This document shows, piece by piece, positions 1 to 64,000 of a stretch of 64,000 nucleotides of DNA; within the stretch, counting starts at the first letter, position 1; every line of letters starts with the position of its first letter. The stretch comes from Chrysemys picta bellii (Eukaryota), in assembly GCF_011386835.1 (NCBI RefSeq), contig NC_088801.1, positions 47,554,001 to 47,618,000 on the forward strand, read 5' to 3'. Position numbers and translations under genes: made by a program. The notes under the pieces are model-generated. The model made no database searches. It was given only the letters and a program-made list of their open reading frames with translations, and was not told the origin of the DNA.

Positions 1-1658
1 GACTATTCAAATGTTTGTGGGAAATGAAAGTGGTCAAGTCAAAATTTGTTTTCAAATTTGAATGAATATTCATAGAGAACTTAACTATTCATTCAGCTCT
101 GCTGATGTCTGAAGTGAGGATACCTAAGCAACACGCTATTGTATATAAGCCTCTAGCATATGCTAAAGGCTCAATGTAGTTCATGAATTGTCTGTAGAGT
201 GTATATTGTATACATGTACACATGCCATTCTAAGCATTTGTTTTCTGTTGGTCTGAAATTGCCAGCATCCTAAAGATTAAATAAATATTCTGTGAAAGGG
301 AATAGGGACAATGCTATCTGTAAACATTCAAATTGGGATACTCATTTTCAAAGTATCACCATGCTATATAGCTGGTAAAATATACTTCAATTTAAAATAA
401 CTGAGAACGATTAGGACATAAGGCAAACAGGAAATACTTTTTCCAAGGAATAATAATTTGGCTTTTTGTTGAGTACCATATCTTGAAACTGGACTCTGTA
501 CTATCTGCATATCTCTCCTATCTTATTTAGAATCAATTTCAATTTAATCATTTATTTTTTAAAGTTTGCAAAAATGAAACAGTGTTCTTGGAATATTTTG
601 CATGTTATCAGACTCAGCTGAGAGGAAAAATAAAAGATATTTATCTCATGACAAGACATTTAAAAAAAGCTTTAAATTATATTGACTGAGGTTGTCTTGT
701 GAAATCACCTGATAGTTCTTCTTTGAAAGGTCTGTAGGAAGTATGCATTATCAAACTATTAAATTGAATAACTCATTAATAGTATGTGTGTCATGAATCA
801 TTAGGTGACGTGGGAAAGAAAATCTGATCATATTTAGAAAGGGATTAGATCATATTTATTTCTTCTGCCGGACCTGATTTTTTTTCCCCCCCTTCTGTCA
901 AGGTCTTGATACATTTCTAGTTTGTTTTTATACTAGAGGATATATAATTTTTTTTTTTTAGAACATATAGTGTAGGTGTATGTCATGCTTATTTCCTTTC
1001 CTTTCAGTGACTGCTGTTTCATAGCTGTTCACTCTTGATCTTCATCCCCATACTGTGTATTTCTTATATATTTGACTGTACACAAGGTAAGCTAAATCAT
1101 CTTAATGTGGGATATGGGAAAATAAAACGCTGAGCCATAGCACACTACTGTTTGCTGGGGAGTAGCTTCAGTAGTACCATGTAAATCATTAAAAAAAAAA
1201 AGACACTAACTCCATGTAGTGATCAAAAATAGAATTTCAAGATCAGTTCTTTGGTTCTTGGCTGATGGGTACTGGGGAGCAATGCAGAAGACTTTAGAAA
1301 TGGCAAGGGGGACGGAATAGTTAGCGATCTTTCTGATTGACACAGAATAGTGATCCTGCCATAGTCCATGAGCTACTAGTGTGTATGCCAGTTACTGGTT
1401 GGAAACTGGATCAGAAGCCCCTCGCGCAGCTGGACACAGTGTGTATATCCTGCACATTAACAAAGCTGAGCCTTAAATTCGTTTTCTTGTGTTCAAACTC
1501 AGCACCTCTACAGGTCAGCCTACAGGGAGCATCTCCACCTGGCTGAGTCATTTAGAGTTGTTGTTTTAGCTGGATGCCCCTCTTTCCACATCGCTTGGCC
1601 TCTTCCAGCTCTCCTCAGCCTCAAGCAGAGTAGACACAATGTGACATAGTGATATTAA

Positions 1659-1784
1659 GGGTGAAAGTTTCAAAAATACTCAGTGTTGAGCTAACTCTCT
1701 GCTAATGAAGCCAATGGGGAAATTTCCATTAACTTCAATGGGAGCAGTTAGTCCAATGCTGAATGCTTTTGAAAAATCCTACCC
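1659..1784. mobile_element. PIF/Harbinger-type palindromic MITE
   Basis: Imperfect TIRs GGGTGAAAGTTTCAAAAATACTCAG / CTGAATGCTTTTGAAAAATCCTACCC, a central CCATTAACTTCAATGG motif, and a TAA TSD at 1656-1658 and 1785-1787. Confidence 0.75.
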
Positions 1785-2482
1785 TAAATTTATATTTTCT
1801 TAAGAAGAAAAATCCTTATTTCCTCCAGAATGTTTTTACTGCCCAGCTGCATTTTAGTTTTGTATTGGAATGTTTCTAATTTAAACTTTCATTTACTAAG
1901 CATTAGGGACTTAGCCTTTCAGTGAATTTAAAGGATGTGATCCCATTAGAACTAGTGACAATAATCTGATTTTTTTTTTAAATTATGGTAAAGAAAAAGT
2001 CTATCATTCACACTAAGTAGAAATGCAGAGAAAATCAAAATGAAGTTTTATTTAAGTGCAAAAAATATCAGTGCAAGGAGTCTGACTAATACTGAGCACG
2101 TCAAAGTGATTAAAGTAATCATTGGAAGTTATTAGTAAAGTCAAAGCTACAAATAAGGTACTTTAATACTGATCTGACCTACTTCTTAAGTCTTACATTT
2201 TAAAAAAATCTAATACAGTGCAAGCTAGACAGGACTTTCCTGCCTATACTGTACATTAGCCTTTTTTAAACTTATCCCTCTTCCCAACACAACAGCACAA
2301 AGAAATAAGGCAATTAGAATACTCACCTACTGTTTCTACAATGCAAAGAGGATAGACACAATCTTATGTTCATATATAAAGCTGCTGGGTGTACTTGATA
2401 CAGTATAAGCAGTATTCTTTAGAATTAAAATAGAATGCTGAAAGAATTACAGATTCCATCTGGACACAAGGTGTGTGACATA

Positions 2483-5158
2483 TGATGTGATTGGAATAAC
2501 AGAGACTTGGTGGGATAACTCACATGACTGGAGTACTGTCATGGATGGATATAAACTGTTCAGGAAGGACAGGCAGGGCAGAAAAGGTGGGGGAGTTGCG
2601 TTGTATGTAAGAGAGGAGTATGACTGCTCAGAGCTCCGGTATGATACTGCAGAAAAACCTGTCTCTGGATAAAGTTGAGAAGTGGGAGCAACAAGGGTGA
2701 TGTCGTGGTTGGAGTCTGCTATAGACCACCAGACCAGGGGGATGAGGTGGACGAGGCTTTCTTCTGGCAACTAGCAGAAGTTGCTAGATCGCAGGCCCTG
2801 GTTCTCATGGGAGACTTTAATCACCCTGATATCTGCTGGGAGAGCAATACAGCGGTGCACAGGCAATCCAGGAAATTTTTGGAAAGCGTAGGGGACAATT
2901 TCCTGGTGCAAGTGCTGGAGGAACCAACTAGGGGCAAAGCTTTTCTTGACCTGCTGCTCACAAACAGGGAAGAACTAGTAGGGGAAGCAAAAGTGGATGG
3001 GAACCTGGGAGGCAGTGACCATGAGATGGTCGAGTTCAGGATCCTGACACAAGGAAGAAAGGAGAGCAGCAGAATATGGACCCTGGACTTCAGAAAAGCA
3101 GACTTTGACTCCCTCAGGGAACAGATGGGCAGGATCCCCTGGGAGAATAACATGAAGGGCAAAGGGGTCCAGGAGAGCTGGCTGTATTTTAAAGAATCCT
3201 TATTGAGGTTGCAGGAACAAACCATCCCGATGTGTAGAAAGAATAGTAAATATGGCAGGCGACCAGCTTGGCTAAACAGTGAAATCCTTGCTGATCTTAA
3301 ACGCAAAAAAGAGGCTTATAAGAAGTGGAAGATTGGACAAATGACCAGGGAGGAGTATAAAAATATTGCTCAGGCGTGCAGGAGTGAAATCAGGAAGGCC
3401 AAATCACACTTGGAGTTGCAGTTAGCAAGAGATGTTAAGAGTAACAAGAAGGGTTTCTTCAGGTATGTTAGCAACAAGAAGAAAATCAAGGAAAGTGTGG
3501 GCCCCTTACTGAATGAGGGAGGCAACCTAGTGACCGAGGATGTGGAAAAAGCTAATGTACTCAATGATTTTTTTGCCTCTGTCTTCACGCACAAGGTCAG
3601 CTCCCAGATTGCTGCACTGGGCAGTACAGCATGGGGAGAAGGTGACCAGCCCTCTGTGGAGAAAGAAGTGGTTCGGGACTATTTAGAAAAACTGGACGTG
3701 CACAAGTCCATGGGGCCGGATGCGCTGCATCCGAGGGTGCTAAAGGAGTTGGCGGGTGAGATTGCAGAGCCATTAGCCATTATTTTTGAAAACTCATGGC
3801 GATCGGGGGAGGTCCCAGATGACTGGAAAAAGGCTAATGTAGTGCCCATCTTTAAAAAAGGGAAGAAGGAGGATCCGGGGAACTACAGGCCAGTCAGCCT
3901 CACCTCAGTCCCTGGAAAAATTATGGAGCAGGTCCTCAAGGAATCAATTATGAAACATTTAGAGGAAAGGAAAGTGATCAGGAACAGTCAGCATGGATTC
4001 ACGAAGGGGAAGTCGTGCCTAACTAACCTAATTGCCTTCTATGATGAGATAACTGGCTCTGTGGATGAGGGGAAAGCAGTGGATGTGTTATTTCTTGACT
4101 TTAGCAAAGCTTTTGATACTGTCTCCCACAGTATTCTTGTCACCAAATTAAAGAAGTATGGGCTGGATGAATGGACTGTAAGGTGGATAGAAAGCTGGCT
4201 AGATCGTCGGGCTCAACGGGTAGTGATCAATGGCTCCATGTCTAGTTGGCAGCCGGTTTCAAGTGGAGTGCCCCAAGGGTCGGTCCTGGGGCCGGTTTTG
4301 TTTAATATCTTTATTAATGATCTGGAGGATGGTGTGGACTGCACTCTCAGCAAGTTTGCAGATGACACTAAACTAGGAGGCGTGGTAGATACACTAGAGG
4401 GTAGGGATCGGATACAGAGGGACCTAGACAAATTAGAGGATTGGGCAGAAAAAAACCTGATGAGGTTCAACAAGGACAAGTGCAGAGTCCTGCACTTAGG
4501 ACGGAAGAATCCCATGCACTGCTACAGACTAGGGACCGAATGGCTAGGTAGCAGTTCTGCTGAAAAGGACCTAGGGGTCACAGTGGACGAGAAGCTGGAT
4601 ATGAGTCAACAGTGTGCTCTTGTTGCCAAGAAGGCTAACGGCATTTTGGGCTGTATAAGTAGGGGCATTGCCAGCAGATCGAGGAACGTGATCGTTCCCC
4701 TTTATTCGACATTGGTGAGGCCTCATCTGGAATACTGCGTCCAGTTTTGGGCCCCACACTACAAGAAGGATGTGGAAAAATTGGAAAGAGTCCAGCGGAG
4801 GGCAACAAAAATGATTAGGGGTCTGGAGCACATGACTTATGAGGAGAGGCTGAGAGAACTGGGATTGTTTAGTCTCCATAAGAGAAGAATGAGGGGGGAT
4901 TTGATAGCAGCCTTCAACTACCTGAAGGGGGGTTCCAAAGAGGATGGAGCTCGGCTGTTCTCAGTGGTGGCAGATGACAGAACAAGGAGCAATGGTCTCA
5001 AGTTGCGGTGGGGGAGGTCCAGGTTGGATATCAGGAAAAACTATTTCACTAGGAGGGTGGTGAAACACTGGAATGCGTTACCTAGGGAGGTGGTGGAGTC
5101 TCCTTCCTTGGAGGTTTTTAAGGCCCGGCTTGACAAAGCCCTGGCTGGGATGATTTAG
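2483..5158 (+). pseudogene. CR1 ORF2 (APE endonuclease + reverse transcriptase) with one frameshift near 2661
   Basis: [25 protein letters not shown] and GSDH (endonuclease); [30 protein letters not shown] and SKFADDTKL (RT). An 827-codon stop-free frame (2675-5158) is preceded by a 65-codon frame in another phase. Confidence 0.95.
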
Positions 5159-5228
5159 CTGGGAATTGGTCCTGCTTTGAGCAGGGGGTTGGACTAGATG
5201 ACCTCTTGAGGTCCCTTCCAACTCTGAT

Positions 5229-5254
5229 ATTCTATGATTCTATGATTCTATGAT
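5229..5254 (+). repeat. CR1 3' octamer tail (ATTCTATG)3
   Basis: ATTCTATG x3 plus AT, read directly from the sequence. Confidence 0.95.
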
Positions 5255-5322
5255 CTCTTATTGGACCACTTCTGATGGTGAAAGACAAGCTTTCGAGCTA
5301 CACAGAGCTCTTCTCCAGATTC
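5255..5322 (-). mobile_element. Penelope-like element terminal fragment with a degenerate minimal hammerhead; host of the CR1 insertion (left part at ~2462-2480)
   Basis: The minus strand reads CTGGAGA-A-GAGCT-ctgtgt-AGCTC-GAA-AGCT-T-GTCT. A related copy lies at 33925-34035. Joining 2462-2486 to 5255 restores sequence homologous to that copy. Confidence 0.65.
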
Positions 5323-5406
5323 ATCCACACAGATATGTGTAAATCAGTATCACTCCATTGATATCAGTAGTGCTACACTGATTTCCACCTATGGAAGATC
5401 TGTCCC
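5320..5406. mobile_element. Degenerate palindromic Harbinger-type MITE
   Basis: GTGTAAATCAGT...ACTGATTTCCAC inverted arms around CCATTGATATCAGT. A similar copy lies at ~19440-19525. Confidence 0.5.
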
Positions 5407-6414
5407 ATGAAACTCAAATTGTTAACTCCATAAGTGTTTACCTATTTCCTTCCACATTTTTCTATCTTCTTCTGACAGTTAAAGGTCTACAGGATCCCAT
5501 GAAGTTATTTGAGCTATACCATTTTGGCTAACTCTATCAAAGGCATTTGATATAAAAACTGCCAATGATTTTACTTCTGTGTATATATTGTAATCTTTCC
5601 AGTCTATTAAAAATATACTCTATTTGAAAGGACAGAAAGAATGGGTCCAGTGAATATTTCTTTCTAGTTATAATGCCCAATAGCAATTGCTCCTCACTTT
5701 CAATTCGTGAACTGGGACCATTTCCTGTTTTAAGTCGGTGTGTGTGTGTGAGAGAGAGAGAATAGCTATAGAAACAGCTAGGGACATTCCGAAGTGTGGG
5801 AAACTTAATTTCAGTCACTTCAGCAGTGAAGAATAGGTTGTAATCTAGATACAGTCTGAGAATTTTATAATCAAGCTTTGGAAACAACAGGGTCAACAAG
5901 CAACACTTCAGCATATCATGCCAGACCTTGAAATTCAAAACGTTTAAATATTCAGTAGTTCACAGTACTATATTATATAAAAATATTCAGCTTTTTTTCT
6001 TGGCAAGCATTTTCAGACCAGATTTCTTTTCCATAACACACTGGACCAATGCTCTCCCATGTGGCTGAGCAGAGACATTTAGCACTTTTCTTTCCTCTTT
6101 TTAAAGTGTGTGTGTTTGTTTTTTGGGGGAGGGGGGGTAGATGGGTGGTAATTATATTCAGGTAGTTTCTTTAATGAAAAACAACTTGTTTTAGATTTTG
6201 ATCAGGAAAGAGTGACAATTTATAAGGTTTCTGAAGGGAATATTTTGATTTAGGAGATTGAAGAAAGCAATGTACAACATGCGATGATGTGGTGAAACTA
6301 AATCTTTGAACTACCCAAATTACAACCATAGTAATGCTATATAATTTTCACTTGTTTCAGGATTTCAAAGCATGATATAAATACTGAGAAAGTAACTTCA
6401 AAACTACTCCTGTG

Positions 6415-6832
6415 TAGAGCTGAGTGGGGAAATGGTTTTTATGTACTGCAAAAAATTCTGAGATATAGAAAAATTTTCCCATTCCAAATTTTGGGGAAAA
6501 CTCATTCTTGAACATTTTTCACTCTCTGAAAATCTGGAGAGGTGGGGGAATCTGTTTGGGCCAATCAGAATGTTTTGTTTAAATTCTGACTCTTTAAAAA
6601 AAAAATACTCTAGCTTAAATTTTAAATGCATTCATTTTAAATTAGAAAACCCGACTTTCATTTTGAAAATGTTTAAACAGAATGTTTCAATTTTGAAAGT
6701 TTTCAAAAATGTAGGTCATGAAACTTGTTGAAACTACCCCTTTTTGCAAAAAAAATTAGTGATCAAGAGATCCGTATTTTTCAGCCAAAAAAAAAAAAAT
6801 AGTCAAATTGTTGACCAGCAGTAGTCTTTTAG
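6415..6832. repeat. Old AT-rich non-autonomous DNA-element-like repeat with AGAGCTG...CCAGC ends
   Basis: Termini resemble those at ~95-100 and ~7372. The interior is made of TTTT/AAAA-rich motifs. No TSD is readable. Confidence 0.35.
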
Positions 6833-6911
6833 GTGACCAAAATCTTACTCCTAGTGAATTTGAGGAGAAAACGAATTGTGGAAGTGGGGTCCAGATACAT
6901 CAGTAATACAT

Positions 6912-6995
6912 ATTATCCTCATTTCACATAAGAAGACACTGAGATAGAGGGTTAAGTAACTTGCCCAAGGTTACATGGTAAATCAGTGGCTGAGC
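6912..6995 (-). mobile_element. CORE-SINE (MIR-like) fragment
   Basis: ...GGTTAAGTAACTTGCCCAAGGTTACA matches the MIR core in reverse. Confidence 0.65.
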
Positions 6996-9900
6996 TATAC
7001 ATAACTGGGTATACAATTTGCTCATTACCTTAGATAACTAAGATTTGAAGCTACTGTGGCTAAGCTCAGCATTCAATTCCTTAAGTAGAGATAAGGGATA
7101 ATAAGTAAAATTAACAGATTTTCAGTACTACCACTATAGAACCGAGCAGGGTCTAAAGCCAGTATGTCCTGCTCTGGTCACTAGTACACTCTGCCTCTAT
7201 AACTAGCTAAATCAAACAAAGCTATGGACAGTGGAAAACAGTAACACAGTAAGGACAAAACTGTATTTAAACTCAGGCCTAAATATTGTGACTGTAGCTA
7301 CAGAAGGGCCATGGTACTGTTATACACCATAACATTTCCAGTATTGGTTCTGTGGTAGGTATACTGTGAGTAGAGCTGGGCAGGAAATGCTTTACCAGTC
7401 CCAGGAAATTTTTGGTGATTTTTTTTTTCCCCATTCCTTACTGGGACAAAACCAAGATCTGTCAAAATGTTTCACTAAAAAAAGGAAGAGGACCATTCAG
7501 AGCAGGGACTCAAACTGAGGCTCCCCCATTCTAGGGGGAGTACCCTATGCACTTGGCTATTCTGGGGTCTAACTCTCCTTTTCAATCAGTTAGAACCATG
7601 AGTTCAGACAGAATTGTTATACATGCTGCAAACACTAAACCAAGATGCAGTAGCCCTTGATGTTTTCCCAAAAAAATGCTCATACACACCTAATAATGTA
7701 TTTACTGGGACTGGCAAAAAGAGAGCATGTAGATATCTGAGGTCTAGAATCTACATTAGTAATAGATGGAAAGTACTCTGTAAGTGAATTCCTTGGTGGC
7801 ATTCCAATAAGAAAGGCTGTAATTCTCTTCTTGTCCCTGAAGCAGGGATGCTGGAACAATTTATATAGTGGGGATGCTGAGAGCCATTGAACCAAACTGT
7901 AAATCCTGTGTATAATAAAAACAGCTTCAAGTCAGGGCATGCAGCAGCACCTCTAGTTCCAGCACCTATGGCCTAAGGGCTCCTTAAAGTCACCTGTCTT
8001 TTGGAGAGAGCCCATTTAGGTAGTTGGTTTCATAGGCCTGGGCTTGACTGCACTTTCAGAGGCTTGGGTGATGCCTGGTGGTTGTGTGGGGGATGGCTCT
8101 GTCTTTACTACACTGTTGTCTTTCTGTTTCAGTGGTCCTTGTCCTCTGCTTGCTAATCTGCCATTCACACAGAGAAAGAGAATTAGGCTACAATGGTTTC
8201 ACTCTCATCCTGTCCCGTTATCCTTTGGATATTTCATTCACTGTTGCTTGATATGAGGTTGTGAAAAGTTACACGTGGGGTGCCTCAGAACCTGTAGTTT
8301 GATCCTAGTTCTTCTATCCTGTCTGTGTTGGGGATCATCTTCAGAAGACATTGTCCCTGAACTACAGATCCTACCTTCTCAATGGCTGATAAAACCCTTC
8401 AAGTTCCTGTCTGGGACAGGCTGATGAATGCTTAAGGAGGTGAGTCTCAGAGTGCCACAGGGAATAAGGTTGTGAAGGAACCTTTGCACATGGACACAAA
8501 GTTTAGAATTTCCAAGTGTGTAACTGGGGCCAAGTTTTGTTCGTCTGCCACCATTCTTAGCAGATGTGAGCCAACAGACATGCTCCAGATCAGCTTAAGG
8601 AAGGGACCAACTGTTGAGCCAGCAGACTCATTACAAAATGTAACAAACAAATTGTAATGGTAAAATAAAAACAAGTGTATTAATTATGAAAAATGCCTGA
8701 ATATTATTCATCATGAAACCACTTTGCTTACTGTATTGGAAAATAAATAATTTATGACATTTTAGGTGCAAATTGATATCAGAAGAAAAATACCTCTTCT
8801 GCTGTTTTTCCCTCACCCCTCGGATGTGACTGTAATTACATCCACATTACATCTAAATGAGTGCATCATGATTAATGGCATTGCAATAAATGTTATATGA
8901 ATGAATAAAAGATTAATTTCCTATTGGAAACTGTTCCCTATTAAAGGGAAAGAACAATACAGGAATGTCTAGCCTCCAAAATATTTTTTTAGCCTAAAAA
9001 GATATTTGTAGTTTCTGTAAACATTTCCAGCCAAATGTAGTTCTCTAATTGTTTAGAAGAAACAAAACTACTTGTATGTAAATAATTTCACTAGGGTTAA
9101 CATGAACAGTTGTTATCAGAAAGTGACATTAAAGCAATACTCTTGTCCTTGAAAGAATTCGCACACATCCTGAGGTTTAGAGCCTTTATCATGCTATGAA
9201 CAATGACTGTCCAAATACTCTGGTGAAATGCAACTAACCTGCAAGAAGCTCTATGACCAATGACTGTGCATAGTGCTGCTCCAGGGATCCATAAATAATA
9301 TATTCTGTAAAGAATTAATTCTTCATTTGAGTCTGTTGGTGCTAAAGCTATGAGATACTTATTACATTATCTAAATCCTTTTAGAAATTTGCTACGAGAG
9401 GATACCAGCAATTAGAACCATCAGATCAGGCAAGAACTGAAAGCCATTGAGTTTGTATGAGCCTTAATCACTCCAAGCCTGTTTTTACATACAATTGCCA
9501 AGTTTGAGGTTATCTGAGAATTAAGTATTTTTTTTCCTCTCCACTTAGTGTGTAACTGTAAGCATATACTGGGCCAGATTGTAACCTTCCCATGTGGAAA
9601 AACTTCAGGAAAGGCATCTTTAAATCTTGAAGATATTACTTTAAATTGTCCTTTCCTTTCCCTTGCAGAAAAGCCATCCCTAAACCTGATGCATCCCCAG
9701 GGCCTGAGACCTGCAGTAGTTCTGGTCTCCATTGACAATCCCCCACCACCCAATGGAGTTGTGCTGCCAGAGTACAAGGACAAGTTACTAGGAACTTCCT
9801 GTGGCATCTCCTGGCGGTGGTGAGGGGAAGAAAATTAATGGAAAGACTAACACTATATTAACTTTTCTGTATAAGTTCTGTGGGCCAGAGGGGGGGCACT

Positions 9901-10939
9901 ATCTATATTCCTTCCCCACCACCATCCCTTCTCCAGACCTCCCTAACTCTACCCTATCCCACCACAGGTAACCCACATCACATGGAGAATTCCAGTGGTC
10001 AGAATTCCACCTGAATCACACTTACATGTGGAGAAGGGTGATCATACATGTAGAGGATCCATCTAGGCAAAGATCAAAGAGAGGCACAATCTGTGCCTTA
10101 GTGCTTCTGCCGAACTACATCAGCCTCAGATAGAAAGTAGTCTTTAGCCTGTCTGCACTTCCTGGGTTGCTGTTTCCATGTTGCATGGAAATTAATTCAA
10201 AAGGCAACAAGGCCTTCTCATTCTCTAGTAAGGACTTAGCTGCATTTTCTCTACTATTAGCTTGTTGTTTTGCCTTAATTAGAAATAAAGATACATTTCA
10301 CTGGAAGAAAGGGTTGCCTTTTGTATGGAGGGGTCAAACCAGAAACCCAAAGACAGAAAGGAAATGCTGTACCTTTTATGATCCTCCCACCATGGATATT
10401 TGCTAAGCTACTAACACTTTTTAAGTAGGTACACATGTTCCTCCCCAGACAATGAGTTGTCTTAATGATTTTGTTGTTGAAATGTCTTAAGTTTATAGCA
10501 TGAGGTAATTCCATTTCAGTCTCCAGAGAAATGGATTTATAGTAATGTGAGACAGAGAAAGTTAACTTGATTATCAAGGAGATCAAAAAGCTCCTTTACT
10601 ATCGCAGAAAAAAGTCACTGGCTGTTTGGGTAGGGCCTAGACCTGTAAAGCTGAGAGAAGCAGGAATTCCAGAGCAGATGCTAGGAATTCTAAAACTGGG
10701 TGTTAAATAATGAAACTGATAATTAATATTTTTTCTATAGTAGTTTTCCAAGTCTTCTGCTCCCATAAACCATATCCATACAGATAATTAAATAGTGCAG
10801 TTAATGAGAACATGGAAAATACAAGTATTTTCATTTTTAATACTTATCCTTGCCTTTTTTGCATGTTTTGTAAAATCTGTTTGAACCATAAAGGGAGATG
10901 CCTGAAATAATATAATACTTAACTCTTTTTTTGTATATT

Positions 10940-11140
10940 CTAAATGCAGTACAAACATTAACAAATTAATCCTCACAATACCTTTGTGAGTTAAACCAGA
11001 TAAATATCCTAATTTCACAGATGGGAAGCTGAGAAACCAATTTAGTGACATCTCCAAGGCTAACAGTGAGTTGATGTTAGAGCTGGGATTAGAATTCTGG
11101 AGATCTTGGCTCTGACTCCCATGATCATTCCATTACACCT
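10940..11140 (-). mobile_element. CORE-SINE (MIR-like)
   Basis: CCTCACAATACCTTTGTGAG...TTTCACAGATGGGAAGCTGAG...CCAAGG...GGGATTAGAATT follows the reversed MIR layout. Confidence 0.65.
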
Positions 11141-11919
11141 CTCTATGCCTATTTAGCTCACTCTAGATTTAAATTGTGAGTCTTATCTGTTTGTAGTGGA
11201 AGTATAGTATTTCTTCCTCGTATTCTTAAAAGAAAACGCAGTTACTCTTGAGCATCCTGGAGAAATACTCCTTAAGAAAAAAAGAGTAATGGGATTTTAG
11301 CTATTTATTGAACTCCAAAAGGTATTTGGTGAAAATCTGCAGGTACAGACAGGACTGAATGAAAATACCAAGAGGGCAATAAAATTCGAGAACTGGAAGA
11401 GATCTGCAATGGGTCATCTAGCCCATAGTCTTTCACTGGGTGTGACTACATTATTCCTCAATAGATGGATGTTGTGTGTAGCTGTAAAAGCTTCTAATCA
11501 AAGCAATTCCATAACCTCGCTGAGAAACCTATGGCAGTGCCTATCTGTTCCGAATATTCTTCCCCCCCCCCCTCCAAAAATACCTAACATTTTTTCCAAA
11601 GTGTTATATGTCTGTTACTTTTAGTCCACATGAACTAACAACTAACATTTAGATACCACCTTTCACTTCTAGAGCCCTATACATTTGTAAATATAGCCAC
11701 AATGTTGCTTCTCTTGTAGCCCCTGGCAAAGCTGCCAAAGAAAATACTTAAATGAAATTTTGGTATTGACTGCAATGAGACCAAGATTTGGCCTGTAGAG
11801 GCTACTACCTATACTACTGGAATAGAAATACTATGGAAAAAATAACCATTTTTTTTAGAAATATGTTTTAATTCCTAATTTAGCATTAATTTTAAAAATG
11901 CAGTAGCTTTTACAAGCTT

Positions 11920-12490
11920 CCAGGAATAGTTCTTTGCAGTGGCAAATCAGCCACTTAGTTTGCGCTGGTGAGGTAACTGAGTAGCTCATTGATTGAATAT
12001 TTTGTCACTTAATGGACTCCTGGAAAGTTTAGGGTCTGGGGCCTATGGTCAAAGGATGTAGTAGTATCTCCACAATATGTTCAGTTAAACCCAATTGCTC
12101 TTGTTCTAACTTATTTTGAGACTCATTTACAATTGCACCAAATGCGATATAAATCATTTTCACCATAATGTTATTTTTAAGCCATTTCATTTTTTGTGTT
12201 TTTAAATCCTTGTTTTTCTTCCTGCATTTGAATGACAAGACTCATTTATAGAAGGTATTAATAAAATGGCAGCATCTGGCTTCTTCCAGACTCTCTGAGC
12301 ATTTGTGCTGGCAGCATTTGAATTGCCTTAGAGCAGTCATTTGTTTAGGCTGCTGATGACTGCCCAGGCCACCACTGCAATCTGGATCCCAGGCTTCTTT
12401 TTTTAATTTAATATTTATTATGGATTTTAAAATTAAGTCACGCAGAATGCAAAAATAAATCCACTTTGAATCAATTGAGCATGAAATGGT
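11920..12490 (-). mobile_element. Possible very old LINE ORF2 linker fragment (clade uncertain)
   Basis: A long minus frame with one internal stop. KKEAWDPDC...TALRQFK...AFGAIVN...DLP-ELFL loosely resembles the endonuclease-RT linker of non-LTR elements. Confidence 0.3.
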
Positions 12491-15400
12491 GAAAAGACTC
12501 ACAAAGAAAGATAAGGAGTCAGAATGTCCTATAGGAGGGTGGCCTTGCCTGGAGCTCCCGGCTACGCCTGTCATGTCACAGTTGGCTAGGTGTGCCTCAG
12601 TTTCCCTATTCAAAGTCCCTAGTAACGCCACTTCAGGCTTCATTGCTATAATTATAATACCCTCCTTGGGCCAGTTTCTCACATAGTTAAAATAGTCAAT
12701 AACAGTCCCAAACACAGTCCACATCCAATCCCAATGCAAGCAGTCATTAAAACTCAAGACATCTCATATCTCAGATGCCTTTGGACACACACTGATTTTC
12801 TGTCAATCCTCTTCTGTCCTTGTACTTCACTCCTTCCAGCTGGAGTGAAACCCCGCTCCTCCCATCAGGGGTCCCCCACAACCTCTCTGCTGGGAGCATC
12901 CCACACTCCCTCCTAGCCCTCTTACAGTTCTTTAGGTTTTAGCTCTGGAGATGTCAGTGGGTAAGCCCCTCTGCAGCACCCTGCCTTCAGCCCTCTCCAA
13001 TCCTTGGGGTCCTACTCTCTGGCTAAAACCCAGCAGGTATCTCCTGCTGCTGTTCCTTCTGCCTTCAGTTCTCTGGCCCTGTCTTGGGGACACCAGCCAA
13101 CAAACCCCTTTTGCTATTCTACCTTCAGCCTTTTCCCAAGTGCCAAACATACAGTCTCTGGAAACTCTCACCTGCCCTTTCTTGACTGATTTGGAGTCAC
13201 TGGGGTTGTCTGACACCCAGCCCCTCCAACCCCCGATCCTTTATGGCCTTGTCTGCCCTCTTAATTGGCCAAATGGCAGCATTTACTCTGACACTGGGGG
13301 GGGACTGCACCTACTTCACTCACAGGGGCAAGCCACCTGTGACAGTCCTCTATGTATAAAGCCCTTGTGTAGGGGACAGAAAACTCAGGGGGTTTTTACT
13401 TCTTGAGCCTTCATCAAATTGTCCTGTTGGAATACAGCCTCTGGCTGAACTAGCAGAGGGTTAACTTCTCCCAGTCTCCCACCTTATCCCATAATTCCCC
13501 CAAGGTTTGTAAGGATCTCAAGGACTCTCTGTAAAACAGAGACCTCTGTGCCCCTCTACTGCTTCCCCAAACATGTATTTGCCTGTATGACAGTATGGCT
13601 CTTTGCCTGCTGTAGTCCGAGTCCCACTTATGGATGGGAGAATTTTCTCTGTGTTGGCCCAAACCATCTGAGACAAAGTAATCACATCAGCATTATTTTC
13701 AAAGGGGATGCCCGGAAGGGTGGAAGTGGTGTCAGTACTACCCAGAGATTCAATGTGGCCTTTCCTTTTTATCACCCCTTATAATAAGGTAACAATTAGG
13801 CACTTCACTCTGGAAATGCACTTTCTAGTCACTCACATGGCTCTAAGACTTGAACTAAAGGTTCTCAAATGCAACACCTCAATAGTTCAGACTCAGTTGT
13901 GACCATACTGAGGCTAAATTGCTTTAATTAAAGGCAAGTCTAGAGTAGGTGGGCAATGGTATTCATTATTATAAGATTAAAGTTAGTTCTCTAGGCTGAG
14001 ACCACTTCAGAACTGAAAAGATTCAGAGAGCCTATAGTAAGCATGACAACTTCAAGAGAATCCTTCACTACCAATATACCAACCATTTATGGATCAGGTT
14101 AAGATAAACTACATAATTTGACCAAAATCCCATAAATGTGGAGCCTGGTTATTGTAGGTCAGGATTGCATTTGTATTTATATGTTGTCTATATGGCACCT
14201 CAGAGGCATGCATGGCATATTATTGCATCTAAAATAAGGTGTGTGCACAGAAAGCTCCAAAGAGTTACTAGGGGATTCTATACATTTGGTGACTTATTTA
14301 TTTTATTTATGTTTTTGCTGATCACTTGAGACTATTTCACATCTTTAGACAGAGCTAGAACCAGCTCCCACAGAAATCTATGGGAGTTCGATTGAGCTCA
14401 GAGGCTGTGATTCAGCAAGATACTGAAGCATATGTCTAGCTTTAAGCATGTGAGCAGTCCCACTGAAGAGCATGGAACTACTTATGTTCTTAGTTAGGCA
14501 CATGCTAAGTAGTTTGTTAATGTGCTGCTATAAAGATTAAGCAGATGTCAAAAGCTTGATCTATTGGAAAGTAAGAAAAGTTCTTCCTTAGATGTGCTGT
14601 GTGTTATAGTAGGGAATGGAGGCTCCAGTGATCCCATTCTCTACAAAGCCAACAGGACTATTGTAATTGACTTCACTGTCTATCTAAGTTTTTAATATGG
14701 TGCTCTGCACTCTGGCATCTGAAAATACATGGGAGCATAATTCTATTGGTTTTCCCTTCCCTTATAGAGACCACTAGCATTTAATTCCAGGTGATCTGTA
14801 CTACAACTTGTATTTCATACACCAAAATCATTTGGATTTTTTTGGAAGCTGATAGCTTAAATCAGAATATTTCTTTACAAACCTGGTACTTGCCTATAAG
14901 AATCTTGTTTATTTGTATGCTTTATATCACTCTGATTTGGATCAGCTGACCTGCTGTGCTTTATAAAAAGAAACAGAACACTAAATGTATTTTTTTTTCT
15001 GTCATTCATAATGCTTAATGGGGGAGGCTTTTCACCAACCATTTTCAGTTAATTTCAGTGAAGAACTTGCCTGCCCCTACCTATGAACTAAACTTCATAA
15101 TTAAAAGATTATGTAGAGGGCCTAGGACAAGGACTGCACATAGAACTTCAACTCCAAGCAACCCATCATATGAGTCATCAGAGAACCACTACAATTCTTT
15201 CTCAGCATGAGTCATCCTAGTGATATAATTTGAGATATGGAAACTCAATGCACCCTGTGCCTTTTGCCCCTAGATCTATTGCTCCTCTCTAAACCTTGGG
15301 AACTTCCATCTGGCCACTCATTATTCCAAAGAAAATTCAAGATAACCTCATTCACCCCTGTAAGAAGAAAAGCAGCATGTTTTGCTGCAGAATGTAACAA

Positions 15401-16989
15401 AGTTCCAGTCCCAGGTGACCAGGTTGGAGGGGCAAACCAGTGTTATAGGACTTTTCCATTCCACAGTGGAGACTGAGCTAACAGACAGTTTTTAAGGATT
15501 GTCATTGCTGGCTGAGCTCTAGCACAATTTCCCTGACTGACCCACTATGAACAAAAATATTTATTTTTTTCTGAGATTTAAGCTAGCCAACTGTGCGAAA
15601 GGCAAACCTTTATTTTCCCTTTCTTAATCTCCCCCAAAATCTACAGTACAACTTTAAAACTTCTCAGAACTGCCCCTACTGGTTAGGGAAGCACTGCTAG
15701 GTTCATGGTAAGAATAATGTTTGATCGCAGTTACTATTATTGCAATTTGAACATTTAACCATCGTCTCATTCCTTAGAGCAGTAAATTTGGTCTTCAAAA
15801 ACTGTTGATGTTGAGGGAATCAGACAGGATATAGAAAATTGTCTTTTTAAAATTGGAATGGTGTATTGGGGAGGAGGAACCCAATCAAATATGCCATGCT
15901 TAAAAACAAGGGCTTGAAAAACAAATCATGGAGAGAAGAGAAGGAAGATCCCATTTATCCTCCTTGGTTTTTCTCCTTCAGTGACTGAGAGCTATTTTAT
16001 GGTTATTTTATATGATTTAATTCTCTACTTTTATTCTCTGGATGTTCTAACCAGTGCAGGATGTGATGTAAAATGCTTAATGCTGTATGCTCTGGATTCA
16101 AACAAGCTACTTGGAGTTATTATGGTGTTACTTATTTTGAGCCACCAAGTGGAGACAGAAAACAAAGCACAGGAAAACCGGAAGTGTCCAACAGCCTTTT
16201 GGCTTCTGAGATAGTGAATAGACATATACATCGCAGAAAATTCTTTGGGGTCTCGGGTGGCTGAGGGAAAGTTGGTTTAGAGCAGGGAGTGGGAGCCAAT
16301 ACTTGAAATTCTGTTCCTGTAGATGTGTATAATTTGATAGATTGAGTGACTTGCCTACAGTTATATATCTGTCATGGTTTTTCAATCTGTACTAGGAATG
16401 TATCTGTCTCAAGGAGAGAGGGAAGCAGACTGAGCTTAAACTGATTAACATTTATAAAGCATTTTCAAAGCGGTGCACTCCAATAGTGTAACTTCAAGCG
16501 GAAGGTATTATTAGCTGTGTACAAGTTACTTGTGTTACTCAAATTAATAGTATTACTGTGTGTTTAAAAGGAGAGATGCTATTGCTTTCATATTTTCAAC
16601 ATTCATGAGAAGCAGGAGGAGAATAGGTTGTACTTTAACAACACTTGGCTACAGTTCAATTGGAGAGGAAGCACACTTACATCTGCTGCTTATAAAGGTT
16701 TACAGCTGATTTGCTATGAACTACTCACTGAACAGAAGGAAAAAATCTTATATTCAAGTTGATTTGCAGTGTCTGTGCTTTTGATACAAATAAATAGCAG
16801 CTAAGTGCATGGAGCTATTGATAATTATAATAGTATTTTCCTTTCAGTGATGAGTCTTGAAGTGCTTTGCAAAGGGGCAATTCTCCCAGAAAAGATCTGG
16901 GCATTGTGCTAGGCAATGTGCATACACATAGTAAATTAAATTCCCTTGCATTCTAAATATTACAAGACAGACAAAGCGCGGGAGAAAGA

Positions 16990-17130
16990 AAGTATTATTT
17001 CCATTTTACACTGGGAACTGAGGCACAGAAAGATTAAGTGACTTGCCCGAGTTCACACAGGAAATCTGTAGCAGTACCAAGAACGGAACTCACATCTCCT
17101 GAGACCCAGTCTACTGCTTTAAGCATAAGG
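16990..17130 (-). mobile_element. CORE-SINE (MIR-like)
   Basis: CCATTTTACAC-TGGGAACTGAGGCACAGAAAGATTAAGTGACTTGCCC. Confidence 0.8.
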
Positions 17131-20068
17131 CTCTTCAGTGGTACTAGAGCATGGTATAACCATCTATAAAAGAAAACTGTAAATATCGAATTTCTCCAAA
17201 TTTTCAGATAATTTACTATTTGGCCGAGATCATACATGAGAAATTGTACTTCAAAATGTGATCTTCTTTGGAAAGTTATCAGCTCCTGAAAATGGGTGTT
17301 TACAATGACAGTGACTCTTATTGCTATAACTACTGCATTGCTACACCACAGTGCAGAATATTATTTTGTTAAAAATTCAAAAAACAGTCTCTCTTAACAA
17401 AAGACAGCCCTGAGCAAGGTGAGGGATAGTGACAGGGAAGGTAAAGACAAAGGAGACATATGCCATCCAGGAGAGAACAGATTTCCACACATGTTCATCT
17501 GCCATTAAGCTGCATTCACAAACCTCCTGCCCTATGTTATGTCTCATCGTTCCAGTGGACCTTAGCTGCTGTTGTAGGTTGGGTTGGGTTGGGTCGGGTC
17601 GAGCTTGTGGATCCTCACTCTGCCATGTAACAGAGTCACATTTGTAACCCTGACTCCGATCAGGTGATTGGGGCCAGGAACTAAAGAGCAGGGTTTGTCC
17701 AGCTCTTCTTGTGTCACACCATTAGTACAATGCTGAGTAATGGTTTCTTTAGTGCTGGTCAGATTTTCCTCCTCACAGGAGGGGATGGCAATCTGTCAGC
17801 TAGGGTCTCCACGTGTTCACTAGTTTCTTTGCTCCTCCATGAAGGAACAGGGTCAGAATCACAGGCTTTGAATGTTGTGAATCCTTCCCTAAGTACTTTG
17901 TGAGGGCTTACTTCTTGGGGAGGAAAAAATGGTGTGCCCGGTTCCGTGTTCGAGTTATCATTCTTGGGGCCCCAATAGACCATATTGGAATTTCACATAC
18001 ATCCAAGGAGAGGTCCTGTTGTTGAATGAAGGCAGTCTGGGTTTACAATGGAATTTATGGTCAGGACAAGTTCTGTGGAGTGTTTTTGTTGTTGTTGTTG
18101 TTGTTTTTCTACCACTATTATAGTGGAGAAGTAGGCTCTCTGTATTTTTCAAAGCATTGGCATAGGTATGAAGAAATTCATTGTGTCTCAATCTCTGTAT
18201 CAGACCACATTTGCAGCAAGCAACACCAAGATTAATTATTTTTGCCCCAAATGGTTGCTGTGCATTTGAGTTTGGGGGCCAGGATTAAATGTAAGTAGTT
18301 GTAATTGTTGCTATCTCTACCCTGCACATAGAAATCTTTCTTCTCCTAAGCACCATGATACAAACTTGGAACAAAGTGGGTGTGTCAGTAGTGTGGGAAC
18401 ATATGTAGGATGTAGGCTGGTTTGTATATGCAGCATCTCTATTTGCAGTTGTTGTCAGTCTATTTCCTTTTGCACTGAATTAGGCCAAAGCGAGATTCTA
18501 TGCAAGACTCTTTAAACTCTGGTGCCCAGAAAATAGATTTCTATATTAGAAGAAGCAGAGTGAGCTATTATGTTACACTCTGTTAATATAAAAAGAGTAA
18601 AGGTTGTGAAGCTATGCTGCATTAGAATCAGTTCTAATCAACCATGACTGCTTTGTTATGTGAAAAAAATAGTTTTCATTTTTATCAGTTTGTTTTTGTT
18701 ATAGTACCCCAAATAGTACCTTTCATCACCAGCGTGCCTTGTGGGAACATTCTCATTTGTAAACAAATTGGTAATCCTATAATTGCAGCAATTGGAAAAA
18801 TGGGTGCACAGTATGTGTTGGAACAATATCCCAATGGATTGTTACCATCAGCTAGATCCTCCATCATGTCCAGACCATTTAATATCAGGTAACCTGCTAT
18901 ATCTAAGCAATAGGTGATGATACTGTGCAGTATCACTGATTTAATATACACCTGGGGGAGTGTGACAGCAGTGCAAGCTGACATTAATCAACAGTATCAC
19001 ACACTGGCCCAAATATGAAATCAGAATTACCCCTTTCTTACCCTGCTCCAACAACAAGACACACACTTCGATACTTCTGAGGATTGACTGGAAAGTCTCT
19101 GGGAGAAAAACTAAGTAAATCCAGATGTCTCGAATAAATACAAAATTAAATGCTTAGAGCATGGTGGAAGGAGGTTCTGAATGGAAGTGGAGGACTCGGG
19201 GTCCTATCTAGGCAAGAAGAAGATAGCCCTGAGCAACATTTGGAACATGGACCAGCAAAGGGAAGGCAAGGGAAAGGTAACATAAGCAATCAAGGGGAGT
19301 GGAGAGGTCCACATGCTGGACTCAAGCAGGCATTCAAAGAAACATGTTTGTAATCACCTTACATTTCTCTGTACTTTTGTTTCCATTTGATTCCCACAGT
19401 ATGCAATGGAGCTGCCTCCTCCTCCCTTATATGTACAGTGCCAGATCATCAATTGGTGTAAATTGATGTAGCACTACTGAAGTCTATGGAGATGCACCAA
19501 CTTACACCATCTGATTCTGGCCCACACCGATTTCCATTAAAAAATCAATATTTGCCAACAGTTACTTTTTTACATATACTTTGACTAGGAGTGTGATTTC
19601 TTAATGCCTTCTACTGTACTTGAAAAGAAATTCCAACCTATAACTTAGTCTTAATAACTGCTCCATACAAGATGAACAACCTTCCCCTTGCTTTTTATAT
19701 GCCTCAGAGTTTCTTGTTGGTGACTTTTTTCCATATGATAATCACAGTAAGATGCTTTGTAAAAATTGTGATTATTTTATGCACTCTCCTGAGGGCAAAA
19801 ATCCTAGAATAACTGTAGTAGAAAAAACAAGAGACCAGAATGTCAGCTGAGAAATTGAGGTTCCAACCTGATGGAAATCTACCCACTCAATGCTTGATTA
19901 ATTCCAGGAACAGCAGGACACTCTGTGTGCATGTGATTGTTTGGGAAACACAAAAGACATTTAACTGGCCTTTTCCATCTCTGTATAGATGGTAAGAAAT
20001 AAGAGGTGGACCATCTGTGGACCGTCATGGGCATATAAACTGGTGGGGGGGGGTTGAGTAGCTACTGC

Positions 20069-20252
20069 ATTCTTTGAGTACTGTCCCTAAGAGTACTCCA
20101 CTTTAGGGGCGTATGCATCTCTCGAGCTCTCAATCTGAGATTTTTCCTCTAGCAGAGCCTGTTTGACCTGCACATGCTCCCTGTGAGTCTTCATGCTGGA
20201 CACTGAGGCTATAAGGGATGTGCTAGCGACCCACCCTCCATTTCTTCTCTAC
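20069..20252 (+). repeat. DIRS left inverted terminal repeat
   Basis: TTCTTTGAG...CTCCACTT...GAGATTTTTCCTCTAGCAG...TCATGCT...TTCTTCTC aligns with the reverse complement of 24031-24211. Confidence 0.85.
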
Positions 20253-23200
20253 TGCTTCAGCCTGAGATGGAGCTCTAGAGTGTGTCTCAGCTGTTTTGTA
20301 TTCTTATAGTTGTTTGTTAAGATTAGTTAGTTGTTAGTAGTAGTAATAGTTAATTAGTGAGAGGATAGTATTTTTTCCCCCTTTCTTTCTCCTTGCGGAA
20401 CCTTGTCTTCCTGGCAGACCACACCTGGCTCTTTAGGCTTCAAACACTGCCTCTCCTGCTGAGAGGCTTTACCTCTGAGTAACGGCCACTCTAAGTGTGT
20501 CCATTGTTCGGGGCAGTCTCACATCTCCCAGAAGTGAAGTTTCTACCTAGCCCTCAAGTCAAGTGCAAGAAAAAATAGAGATGAAGCTCAGATGGTTGTT
20601 GATGAAGTCCTCACTTTTTGACCAGAGTCTGAGTCAGGGCAGGGGACTTCCCTCTATACTTCTGTCTCCGGACAGATCCAACACCCTTTCCACCTTGGTG
20701 CAGGCTTCCCCAAGAAGGGGAGGTCATTGGAGGCTTCTGAGAGGGCTCCTAAAAAGAGTACAGACTCTCATCTGAAGGAGGCTGTTTAAAAACAAAAAGG
20801 CCCTGCTCCCCTGCAAGATCTATGGTCTCTGTAGACTCGACTTCTTGGTTCCGTACCACAGAGTTGAGGGGCTTCTCATCCAGTACCAGCAGAGCTGGAA
20901 AGCCCCAGAGCTTGAGGGAGAGACATGTCTCTTACAGTGCTTCAGTACCCTTTACAAGGGACAAGGAGAACAAGCATCAGCACCCTGGTCTTGTTCCATC
21001 AAGCTCACACGTACTGTCTGCACTTACCCATTTGGTACCGAGCAAGCAACGGTTCCAGACTCCATCACCGCCTACATCGGTACACATCAGTGGTACTGTC
21101 AGGTTCAGCCACCACATTCTCAGCTACCATATCAGTACCGATTCCCTACTCGTTACTGCAGTAATTCGGATATGTGAGGGACCTGTCCACAATTGATGAG
21201 CTGGAATCCTCACTCCTCATGGGTACCGAGCATCTTTCGGTACTGAGGCCTTGTTCTCCAGGCTGCTGTCTTTCCCCAGTACCACAGAACTCTCCACCCT
21301 TTTCTATGGGGGCTCCTCCATTGGAGGAGGATGAGGATGAAACGGACTTCCAGTTAGTCTCATCTATTTCAGTCCAGGGATTCTTTGATAGTCACAGGGA
21401 AGATCGCGACTGTTTTACTCAATGTATTTCCTTGTATCAAAGAAGTATGGATGGTGGAGACTGATTTTTAGATCTAAGACTTCTGATGCTTTACCAGCTT
21501 CTTTAGAAGTTCAGAATGGTGACTTTGGCAGCTATAATTCCTTCACTGGAGAGGGCATGGATTTTTGTTCCTCAACCTACAAGATGCCTATTTCCATATA
21601 CTGATATACCTCTTTCACAGGAAATACCTATAGCTATATAAAGATTCACTATAAGCCAGGAATATTTCTAATACTGAGTGCTTCCCTTTGGTCTCTCCTC
21701 TGCCCCAAGAGTGTTATCCAAGGTCTTGGTGGTAGTGGCTGCATACTTCCAACAGGAGGCAATCATGGTCTTCTCATAACTTGGCAACTGGCTACTAAAG
21801 GGCCATTCTTGTGAAGCAGTTCTACCTTTCCCCCAGATGGCCCTTGCTCTGTTCCAGGAGTTAGGCCTTCAACTAAATGTAAGGAAATCCATGTTAACCC
21901 TGTAACAAGATACAGCCTCTTTAGACTTGTTGACAGCCAGAGCCTACCTTCCCTTTTGACAGATTCATAACCTTGTCAGGTTTGGCATGGATAATTCAGG
22001 GGAATCCTCGGATCACTATAAGGAACTGTCTTCAGCTCCTGGGACATATAGGAACTTGTACTTTTGTGACCAATCACACAAGACTATGCCTCCACTCCTG
22101 TCAATTTGGCTAAGAATGACCTATTTTCCAATCAGAGACACTTTGAACAGACAGATTGAACTTGAGCTTCCTGAATTGGTGGAAAGATCAATTCAATGTG
22201 TGAGCGGGCATTCCCTTCTGTCATCCAACTCCATTACTATTTTTAAGAACAGACGCATTGCTGTTGGGATGAGGAGCTTATCTCAATTCTCTCATGACTC
22301 AGGGCAGATGGACAGCTCAGGAAACCTATTTCATCAAAATGTTGGTGTTCAGGGCTGCCAGAATTGCCTACTTCCATTTCTTGCCCCTACCTGATGAGGG
22401 GCAAATCAATCAGGGTCATGATGGACAATGTGTCCTGCATGTTGTATATCAACAAGTAGGGAGGAGCTGAAGCTGTGGAACTAGTGCATAGCTTGTCAGA
22501 CCCAAATTTCGGCTGTCTACCTCCTAGGCATTCAGAACACCACACCCTGGTGTCCAAACAGACACTTCTCATTGGACTACAAGTGGGAGCTAGACTCTCA
22601 AGTCCTCCACAACATACTCCAGAGATGGGGTCTGCTGGAGGTGGATATCTTCTCCATCTCCAGGAACAAAAACTGCCTTTTTTTCTGCTCAAGAGGGGGT
22701 CTGGGTACCACTCTTTGGGCGATGCCTTTCTTCTGTCCTGGAAGTAGGGTCTGCTTTATGCATTTCCTCCAACGCTACTGATACTGAGGATGATGAACAA
22801 AATCAGATGGGACAGGGATATCCTTATAATAGCAACATGGCTGAGACAAGCTGGGTACCCTTACCTGCTTCATCTAGGCATCTATCTGCTGCTCAAGCTG
22901 CTGTCTACTCCGTATCTTATCTCACAGGCTGGGTGTCATGTGTTTTACCCCAAAGTAGAAGTTCTCCATCTCTCAGTGTTGTTCCTCAGTGGTTCATGGG
23001 ATTAGAATCCTCCTGCTTTGAGGAAGAGTAATTGGAGTTACTGAATAGCAGGAAGAGATCAACCCGTACTACTTACCTGCAGAACTGAAGGGATTCTGCC
23101 ACTGGTACTGTCATAGCTACTTACTGCCTGGATCTGTGCCTCTTTCTGTCATCTTGAATTATCTGTTGGATCTGAAGAAATCGGGGTTATCCATTAGCTC

Positions 23201-23908
23201 AGTCAAGGGCCATGTGGCCACAATATCAACCTTTCATCCAGCTATAGAGGGGTATTCCATATTTGCTCAGCCTGTATCATTTAAGTTTACTAAGGGTTTG
23301 GGGAATCTGCCAGACTAGAGACCTCACCCCAACCTGGGACCTCACAATTAGCTTATGAAACATCCAGTCAAATCTATGGCAACCTGTTCTCTACTCCATT
23401 TATCTATGAAGATGGTCTTTTTAGTACCATCACGTCAGCCCTTAGTGTCTGGGAGATTGGTGCTTTGATGGCAGATCCACCCCCTTTAGAGGATTATTCA
23501 TGGATCAGGTTTCTTTAGGCTAGACCCTAACTTCTTACTTAAGACTCTCTTAGGGTTCCACCTTAATCAAACCTTAATGAAACTACCAATGTTTTTCCCA
23601 AAGCCACAACTCTCTGTAGGAGTCCCATTTTCATACCTTTGATCTTAGAAGAACTCTGGCCTTCTACTTTGATAGGACCACGTAATTTCGAAGCTCACCC
23701 AGGCTATTCATCTCCTTTGCAGACAGATGCTGGGGATCCATGATTTCTGCTTAGAGACTACTGAGAGGGATATCTGGATGTATTGTCGCCTATTATGAGA
23801 CCTCAGGCATTCATTCTCCTTAAAGGGTGATAGCACATTCTGCCAGGTTCCAAGCAACATCCACAGCATTGTTTAAGAACATACTGGTGTCTAAGACACT
23901 GTTAGAAG

Positions 23909-23995
23909 AAGGTTACTCATCTTGTACAGTAACTGCAGTCTTTGAGATGTGTGTCCCTATGTGTGCTCTACTACCTACCCTTCCTTCCCCTCTGC
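23909..23995 (+). repeat. DIRS internal complementary region (ICR)
   Basis: AGGTTACTCATCTTGTACAGTAA is complementary to the element end TTACTGCACAAGGTGAGTAACCT (24218-24240). The adjoining CTTTGAGATGTGTGTCCCTATG repeats the left-ITR start, i.e. it is complementary to the distal end of the right ITR. Confidence 0.85.
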
Positions 23996-24030
23996 TTCAG
24001 ACCACTCTCTGTGGAGATGTTGTTTGGGTG

Positions 24031-24240
24031 GAGAAGGAACTGATGGTATTTCACCTGTGCATCTCTATATTGCCTTGGTATAAAGCATGAGGAAATATAG
24101 GGTTTATGTGTGGGCCAAACACTCACTGCTAGTGGAAAAATCTCTGAGGGCTCAAAAGGCATATGTGCACCTGGAAGTGGAGCACCCATAGAGAGAGACA
24201 TCTCAAAGAACTTTTAATTACTGCACAAGGTGAGTAACCT
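24031..24240 (-). repeat. DIRS right inverted terminal repeat plus 3' extension
   Basis: Reverse complement of the left ITR, ending in GGTGAGTAACCT. Confidence 0.85.
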
Positions 24241-25048
24241 TGTCTTTGGGTGGGATAGTGGCTCCCTGGTCTTTAGGGGAGGTAGGAGGAGAGAGTGAGA
24301 CTCCATGTTATAATGTTAAAGAACAATCTTTTGTTACATAAGGTAGGTGGGATAAGGAAGTTTCTGGTCTACAGGTAAAGCCCGAGAAGGAGATGTAGGG
24401 GAAGAGTTACAAAACTTAACTTGAAAATTTTTAATAACAATACATCTTCTGTGTTTTTGCAACACAATTTATTTCTGAATAAATTACAGGAGGTGTCTTT
24501 TTACTGGTGCCTGAAGCACAACTTGAAAGGCTATTCACATGCAAAGATGTTGTTCATTTTAATTGCACTACGCACTTTAAACTCAAACTTAACATTTCCC
24601 AGTGACTGTAGTGTCTATATGTTAAACTAAAGCAGAATCTTAGGTATTTATTTAGTTTCCTACCAGTGTGGCAAACAAAATATATGCTCTTATTGGCAGA
24701 CTGCCTTTGAATTAAAATTTCAGCATATAAACCTAAAGATAATGCTTATCTCTGTCTCTAAAGCCCTGACTTTGGCACATGCTCAACTTTACACACCTCA
24801 GTAGTTCCTTTGACTTCAATAGGAGTACTCACTCGGGTAAATATAAGCATGTGCAAAAGTGTTAGCAGGACCAGGGCCTAAATGCCCTTCACAGACCAAT
24901 AAAAAGACAATCCAGTGAAGACAAAAACAGCAATAGCAAAGCAACAACCACTATGCACCCAAAATGTGCTAGATTCTTTGAGACCTGTAGAAGACACAGT
25001 CCCTGTCCCAAAGATAATCTTATTCTACAAAGAAACATGAAGCATGAT

Positions 25049-25249
25049 CAGGGCCGGCTCCAGGCACCAGCTTAACAAGCAGGTGCTTGGGGCGGCCAAA
25101 GGAGAGGGGCGGCACCTGCGGCAATTCGGGGGCAGCAGGTCCCTCACTCCCTCTAGGAGCGAAGGACCTGCCGCTGAACTGCCACCGCTGATCGCGGCTT
25201 TTTTTTTTTTTTTTTGCTTGGGGCGGCAGAAATGCTGGAGCCGGCCCTG
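25049..25249. mobile_element. hAT MITE (CAGGGCCGGCTCCAG family)
   Basis: Perfect 15-bp TIRs and a perfect 8-bp TSD AGCATGAT (25041-25048, 25250-25257). Confidence 0.95.
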
Positions 25250-26679
25250 AGCATGATAAGGGAGTACAAGAAAAACATGGTGGAAGAGTAGTGAGGAAAG
25301 GAGGACAAGGGTTGGAACAAGAGGAACATGTTACCTACGGTCAGTTTGTGATTTTCCTGCTATCGTTTAATAGTACCTTAACCCTTGAGTGGACATAGTG
25401 ACCACTCCCATTAATGGGACTATTTGGGAAGTACTTGCCAATGTGAGTAAGGATATAACAATCTGGCCTTTAGAAAATTATGCATGCAATTTTTTTTTAT
25501 TTTAGCTCTTTGTATTGTAATTTAGTCTCCCATTTGGCACCGAAAAGCTCCATGGCCATCCTTTTGAAAGGCTGTTACAAGGTAGAATTTGACAGTGTCA
25601 ATGCAACCAATAGTAATGGAAAAAGTAAGTAACATATTCTACCTTCTGCTTGTTGTTCTGAATGTTAAGACATTCTTTGAGGCTGTGTATGATGAAGGTC
25701 TCACTGGACGTTAGGGCACAAATAACTTTTTTACTTTTTATTATTTTTAATTTAGCAGCCATTTGAACTTTACTTAAGCACTTTCACCTGGCTGTTCCTT
25801 GGGGAAATGAAATATATTTACCATAGCTTAACTGTAGCTGATTTAACTTAGATACACAGTAAGCTAATGATCTCTTGGGAAACCACTGTGCTTATAAGAG
25901 GCTTACAAACAGAATGACGTTAAATAGTCACATAGACCCCAGATATTTATGACCTGCAGTGAGACCTTCTGACATTAAGAACCTACTGTTTTTTTGTTTT
26001 TTTTAATCTGACGCTTCATTAATCCAGGGCTGACTGTGACTCTTGGTGTTTAAAGCATCCTATGTTTCTAATATATATGATCTCTTTTCTTGTAAGCAAA
26101 AAGGCAGCATTCCTATAAAAAGCTGTACCATAAGAACAATGCTAGTATTAGAAACGTTTCCTAAACCAGACACATTTTCTCATATATTATCTATCTTGCT
26201 AGTTAGCTATACACAAGCTAACTCTCTATTTCATGTATTTGTAACTGTCAGGCCAGCTGACAGGCATAGGCTTTTTTAGTTTGCTTACTTTTAATTTTCA
26301 GTTCAAAACTAGGACTGGTGTATGATACCCTTATTGAAGCTTAATGGCAGTATACCCTTCAAATGGTCTCATTTACTTCAATGACGAAACGTACTATTCC
26401 ACATCACTTAAGGGTAACAGTCTGATCCTTAGAAAATGTAATAGTCAGCAGGTCTAGCAACTACATCACATAATGTTATGTATGCGTGCGTGTGTGTGTG
26501 TGTGTGTGTATAAGTATGTATGTCTCGTAACATAGTATTTGAAGTCCACTTGCAAGAAAAGAAGACATAAAAGACTAAGGACCTGATCCTGCAATAGTAT
26601 CCACAGGGGTGAGCCCTGTATCTGCACAAAGTGTCATTGACTTCATTGGAGTTTTGAACAAGTGCATGTTCGACTCTTA

Positions 26680-26978
26680 GGGTACGTCTTCACTACCCGC
26701 CGTATTGGCAGGTAGCAATCGATTTATCCGGGATCGATATATCGCGTCTCGTTAAGATGCGATATATCGATCCCCGAACACGCTCACCGTCGACTCCGGA
26801 ACTCCACCAGAGCGAGTGGCGGTAGCGCAGTCAATGGGGGAGCCGCGGCCATCAATCCCGCGCTGTCTGGACCCTAGGTAATTCGATCTAAGATACTTCG
26901 ACTTCAGCTACGCTATTCACGTAGCTGAAGTTGCGAATCTTGGATCGATTCCCCCCGCCCCCCAGTGTAGACCAGCCC
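26680..26978. mobile_element. Young CpG-rich PIF/Harbinger MITE nested at the edge of an older MITE (~26575-26679)
   Basis: TIRs GGGTACGTCTTCACT / AGTGTAGACCAGCCC, a TTA TSD (26677-26679, 26979-26981), and two internal palindromes. Confidence 0.9.
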
Positions 26979-29049
26979 TTAGAGAAGGAGTTAGCAGTCA
27001 TCAACTCCCTCTTTTATTCTCCTATGTTGAAACCCACCTCCAATCCAGAGGAGGGGCAAAGAACTGGAACCATATAGGGCTTCCTGCATAAGACCTCCTG
27101 GGTCCATGTGTCAGTTCCCCAGTTCTAATTACCAAGGGGATTATTCCATATTTCACATCTTAAATAACCCTATTTTGAAAGTGTTATGAAGATCCTGCAG
27201 TCTTTCACTCTGTAATACTGAAGGTGAGCAAAGCATACCATATTGTTCACTTTTTATTCTGAATGAACCACACTGATTCAGATCAATGTTGGAGGATTCA
27301 TGGCCCGATTACCCTTGAATAGCCCCTAAGTGAAAAGCCTTCCACACTTAGGTGAATTTCACATACGGTGTAGAGCTGTGCTCTAGGAAAGTCCCTTCAA
27401 TGTAAAATATAGTATTCTGACTATAGCTAACATAATGATAACACAAATGTAATACAAAGACAATAAAAACAAGAGCATGCTGGCAGTTAAGAATCTAATA
27501 ACTATTAACTAAAAAACTGAATATTGATAAAATCCAAAGGTTATAAGGGGCCATATGTCGTGATATAGTTTATATAGCAGAACAAATAATACAGATCATG
27601 AAAGAGGCACTGTTTACCTTCAAGGAGCCAAATGAGCAATGTGATACCCACATTCACTCTTCTCTCTTCCGCCCACAAAAAAGAAACAGAAACCTTAACC
27701 GTTGTTTTATCTTCCATCCTAACAGTCCTCCCACCTAGACTTAAATGAATTCTAATTATACATAATATATGCATCATATAGGCAGGGGAAAAGAGTACAA
27801 AGATAAAAGTTTGTGAAAAATTTCCACAGTACCTTGTTGGTCTTCCTCTCCCCCACCCCACCCCTCCGGCAAAAAACAATTCCAAATGCTTTGTAAAAAT
27901 CAGACTTGATTTTGTTCACCTCTTTGCCATGTGACAATAGCTCTGGATGTTCTTAATAAAAGCATAGTTAGGCAAAGTCTAGCTAGCTAACTGAAGTCTC
28001 TGAAGTATTAATACATTGAGTTACATTTGTTAAGGCAATACAAGGTTTATACTGTGTTCTAAAATACTGGGATTCAATTCACATAGTTTATCAAAGCTCT
28101 ATTTTTATTTTGTCTTAAGTTTGATGTTATCAAGGTTGTTCGTGTTCCAAAATTGGATGAGTTTTAGCCGTAGTTAGCAGTTGGTAATAGGAGTCAAGAA
28201 GAGAGATTTTAACACATTCAGAATGTTTAATTTCCCCTCCATCTGATGATAATAATTTAACATGTAAAAAAATAACATAAAATTATGTGGATTGAAAAAA
28301 GCCTCCCACACACCTTATGGAATTCAAATACTGTGTGGGACTGGAACCACGAGTATGTTCGGTAAGCATGATCTCCAGAAGAATATTTTCATTTAAGAAA
28401 AAATGTTAAATTAAAAATTAATGGTAGTCGATTTAGTCAAACACTCTGCTTCCCTAACATTCAGATTATACTCATTAGGATACCATGTCATTTAAATTAA
28501 ACTAAAATGTTGCTGAGGGTGAAAACTGTAAAACTTAAATATTTGTTTATTCATTGTATGAATTTCCATAGTAGGAACACAGTAACATAGTAAATTCTAG
28601 AGTGAAAAGGAGCAAAGTAGACTATTTTTGGTGCATTCTTTTTGAATATTCCCTTAATTGAGACTTTTTAGTCTAGAAAAAGTATTGAACTGCAGGAAGT
28701 GATACATAATCTCATAAAGACTGCACATTTTCATTGTGCTGCAGAGAGCTGGTTTAGCTCCTGATTCAGAAATAGACTTGGCACCACACAACCAAGATAT
28801 ATAGTATGCTTTATACATTCACATAAGACGCAGACAACATTCCATAGATAATTGTGGGGAAATCCCAACCCCATCACCATCCAATAAATAAGAAATTCTG
28901 TACTTGCACTATACCAATCTGAGCCATTTTTAGGAAACTATTTGAGTATCATGTACTCTGAATGCATGTTAGGTATTATTAAAAAGGAAAAAAATGATAG
29001 AAACTTCCTTATTACAAATGTATACTATATTATTATTATTTATTATTTA

Positions 29050-29520
29050 TTTTATTATGAGCTGGGTAAAACCTTGTTATGGGCTGGGTTAAAACCCTGT
29101 TGAGGTTGATAGGTATGAAAGCCCCAACAAAGACAAAAGGGGTGTGTACCTGCTGAGGAGCTTTTGGAGCTGAGAATTGTTTTAGGTAGGTATGTGGGGA
29201 AATGTGAGAGAACATACACATACTGGCAAAGGCAAGAAAAGGCCAACCATCAACCTGTAAGCACAGGGTGACCCTGGAGAAAGCTAGAGAGGAGTGGGGT
29301 TTTTGGGTCTGGTGTTGGCTAAAGGGCTTAATGTGCTGGTAATCTAAGAGACTGCTCCTTTTTGTTCTTCGGTACTTCAGTGTTCAGAGACACAGGACTT
29401 TGTACATTCCTTGTAAATAAGCAAGGTTGCATCAAAGAAATAACTGATTACCACCATTTCTACTCCCAACCTACAGAGCCTTGAATTTTGACTAGCCACT
29501 TGGGTCAAAAAGGGGCAACA
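29050..29520 (+). mobile_element. Solo LTR (ERV-like), 5' boundary uncertain
   Basis: U3-like tandem motif, a GTAAATAAGC polyA-like signal, and an end at GGGTCAAAAAGGGGCAACA. Confidence 0.6.
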
Positions 29521-30030
29521 ATATACTTTGTTAAATTGTATTAGCAATTTAACTTTCTATTCCCCCTCGCCTAGGGGAAAAAAGAAAGAAGGAACAAAAA
29601 AGAATAAAACAATAAAAGCATGGATAACTATTCCCCTTAAGATGCCTCATGGGTGTTTAAATTAAGAACAACAAAAGAATATTGTGGTAGTTACTACTGC
29701 CCATTATTGTTGTTGTAACAATCTCTACTTTTTCTCCACCATATTCTAAATACAAAACATGAGACAGCTGTAAAGCCTGCTTAAAAGTGCTTTGTTTTAC
29801 AAGAAAAAAAAAGGTGAACTAGAGGAATAGGCTCCTCAGTCCCAACAATCTCACCTTCTTGCAAATCTGGAATGAGGCCAGCAATACAGGCCATGGGAAG
29901 CATTTGAAAGATGGAGACAACGGCACCTGACTACTTGTCTGCATTGTTCACAGACTGTGTGCTATGTCTTCACTACCACTGCTGCCCCATTTGCAGCCAC
30001 TAAACTGCTTTTGGGGCCTCCCTTGGGTAC

Positions 30031-30545
30031 TGTAACAGGGTGGCTTGGTCCATGGCGTGGACAACCTGTGGCTAAGCCAGCCCTGATTAAGAGGGTGAGT
30101 CATGCCTGGTATGAATCATGTATTCCCAGGATCAAAAGGGTAGGAAGTTGCAGTGGTGGGGACGGGGCTGTTGGGAGAGAACAGAAATTGCTAGGAGTGA
30201 GCAGGCTACAGAAGAGTCCTGGGATTTGGGAGGTAAGACTCCAGCCAGGAAGGGCTGGGAATAGCCTGCTAATGCAGGAGAGACTCTGATCAGGCCAGGG
30301 ACAGAGTGCACAAGCTCTCCAGGCAGGGAAGCCTGGGAGTAAGAAAAGTAATGTCTGTTTGTGAGACTTTGAGTTTTATGTTGACTTATTTTCTGTGAAT
30401 CAACCCAGATCCCAAAGGCATTTTGTCCTTAGAAAAAGTGTGTGGAGTCTGTAAGAAGCCCTTTGAGAGAGAAATTATTAGCAGAGAACTGCAGAGGCCC
30501 CCCTGGCCATGAGGGGGTGCCTGGGACATGCCCAACTGTGCTACA
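30031..30545 (+). mobile_element. Old solo LTR-like element
   Basis: TGTAACA...GTGCTACA termini around a GC-richer interior. The TSD is not cleanly preserved. Confidence 0.5.
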
Positions 30546-32474
30546 TCTACAAAGAACTCCAGGTATGTGGGGGAATGTGAGAGAACATACACATATTGGC
30601 AAAGGCAAGAAAAGGCCAACCATCAACCTGTAAGTAGAGTTTTGTTTATGCTAACGTAGGCTTTCAGAGGTTTGGGTTCATTCTGAAACATACTGCTCCC
30701 AGAAAAGCTCACAAGTGAAATAAAATATATAGAGAAATATTTTCTATTCTAGGATGTTAGTCAGTAGCAACATATGGAATGACACAGGAGAGAGAAAAAG
30801 ATGCACATACTAATCTGAATTGTAGCTAGATATTCACTTCTCCCTCTACAACCCCTTTGTGCTGCTCATAGAATATATTAAGTAATTATACTACCAAGAA
30901 ATTTATCAATGGCTCATTTTTGTACTATGCATCTACTGATGGTTTTCATTCATAAATTTGGTATATGTGTAGTGTTTTTATGAGCTGGCATTAATTGAAG
31001 TACTGAAAAGTTACCAGGGATATTGTCAGCATATTTAGCCAAAAATGTTCCTTCCTGTAGAAGGTAAATCATGTGCTGCAGGGCACAAGAAAAGACAGTA
31101 AAAAAAAATTATACAAAAGGCAGCCTCAGAAACACTGCATGGAATTTATCTTCCTTAGACTTATGCTCGTTGATAGTGTCTTAACACATTTAGTATTAGT
31201 AGATCACCTAAGAATGGTTTATACATTCCTTGTTTTCTTTCTGCTACAAAATGAAATCTTCTCAATAAAATTATTTCTTTACACTTTTATCCCTCTTGCA
31301 ATGAGTTTCTCTGAACCCTCTCAGTTCTACTTTCATCGGTGACACAGGCATGATGCTTCAGAAGTACGGAATATTCAGAAACTGTTGTATTTACTTTATA
31401 AATATTATGTGTCTTTAATGACAGACTAGTGTATCCCTGGATAAATGGATTTGCTAAAAAATGTTTTCTTAAAGTCCCTGGAGGGTAATTAATGCAAATA
31501 CTTATTCCTGAAGCAAAGCCAGTAATAAGTCTGTGGAAGTTTAGGAAATACCATATACTAGTTTAACCTGGTTCAAAAGCCCTAGCAGACAAAGAACAAA
31601 ACACTGTATAAAGATACAGCCCTGATCTGGGAGAAGGGTCATGGTCACTTGATCCAAGAACTAAGTGAAACTGTGAGCAAGATGGACAAGCTGTGCGGAA
31701 TGGTCCTGAAGTACTTTATTCCTATCAGGGTCTCCATGTGGAAAATGGGTAACCGGCTAGTAAGCAAAGACCTGCATGTAAGCTGTTCACTGGTTTTTGG
31801 TTTTTTGGTTTTTGTTGTTTTAAGATACGTTTTCTCTAATGCTTTTAATCTATATAAGTAGTACTTTGCTTTATGACAGCTGGCTGGTTACTGGTTAACC
31901 CAGTCATTGCCGCTGAGAGGACAGGACTGCAGGTATTGAAGTGAAGTCAGACCTGCTGAGATAATCACCGTAAACTATAGGAGTCCCTGGTTTGGAGAGA
32001 TTGGCTTGGGGGATCTTGCGCTAACAAAAGTTATAGCCCTAAACGTGTTAGAGGTACAGTTACTTTGGGAACTGTGACATTCAGTTTTTATTGTAAAAAA
32101 AAAATCCTTGTATTAGTCCTTTCTCTGAAAAGAGCGTGGAGGAGAAAATGAAAATATTCATGCCAAAAAGTCTTAAAACGAACTCTAATTGTTGATTAGA
32201 GGAACAAAACTCTAATACATGATTAGAAGACAGTAAATACAGTCTGCCCACCAATATAACATACTCACTTGTAAACAAATGGATGTAGAATAACATTAAT
32301 AAGTAAATTTTTTGCTCTTGAAAAGTTCTGGACTGACAGCACTGAAGATTGAAATCCCGTTTATCCACAAAACATTAATATTACAGTTATATCAACATTT
32401 CTGACACTTCAAATTAGCATATTATATAAAAGACTAAAATATTTCTTCTTCAGACGATATTCTCCACACAACAT

Positions 32475-33622
32475 TGTGACGGTCACAGAGACCCCCTAGG
32501 GACTGCCACCTGATGTGCTGAGACTACCTCTGAGCCTGTTTTCGCTGCCAGCTTGGGACTTCAGTACCCTGTCTTGTTGAGCCAGACACGCTAGCCTGCG
32601 GCAAACACAGACCCAGTTCTGAACCACATCCCCCCAAATCTGAAGACTTAACTGAAAACAGCTTAAGAAGTGCTCCTGTCTCTAGCACCCAGACACCCAG
32701 TTCCCAATGGGATCCAAACCCCAAATGAATCCATTTTACTCTGTATAAAGCTTATACAGGGTAAATTTATAAATTGTCCTCCCTCCATAACACTGATAAA
32801 GAGATATGCACAGCTGTTTGCTCCCCCAGGAATTAATTGCTTACTCTGGGTTAATTAATAAATAAAAGTGATTTTATTAAGTATAAGAAATAGGATGTAA
32901 GTGGTTCCAAGTAATAACAGACAGAACAAAATAAGTTACCAAGCAAAATAAAACAAAAACACGCAAGTCTAAGCCTAATACATTTAAGAAACTGAATACA
33001 GGTAAATCTCACCCTCAGAGATGTTCCAATAAGCTTCTTTCACAGACCAGACTCCTTTCTAGTTTGGGCCCAATCTTTTCCCCTGGTAGAGTCCTTGTTC
33101 CAGCTCAGGTGGTAGTTAGGGGATTTCTCATGACTGTTACCTTCTTTGTTCTGTTCCACCCCCTCATATATCTTTGGCACAAGATGGGAATCTTTTGTCT
33201 CTTTGGGTCCTTCCAAATGGAAAAGCACCAGGTTTAAGATGGATTCCAGTACCAAGTGACATGGTCACATTTTCTGTGAGACCCCAAGCCTTCATTCTTC
33301 CTGGTCTGACTTACAGGAAGGCTTGCAAGTAAACAGAGCCATCTACAGGCAATGGTCCTAGTTAATGGGAGCCATCAAGATTCCAAACCACCATTAATGA
33401 CCCATACTTTGCATACATTACAATAGGACCTCAGTTATATTTCATATTTCTAGTTTCAGATACAAGAATGATATTCATACAAATAAGATGACCACACTCA
33501 GTAGATTATAAGCTTTGTAATGATACCTTACAAGAGACCTTATGCATGAAGCATATTCCAGTTACATTATATTCACACTCATTAGCATATTTTCATAAAA
33601 TCATATGGAGTGCAATGTCACA
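32475..33622 (-). mobile_element. Complete 1148-bp solo LTR
   Basis: TGTGAC...GTCACA termini, a perfect 5-bp TSD AACAT (32470-32474, 33623-33627), and AATAAA on the minus strand at ~32875. Confidence 0.9.
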
Positions 33623-33924
33623 AACATGACAAAGTCATGTACAACAGAAAATTATAGAAACATTAACAAAATAATGTTGTATCCCAGTATGTAGTGGTAA
33701 CATTCTCTTGACCTTAAACACAGGCTTAATGAGTCATCAATGAACCACCTCGGAGTACATTCATCATGACTAAAGATTGAATAAACATTAACTAAATAAC
33801 AAGCCTTTGTCCATTTTTCTGGTTTTTATTCCTTACATTCCATAAAAGCCTGACTTCATTACCTCATTTGCTTTTCCTCTAGTTACTAAGAGCTGTTGTG
33901 AAATGGGCATCAAGTTACAAGGTA

Positions 33925-34035
33925 ATGCTGAATAAGAGCTCTGTGTAAGCTTGAAAGCTTGTCTCTCTCTCAAACAGAAGTTGGTCCAATAAAAAATATT
34001 ATTTCATTCACCTTGTCTCTCTAATATAATCCTGG
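33925..34035 (+). mobile_element. Penelope-like terminal fragment with a degenerate minimal hammerhead
   Basis: CTGAATA-A-GAGCT-ctgtgta-AGCTT-GAA-AGCT-T-GTCT, followed by AACAGAAGTTGGTCCAATAAAA...CACCTTGTCTCT. It is homologous to 5255-5322 in the opposite orientation. Confidence 0.65.
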
Positions 34036-34384
34036 TATATGTCATGTAAAGAAAGTCTGTCCATTATCATGATGTACAACCCTGCTAGGAAGCTATCTGT
34101 CCCCTAAGGACAGGATGTTTCATTTCAAGAATCAGAGCATCTCACTTTTTCCTGTTTAAATTAAATTGTTAGAGATTTTTGTAATAGCTCATGAGCAGGA
34201 TTTCAGGTTACAAACCCAGAAGCTAACTTGTAGGCTCTATTGGCTTCAGAGGTGAAAAGTCATTGATTTCTCATGTATTTTTGAATAATTTTCCAGCCGT
34301 GTACACAACCCCACCAAACATGTTTGGCCGAACCACACAAACTAGAAATGTGGACAGAGTAGGACTCTATAGCTCAGATGCAAC

Positions 34385-34590
34385 TGTGCTTGGAATGTGG
34401 CATTCAGTTCCTGGCACCAAATTATCAACAAAATATTGACATATTGGGAAGCAGCTCAGAGAAGAGCAACAAAAATGATCAGGAGTCTGCAGGGATTAAT
34501 TTATGACCCTGTATTAAAAGAGCTAAACAAGTGTGTTGTCTCTCTGAGAGACAACAAAGGGGAATAACGATCTACAAGTATTTGAAGAAC
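34385..34590 (+). mobile_element. Old CR1 ORF2 C-terminal fragment
   Basis: Degenerate LEC-IQF-AP...[13 protein letters not shown] motif. Confidence 0.7.
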
Positions 34591-36297
34591 CTGAAGAACA
34601 AGGACACCCTCTTGGGAACCATCTTGTGTGCATTTGCTTCAAGGATCAGCTTCCAAAAATGGTGACAAATTCAAGAGTGCAAAATAGTAAGTGTGAGGAT
34701 AAAACTTGGGAGCAAGGAAGACTTGCAGGAAGGTTCTCCAACCCCACCCCCCACAAAATAAACAGGTCAAAACTCTCATAATAACAAAGCTATCATTCAA
34801 GAAAAGAATACCTCATCCCTGGAGGTGTGTGACATAAGCACATCCTCCTCTGCTAGCTTGGGACATGAGGGACTGATCTCTGAATTGAGTGCAGTTGACT
34901 CAGCAGTGCAATAAAAGCAAAGTAGCTCAAAGGCAACTTTTACCTCATATAATAGCATGTAATCTTTATCTGAGAGCATCATATTTTTACTTGAGTCAGA
35001 TTTCTGTATGTGGACCCTTTAACATGGTTCTATGTAATACCAAAGCCAATTGTTTTGGTATTAACACTTTAAAACACTATCTATTTCAAGCTCCTGATTA
35101 CATGGGCTTCAGATGTACCCATACAAATGTACTTTTGTATAAATAAAATATTCTACAAGGTTTCAGCCACGGAGTGAGATTATTTTGACAATTCAAAGTT
35201 GTCCATATATTTTTTTTTTACTTAAACTGCTAAAAATGGAAATACTGGGTTTTAGAAACTCTTTTTATTTTTAGAACAAAAATTTACTTTGTTTCTTATA
35301 ATGATATTCTACAGGCCAGAAATCCATAATGTGCGCAAGGCCACTTTGAGATGGGTATTTTTAATTAAACACTTCAGTTATTAATGTTTTGAAAATTGGC
35401 TTCTGTTCCCAATAAATTCTTTTTATAGTATTTTAAATATGCCTATTCATAATGAATATTCCTTCTGTACGGTAGACGAATATAGTATGTTGTGAGGTAT
35501 TAAGGGAAAGATTTAAGTAACTGTTCTAATCAGTAAATAGGGTGTCTCCCCAAATGCATTGCAGGGGCTGACCACCACTCAGGATTATGACCATAATGAA
35601 TACTTCAAAAACTATTTGAAGTACAGCACATGTCTACCTGTATTTAAATCACAGGCCATATTGGCTCCTTTGCTTCTGGTTTATAATGTAACTCGTATTT
35701 CCATGCAAGGAGTTTTGCTGTCTTCTAAAAGTTGTAGGGTAATAAAAATGGTAAATTAACTATAAAAATATGTTCAAATAAAGTCAAGAGACTAATTTAA
35801 ATCCAGAACTGAAAACAAATATAGATTTAGGGCTCAAACTGCAGCTGGTAGGCACTTCAGTTTCCATAAAAAAACCTCCAGAAGTAATTGATGTAAATAT
35901 GTGACATGCTCTAATGCTTAGGTACAACAGGGTAAGTTCTGACTGTGATAGTCTAATATATGAATGTCCTGGCTTTTGAAGGTTTAAATTAAACTCTTAA
36001 TATTATTTGTACATAATTGTATTAGTTATACTTTGTGTAGACTACCATGTTAAGGGTACAATGTATCATGATTTTTAACAATGTTCTTCTGTAGCATATG
36101 CATAATATACTGTAATTTTTTGTACTATTGATATGAACACATTCTGAAAGTGACCAATGTGATGGGAAAATGGCCAGGATTTTCAAAAGTGACTAGTGAT
36201 GTTTGGTGTCTCAGTTTTTGGGACCCAACTATAAACACCTCAAATGGCCCTCTTTTTCAGAAAAGGCAGAGCATCCAGTCTGTGAAAATAAGGCCCC

Positions 36298-36379
36298 TGT
36301 GGAAGCAGAGAAAGAACTAACAGAAGGGAACTGCAATGCATGACAGTTCGTTCCTGTTAGTTCTTTCTCTGCTTCCACA
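36298..36379. mobile_element. 82-bp palindromic mini-element with TGT..ACA ends, inserted in an older MITE (~36170-36410)
   Basis: 36-bp arms matching at 31/36 positions, a 10-nt loop, and CCCC on both flanks. Confidence 0.7.
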
Positions 36380-37494
36380 CCCCATTAAAGTGTCTCACAT
36401 TGGGCACTGAAAGCCAATGGTCCTTGGGTTTCCTTTCCCCTTCTTTTCTGTTATTACAAACAACAAGAAATGAGCTATTGTAATGTGTAGTTGAGTCTCA
36501 TACTATGAATTTTAATCAAATATAATTTATTTTCCTCCATTTGATGTCCTATTTTTATTGGAACGTTCAAGAGTAATGTATCCCTACTTTCTGACCTATT
36601 AGCACTGTCATTTCTGGTTAAATTCAGTTATTTCCACCAAGAAATATATTATTGAACTGAAAATGATTAAGTGAAATAATGGTTTGAGAGATGTTATAAT
36701 TATTACACTGTCCTTGCAAGAATGATATAAAAAAAACAAATGAAAACCTTTAAAAGTGTAAACAGAAGTCCAGTGACGATAGAAATGATTTTTACACTTC
36801 CTCTCACTAGTCTTGCACTATATATATAAAATTCTGTTAACACTCAAATTTGAGTTGAGAGCTGAACTCCTCTGATCTGAATACCATGCGACTTGGGAAA
36901 GTTTGGACCCAGATCCAGGTCCTGATCTCTGATTTGTGGCTGACTCCTACATTTATAATGGGCTCCCACTAAGGGCACTCTGTTCCCGTGCTGCCTTTGA
37001 GATATTCAGCTCCATTCTAGAATAAATTGTAATCTTAGAAATGGCGGTGGCTTCATTGGCTCATTATTTAGTTAATTTCATTTCGCAGAAGTGCAAAGCA
37101 TTGAAAAGGCTGCTTGGTGTCTGATAGTTCATGATTTACAGGCTCAATAACCCACTGCTTCTGGAAAGACTGACGGTCCTGACGTGGGTATTGTGCTAGC
37201 TGGTGAGTCAGGTCTTTTCACATTTGAGGGAGTTGCTGGGGGCAGCAGAGAAGGTGACTTTGAGGCAAGTTCAGAAGTTCTCTGGCTTTATTGCATTTAC
37301 CTGTAAAGTCACTGTGACAGGACACACCTTATACTGAGTTTTATGAAGCACAGCTAGAATCACACACTGTCATCACTGTATCCAGTTCATTATGGAGATC
37401 AGGGAGAATTTAGACATTTGCCTGGCAATAGAAGAGGACTCTTACATAGTAGGCTAGGCATTTCTGAAATATGTCCGACTGACAATCAATGGCA

Positions 37495-38040
37495 TATTGT
37501 AAAATTAAACAGTAATAAGTCACCAAGGCCACATGGTCTTCACTCAAGGGTTCTGAAGGAACTCAGATATGAAATTGCAGAACTACTAACTGTGGTATGG
37601 AACCTATCACTTAAATCAACCTCTGTACCAGATGGTTGGAGGGTAGCTAATGTAATGCTGACTTTTTAAAAAAGCTCCAGAGGAACTGCATGATGGTAAG
37701 CTTAACTTCAATACCAGCCAAATTGGTTGAAACCATAGTAAAGAACAGAATTATCAGACACATAGATGATCACAATGTGTTGGGGAAGAGTAAACATGGC
37801 TTTTGTAAAAGGAAATCATACCTCATCAATCTATTAATATTCATTGAGGGCATCAACAAGCACATGGACAAGGATAATCCAATCAATATACTTTCAGAAA
37901 GTCTTTGATAAGTCCCTCACCAAAGTCTTTTAAGCCAACTAAGCATGTATGGGACAAGAGAGAAGGTCCTCTCATGGATCAATAATGGTTAAAAGAGAGG
38001 AAACAAAAGATAGGAATAAATGGCCAATTTTCACAATAGA
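37495..38040 (+). mobile_element. Old CR1 RT fragment
   Basis: KLNSNKSPRPHGLHSRVLKEL...VSLTSIPAKLVETIVK...KHGFCKRKSYLINLL. Confidence 0.88.
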
Positions 38041-38399
38041 AACTGGTTCCTCAGGGCAGATGCCTATTATCTAGAGTAATTATGTTTCAGTGGTTAAGCA
38101 CATAAATCAACAACCATCTTTCGTTAGCCCTTTGCCACCCACCTTTGGACTTTCAGTCCAAGCTGGAGGCAAAAGCACAACAGAGGAGACAAGTAGCCCC
38201 CACATTTAAAATGGAGTTTACAGTTTGGTAAAGCCACATACAGAAAGTTCAAAATCTCATACAGAATTTATAAATCATCACCGTGTGTAAACTGGTCATT
38301 AATATATGTCATGTGGGGACAAGGTTTAAAGAAGCAATTTTTTGACACTTTCAATGACTGCTTATTGGAGCAGTTAGTTCTAAAGCATGTGAGAGGATA

Positions 38400-39870
38400 G
38401 GCTCTTTTCAGCTTAGTCTTAAACAAACAAACCAGAGCTGGTTCAAGAGGTAACTATAATCTGAGTAATAGTATCTGCTTACTACAGAAAACTGAGGGAG
38501 AATTGTTGAATAAGATGGACTATTAAGGGATTAAAGAGGCAAATGAAGGAAGATAAAGACTATACAGAGAAGCGAAATGATTTCTGTGAATAAGTCTTTA
38601 TCATAGAGGATGTTAGAGAGCTACCTGCCCCTTATTCTTTTTAAGTAATGAAGTTCAAGCACTGTCAGACATTTGAGGTATCAAAAAAGAAAGAGTTGGA
38701 ACAAAATAACTAAAGGTATGAATTTCAACAAATTTAGTTATTTCAGTTCCATTTACTTCCACTTACTGTGCAGACAAGCCCTAACTAGTCTCAGGGTAAG
38801 AGGTAAACTTGCTAAGAGGCAGAAAACAAAGAGCCAAATCCTGCAAAGATTTACCCATGTACCTACTTATATGAGCAGTCACATTGAAGTGAAGTAGAAT
38901 TACTCACATGGATAAATATTTGCAGGACTGGGCCCAAAAATGTAATAGGAAATTATCAATTTTTTTACATGGCAAAACATCAATAGGGTGCCCTAAGAAT
39001 CTGTTTTTATGCTGGTATAGTTGAATATATTTGTTAATGATCTGGAAAACACAGTGAACAGTGATATGGCAAATTTCATGGATTACACAAAATTGTTTAA
39101 ATTAGCCAAGTCTAGGGAAGACTTTGAAGAATTCCATACACAGCTAACAAAGCTACATAAATGGAGAGCATGCAAGGCAAAATTCATTGCTGATGAATGC
39201 CAGGTGATGAAGCAGTAATTTGAACAGATCTTACATATACTGGGTTCTAAATCTCACTGTGTCAACTCAGGAAAAAACCTTTGTGTCATCATGGACAGTC
39301 TAACAAAAATCTCTGCTCAGGGTGCAGTTTCAGCCAAAAAAGTAAACAAAAAATTAGGATTTATTAAAATAATACTGAAAATATGATAATGAATCTTATG
39401 ATTCATTATTTTGAATCACTGGTGTTATCCTTACTCTGAATGCTGTGTTTAATTCTGGTTACTCCCTCCAAAAAAGAAATATAGTAGAAATAGAAAGAGA
39501 TTATTCCTAAATGTAACAGTAATGAACATGACAGTAGGCATAGAAAGACTTCTGTATAAGGAGACATTGTAAAGATTGGGATTGATATTTTTAGAGAGAA
39601 AATGACTAATGGGGAGAAGTGAGAGGTATATAAAATAATGAATAGTATAGATAATAATAGTGTAGAAAAGGTAAACTGAGCAGTCCTCTTTAACCTTTCC
39701 CTTAGCACAAGGAAAAGGCACATGAAATGAACTTAAAAAAAAAATGGAAGGTCTCATGGAAGAAGTTAGTTGTGAGAAGGGACTGCGAACTAGGATAGGC
39801 CAATGGAAGGAGGCTGTTTTAAATATATGAACGAGCATAAAAAAGGCATAACATTGTGAATGGGACAAAT
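38400..39870 (+). mobile_element. Very old CR1 remnant (pre-RT segment, MITE interruption at ~38830-38935, RT C-terminus and 3' region)
   Basis: NIFVNDLENTVNSDMANFMDYTKLFK (degenerate FADDTKL) at 39021-39218, with downstream CR1-like motifs. Confidence 0.75.
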
Positions 39871-39883
39871 AGATCCCCTAGAT

Positions 39884-40145
39884 CAGGGTTTCTCAAACAG
39901 GGGTCGCCCCTTGTATAGGGAAAGCCCTTGGTGGGCCGGGCCGGTTTGTTTACCTGCCCCATCCGCAGGTCCGGCCGATCGCGGCTCCCACTAGCCGCGG
40001 ATTGCTGCTCCGGGCCCATGGGAGCTGCTGGAAGCGGCGGCCAGTAAGTCCCTTGGCCCGCACAGCTTCCAGCAGGTAAACAAACGGTCCCGGCCCGCCA
40101 GGGGCTTTCCCTATACAAGTGGCGACCCCTGTTTGAGAAACCCTG
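39884..40145. mobile_element. hAT MITE (CAGGGTTTCTCAAACAGGGGTCGCC family)
   Basis: Perfect ~25-bp TIRs and a perfect 8-bp TSD CCCTAGAT (39876-39883, 40146-40153). Confidence 0.95.
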
Positions 40146-40165
40146 CCCTAGATAGACTTTGCTGT

Positions 40166-40903
40166 CAGGGCCGGCTCCAGGTTTTTTACCGCCCGAAACA
40201 AAAAAAAAGGCATAATGCTGCCCCTTGAAAAGGGCCGCCCCAAGCACATGCCTGTCTTTATAATGGACTAGATTAGCGGAGGACTTGCTGGGATGGACTG
40301 AGGACTGGGGCGCACTGGCAGAGTTCTGCATTGGGCAGAGCTGAGTGGAAGGTCAGGTTGAAGGTTGTCACGGAGCCAAAAGATCTGCGCTCTGCCCCAG
40401 CTTTTAAACAGTCCCTTGGAGAAACCCAGTCCCCCAGTGGGTCACCATCTTCCTTAATTGTATGTCATGCAGCCTCAGTGCCTCCAATGCTGAGTCCTAG
40501 GGCTCCAGCACTCAGTTTCACCCCAGGAGCTCTGCCCAGCGAGTCCAACTGAGATGCTCGCTCTTGGTCAGCGACGTTATGTTCTTCACAGATGTAGCTT
40601 TAGCGAGTATTTGCAGTGACCCCAGGCACAGTAGGATTTATTAGTCGACTGTAAAACAGAAATGGGGTGTCCTTACATTACCATAGGCAGGGCTGGCTCC
40701 AGGGTTTTTGCCGCCCCAAGAGGCGGGGAAAAAAAAAAGCTGCAATCGGCAGCAGCTCCACCCCACCACTTCCTTCTTCGGCGGCAGGTCCTTCCCTCCG
40801 AGAGGGACCAAGGAACCCACCGCCGAAGAGCCTGAGGTGCCGCCCCTTCCCCTTGGCCGCCCCAAGCACCTGCTTGCTGGGCTGGTGCCTGGAGCCGGCC
40901 CTG
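40166..40903. mobile_element. Composite hAT unit: right-truncated MITE, ~430 bp unrelated DNA, then a complete MITE (40688-40903)
   Basis: The outer TIRs are flanked by TTTGCTGT (40158-40165) and TTTGCAGT (40904-40911). The inner MITE has no TSD of its own. Confidence 0.7.
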
Positions 40904-42134
40904 TTTGCAGTATCCTTGGGCTGGTTCCAACTCCCACTGAAATCCATAGGAGATTTAAAGGGAGCTGGATTGGGACTCTTGTGAGTGTTGAACAGTTGCT
41001 AATTTCTACCACCATTGGGTGCATTTCAGTGGTGGGTGAAATGGTTTCTTGACATAAAGCTTTTTGGTATTCTGTAGTTTGTAACATGCTTTGAGAACTA
41101 TTAAGCCACATGAAGAATATGTTTTTATTGTGGAACAAATTGTATTAAATTATGCTTGGATTATTTGTTAAATGAACAATGTTGTTAAATATTAAACGGC
41201 AGAATATTGAGCATTATATCTGTCACAGATAGAAAAACTACTCACTGTGTGTTGATTAATACAACTCATTCATTGGGTTATAGTCCCACCACCTTCCAGG
41301 AATTGTCACAAATCCATCTCCTGTCTCTGGGTGCTAGGTTTGCATTTGCAGTTTTGCTTTGTAAGAATTTGTGTGTTCCCATAACTCCTTGCAGGCTATT
41401 CAAATGGAATAGAGAGAATATAATGGGGCATTGGATGGCTATTATCAGGACTGATACTCTTATGAAGAGGTAAAGGACTGCAGATTGAAGGCAGAATGAA
41501 CTAGAGTATCCAAGACAGTGAACTTTAGAGGAAGAGTAGAATAATGAGATGGGGGGGCGGGGAAGGACAGAAAGGGAGAAGCTTCATGGTTTGTAGGAAT
41601 CATGGACTGATAGAAGGTTAAGGGCAGAAGAAAAGGGAGGGAAAGTGCTAAAAAGTGTATGGTCAATAATTGAGGAGATGGCAGATGCTTAGGAAGATGA
41701 ATGAAACCGGGGTGGGAAGACAGATATGTGGGGGAGGGGAAAAAGATAAGTTGGGCAAGAGAACATGAAGAAGCAGCCATTCAGGAGAGTCTGACTACTG
41801 AGTCAATTAATACAATGAATAGTTCAGCTTGGGGAGGAGCAGAGTTTGACAAGAGGGGCGACTGTTGAATTGAATAACATTTTGTCCAAGTCAAGGTGGC
41901 AACCTTACCTTCATCACCAGCAAGAACTGTTATAGCCTTCCAGATATTCTTCTTTGTTACAGATCACAATATAAATCGTTCACAGACTTGGGTGTAAGGA
42001 GTAGGCCAGTTATTTACAACCATGATGAAAAGTTTACAATACTTTCTGGAACTAACTCTGGTACACAAGGAACATTGGTATGCCTGCCAGAAGTCTGAAA
42101 ACATTACACTCTACTGAAAATGGATATGTTATAG

Positions 42135-42560
42135 GAACATAAGATTTACCATACCTGATCAAACAGTGGTCTGTATAATCAGGTACCCTGCATCCAACAG
42201 TGGTCAGTGTCAGATACTTCAGAGGAAAGTACAAGCTTCCCTGAAGTGGGCAATTATGGAACACAGGGCCAGCTCCAGGTTTTGGCCGCCCCAAGCAGCC
42301 AAAACAAAAAACGAAAAAAAAAGCTGCGATCGCGATCTGCGGCGACAATTCGGCAGGAGGTCCTTCGCTCCCAGGAGGAGTGAGGGACCGTCCGCTGAAT
42401 TGCTGCCGAATACCTGGACGTGCCGCCCCTCTCCGGAGCGGCCGCCCCAAGCACCTGCTTGATAAGCTGGTGCCTGGAGCCGGCCCTGATGGAATAACTT
42501 GTCCATAGGGGAATTTTCTTCGTAACCCCAGGCAGAAGTTGGTTGGCCCACTCTTAACAT
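42135..42560 (-). mobile_element. Old CR1 3' end interrupted by a hAT MITE
   Basis: GAACATAAGA...CCATAC...GATCAAAC...ACAGTGG...CAGATACTTCAGAGGAAAG resembles a reversed CR1 3'UTR. Confidence 0.6.
42264..42488. mobile_element. hAT MITE, same family as 25049, opposite orientation
   Basis: TIRs CAGGGCCAGCTCCAG / CTGGAGCCGGCCCTG and TSD ATGGAACA / ATGGAATA (7/8). Confidence 0.92.
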
Positions 42561-43430
42561 TGTTTTTAGAAGTCCAAAACAATTTTTGTTCTGCTCAGTC
42601 CCTGCAAATATTTTTTTGTCTTATTCCAAGGAAGGTGATTGCATAGCCTTCCTAGTTCTTTTCATTTTTGTTGTTCTCCTCTCTGTCTATTCATTATCTT
42701 CTTAAATTTATGGGACTTTTTAAAAAGCAATTATATAGGAGTTGTTGTTGATATGAATTGGTAGAAAGTACTACTGAAAGATAGAATCTATATGAAAGGA
42801 ATAATAAAAGAATGTTGTAACCATATGATGGATAATTAGATAACCCTAAGGTGTGTCAGTGTGGCTGCAAAACAACCTTCTCCAGACACTGCTGAAGAGA
42901 GCGAGAGCAGAGTTTGGCTTAAAATGTTAAGATAGTGTAGAACCATTAAATGAACAAGTTGAAATTGGCTTAAGGGAAATCAGTTTTGTCTCAGTGATTC
43001 CTATTTTACTTACATGCTGCACAATTCAAGATATAATTAGATCTAATCCTTTATCCAGTCATTATACTAGGATAACTACTAAGAGTTTGCACAAAACCTC
43101 AAGACGATTTATTTGGGACCCAGAGAAATATAATATTAATGCTGTGATTGTGTATATTTTATATCAGGGGTTCCCTCCCTAGACTGTCCATTTTGTACAT
43201 TATGTCTATTTTCAATCCCCCCCACCCCCACCCCCCCCCAAAAAAACATTTCACACTTGGAAGCTTTAATTCACTTTTGTGTGCACTGCAGGGAGGTATT
43301 ATCCAATGGTGAGAGCAGAGGCTTGGAGTCAGAATAATTTTGTTCCCAGCTCTGCCATTGACTTGCTCTGTAGGCATAACACTTGACTTTTCAGTGTTAG
43401 TATACCCATCAGTTCTTTGGGAATCTTGTA

Positions 43431-43660
43431 CAGGTCTGATACATCTTACGCGCATTTAACATGTACGATTTCAACATTACACGGTCGGCAAAAACAAAAA
43501 AAAACAAAAAAAAAAAGAGAAAAATAACAATTTTAATACTATACCTGTAGTGTGGGCAATTTCGCCCGCCATTGAACTCAATGGAATTTTGGCTATATGC
43601 GGTTTTCACTTTACGCGCTAACCGTGGAACGGAACCCCCGCATAAGATGAGACAGACCTG
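43431..43660. mobile_element. Tc1/mariner (pogo/Tigger-like) MITE
   Basis: 22-bp TIRs matching at 18/22 (CAGGTCTGATACATCTTACGCG), TA on both sides, and a CpG-rich interior. Confidence 0.8.
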
Positions 43661-44934
43661 TAATTCCTTCCTTCCATAGAGCTGTTGTGTGGTCCAATTA
43701 ATTGATGTTTCCAAGATATTCTAACATCTACTCATAAAAGGCACTATATGAGTGCAAAGTATTATATGATATTGTATCTGTACACAGTATGCACTTTGAA
43801 TCGCAGGTCAAGTGGCTTTTGAATATTACTTTATCCTTGGATTTTTACCTCCAGTGGAGTATCTGGTTGGTCACATATGACTATGGGAGAGTTCATCTGA
43901 ATGACATTGGTCAAAATATTTAGTTACTTAATGCTTTGTACATGTGCCTACAGGTTTTATTATAGATGGATTTTTATAAATCATTAGATGTTTTCTCACC
44001 GCCAATCTAAATGGCCAGTTCTTAATCATTTTACTGCTTTTTTTTTAAAAAAAAGGAAATAGACAGTACTTCACAATGTTGATGGTGGGATCAAATAATG
44101 ATGGTCACATAAATATTACTACAATATGTGCATTCTAAATGTATTAACAATTGCTAGGAGCAATGAAATCACAGAAAGCCAGACATTTATTTTCTTCCTG
44201 GACTTGTTTTACCTGCTTAATATTTTGTCATTCCCCCTAAACTAGTCCCAATCCAACTGTATTGATTTATCTGTTAGAGTAATTGAAATTTGCCCTGTGT
44301 ACTGTCCATGTTCATAGTCAGCTGGTTTCAGTTCTTTGTTCCCAAGCATAGTCTGATGATTATGGGAAAGAAACAGAAAAAGCAATTGCTGACAGCTACT
44401 ATTAATGTGCTTGGGTCAAGTACTTAGCAGTAGTGTGACAAAGGCCCAGGATCATAATTTCTACCATCAATAACATATTAGTTGACACTAAGGGCAAAGC
44501 ATGAAGAATTCAGCAGATTCCATGGAACATCATAGCCAGCATGGCAGCCAAGGAGAAAATCTATGAAGATCATGAAAATTTGTGAAGGTAGAGTCATAGT
44601 GGTAACACAATTATTTTGAGTGTTGCTTTTATTGCCGTACAACTGACACATTTTACTGTTGTAAACTATTGCTTTCAGTAGTTTTCAATGGACAGTTGAT
44701 ATTAGCAAATCCATATTTTATATCGGAGTCAGTGCACTCGGTAAAAGTAACTAAAACAAAACTACACATCTTTCAGATGCCTGGACATGATATAGAATTC
44801 CCATACCACTTCTATACAGGAAATACCCCCTATAAGGATTCACACACTATCTTCTAACATCATCTCTTCTCCTGTGATGTTCTCTTTTCCTGCCTCCTGC
44901 CACTTCCTATAATTTATTAATACTTATTTATTAT

Positions 44935-45050
44935 TTATTTTGTAGTAGTTCCCATAGGCCTCAGTCATGGTCAGAGCCCTATTGTGCTATGATCTGTATA
45001 AACCGATAAGGAGACATCATCCCTGCCTTAAAAAACTTGCAGTCTAAACT
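44935..45050 (-). mobile_element. L2-type 3' end fragment (similar copy at ~24960-25025)
   Basis: CCCTATTGTGCTATGATCTGTATAAAC...CCCTGCCTTAAAAAACTTGCAGTCTAA. Confidence 0.5.
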
Positions 45051-45261
45051 TCACAACTGGCATTCTGTCCTCATAACAAGGAAATAATGCAAACAATCTA
45101 CTTTAAGGGACCAATCCTGCACACCTTATTCACATCAGTAGTCCTACCAAAGACTAGGTTTGGTCTAGTGTGCTGTGATACTAAATCTACCAACTATTGA
45201 TGATGGTGAGGTGGCTCCAAACCCATATTATTTTGTAGTATTCTCGCTACTTACTTCAGGG

Positions 45262-45289
45262 GTGTGTGTGTGTGTGTGTGCGCGCACGC
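45262..45289. repeat. (GT)n(CG)n alternating purine-pyrimidine tract
   Basis: Read directly. Similar tracts lie at ~26482-26510 and ~5737-5760. Confidence 0.9.
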
Positions 45290-45340
45290 CCATCGATAGA
45301 TTTTACTCTATATTTCCTGGCATATTCCTGTAACAGTTAG

Positions 45341-45600
45341 TAGCAAATTCTGACAAGTGTCTCACCTGTCACAATGTCCTACTTTCATCATTTGATTCAT
45401 TGGAGCAACAGCTAGCAAATTCTGATGTATGACTGACACCTGCCAAAATTTACTACCTACTGCAAGATGAGAACTAGAGAAGATAGCAAATTCTAATAGG
45501 AGGAAGGTTCCTATCATAAATTGTTGCCTCCTGTATCAAGGATATAAATGGTAAAGATAGGAAATTCTGACAGGAAAGTGACACCCATCAGAATTTCCTA
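45341..45600. repeat. Array of four 41-43 bp palindromic repeats with 28-31 bp spacers
   Basis: TAG(C/G)AAATTCT(G/A)A occurs at 45341, 45413, 45484 and 45558, each followed by its approximate reverse complement. Confidence 0.85.
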
Positions 45601-46034
45601 GAAGCAGCTTCCTTATTTTCCAACACAAACTGATAGTATCATCATATTTTGCTGCCAGGAGCAAATGCTGGCTGGGAGGCATTTTGTGATGTTACATCAT
45701 AGTTCTGAGTTAAATCTTTTTGATTCCATTGCTGAAAATGGGAACTGTAGCAATCTTATGCCACAAAACCTGACTCCTGGCACTAAACAATGAATGTAAA
45801 GTGGACTGGAGGGGTTAGGGGGGCCCTAGGAACATCTTAACGTTATGTGTAATAAAGCTGCAGGTGGCTGAATCCACAGGAAAAACAAGGTTTTGTTTTG
45901 TGACAGTGTTGAGTTGTTTGCATGCAAGATCTGTTTTATTGGTATAAAAAGGAAAGAAGCATTAGTTCTTACCATGTATTAATTGTTGGTAGGTTTTAAA
46001 TATTGGCTAGATTTGGGGAAGGTAAATAATAAAT

Positions 46035-46104
46035 AATCTATGGAAGAAAAACACTAAATAAGAGACTATATATTATTTTATATAGTGTTTTTCTTCCATA
46101 GATT
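46035..46104. repeat. Perfect 22-bp inverted repeat with a 26-nt loop
   Basis: AATCTATGGAAGAAAAACACTA (46035-46056) / TAGTGTTTTTCTTCCATAGATT (46083-46104). Confidence 0.95.
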
Positions 46105-46264
46105 TTTTCCAACTACTTTATAAGGGGAGGGTAAGTATCATACACATTTTAAAGTTGAGGAAAGTGACTTGGTGGCGATGATACAGGTCTGCCACAAACT
46201 AGGAATAGAACATAGGTGTCTTCATTTCCATCCTCATTCCTTAGCAACGAGACCACAGTGCCTC
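46083..46264 (-). mobile_element. Degenerate CORE-SINE (MIR-like)
   Basis: GGTAAGTATCATACACATTTTAAAGTTGAGGAAA...CTAGGAATAGAAC...AGACCACAGTGCCTC follows the reversed MIR layout. Confidence 0.5.
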
Positions 46265-48167
46265 GAAGTCAGAGAAAACCACGTAATTAGACGTTCACAG
46301 CTCAGTGGGATATAATATCCGCAGTTAGGAAAATAAAAACAACACTGTGAAGTGCTAGAAGAGTGTTGCAATTTAATTTGAAGTTTTCAAGGAAACTGTA
46401 ATCAACAAAGTGATGTGGTTTTACTAGATTTAAAAAAAACAAAAAAACAAAAAAAAAAACAAAAAAACACTGCATCACCCATGTCCACCCCTAACTAAAC
46501 AATCTGTGATGTGGAAGTTTTGTAAACATGGTCTTTATTTTAAAGATTCCCAGACTCCCCCAAGCGGATAACTAGAAAATATATCAGCTGAATATATTGA
46601 AAGACTCCTGTCTATTATTAGTATAGTAAACAAGCAATACCCCCTCCAAAAAAAGCTGAACTCCGATTTATGTCAAGTTTCCCCATTACATGCGTTGTAA
46701 CGAGTGTTCTTTTCAAGAGAGCAAGATTGTTTTCCTCACCCAACGTGTTTTTACGACCCTGCCCTTATTCAGTTTCCCCTTACACGGGGGCGTCTGATCG
46801 GTTTAGGAAGCCTGGATCCGTTTGTAGCCGGATAAAAGGTAACACTTTGCTAGTACGTAGAATAGTCTCAGTTTTGTGGAGCGAGATGTCTGGTACCTAT
46901 TGTGTATTTAGGAAGTGATTGGCATGGGAGTAGTAGGAGCATGGACCTAGGTTTCGTTTTGTCCAACTTCAGTGATTCAGTGAGTGACTTGAAGTGTACA
47001 GGGATTTTCCCAATTCTACCCCACGGGGGGGGGGGGGGGGGGAGGGGGGCAGGAGAACCCAGAGTGACATTTGCCCTATGCCCAGGCACAGACATCGCTC
47101 TGAAATCCTTATTAACCAATTCAGGCTGCCCTGAGAGGGAGATAAAGCTCTCCGCACATCCACTGAAGGACTGGTCCCCAGGCTGCCCGCTGGCTGCTAT
47201 TGATCCCTGTAAGTGCCTGCTAATGAGTCCCGTATACACTCCCAAGGAGCCATGCTCAGAGGAGCTAGAGGGGAGAAGAGCAGCACGCACGCGGAACGCC
47301 CCCGCTCCGAGCCGAGCAAGTGCCGGGCGTTTAGCCCTGATCGCCTGCCCGGGACTAGCGGTCGCGGCCTGAGCCAAGGCCAGCCCTTCTTCGGGGCTCG
47401 CTGGGTTGGGGGAGCCCTGCCCCTCAGCCACGGTGCTAGAGCTGCACGGTGCAGGGGGGAGCAGCCCAGGGAAGAGGACGGGGCAGCGGCGGCGGAGAGC
47501 TCCCTTGTCACCTGCAGCTGCCAGTGGCGGGGCTCGACAGAGGCAGCAGAGCCCAGTGCCAGACCCCCCCTAGCGTGCCGGGGGGGGGGGGGGGGGCTGA
47601 TCCCTGCTCTGGCTGGCTGCCCCGTCCACAAATCCCGGACTAACCAGAGACTAGACTAGAAAGCGCCCCCCTGATCAGAGCCCTGCCCGGCGGAGAGCAG
47701 CGGGCCGGGAACACTCTCGGGAGGGAAGCCGCTGTCTCAGGCAGGGCTGCTGTTGGGCTAGGGATTTGCTGCAATTGATGCGAAGGGTTCCCAGCCAGCC
47801 AGGGCGAGGGGCCGCCTCTTCTGTTTCCACTTTCCCGTTCCCACCGCCTGGTTTCCTTCGCTCCTTCTCCTTTACCTGCGCTGCGGCCGCCTGGGTCCCC
47901 TGCCCGCCTCCCGCTGCGGCTGGAGAAGTGGGGCCGAGACAATAGCCCGCTCCTGGGGCTGGGGGGGGGGGGAGCTGGGGGTGGCGGGAAGCGGCGTGTG
48001 ACAGCTGTACTCCTCTGACAGCTCCCGGGATCAGCCTAGTGGCTCCCTGCCATTGGCTCAGTGCAATGGACCGGCAACGCTGCGCGGTATAACAACACTA
48101 TGCCTGTGAGAGGCAGCAGCTCAGACTCCTTCAGCAAAGCCACGGAGATGCTGCTGCCGCTGCGCCG

Positions 48168-48190
48168 CCTCCTCCTCCTCCTCCTCCTCC
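48168..48190 (+). repeat. (CCT)7 trinucleotide repeat in the presumptive 5'UTR
   Basis: Seven CCT plus CC, preceded by CTG/CCG triplets. Confidence 0.9.
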
Positions 48191-48435
48191 AGCCAGCGCT
48201 GCCCTGAGACCGCGGGAGACTCTGGACCGTGCCCCCGGGCTCCTGCAATTCCTGTGTGTCTCTCCCGCCCCCGCAGCCCGCGAGGGGAGGGGACCGAGCT
48301 CTGCCAGGCGGAGGAGTTGGGCGGCTGGGTTAATTGCCGAGATTAGCCGGAGGTGGTGTACATGCCGGTGGGGCTCTGCTTCCTCCGATCCCCTCAGCAC
48401 AGCACCGTCACTCCGCCCGCCCTGGGTCTGCCTGA

Positions 48436-48714
<279 letters not shown>

Positions 48715-51256
48715 TAGGTAGTGTGTCGCTGGCGCTTGTGGTGTAATGGGGACATGGTCCCATCTCCAGTGGCACGGGTGGTTGAATGACTGTTTCTAGA
48801 GCACTTCTTGGGATAGGAGTTCCCACTAATTTTACATATTCACTCGGACCCCCCGTGGGCAGGACTTTAGCCATCCCAAAGAGTTCCCTGCATGTTCTTT
48901 TAGCTTTCTCCGATTTGGGGGTCTGTGAATAGGGATCTCAGAAACCCAACCTGGAAAGGGCATGCAGGCTGCATGGGTGGGTGAGGTGTCACTTTCAGTC
49001 CTTTAACCTAGGATTGCAGAGTCTTTAACAACCTGGAAACTTACCTGGTGATGCTCCCAACACACACAGCTCAGTAAAATGGTGTGGGTCTCCAGTCTGG
49101 AATCGAGTATGATAGGTGATTTCATCTATCCATGTCTATGCCAATTAGAAAGTCTTTGGTTTTTAGAAAGTAAGGGAAGAGACAGAAAGAAACACTTGTT
49201 TGAGGCCTGAACTTCCTGAGCAGGGAGAGTCAGTTGTTCAGGAACGACTTCAGAATCAATCTCATTGGTAGTACAGACAGGCTTAAAAGGTTTTAACAGG
49301 ATCTGCTTAGGAGTCTTGGTTAGATACACTGGAAAGTCTTGGTTCATAGTCTGTGTATTAAGATTATATTTATATAAAATGTGCAGTACTTCATGTATTG
49401 GTTCGGCATCTCTTCAGGTTCCAGTAGTTTTGATGACTTGTTTGTGCTCAATGTATTTTGGTTTCTGGACTTAGCGGATATGAAGACTTATAGTGTGGGG
49501 AGATTGGAAGGATGAAGTCCATGCTTACAAGTGCCACAATGCCCAGGAAAATATGGGTAATGCAGGAACACTACAGTTGAGTGAGTTACTTCATGTAACA
49601 GCTCAAGGAAAATGAACCAAAGTATAAGCAGATGTCTGCAGGATACCACAGAACTGGAAGTAGGACTTAAACAATATTGTTTATCACTCTTCTCCACCAC
49701 CTTATTCTAAATTTCCTTTTGTTAAAATGGAACAGCACTTGTTCACTGTATACTTCCCTGGAACACATGACCTGTATTAACATTTGCGAAAGTTGGCAAG
49801 CTTGCAGCTTCTCCCAAACAAAGAGATTAAGACAAGCTTTTGAGCCAAGTCATAAAAATAGTAACTACTACAAGAGTATCTGAAACTGTCTTTGAAGGGC
49901 TTCTGATGTTGGAAAATTAATGCAACAGTTATTTCAGTAGTATATACTTTACAGTCTTCTTATTGGGGAAGTATCGTATTCCTTGAAATTAAACGGATAA
50001 TGGTAGAATTCTTGTGATTGCAGGCAATACACATATTTAGTGGCTATGGCTGCAAAATCAAAAATCCAGTATAGAAATGTTTGACAAATTGAAAATTTGG
50101 TACATATATATTCACTATATTAAACTGACTATTGAATGGAGGAAAGATGTGTCAGGCAAGATTAATTGATGAAAAGTCTGCTACAACTTTTGAACTGTGT
50201 GTTTACGGAGTAATACCTATAATTTATACAACCTCAGTTGTACTATAGTCTCTTCTCTTGAATATCTGACAACCTCCTTTTTAATGCTTATGTAATAAAT
50301 AGCTTATAAAATCAACAATTCTGTTTATCTTAAATTCAAGTAATTAGTAACTAAAATAATGTTGGAAAGAAAGCAGATGTGTTTAATTTAGTAATTTCAG
50401 ATGAAGTGAATTGCATAGGGTTTAGTTATTTTCATTCTGAAAGTAAATGTAAAGTTACACTGATATTTGGCAAGATACTCACATACAAGAGAATTAAGTA
50501 ACAAATATGCTATTTATTAAATGAATTGCTTTTAAAGAATTTAATGTAAAACTTTAAACCTAAACTATCCCTTTTATCATACTCAACTTGGAATATAACT
50601 GTAAAATAATTATCCAGTAAAAATGTTCCTAGTTTTTTTAAAATGGAAAATTAAATTCTTGATTTCAGATTCTGTATTCTTCATAATACATTCCTTAACA
50701 TATGAAACAAATGACATAAAGTATAGATACCCGGAGTAATATTTTCTCTGAGTAATTTCAAATTAAAATAATATTTAGCTGTGATCTAATCTGGTTTGTG
50801 TATATAAGAAGGATTTTTAAAGTTCATTTATATTATGAAGGAATTAAAGCACTATAAATAATAAGGAAAAGCTGCAATAACTCTACCTCATGCTCTGAAC
50901 AATAATGTACATTTTACTCAGATTCTGTTTGCAAATCAAACATTAAATAATTTCACAGAGAATCAATCACTTTGAATATAAATGGACTTCATTAACATGT
51001 TTAATGTAAATGTTTGTTTTAAGGCAAATTCTATATTATGGCCTTGGGAGTTTTCATAAGAATACACTGTCTTCTATTGTAGTCTGATGTCCAGCCCTCC
51101 CATTCCCACCTAGCCTCCTTATATGTGATGGGATGGGCACAATCCGTTTTTAACATGTAAAGGATACAGCCCGTGTAAGCAGAGCTGAAGCATACACCTT
51201 TCTATTTTGCTCTAAGTCATTCAGTTCATTGTCATTTACACCTCGAACCCAAAAGC

Positions 51257-51379
51257 TGAGGTTGCCAACCCTCCAGGATTGTCCTGGAGTTTCCAGGAAT
51301 TAAAGATTAATCTTTAATTAAAGATTATGTCATGTGATGAAACCTCTAGGAATACATCCAACCAAAATTGGCAACCCTA
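51257..51379. mobile_element. hAT MITE (GGTTGCCAA family)
   Basis: TIRs TGAGGTTGCCAA / TTGGCAACCCTA, a perfect 8-bp TSD CCAAAAGC, and an internal 22-bp palindrome AATTAAAGATTAATCTTTAATT (51298-51319). Confidence 0.9.
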
Positions 51380-52413
51380 CCAAAAGCAGATTGTCAAAGT
51401 GACGGTTTCCTTGTGAGTTGGGGAGAACACTAACGCAACTGTTTATATAGTGTTGAATCATTTCTGTGAAAAAGTTGGCATATATTAAGCCTTACTTTGC
51501 CTATGCCCTGAAGGGATTAATTATAATATGCTTCAAGGAAACAGGAGACTATATTTGCTAAAGTTATCGAAGACATCTTCCAAAAAGCAGGAAAGGGAGG
51601 CACACACAGAACAGAGGAAGTGGAAATGGCTTTTTATCCAGTTTTGTGACATTGAAATAAACAATCTGATTGAGTGGGATGGAAATAACTTACTTATTTT
51701 AACCCACCTGCTGGACAGAGTGGAAGGGCCTCAGAACTGCTGCTGGAAGTTGTTTTTATTTTAGAGTAATTTGTTCCATTGGCCAATAGGGGTTACTGCT
51801 GAGCAGAATTTCTTCCTGCCTGACTGCTGCTCTATCTTACCCCTTGCAGATTCATCTGTTTCCTTCTGTACTCTGCTGGACTGCATGGCAGAGTGAGAAG
51901 GCTGCCCAGAGAGCTGAGATCACTAGTGAGAGTCGTCCCCCCCCCCGCTTCCTTGGGTGAAAGGGAGAGGCAGAGAGACTATCCTGTGGACTTCCTGTGG
52001 AGCACAGGCAGAAAATCTCCCCAAGGCTTCCTCTGCTCTTCTGGTGGGACAGAAAGGCAAGACAGAGTCTCAGAGCTTCTCTCTGCTTCTTGGATAGGGA
52101 GGAAAAGCAGAGGGGCCCTTCCTGTGAGGGTTAGATGGGGAGGAGAGATGAGGCTAAGAGTTCCTCTCCCCTCAGATAGCAGGGGAGGAAAACCTCACCC
52201 TCCCAAGTCTCCTATGATGTGGAAAAGAGGCAGAGACAAACCCCTTTGAGACTTTTGGTGGGGAAAGTATAGTCCCCACTTTCCTCAGTGAGATGGAGGA
52301 AGAAAAAGTTCCTTCTGTGCCCACAGATGTGGAAGAGAAGAAAATCAGTTGCTTCCACTGTCACGCCTCTGGGGTATAACCTTTCCCCAGCCCCCAGGAT
52401 ATCAGTAACTCAT

Positions 52414-53249
52414 TTTGACAGATATGGCAATTTCCCCAACATCATTGAAAAATCGGACTGAATTAAATTTAAGTAGCTATGGAGTCGATTGTATTAAAAA
52501 TGCAAAGTTTATGCGTTATTGTGGAATTGTATGCAACTTCTATAAGGGAAGATGTGACCAGCGTAAACCCTGGGAAGTGTTATGATCTTCAAAGGACTAT
52601 TTGAAATAATTGTGCCAGATAAGAATGAACTTATGGGACAAATAAACATAGATGGAAATCCCAGGAAATCTCTACGGGGGAAGGGTATACTAGATTACCC
52701 ACTCTGGTTATGCAAGAACTCAGACTTAAGAAGCTTTGTCCTGAGGAGGGGACTTTTGTCTGCTGATTACTTGTTCCCAGAGTCTCAATATCAAAGACCA
52801 AACTGTATAAAGGAAGGACTCTCAGACTCATGGGTGCGCTTGTTCTGAGCGAACAGCTATTATAAACTTGTAATCACAGAAAACCCCTTGGTGAGGCTTG
52901 AAGTATTGATCATCTGCCAGCGTCTTTGTTGGAGTTAGGGTGATCTCTGGTAAGCTTATTAGCATGTGTTCTTTTATTTTTTAATATGTTTTCTCTCTAA
53001 AGCTTTCACCTTAAGAATAAATGTGCTTGCTTAGATAGATCTGCGTGGTAACTTCTAATTATAGGCAATTATGCTGTTTATAGCCTCTGACAGGCCTGTT
53101 TAGCTGTCTGACTTTCTGGGGAACTCACAGTGTAGGCAAGGAGCTGTACAGCCTGGAAAAACCTTGGTTATTAGAAAGAGAGTCTCTGCCTAAGAGGGTG
53201 ATGGTTGAGGAGCTGTGAGATGCAGGTGCAATTGCCATGAACTGTGACA
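52414..53249 (+). mobile_element. Solo LTR in sense orientation in ZNF804A intron 1
   Basis: T(T)TGACA...TGTGACA ends, TSD CTCAT / CTCAG (4/5), TATAAA at 52806 and AATAAA at 53016. Confidence 0.75.
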
Positions 53250-53844
53250 CTCAGGATCGGGATTTTAGGAGAGGATGATGTGGAAGTGGAAGAGAAAGAG
53301 AGAAGGAGCACAGAAAAAGGGGGAGGGAGAAAGAAAGAAAGGCAGCAGAAAAGAGGGAGTGATGGAGTAAACACTGAGAAGGGATGCAGGGAAAGTCAGA
53401 ACATGGAGAAAGGGGGTGGTAAGAAGGAACTAAGACAAGTCGGAGTGAAAGAAGAATGGATTTAATCAAACCAGAAACTATTATAAAAAATGAAATAGAA
53501 AAGGAAGCCCCAAGAGAATATGTACAGGGAAAGGTGAGGAGGGGGATGTGAAGAAAGGGATAGTGAAATGAAGAACATAACCAAAAAAGGCCTAATAAGT
53601 TGATTTTTAAATGCAAATATGTTAACATAAAACCTACAGTAATGTTTAGGGGTATGTGTATGTGATATATATGCGTAGGCATCTTTGTATATTTATACTC
53701 CTGAGTAATATATTAACATATTTGGAGCAATCTAGTTTTGGTGAATCTTAGCCCTATTTAGTCTTAATCTGTGCCACTTGCCATTGACATACATTGAAGG
53801 TAAGAGTTTGGTGGAAGAGGGACTCAAACTCATTGTCTGGCTAT

Positions 53845-54880
53845 ACCAAAAGAAGGACAGGAGACATTTGACATCGGTTTAATCAGGCTGCAACTTTATT
53901 ATTAGATGTCTGGGACTACCTGGCAGATAAAAGTGTACAATGCAGGTAACCCCATGTTTATTCCATAATTACCTGGGGTGTTTTTACCAGCTCCCCCTCT
54001 TTTTCCATTCAAGTCCCTCCAGCACATCCATTGCTGGGACCTTACCATCCACCCTCCCTCCTTGTTGGAGGGTTCAGGTGGGCTATAATAGTGGGGATTG
54101 GCTCCCTGCCTTACCAATCATAGGAGTCCCCAGCTGCCCTCTGTTTGCTCCTTTACTGAACACCTCTTTTTAAGTCCTTTTCCAAGCCATTTATCTAGTC
54201 ACGGTATTCTTTTCCTATAGAGTACCAGCGCTGGAAATCCGCCACAGGGAGGCGCCAGCCATTAACTTGGTTGCCTCATCCCCAAACCCAGTCAGGTTCC
54301 AGACATCTCCTAATGCTGCCTTTTAAATCAGTCAAAAACTTGACAGCATCTAAGTCTGAAGGGTGAACCCCATTCTCCCGAAACAATTCTGGTGCCCCAT
54401 ATACTATGCCAGGATGTGAAATTACTGCCCCTCCTAGGGTCCCAAGGAATTTTGGCCACCTCCCTGTTCACATACCTCCTTGCCTTGTCCACCGTGGGGA
54501 TGGCAGATCCTGTGCGGAAGCATGTCTGACCAAACAATGTTAACTCCTAGGAAAATTTCAAGGATCAGCCTCAAGTCCCTCCTTGCTCTGAGCATTAGTT
54601 CCACCCCTTTAAGCATTCCCAAATCGTTTTCCCCACAATTGTGGTCAGTGTACCACAATTATATCTGGTGGCCGCTGACTGGCCCGCCTCAGCCTACTCC
54701 ATTCAAAGGGAGGGTTAAGGCACAGGGCTGCCCCTTTTAAGCCCCTCATTCCCAGGGCATGAGTCAGCAACCACGCTGACCCTTTTGCAGCAGCTTTCAC
54801 TTCCTCCCCCCCAGCATTATAAAGCACAGTTCCCTTCATTTGGCCATCCAGCCGAATTACCTCTCCCCCACCACTTAAAG
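53845..54880 (-). mobile_element. Ngaro-like (YR retrotransposon) remnant encoding an SGNH hydrolase, antisense in intron 1
   Basis: Frameshifted minus-strand reading PPDIIVVH / GENDLG (54617-54634) / IVWSDML / VDKARRYVNREVAK / ISHPGI / LFRENGVHP (54360-54386). The 3' end carries AATAAAGTTGCAGCCTGATT. Confidence 0.7.
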
Positions 54881-55616
54881 AGACAGAGTGGTCATTCTTT
54901 GGATCATAGCCTCTAAAATCCTAAAATTGCCTCAGATTGTTAATATAGCAAGTTAATTGAAAAAGGCTGGGGAGGGAGTCTCTGGACTTTTTGTTAGAGT
55001 TTATCCTTCTACACATCCTACCATCTGAAGTATTTGTTTTGGGACTATGTAGAATCTCTTTTTGATATTTATTCTACTATCCATTATGTTATAAACCTGT
55101 TCAAAGGACTTAAACAGTAGTTAATTTTGAGGTGGACGAGGAGAATTAATTGGTTGCTCTTTGCTGTTTGTGGAGCACAGGAGCTATTTGAAGAGACAAA
55201 TTTAAAAATGAAGAAAACCATACCTGTGAATGTAATTAATCGAGGAAAAAAATGTCTGTTTTGGGCCACTAAAGTTTCTTGTTATAAAACAGTTAGTTGT
55301 GTTTTGAAAGAACCAAAATTTGTGTCCTAATGAACTTGCTCCATTGACCATTCCACCTGAGAAAAGTGTGCTCTACAAAACACAGAAACATGATACATTC
55401 ATACAAGGAAAACATTTCAGATGCACCTTAAAATATATTCTTTAATCTTTCAGATGGTTTTGCAAATTTGTCTTCCTATACGTATTTACTCATTACTCAA
55501 GTGATTTGTTTAAAACAAGGGCTTAATATTTTATTCCCATTTTTTCCTCTTTTTAATCTTTGAATGAAGTCCTAATGTTAAATCACAATTATATTACTAA
55601 AATAGACTAATGTCCT

Positions 55617-56555
55617 AATCATAGAATCATAGAAGATTAGAGTTGGAAGAGACCTCAGGAGGTCATCTAGTCCAAATCCCTGCACAAGGCAGGACCAACC
55701 CCAACTAAATCATCCAGCCAGGGCTTTGTCAAGCCGGGGCTTAAAAACCTCTAAAGATGGCGATTCCACCACCTCCCTAAGTAACCCATTCAATACTTCA
55801 TCACCCTCCTAGTAAAACAGTTTTTTCCAATATCCAACCTAGAACTCCCCCACTGCAACATGAGACCATTGCTCCTTGTTCTGTCATTTGCCACTACTGG
55901 GAACAGCCGAGCTCCATCCTCTTTTGACCCCCCCCCCCTTCAGGTAGTTGAAGGCTGCTATCAAATCCCCCCCTCACTCTTCTCTTCTGCAGACTAAATA
56001 AGCCCAGTTCCCTCAGCCTCTCCTCATAAGTCATGTGCCCCAGCCCCCTAATCATTTTTGTTGCCCTCGGCTGGACTCTCTCCAATTTGTCCACATCCTT
56101 TCTATAGTGGGGGGACCAAAACTGGATTCAATACTCCAGATGTGGCCTCACCAGTGCTGAATAGAGGGGAATAATCACTTCTCTCGATCTGCTGGCAATG
56201 CTCCTACTAATGTAGCCCAATATGCCGCTAGCCTTCTTGGCAACAAGGGCACGCTGTTGATTCATATCCAGCTTCGCGTCCACTATAATCCCCAGGTCCT
56301 TTTCTGCTGAACTGCTGCTTAGCCAGTCGGTTCCCAGCCTGTAGCAGTGCATGGGATTCTTCCATCCTAAGTGCAGGACTTTGCACTTATCTTTGCTGAA
56401 CCTCATCAGATTTCTTTTGGCCTAATCCTCTCATTTGTCTAGGTCACTCTGGACCCTATCCCTACCCTCCAGCATATCTACCTCTCCCCCCAGTTTAGTG
56501 TCATCCGCAAACTTGCTGAGGGTGCAATCCATCCCATCATCCACATCATTAATGA
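55617..56555 (-). mobile_element. CR1 LINE 3' fragment, antisense in intron 1
   Basis: A (CATAGAAT)n tail at 55617-55634 and MRFSKDKCKVLHLG...RPHLEY...[11 protein letters not shown]. Confidence 0.95.
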
Positions 56556-58797
56556 TCACAAGAGTCTGATTTCATTCAAGGAGAGGAGAAGCTGGGTTAT
56601 GAAAACTCATATTAAAACACAAATAGAAAACAGAAAAATACTAGCTTTTTTTTCTCCCTCTCGAGATGGCTCCAGAATATCAATCCAACTTTAACAGTCA
56701 AAGCCCATCTTTTTTAAACAACAGGTCTGACTTTGATATAACTCATTTTTATGTCAACACTTTTATATAAAAATGATAATTAAAGCAGACATCCTTTGTT
56801 TGGTCATCTGTTCCATATTATTACCATTCATTATGTATATAATAATATTTATTTTAAATAAGTCCAAAGAAACTTTCTGCTGCCCTCTCTTCAATTTTAA
56901 TTCATGATCTTTTTGTTTTTTAGATAACTGTAGGTTGATTCTGCAATCACTTGCCACCATCAGTGACTTTGATGGAATTTCCCCCAGTAATTATTGTTTG
57001 CAGGATGGGGTCTGAATTTAGAACCAATTGTAACATCACGGAAGTCCAGTAAAAGTATTTTCATTGACTTTAATGATATTTGGATTGGGACCTAATAACA
57101 AATTTGCTACAAACTGTTCACTTTCTTTTTGGATCTTCTAAACTTTCACACAATCACCATTTAGTAACCTCTTTGCATGTTCTAGAAGTCAGGTCTAACT
57201 AATCTATCTTCACAATTCATATTCCCAAACCATGGCTGCTCTCTTGCAACTTTTTAATCTCATCAGGGGTTGACAAGTTGTGTGAAGGGATACCTATCTG
57301 GACAAATAATCAGTTGTTTGGAGTTATGGACAGGTTGATTTGTTAAGCCCTCTCAGAAATGTCCTTCAGAATTGCAAACAATATTTTAAGGGATTTATTC
57401 TAGTTACACATGCAATTCCCTACTAGATCAGCAGGAAAATTGACCTTTAAAAGTGGTCCTCTAAGTAGCTGGTCTGCTGATTTACAATTGGAGGGCTAGA
57501 TCCTCAGCTGATGTAAATCATTTGAGCTCAGTTCATTACAGTAAAGCTAAGATGATTTATAGCACCAGTCTAAGAGTTCATTAGTCTTTTGTTTTATTTT
57601 TACTGTTATGAGATATTTTGCATTATTTTCTAAGTTTGGAATGACCATCTGTAAGGGCCTTTCCTAATTCCAGTGAAGTCAATGGCAGAAGTCACTGGCC
57701 CAGATCTTCAGCTAGTATAAATTGCTACTCCAATTTATGCCATTTGAGAATCTGGCTCATTCACTTCAGTAGGAAATGGATTGAGTCCTAAAGTCAAAAG
57801 TTTCATGGCTTAGGCATGTAAATAAGTGATCATATTTTCAAAGATACGTAACACATGCGGCTTTCATTAAGGATGGACAACTTATTTAAATACTTTAATA
57901 TGTATTTGAGTGTCACTCAGTTATGAAAATTTTGGCTTAAGTGTTGACTACAGCTTAGCTTCTGTGATTATTTTGATCTCTCATACCAATAAGTATCTTG
58001 CACATCTTTAAATGTCTGTCTGTTTACTGAACAAGTCTGTTCTGAATTTAAAAAAATAAACTAAATTGTAAGTCTCCAATTCCCAGGGTCTATTGATGTT
58101 TTTATAAAAACTCCATGGGGTTGAAAATAATGATATACTAGTGCATTCTGAAAATGCCATCTGTTGCTCAGGCTGTTTGTTGTCTTTGTCTCTTCTACAT
58201 TTTTAGAATATTGCTGTTCATAGCTCAGCTAAAGTAAATATGTTGTGGTGGACATGAAAACCTATTTTATGATCAATTTTATTACAAATATTTTCAGTTC
58301 AGTGCATTTAAAAAGTGATTTTTAAAATCACAGTAGAGTAATGGAGTTCGCATAGTTCAACAAATAGCCATGTAAGTGACAAATTTGTTGGAAATGTATT
58401 TGAAGCCTCTGCATGCATGTATAATACAAACAAGTAACTAAATGTGTCATACATTTGTGTTAATTATTAAAGAAAAAATCCTGCTTGCCATACAGTATAG
58501 ATTCAGTTGTTGAAAATAAAATAAAATTAAATAATTAAAAAGTTCACAAAATTTGTGTTCTCTGTCATTCTCTACTATAACTAAATATATTATAATCTAT
58601 ATTTCATATCCTACATTTTGTTATTATTTATTCTAATAACCCATTTCAATTATTAGAGCAAAATAACAGTCAAAGCTACCTATAGGCTGAATCCTTCAAA
58701 CATTTACTGCTGGCTACTTTACTACCATAAGTAGCCCCATTGTCTTCAAAATCAGACACTTGCTTCAGGTTGGAGAATCATGTATACTGACTAGCTA

Positions 58798-58910
58798 AAG
58801 CCTCAGTCTAGCAAAGTACTTAAGCATAAGCTTAAGTCCCGGTGACTTCAGTTAGACTATTCAGATGCTTAAAGTTACCCACTCACTTAAGTGCTTTGCT
58901 GAATCAGGCC
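58798..58910. mobile_element. Palindromic Harbinger-type MITE (further degenerate copies at ~14400, 24760, 40915, 57000, 57650, 60395 and 62215)
   Basis: AGCAAAGTACTTAAG...CTTAAGTGCTTTGCT inverted arms. Confidence 0.55.
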
Positions 58911-61900
58911 ATACTCTTTGTTATATTTACCATTGTCTTTTATGAAACACTTCATGATAGTAAATACTACATCTTTAGTGCACATCTGAAGAACTGGGTC
59001 TTTGATCTGTAGCATGAGTGGATTTTATAATTGCTTAACAAGAATTTTACAGAATTTGATATATCATATGACTTTCAAATTGACAACGTCAAGTTGGATG
59101 TTTAAACCTGCATTCTTCTGTTGTTTCTAATCTATTGCTTACATCATCTGGACTTTTTAATACCATTTAGTATTTCAATATGCTTAGGTAATCTGGGTTT
59201 AAAAAAATTCAAATCTCATCTATATGACAGTTGGTGTGAATGTGCTAACTCAATAAAGTATTAAAACGATGCAAAAATATAATTATCCTACTCAGTTCAG
59301 CTCTAATAGCTAATCACACTTACATGTACAATAATTGTAGGAAACCAGTCAGTCATTAAAGAAACAGAATGTTTTTATAAAATGAAAATAACAGTTAAGA
59401 TCTAAAACTTGTTCTTGTCTATTTTTAGAATGCTGCCTAAAATCTTTGATAGGAATTTTAGTTATGTGTAATATGTTTTAATGATGTTCATAAATTTTAT
59501 TTAAAAAGGGCATTTTGAAACTCTTCTAATCCACAGGAGGGTTATAGTATTTTGACTGCACAGGAGGCTGTTTTACTGTGAAACCAATACATTTCTGAAG
59601 CAACTTGTAGGGATCGCAAGTCTCATGCTGTGATTATAAAGGGCATTTCACTGTTTATTTAATCTTGGGACTTTTCTAAACTAAGACTATTGCATTTGCT
59701 CACCTCCAAATTTATCAGTGAAAAAACGTTTCTTAACCATGCCAATTACTTTTGCTATTAAATGCTTAACTTTTAAAAAATTTTAAAATCTGCATTTACG
59801 TATATGTCAGACTATGCAACCAGTGCATGAAGCCTGAAATACCTAGGGATTGATTGTCACTTGTGCCAGCTTTATACCAGTGTAATTCTACTGACCTTGG
59901 TAGTTATTTCTAATTAGGCCTAAATATTGGAAAAACTTAACTTTAAACACATAATCCTGTTGAACTCAATGAGACTGCTGACCCAGTTAATTTAAGCAGG
60001 TGTGTAAATTACTGCAAGATTAGAACCATATGCTGTAAATGAGAAGAGAATCAGGGCCTTGATTTTTCTAATGTAAATATCAGTTGCGATCTCTCAAGGT
60101 CGATGTGATATGATATCTTTAACATAACATTCAAAACTAATGTTTATCGGACTAACTTGAAGATGGTAAATATGATGAAGAATATGTAACTACTTAATGA
60201 CATTCAAAATTAGCTATATCCCGAATTCAGCAGATTTCTGAAGCAGTTTTATTTTGCTAAGCTTTCTCAATATCCACAGTTAGTCCAGATTGTACTTCTG
60301 ATATTCTTAATTTTCCTCTAAATTGGTGGAACATTCCAATTGTATGAGAATGTCTATCGTTGTTGCAATTGAATAATTAATATTTACTAGTCTAAGGGCC
60401 TGATCCAAAGCATGTTAAAGTCCATGCAAGTCTGTTAACTTATCTCAGTGGACTTTGGAAAGTGTAAGAAATAAATGTAATATCCCTGGTTGTACTAAGT
60501 GCTGACCACTGGTAAATGCTGACTTTTTTAATGTCAATCACTGGCTGTGTACACATATACACACACATATATGAGCATTCTATAAAAATCAGAATGATTT
60601 ATCATCAATGGTACGTGTATTAATTGTATATCATTGTATAAGAAGGTTCTCTTATTTGTAGTATAGATTTTGGAATTGGCTTTGCAAAAAAATAAGAGTA
60701 TCATAGTTTCTCATTTGTGAAATGCTGACTCATCACTGAGAGCGTGGTCGGTTTTGACATTTGAGTCAAATGCAAAGATGGGGGAAACATAAGGATGTAT
60801 CCATATAACAGCTAGCATGTATCCATTTGTGGACTACTACTACAGGTAACTTTTAGTCACCATTTATATGTTTTCCCTGGAACAGTTTAATGATGGCAGA
60901 GCAGACAACTGACAGGCTGTTATATGGTGAGTTGTAACTTAATTGATGTTGTGTCAATAAAACATTGTCACTGGCTGCAAAAAACAAAAACAAAACAAAT
61001 AAATAAACAAAAACACATCCCGGTCCTCCGTAAAGCTGTTTCTCAATCCAGCTGAGAAAAATTCTGAGATGACCCGGAACGTGTGAAAGTTGAGAGGCTG
61101 GAGGCTTGAATTACTATTATTGAGTTACTTATGTTTTTAATTATTTTCAACTTCAACTACTTCTTTTACATTTTGTTAAAATGTGTTTACAGCTGTAACA
61201 GACCCAAATTCTTTGTGAACCAGCCATTGTTCAGTAATATATACTGAACAATGAGTTTCATTTTCCCCCTGGCCACAGAAATCTTGTTCTGAGCATCTGA
61301 GACTCACAGCACTTCATCTCTCAGATGAACCCCAATTTTTGTATCATTTAGCTCAGGTTTTAGAAGCTCATGTTTTAGGCATGGCGATCCCTTGTTCAAA
61401 CCTGGTATTGAACAAAATGATGGTCATACAGAGACAATCCCTTGGCAAAGGGAGACTGCTTGGCAGGGAATTGTGAGTCTTGAGCCTCTTCTTTAGTTAG
61501 GTTCTCGCTGGCCTACAGTGGGTTTGGGCCAATTGCTGTTCAGTTTAACACTGTTAAAGAACTGATTAGGAACCCGACTTACCCAACTGATCCAATCCTG
61601 AGAAATGTTTAGGTTCACTATGGGGGACTGACAGAGATTTCTTATTCTCTCCAACCCATTTATCTATCACTATTTTTTGGATGTACAGGCAATTTATCAT
61701 GAAAAAGCCCTTCCAAATCATGGATTGTTATATTTGGGGGAGGTGGCATGTCTAAGATCCATTTAAGATTGTAAGATTGTACTGTTCATAGCTGTCCAAA
61801 GAGTTCAATTCTAAATAAGCAGACATATATTTATTTGCATGTCAGAATGTAATGGCTCCTTTGGATATGTGTTGAATAATATGTAGTTCTGAAATTATGA

Positions 61901-64000
61901 AAATACTTTATTTTTTTACATAATAGACCATGAAAATACCCACTATGGCTTATGTCCGCTGTTGTGCATTTTCATAAACATAACTTTGCCATCAACTGAA
62001 AATAATTGCAAACTTGTACAAACTGGAAGAATTTATACCACAGGCCCTGAAGACCTCAAAACGTATTTATTTTATACAAAAACTACAAAATCCCACAGGC
62101 CCTTGGTTGGGGAGATATAACATTTTGCAGCTGATGATGCTTGCTTGTTTGTAAGTTTTACAAACAAGAAGTTCTAGTAATGAAAGGAACCACAAAATAT
62201 ATCGTAAAGCAACATTTAGGGTCAGATTTTTTTAATCTGTGATGTGGCTGGGTTATGTCTCCAATAGATGTGCATACAAAGCATTCTGACACTCATTTGC
62301 ATGTGCAATTCTGCATATTGTTGGATCTGCAGCATAGCTGCCTATGTTTGAAAATTTAGATCTTTAAATTTAAACTTTACTAAGTAAAAGAACAGAAAGG
62401 TCTAGTTAAGCTTTCATCTATACCCTTATCTCATATTTTTACCTAGGTATAGATGGTCAATGGTAAACGTTCCAGTACCCAGACTTAATGGGCTTGATTA
62501 GGAGTTATATGTGGAAAGTGAGCACTGCATCTGCAATTCCAGAGTTAATTCTGGTGTCACTGATTCTTCAGTAGTTTTTATACCAGCAGTGCACAAATAC
62601 AGATAGGAGCTCCTGTGGGTAATAATTGGAACCAAAGGTTCCTTGTAGCCACACCCACATTAGTCTGTTCCCTTGTCTCTGCCCCAGTGGTGACACACAG
62701 ATGCACTGTTATCCCTGAAATGATTGTCCTGTCACTATTGCTTGGGGAATTTGAAGAGTACAACAAGGGTAAAAAAGCTCCCAGTTGGGTATATGTGAAA
62801 ACAGTCAAAAGGCGGGCTTAAGACAAATGCTTAGCAAGGCCTCAATTCTGCAGTTAGCTCCTATATCCAAATGGAGGCCCATTGATTTTAGTGCGCTTCC
62901 TGGAGCAGGGAGTTGGCTGAGCAAAGCTCAATACACTATCAGGGTCTAAATCTATAAAGGAAAATGCCTCTCTGAAAAAACCTCTGACTTCTGTGCCATA
63001 GTCACTGTAAAATTCCCAAAGCCCACACCAGTGGAATTCCCACATAATTGCCTACAAAATGACCCTGGTAGTCGCCTCACAACCACTAGCTTCATACAGT
63101 GTCTCCACTTTACAAGCCTATAAGCTTTTCAGGTGCTCTGCTGTTTTTTCTCCTGTATCTCCTGTTTGCACAAGTCTATTCCCATGCAAATATGTTCTGT
63201 GAGGTGATCCTCTGTTACACAAAGGCAAACAGATTGCAATTTCCATGGTCTAACATTAAAAGGCATCAGAAAGAAGGCAGCATAAAGGAGATGTGTCTCG
63301 CTAGAGGATATCAGTAGACGGACAGTCATGGAGCATGGCATTATTAGATTCAGTTACTGAGCTGAGAGCCAATGCACAGCTTGGCATTTAGGTTTAGCCT
63401 CCTGGCTGTTGTAGTTTATGCAGGCCACTTATACCAACTTTATTTAGGCACTAGCTGGCGAATAAGTGCAGTGTAATTTTTGCTAACAATATGCCTTTCT
63501 GGATCAGCCATGTCACTTAGAGAGCTTACACCTGAACTCACAGAGCCAGTTTGTGAAACTGCAAATTATTGTGCACAAGAGGAGAATCTCTTCAAACATA
63601 TAGAAGGGTGCCTTTTGCTAGTGGTAAGGTTTAAAAGTAATTTTACACAGGTACAGTTGGCTCTGTATGGTGCAACACAGTGGATAATCAAATCCACTGT
63701 GGATGAATATCTCACTAGCTCAGGATATTCTTGCTCTTGTAGCTAAATTAGATCTTCTGTAGTTTAACAACTGCAGTCAAAATTCCTAAATAGTCAGATC
63801 TTCTCTTATGAAGAATTATTTTTTAATTATTTTTTGTTTGTTTGCTTGTTTCTAAGCGATTTAGTGGTCATGACAAGTACCAGACTGACAGCCCTGGAGA
63901 CCTGTCTTTTATTCACAGAACCAGTACAGCAAAGATAGCCAAAGTACAAGTGCCTCCACCTGATCTCGAGGGACTACTTCTAAGGGTGAGAAAGTTAGTG

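Follow-up and report, generated by a model that had tools for sequence, protein, structure and literature searches.

A four-unit array of imperfect palindromes upstream of ZNF804A in the turtle Chrysemys picta bellii, a candidate cluster of protein-binding sites

The locus

The window, by which we mean the whole 64-kb stretch of Chrysemys picta bellii DNA that was analysed, contains no N stretches and carries the first coding exon of ZNF804A, with its ATG at 48490. The peptide specified by this exon matches 131 proteins of the family, several of which are 100% identical over 37 residues. One full-length match (P0016) carries Pfam PF27597 [ZNF804A_beta], and its gene spans 334 kb. Two of the matches are short ORFs which run from exon 1 into the intron; they lie on contigs of 958 and 1439 bp, neither of which reaches as far upstream as the region of interest here. 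An exact look-up of five ORFs of the window returned no record.

Upstream of this gene lies a regular array of four palindromic units (45341–45600; Table 1). Its end is 2.89 kb from the ATG, in agreement with the distance of approximately 3 kb given in a preliminary description of this DNA; the CpG-island promoter of the gene lies 1.4 kb downstream of it. In the portions of the literature on the ZNF804A promoter and enhancers which were available to us nothing addresses the array, and a literature search with the arm words recovered PCR primers only.

Three GC-rich stretches are situated at 39819–40331, 40641–41138 and 42052–42582. Their ORF translations share peptide motifs (for example GPAPGTS..SRCLGRP) and a single interspersed repeat is probably the source of all three; the block of 56% GC at 40–41 kb is therefore not a second CpG island.

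Anatomy of the array

The units measure 41, 43, 43 and 43 bp and are separated by spacers of 31, 28 and 31 bp, which results in a period of 72, 71 and 74 bp. In coordinates, lengths, spacers and period this is exactly the structure of the preliminary description, as are the perfect 13-nt arms of unit 4. Words of the TAGCAAATTCTGA type begin at 45341, 45413, 45484 and 45558, with 0, 0, 1 and 1 mismatches respectively, and each of them opens an imperfect palindrome of 41–43 bp. The repeated word reaches 3–4 nt further to the left than the 13-mer, and the copies thus make up a family of 17 nt. A further, degenerate copy which lies out of phase downstream of unit 4 is not significant on its own, nor was it recovered by a profile of the units.

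Table 1. Coordinates of the array, of its parts and of neighbouring features within the window
Feature	Position	Strand	Observation
Left flank	44600..45246		19 substitution sites
Low-divergence block holding the array	45247..45791		1 substitution site (45500 G>A, inside unit 3), 0 indels among four turtles
Right flank	45792..46400		10 substitution sites
Unit 1	45341..45381	+	41-bp imperfect palindrome, exact left-arm 13-mer; 15/20 arm positions complementary; RNA fold z -1.9
Unit 2	45413..45455	+	43-bp imperfect palindrome, exact left-arm 13-mer; 13/21 arm positions complementary; fold z +1.0
Unit 3	45484..45526	+	43 bp, the most diverged unit; left arm with 1 mismatch, right arm with ~5; identity to the others outside the left arm 43–53%; fold z -2.0
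Unit 4	45558..45600	+	43-bp palindrome, perfect 13-nt arms, 17-nt loop; fold z -5.1 (RNA), -5.5 (DNA)
Conserved 17-nt word AGnTAGCAAATTCTGA(Y), candidate binding site	45338..45354, 45410..45426, 45481..45497, 45555..45571	+	family at 76–100% identity, spacing 72/71/74
Fifth, degenerate, out-of-phase word copy AGGAGCAAATGCTG	45657..45670	+	86% identity
CpG-rich ZNF804A promoter region	47000..48900	+	GC 54–69%
ZNF804A exon 1, coding part	48490..48600	+	37 aa within ORF 48451–48717, then GT donor

When up to two mismatches are allowed the word has 11 matches in the 64-kb window, a number which none of 100 dinucleotide-preserving shuffles attained. Five of these lie inside the array, the fifth being the mirror copy within unit 4. 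A cluster of binding sites should hold at least three copies of its word within a few hundred base pairs, above chance; here there are four copies, with no or one mismatch, within 230 bp, together with the inverted copy of unit 4. The four-unit array is real and above chance.

Over 19 candidate pairs, 79% of the cells are able to pair, versus 33–40% when the partner column is slid by one to three positions. Since pairing is so far above this slid-column control the palindromy of the units is genuine, and it is deeper than the 13-nt arms. Identity between entire units is 58–78%, and it is only in the 13-nt left arm that they are near-identical. Tandem Repeats Finder, with the score lowered to 30, reported nothing at 45341–45600. 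The periods of 71–74 bp correspond to 6.8–7.05 helical turns.

Uneven conservation between the units

The four periods were aligned with either the left or the right arm as anchor, and the mean pairwise identity was taken. This amounts to 92% in the left arm and 67% in the right arm, which upholds the earlier observation of near-identical left 13-mers beside right arms that have drifted. The loop follows with 33–56%, the spacers after the unit with 33–36% and the 12 nt preceding it with 32%, the random expectation from base composition being 26%; the unit interiors stand at 60–68%. Of the 43 aligned columns of the unit, 13 belong to the left arm, and 11 of these are invariant; in the remaining 30 the number is 8 (Fisher 7e-4), and the difference holds after correction for choosing the best 13-column window (P 0.011). 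Where the whole period is considered, such a concentration of invariant columns was seen in none of 200,000 simulations (P below 5e-6). The word is thus conserved above the surrounding DNA between paralogous units; between species the power suffices for the block as a whole only.

The copies of a minisatellite ought to be alignable over their whole period. In this array the spacers show 32–36% identity, and the best same-strand pair, spacers 2 and 3, reaches z 2.2 (p 0.04, approximately 68% with gaps). Spacer 1 resembles the reverse complement of spacer 3 to a similar degree (z 2.3). Both results are lost on correction for 24 comparisons, so that the sequence which spacers 2 and 3 had been said to share is marginal, and the spacers appear to be essentially unrelated to one another. 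Because the left-arm word is intact and the spacers are at the random level, this pattern cannot be the product of a 72-bp tandem duplication that decayed neutrally and uniformly.

We looked for covariation by shuffling the right arms among the units. Pairing was 77% after shuffling versus 79% before, and compensatory pairs are not in excess. As an exchange of right arms leaves pairing unchanged, it is the sequence of the left arm which has been kept and not the capacity for hairpin formation.

Folding

In single-strand folding compared with shuffles only unit 4 is significant (Table 1). The units had been presented as hairpins: palindromic they are, with only the last of them folding better than its shuffles. 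The two weaker hairpins said to follow the array did not hold up, since 45621–45654 and 45655–45690 fold at the chance level (z 0.05 and -0.34). The region 45336–45610 can be folded as one long imperfect hairpin (z -2.9), the outer units 1 and 4 pairing with each other and likewise the inner units 2 and 3.

Copy number and neighbouring repeats

Eight organisms share between 54 and 93% of the 31-mers of 44000–46900. For four of them, all related turtles, genome-scale contigs (approximately 2 Gb each, word depth 6–36) were aligned to 44600–46400 at a likeness of at least 80%. Across 45332–45819 there is exactly one contig per genome in all four turtles and in every bin. Many more are attracted by 44905–45148 and 46003–46185, in pieces down to 41–67 bp at 80–85% likeness; since neighbouring repeats of such length are picked up, the method is able to detect dispersed repeats of the size of a unit. 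No paralogue of the array was found at 80% likeness or above in the four turtle genomes, and no further copy within the 64-kb window. Based upon the single covering contig per genome, the array is not a recognisable repeat family and is single-copy at a likeness of at least 80%, a threshold at which a family older than approximately 20% divergence falls outside detection. The multiple dispersed copies which mark a transposon or MITE are accordingly lacking at this likeness.

Units 1 and 4 constitute a 21-nt inverted pair (81%). The only direct duplication flanking them is a bare TA, which carries no information. A search of 43500–47000 gave no outer inverted repeats, and no target site duplication (TSD) was recognised. 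Pfam analysis of nine surrounding ORFs revealed neither a protein family nor a transposase-like ORF. The preliminary description had likewise seen no terminal inverted repeats (TIRs), TSD or cas-like ORF, and had for this reason refrained from calling the array a CRISPR; we concur.

In one contig per genome 44998 is joined to 45867, which might be read as a nested insertion of 868 bp. This reading was rejected, as the sides of the joint are only 24 nt. Presumably, judging by eye, the multi-copy element at 44940–45060 continues unbroken past 44998, which also speaks against such an insertion.

Two repeats of the vicinity deserve description. That at 44905–45148 is dispersed and multi-copy, covered by many contigs at 80–90% likeness, and is preceded by a TATTATT-type simple repeat (44908–44940); we take it to resemble a common interspersed element of turtles and crocodilians. 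The other is an AT-rich palindrome of 78 bp (46031–46108) with 39-nt arms which are 87% complementary and have no spacer between them. It draws extra contigs in all four turtles and is thus multi-copy, it breaks the contigs of two of them (X12 and X18) at 46064–46078, and it gives sub-threshold matches to many miRNA models on both strands, the best of which scores 37.7 bits where the gathering score is 72. We probably have here a small repeat of foldback or MITE-like type.

Divergence among related turtles

The alignment of the four turtles contains 30 single-contig substitution sites over 1801 bp, after four places which derive from misplaced repeat copies had been set aside. They are unevenly distributed (Table 1), and all five indels lie in the flanks. 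The region 45295–45719 is devoid of CpG, and CpG transitions account for 6 of the 29 sites in the flanks. In simulations of the longest span with at most one site, P after scan correction is 0.007 when all sites are counted and 0.037 when CpG sites are left out, values which apply to turtles only approximately 2% diverged from the window and to a block of 545 bp delimited after the data had been seen. For the 260 bp of the array alone one site is observed versus approximately 4.8 expected (P ~0.05). The array lies within a block of approximately 0.5 kb which changes more slowly than its surroundings, a signal that is real and of low power.

At the right edge of this block a segment of 34 bp (45720–45753) is inverted relative to the window in the contigs of two of the turtles, X13 and X18. 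X12 probably shares the inversion, to judge from an unaligned gap of 28 nt, whereas X1 shows no such sign. At the ends of the inverted segment the inverted repeat is just 3 nt long (TTG...CAA). At 45262–45280 there is a (GT)9.5 microsatellite, after which the bases alternate between G and C, and the contigs of two turtles break there.

Comparison with known systems

Homotypic clusters of transcription factor sites and duplicated enhancers, such as the 72-bp repeats of the SV40 enhancer, also possess several equally oriented copies of a word, placed upstream of a promoter within a few hundred base pairs. The array further agrees with this group in its period of approximately 72 bp and in having a word conserved above the DNA between the copies. 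The SV40 repeats, however, are near-identical duplicates of the whole period, whereas the turtle array, a candidate cluster, has unrelated spacers and units which were originally palindromic.

Regularly spaced palindromic or inverted words, unrelated spacers and the potential to fold back are likewise properties of the sub-terminal arrays of cut-and-paste transposons and of MITE-derived repeats. Unlike these, the turtle array is single-copy (at 80% likeness or above in four genomes), showed no recognisable TSD, outer TIRs or transposase remnant, and diverges between species less than its flanks do. It may also be set beside the conserved non-coding elements found near developmental and neural genes, some of them exapted repeats: in common are a block of approximately 0.5 kb with few substitutions and no indels, the vicinity of the promoter of a neural gene, the absence of CpG and the richness in AT. 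Such elements are defined by deep conservation at the level of amniotes, whereas that of the turtle array is seen among turtles approximately 2% diverged.

The array had been titled CRISPR-like. As a visual analogy this is apt, in that partly palindromic repeats of approximately 40 bp alternate with unrelated spacers of approximately 30 bp; nothing mechanistic stands behind it. A CRISPR array proper was rejected: the repeats, which in CRISPR are near-identical, are here 58–78% identical, there are four units, neither cas genes nor a leader are present, and in place of a prokaryotic context we have a vertebrate nuclear locus 2.9 kb upstream of ZNF804A exon 1. Furthermore, unlike a CRISPR array, the turtle array is found at the same place in several turtle species.

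Metagenomes were scanned for left arms occurring twice with a period of 68–75 bp; this returned seven loci, which we reject as coincidences of the design of the pattern. Six are a 71-bp minisatellite and the seventh (L007) is a 75-bp AT-rich internal tandem repeat, and outside the 13-mer demanded by the scan they do not resemble the turtle periods significantly (lowest p 0.02 in 4 tests). On the two longest contigs (L004, 5886–6149, and L005, 3806–5059) the minisatellite has up to 17.7 copies at 92–96% identity and is located at syntenic places next to related ORFs (372 and 412 aa); these contigs are eukaryotic (host-derived). L007 is a contig of 2.2 kb with telomere-like CCCAATC/GGATTGG and CCCCAAAC repeats at both ends (1–90 and 2139–2246), and it looks like a ciliate-type minichromosome.

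Alternative explanations

Might the array be no more than what neutral decay has left of an ancient DNA transposon, of its interior or its sub-terminal region, or of a MITE-derived tandem array, the family consensus having carried repeated palindromic transposase-binding sites and the array having no function for the host? In several cut-and-paste superfamilies the sub-terminal regions normally repeat short palindromic words regularly between non-homologous spacers, and a family whose consensus already had this layout of binding sites and unrelated spacers would look like a repeat-spacer array even if it did nothing for the host. The long hairpin formed by 45336–45610 (z -2.9), the inverted pair of units 1 and 4, which is like the TIRs of a 260-bp foldback element, and the weak match between spacer 1 and the reverse complement of spacer 3 point in the same direction, as does the abundance of old repeats in turtle genomes, among them the multi-copy pieces which adjoin at 44905–45148. 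Against this, neither the four genomes nor the window yielded a second copy at 80% likeness or above, TIRs beyond the units and a TSD were not found, no transposase-like ORF is nearby, and the species differ less from one another here than they do in the flanks. In addition, we estimate that a family too old to be visible at 80% should show approximately 5–8 changes over the 52 left-arm positions, and 2 are seen. That the array is the interior of an ancient repeat had been raised in the preliminary description; the copy search bears on this down to 80% likeness. We regard the neutral relic as somewhat unlikely, and as the main rival to the explanation given below. It can be combined with a role in protein binding, the array then being an exapted transposon array.

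An ordinary old minisatellite, that is, a tandem duplication of approximately 72 bp which included a palindrome and decayed neutrally, would have to owe its intact left arm and low divergence to chance or to the local mutation rate. The regular period of 72/71/74 bp is as expected, the alignment of spacers 2 and 3 at approximately 68% with gaps is like the 60–68% of the unit interiors, the absence of CpG in 45295–45719 lowers the local mutation rate, and the comparison between species is of low power. This explanation is nevertheless improbable in our opinion, given 11 invariant columns in a window of 13 beside random spacers (P below 5e-6 over the period, 0.011 over the unit), periods too diverged for a young minisatellite and passed over by Tandem Repeats Finder, and a deficit of substitutions which holds without CpG sites (P 0.037). 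Less credible again is transcription of the array as a multi-hairpin or long-hairpin RNA, perhaps a precursor of small RNAs, which we hold to be very improbable. It could draw upon the strong 13-bp hairpin of unit 4 (z -5.1), the folding of the entire array, and faint sub-threshold matches on both strands to MIR821, a long plant-type hairpin (27 bits versus a gathering score of 249). In a structured RNA, on the other hand, each unit should be stable and should show compensatory change; three of the four hairpins are unstable here and compensatory changes are absent. The precursor of an animal miRNA requires longer stems than the 13–19 bp available within 43 nt. The MIR821 score, approximately a tenth of that required, is the best that the Rfam scan gave for the array, so that no family comes near its gathering score, and none of the 20 sequencing runs which share the stretch is on record as RNA, which is weak evidence and does not show silence. 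The multi-hairpin RNA put forward in the preliminary description thus finds no support.

A putative homotypic cluster of binding sites

Our preferred explanation, tentative and put at slightly below an even chance, is that an old local array has been kept as a homotypic cluster of binding sites within a constrained block of approximately 0.5 kb upstream of the ZNF804A promoter. We favour a reading based upon protein binding because the word is kept in all four units, pairing is not maintained and the block has few substitutions. The position upstream of the CpG-island promoter was likewise counted in its favour, and the inversion of 34 bp (45720–45753) inside the block was counted against it, since the block is thus not uniformly rigid.

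The ancestral array would have consisted of four periods of approximately 72 bp, each opening with a near-perfect palindrome of 43 bp with arms of up to 19 nt; its origin may have been a tandem duplication, or else an ancient transposon which already bore repeated binding sites. The spacers would later have decayed to the random level, and the loop and right arm to approximately 55–67% identity. The word of 13–17 nt at the left edge (AGnTAGCAAATTCTGA), 92% identical between the units, presumably escaped this decay and may represent the recognition site of a sequence-specific DNA-binding protein. Four such words in the same orientation could act jointly as a homotypic cluster, a candidate distal promoter or enhancer module which we infer to act on ZNF804A. 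The ancestral palindrome suggests a dimeric binder, for which the second half-site may now be dispensable.

As to the factor, the resemblances of the word to octamer/POU, FOX, C/EBP, Rel/NFAT and STAT/BCL6 sites presumably carry no weight, failing at core positions or fitting one unit only. MEIS/E-box likewise does not fit all four words and was rejected. CACCTG and TGACAG, listed in the preliminary description as motifs of the units, are present in some units only and are not conserved across them. The proposal made there of a phased protein-binding array is favoured by the conservation of the word in so far as protein binding is concerned; the phasing is loose.

A more specific version of the binding-site cluster would make the four words a phased platform for one protein with a site of 13–17 nt, derived from the sub-terminal array of a transposon now extinct and since retained to regulate ZNF804A in a lineage-specific manner, the second halves of the palindromes having become redundant. 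A multi-zinc-finger protein or a domesticated transposase would be a candidate binder. We consider so detailed a scenario improbable. If true, it would offer a traceable passage from a transposon binding-site array to a host enhancer, with built-in evidence as to which half-site matters.

Should the array be only the relic of an old repeat, it is ordinary. The present evidence leans towards constraint, thinly so because it is drawn from turtles approximately 2% apart. Provided that the word is a genuine binding site, the array would be a compact and directly testable regulatory element beside a neural gene, with four natural copies of the site and their four decayed mirror copies as internal controls. 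It would then show how a repeated palindrome, whether born of duplication or of a transposon, has been whittled down to the half that selection needs.
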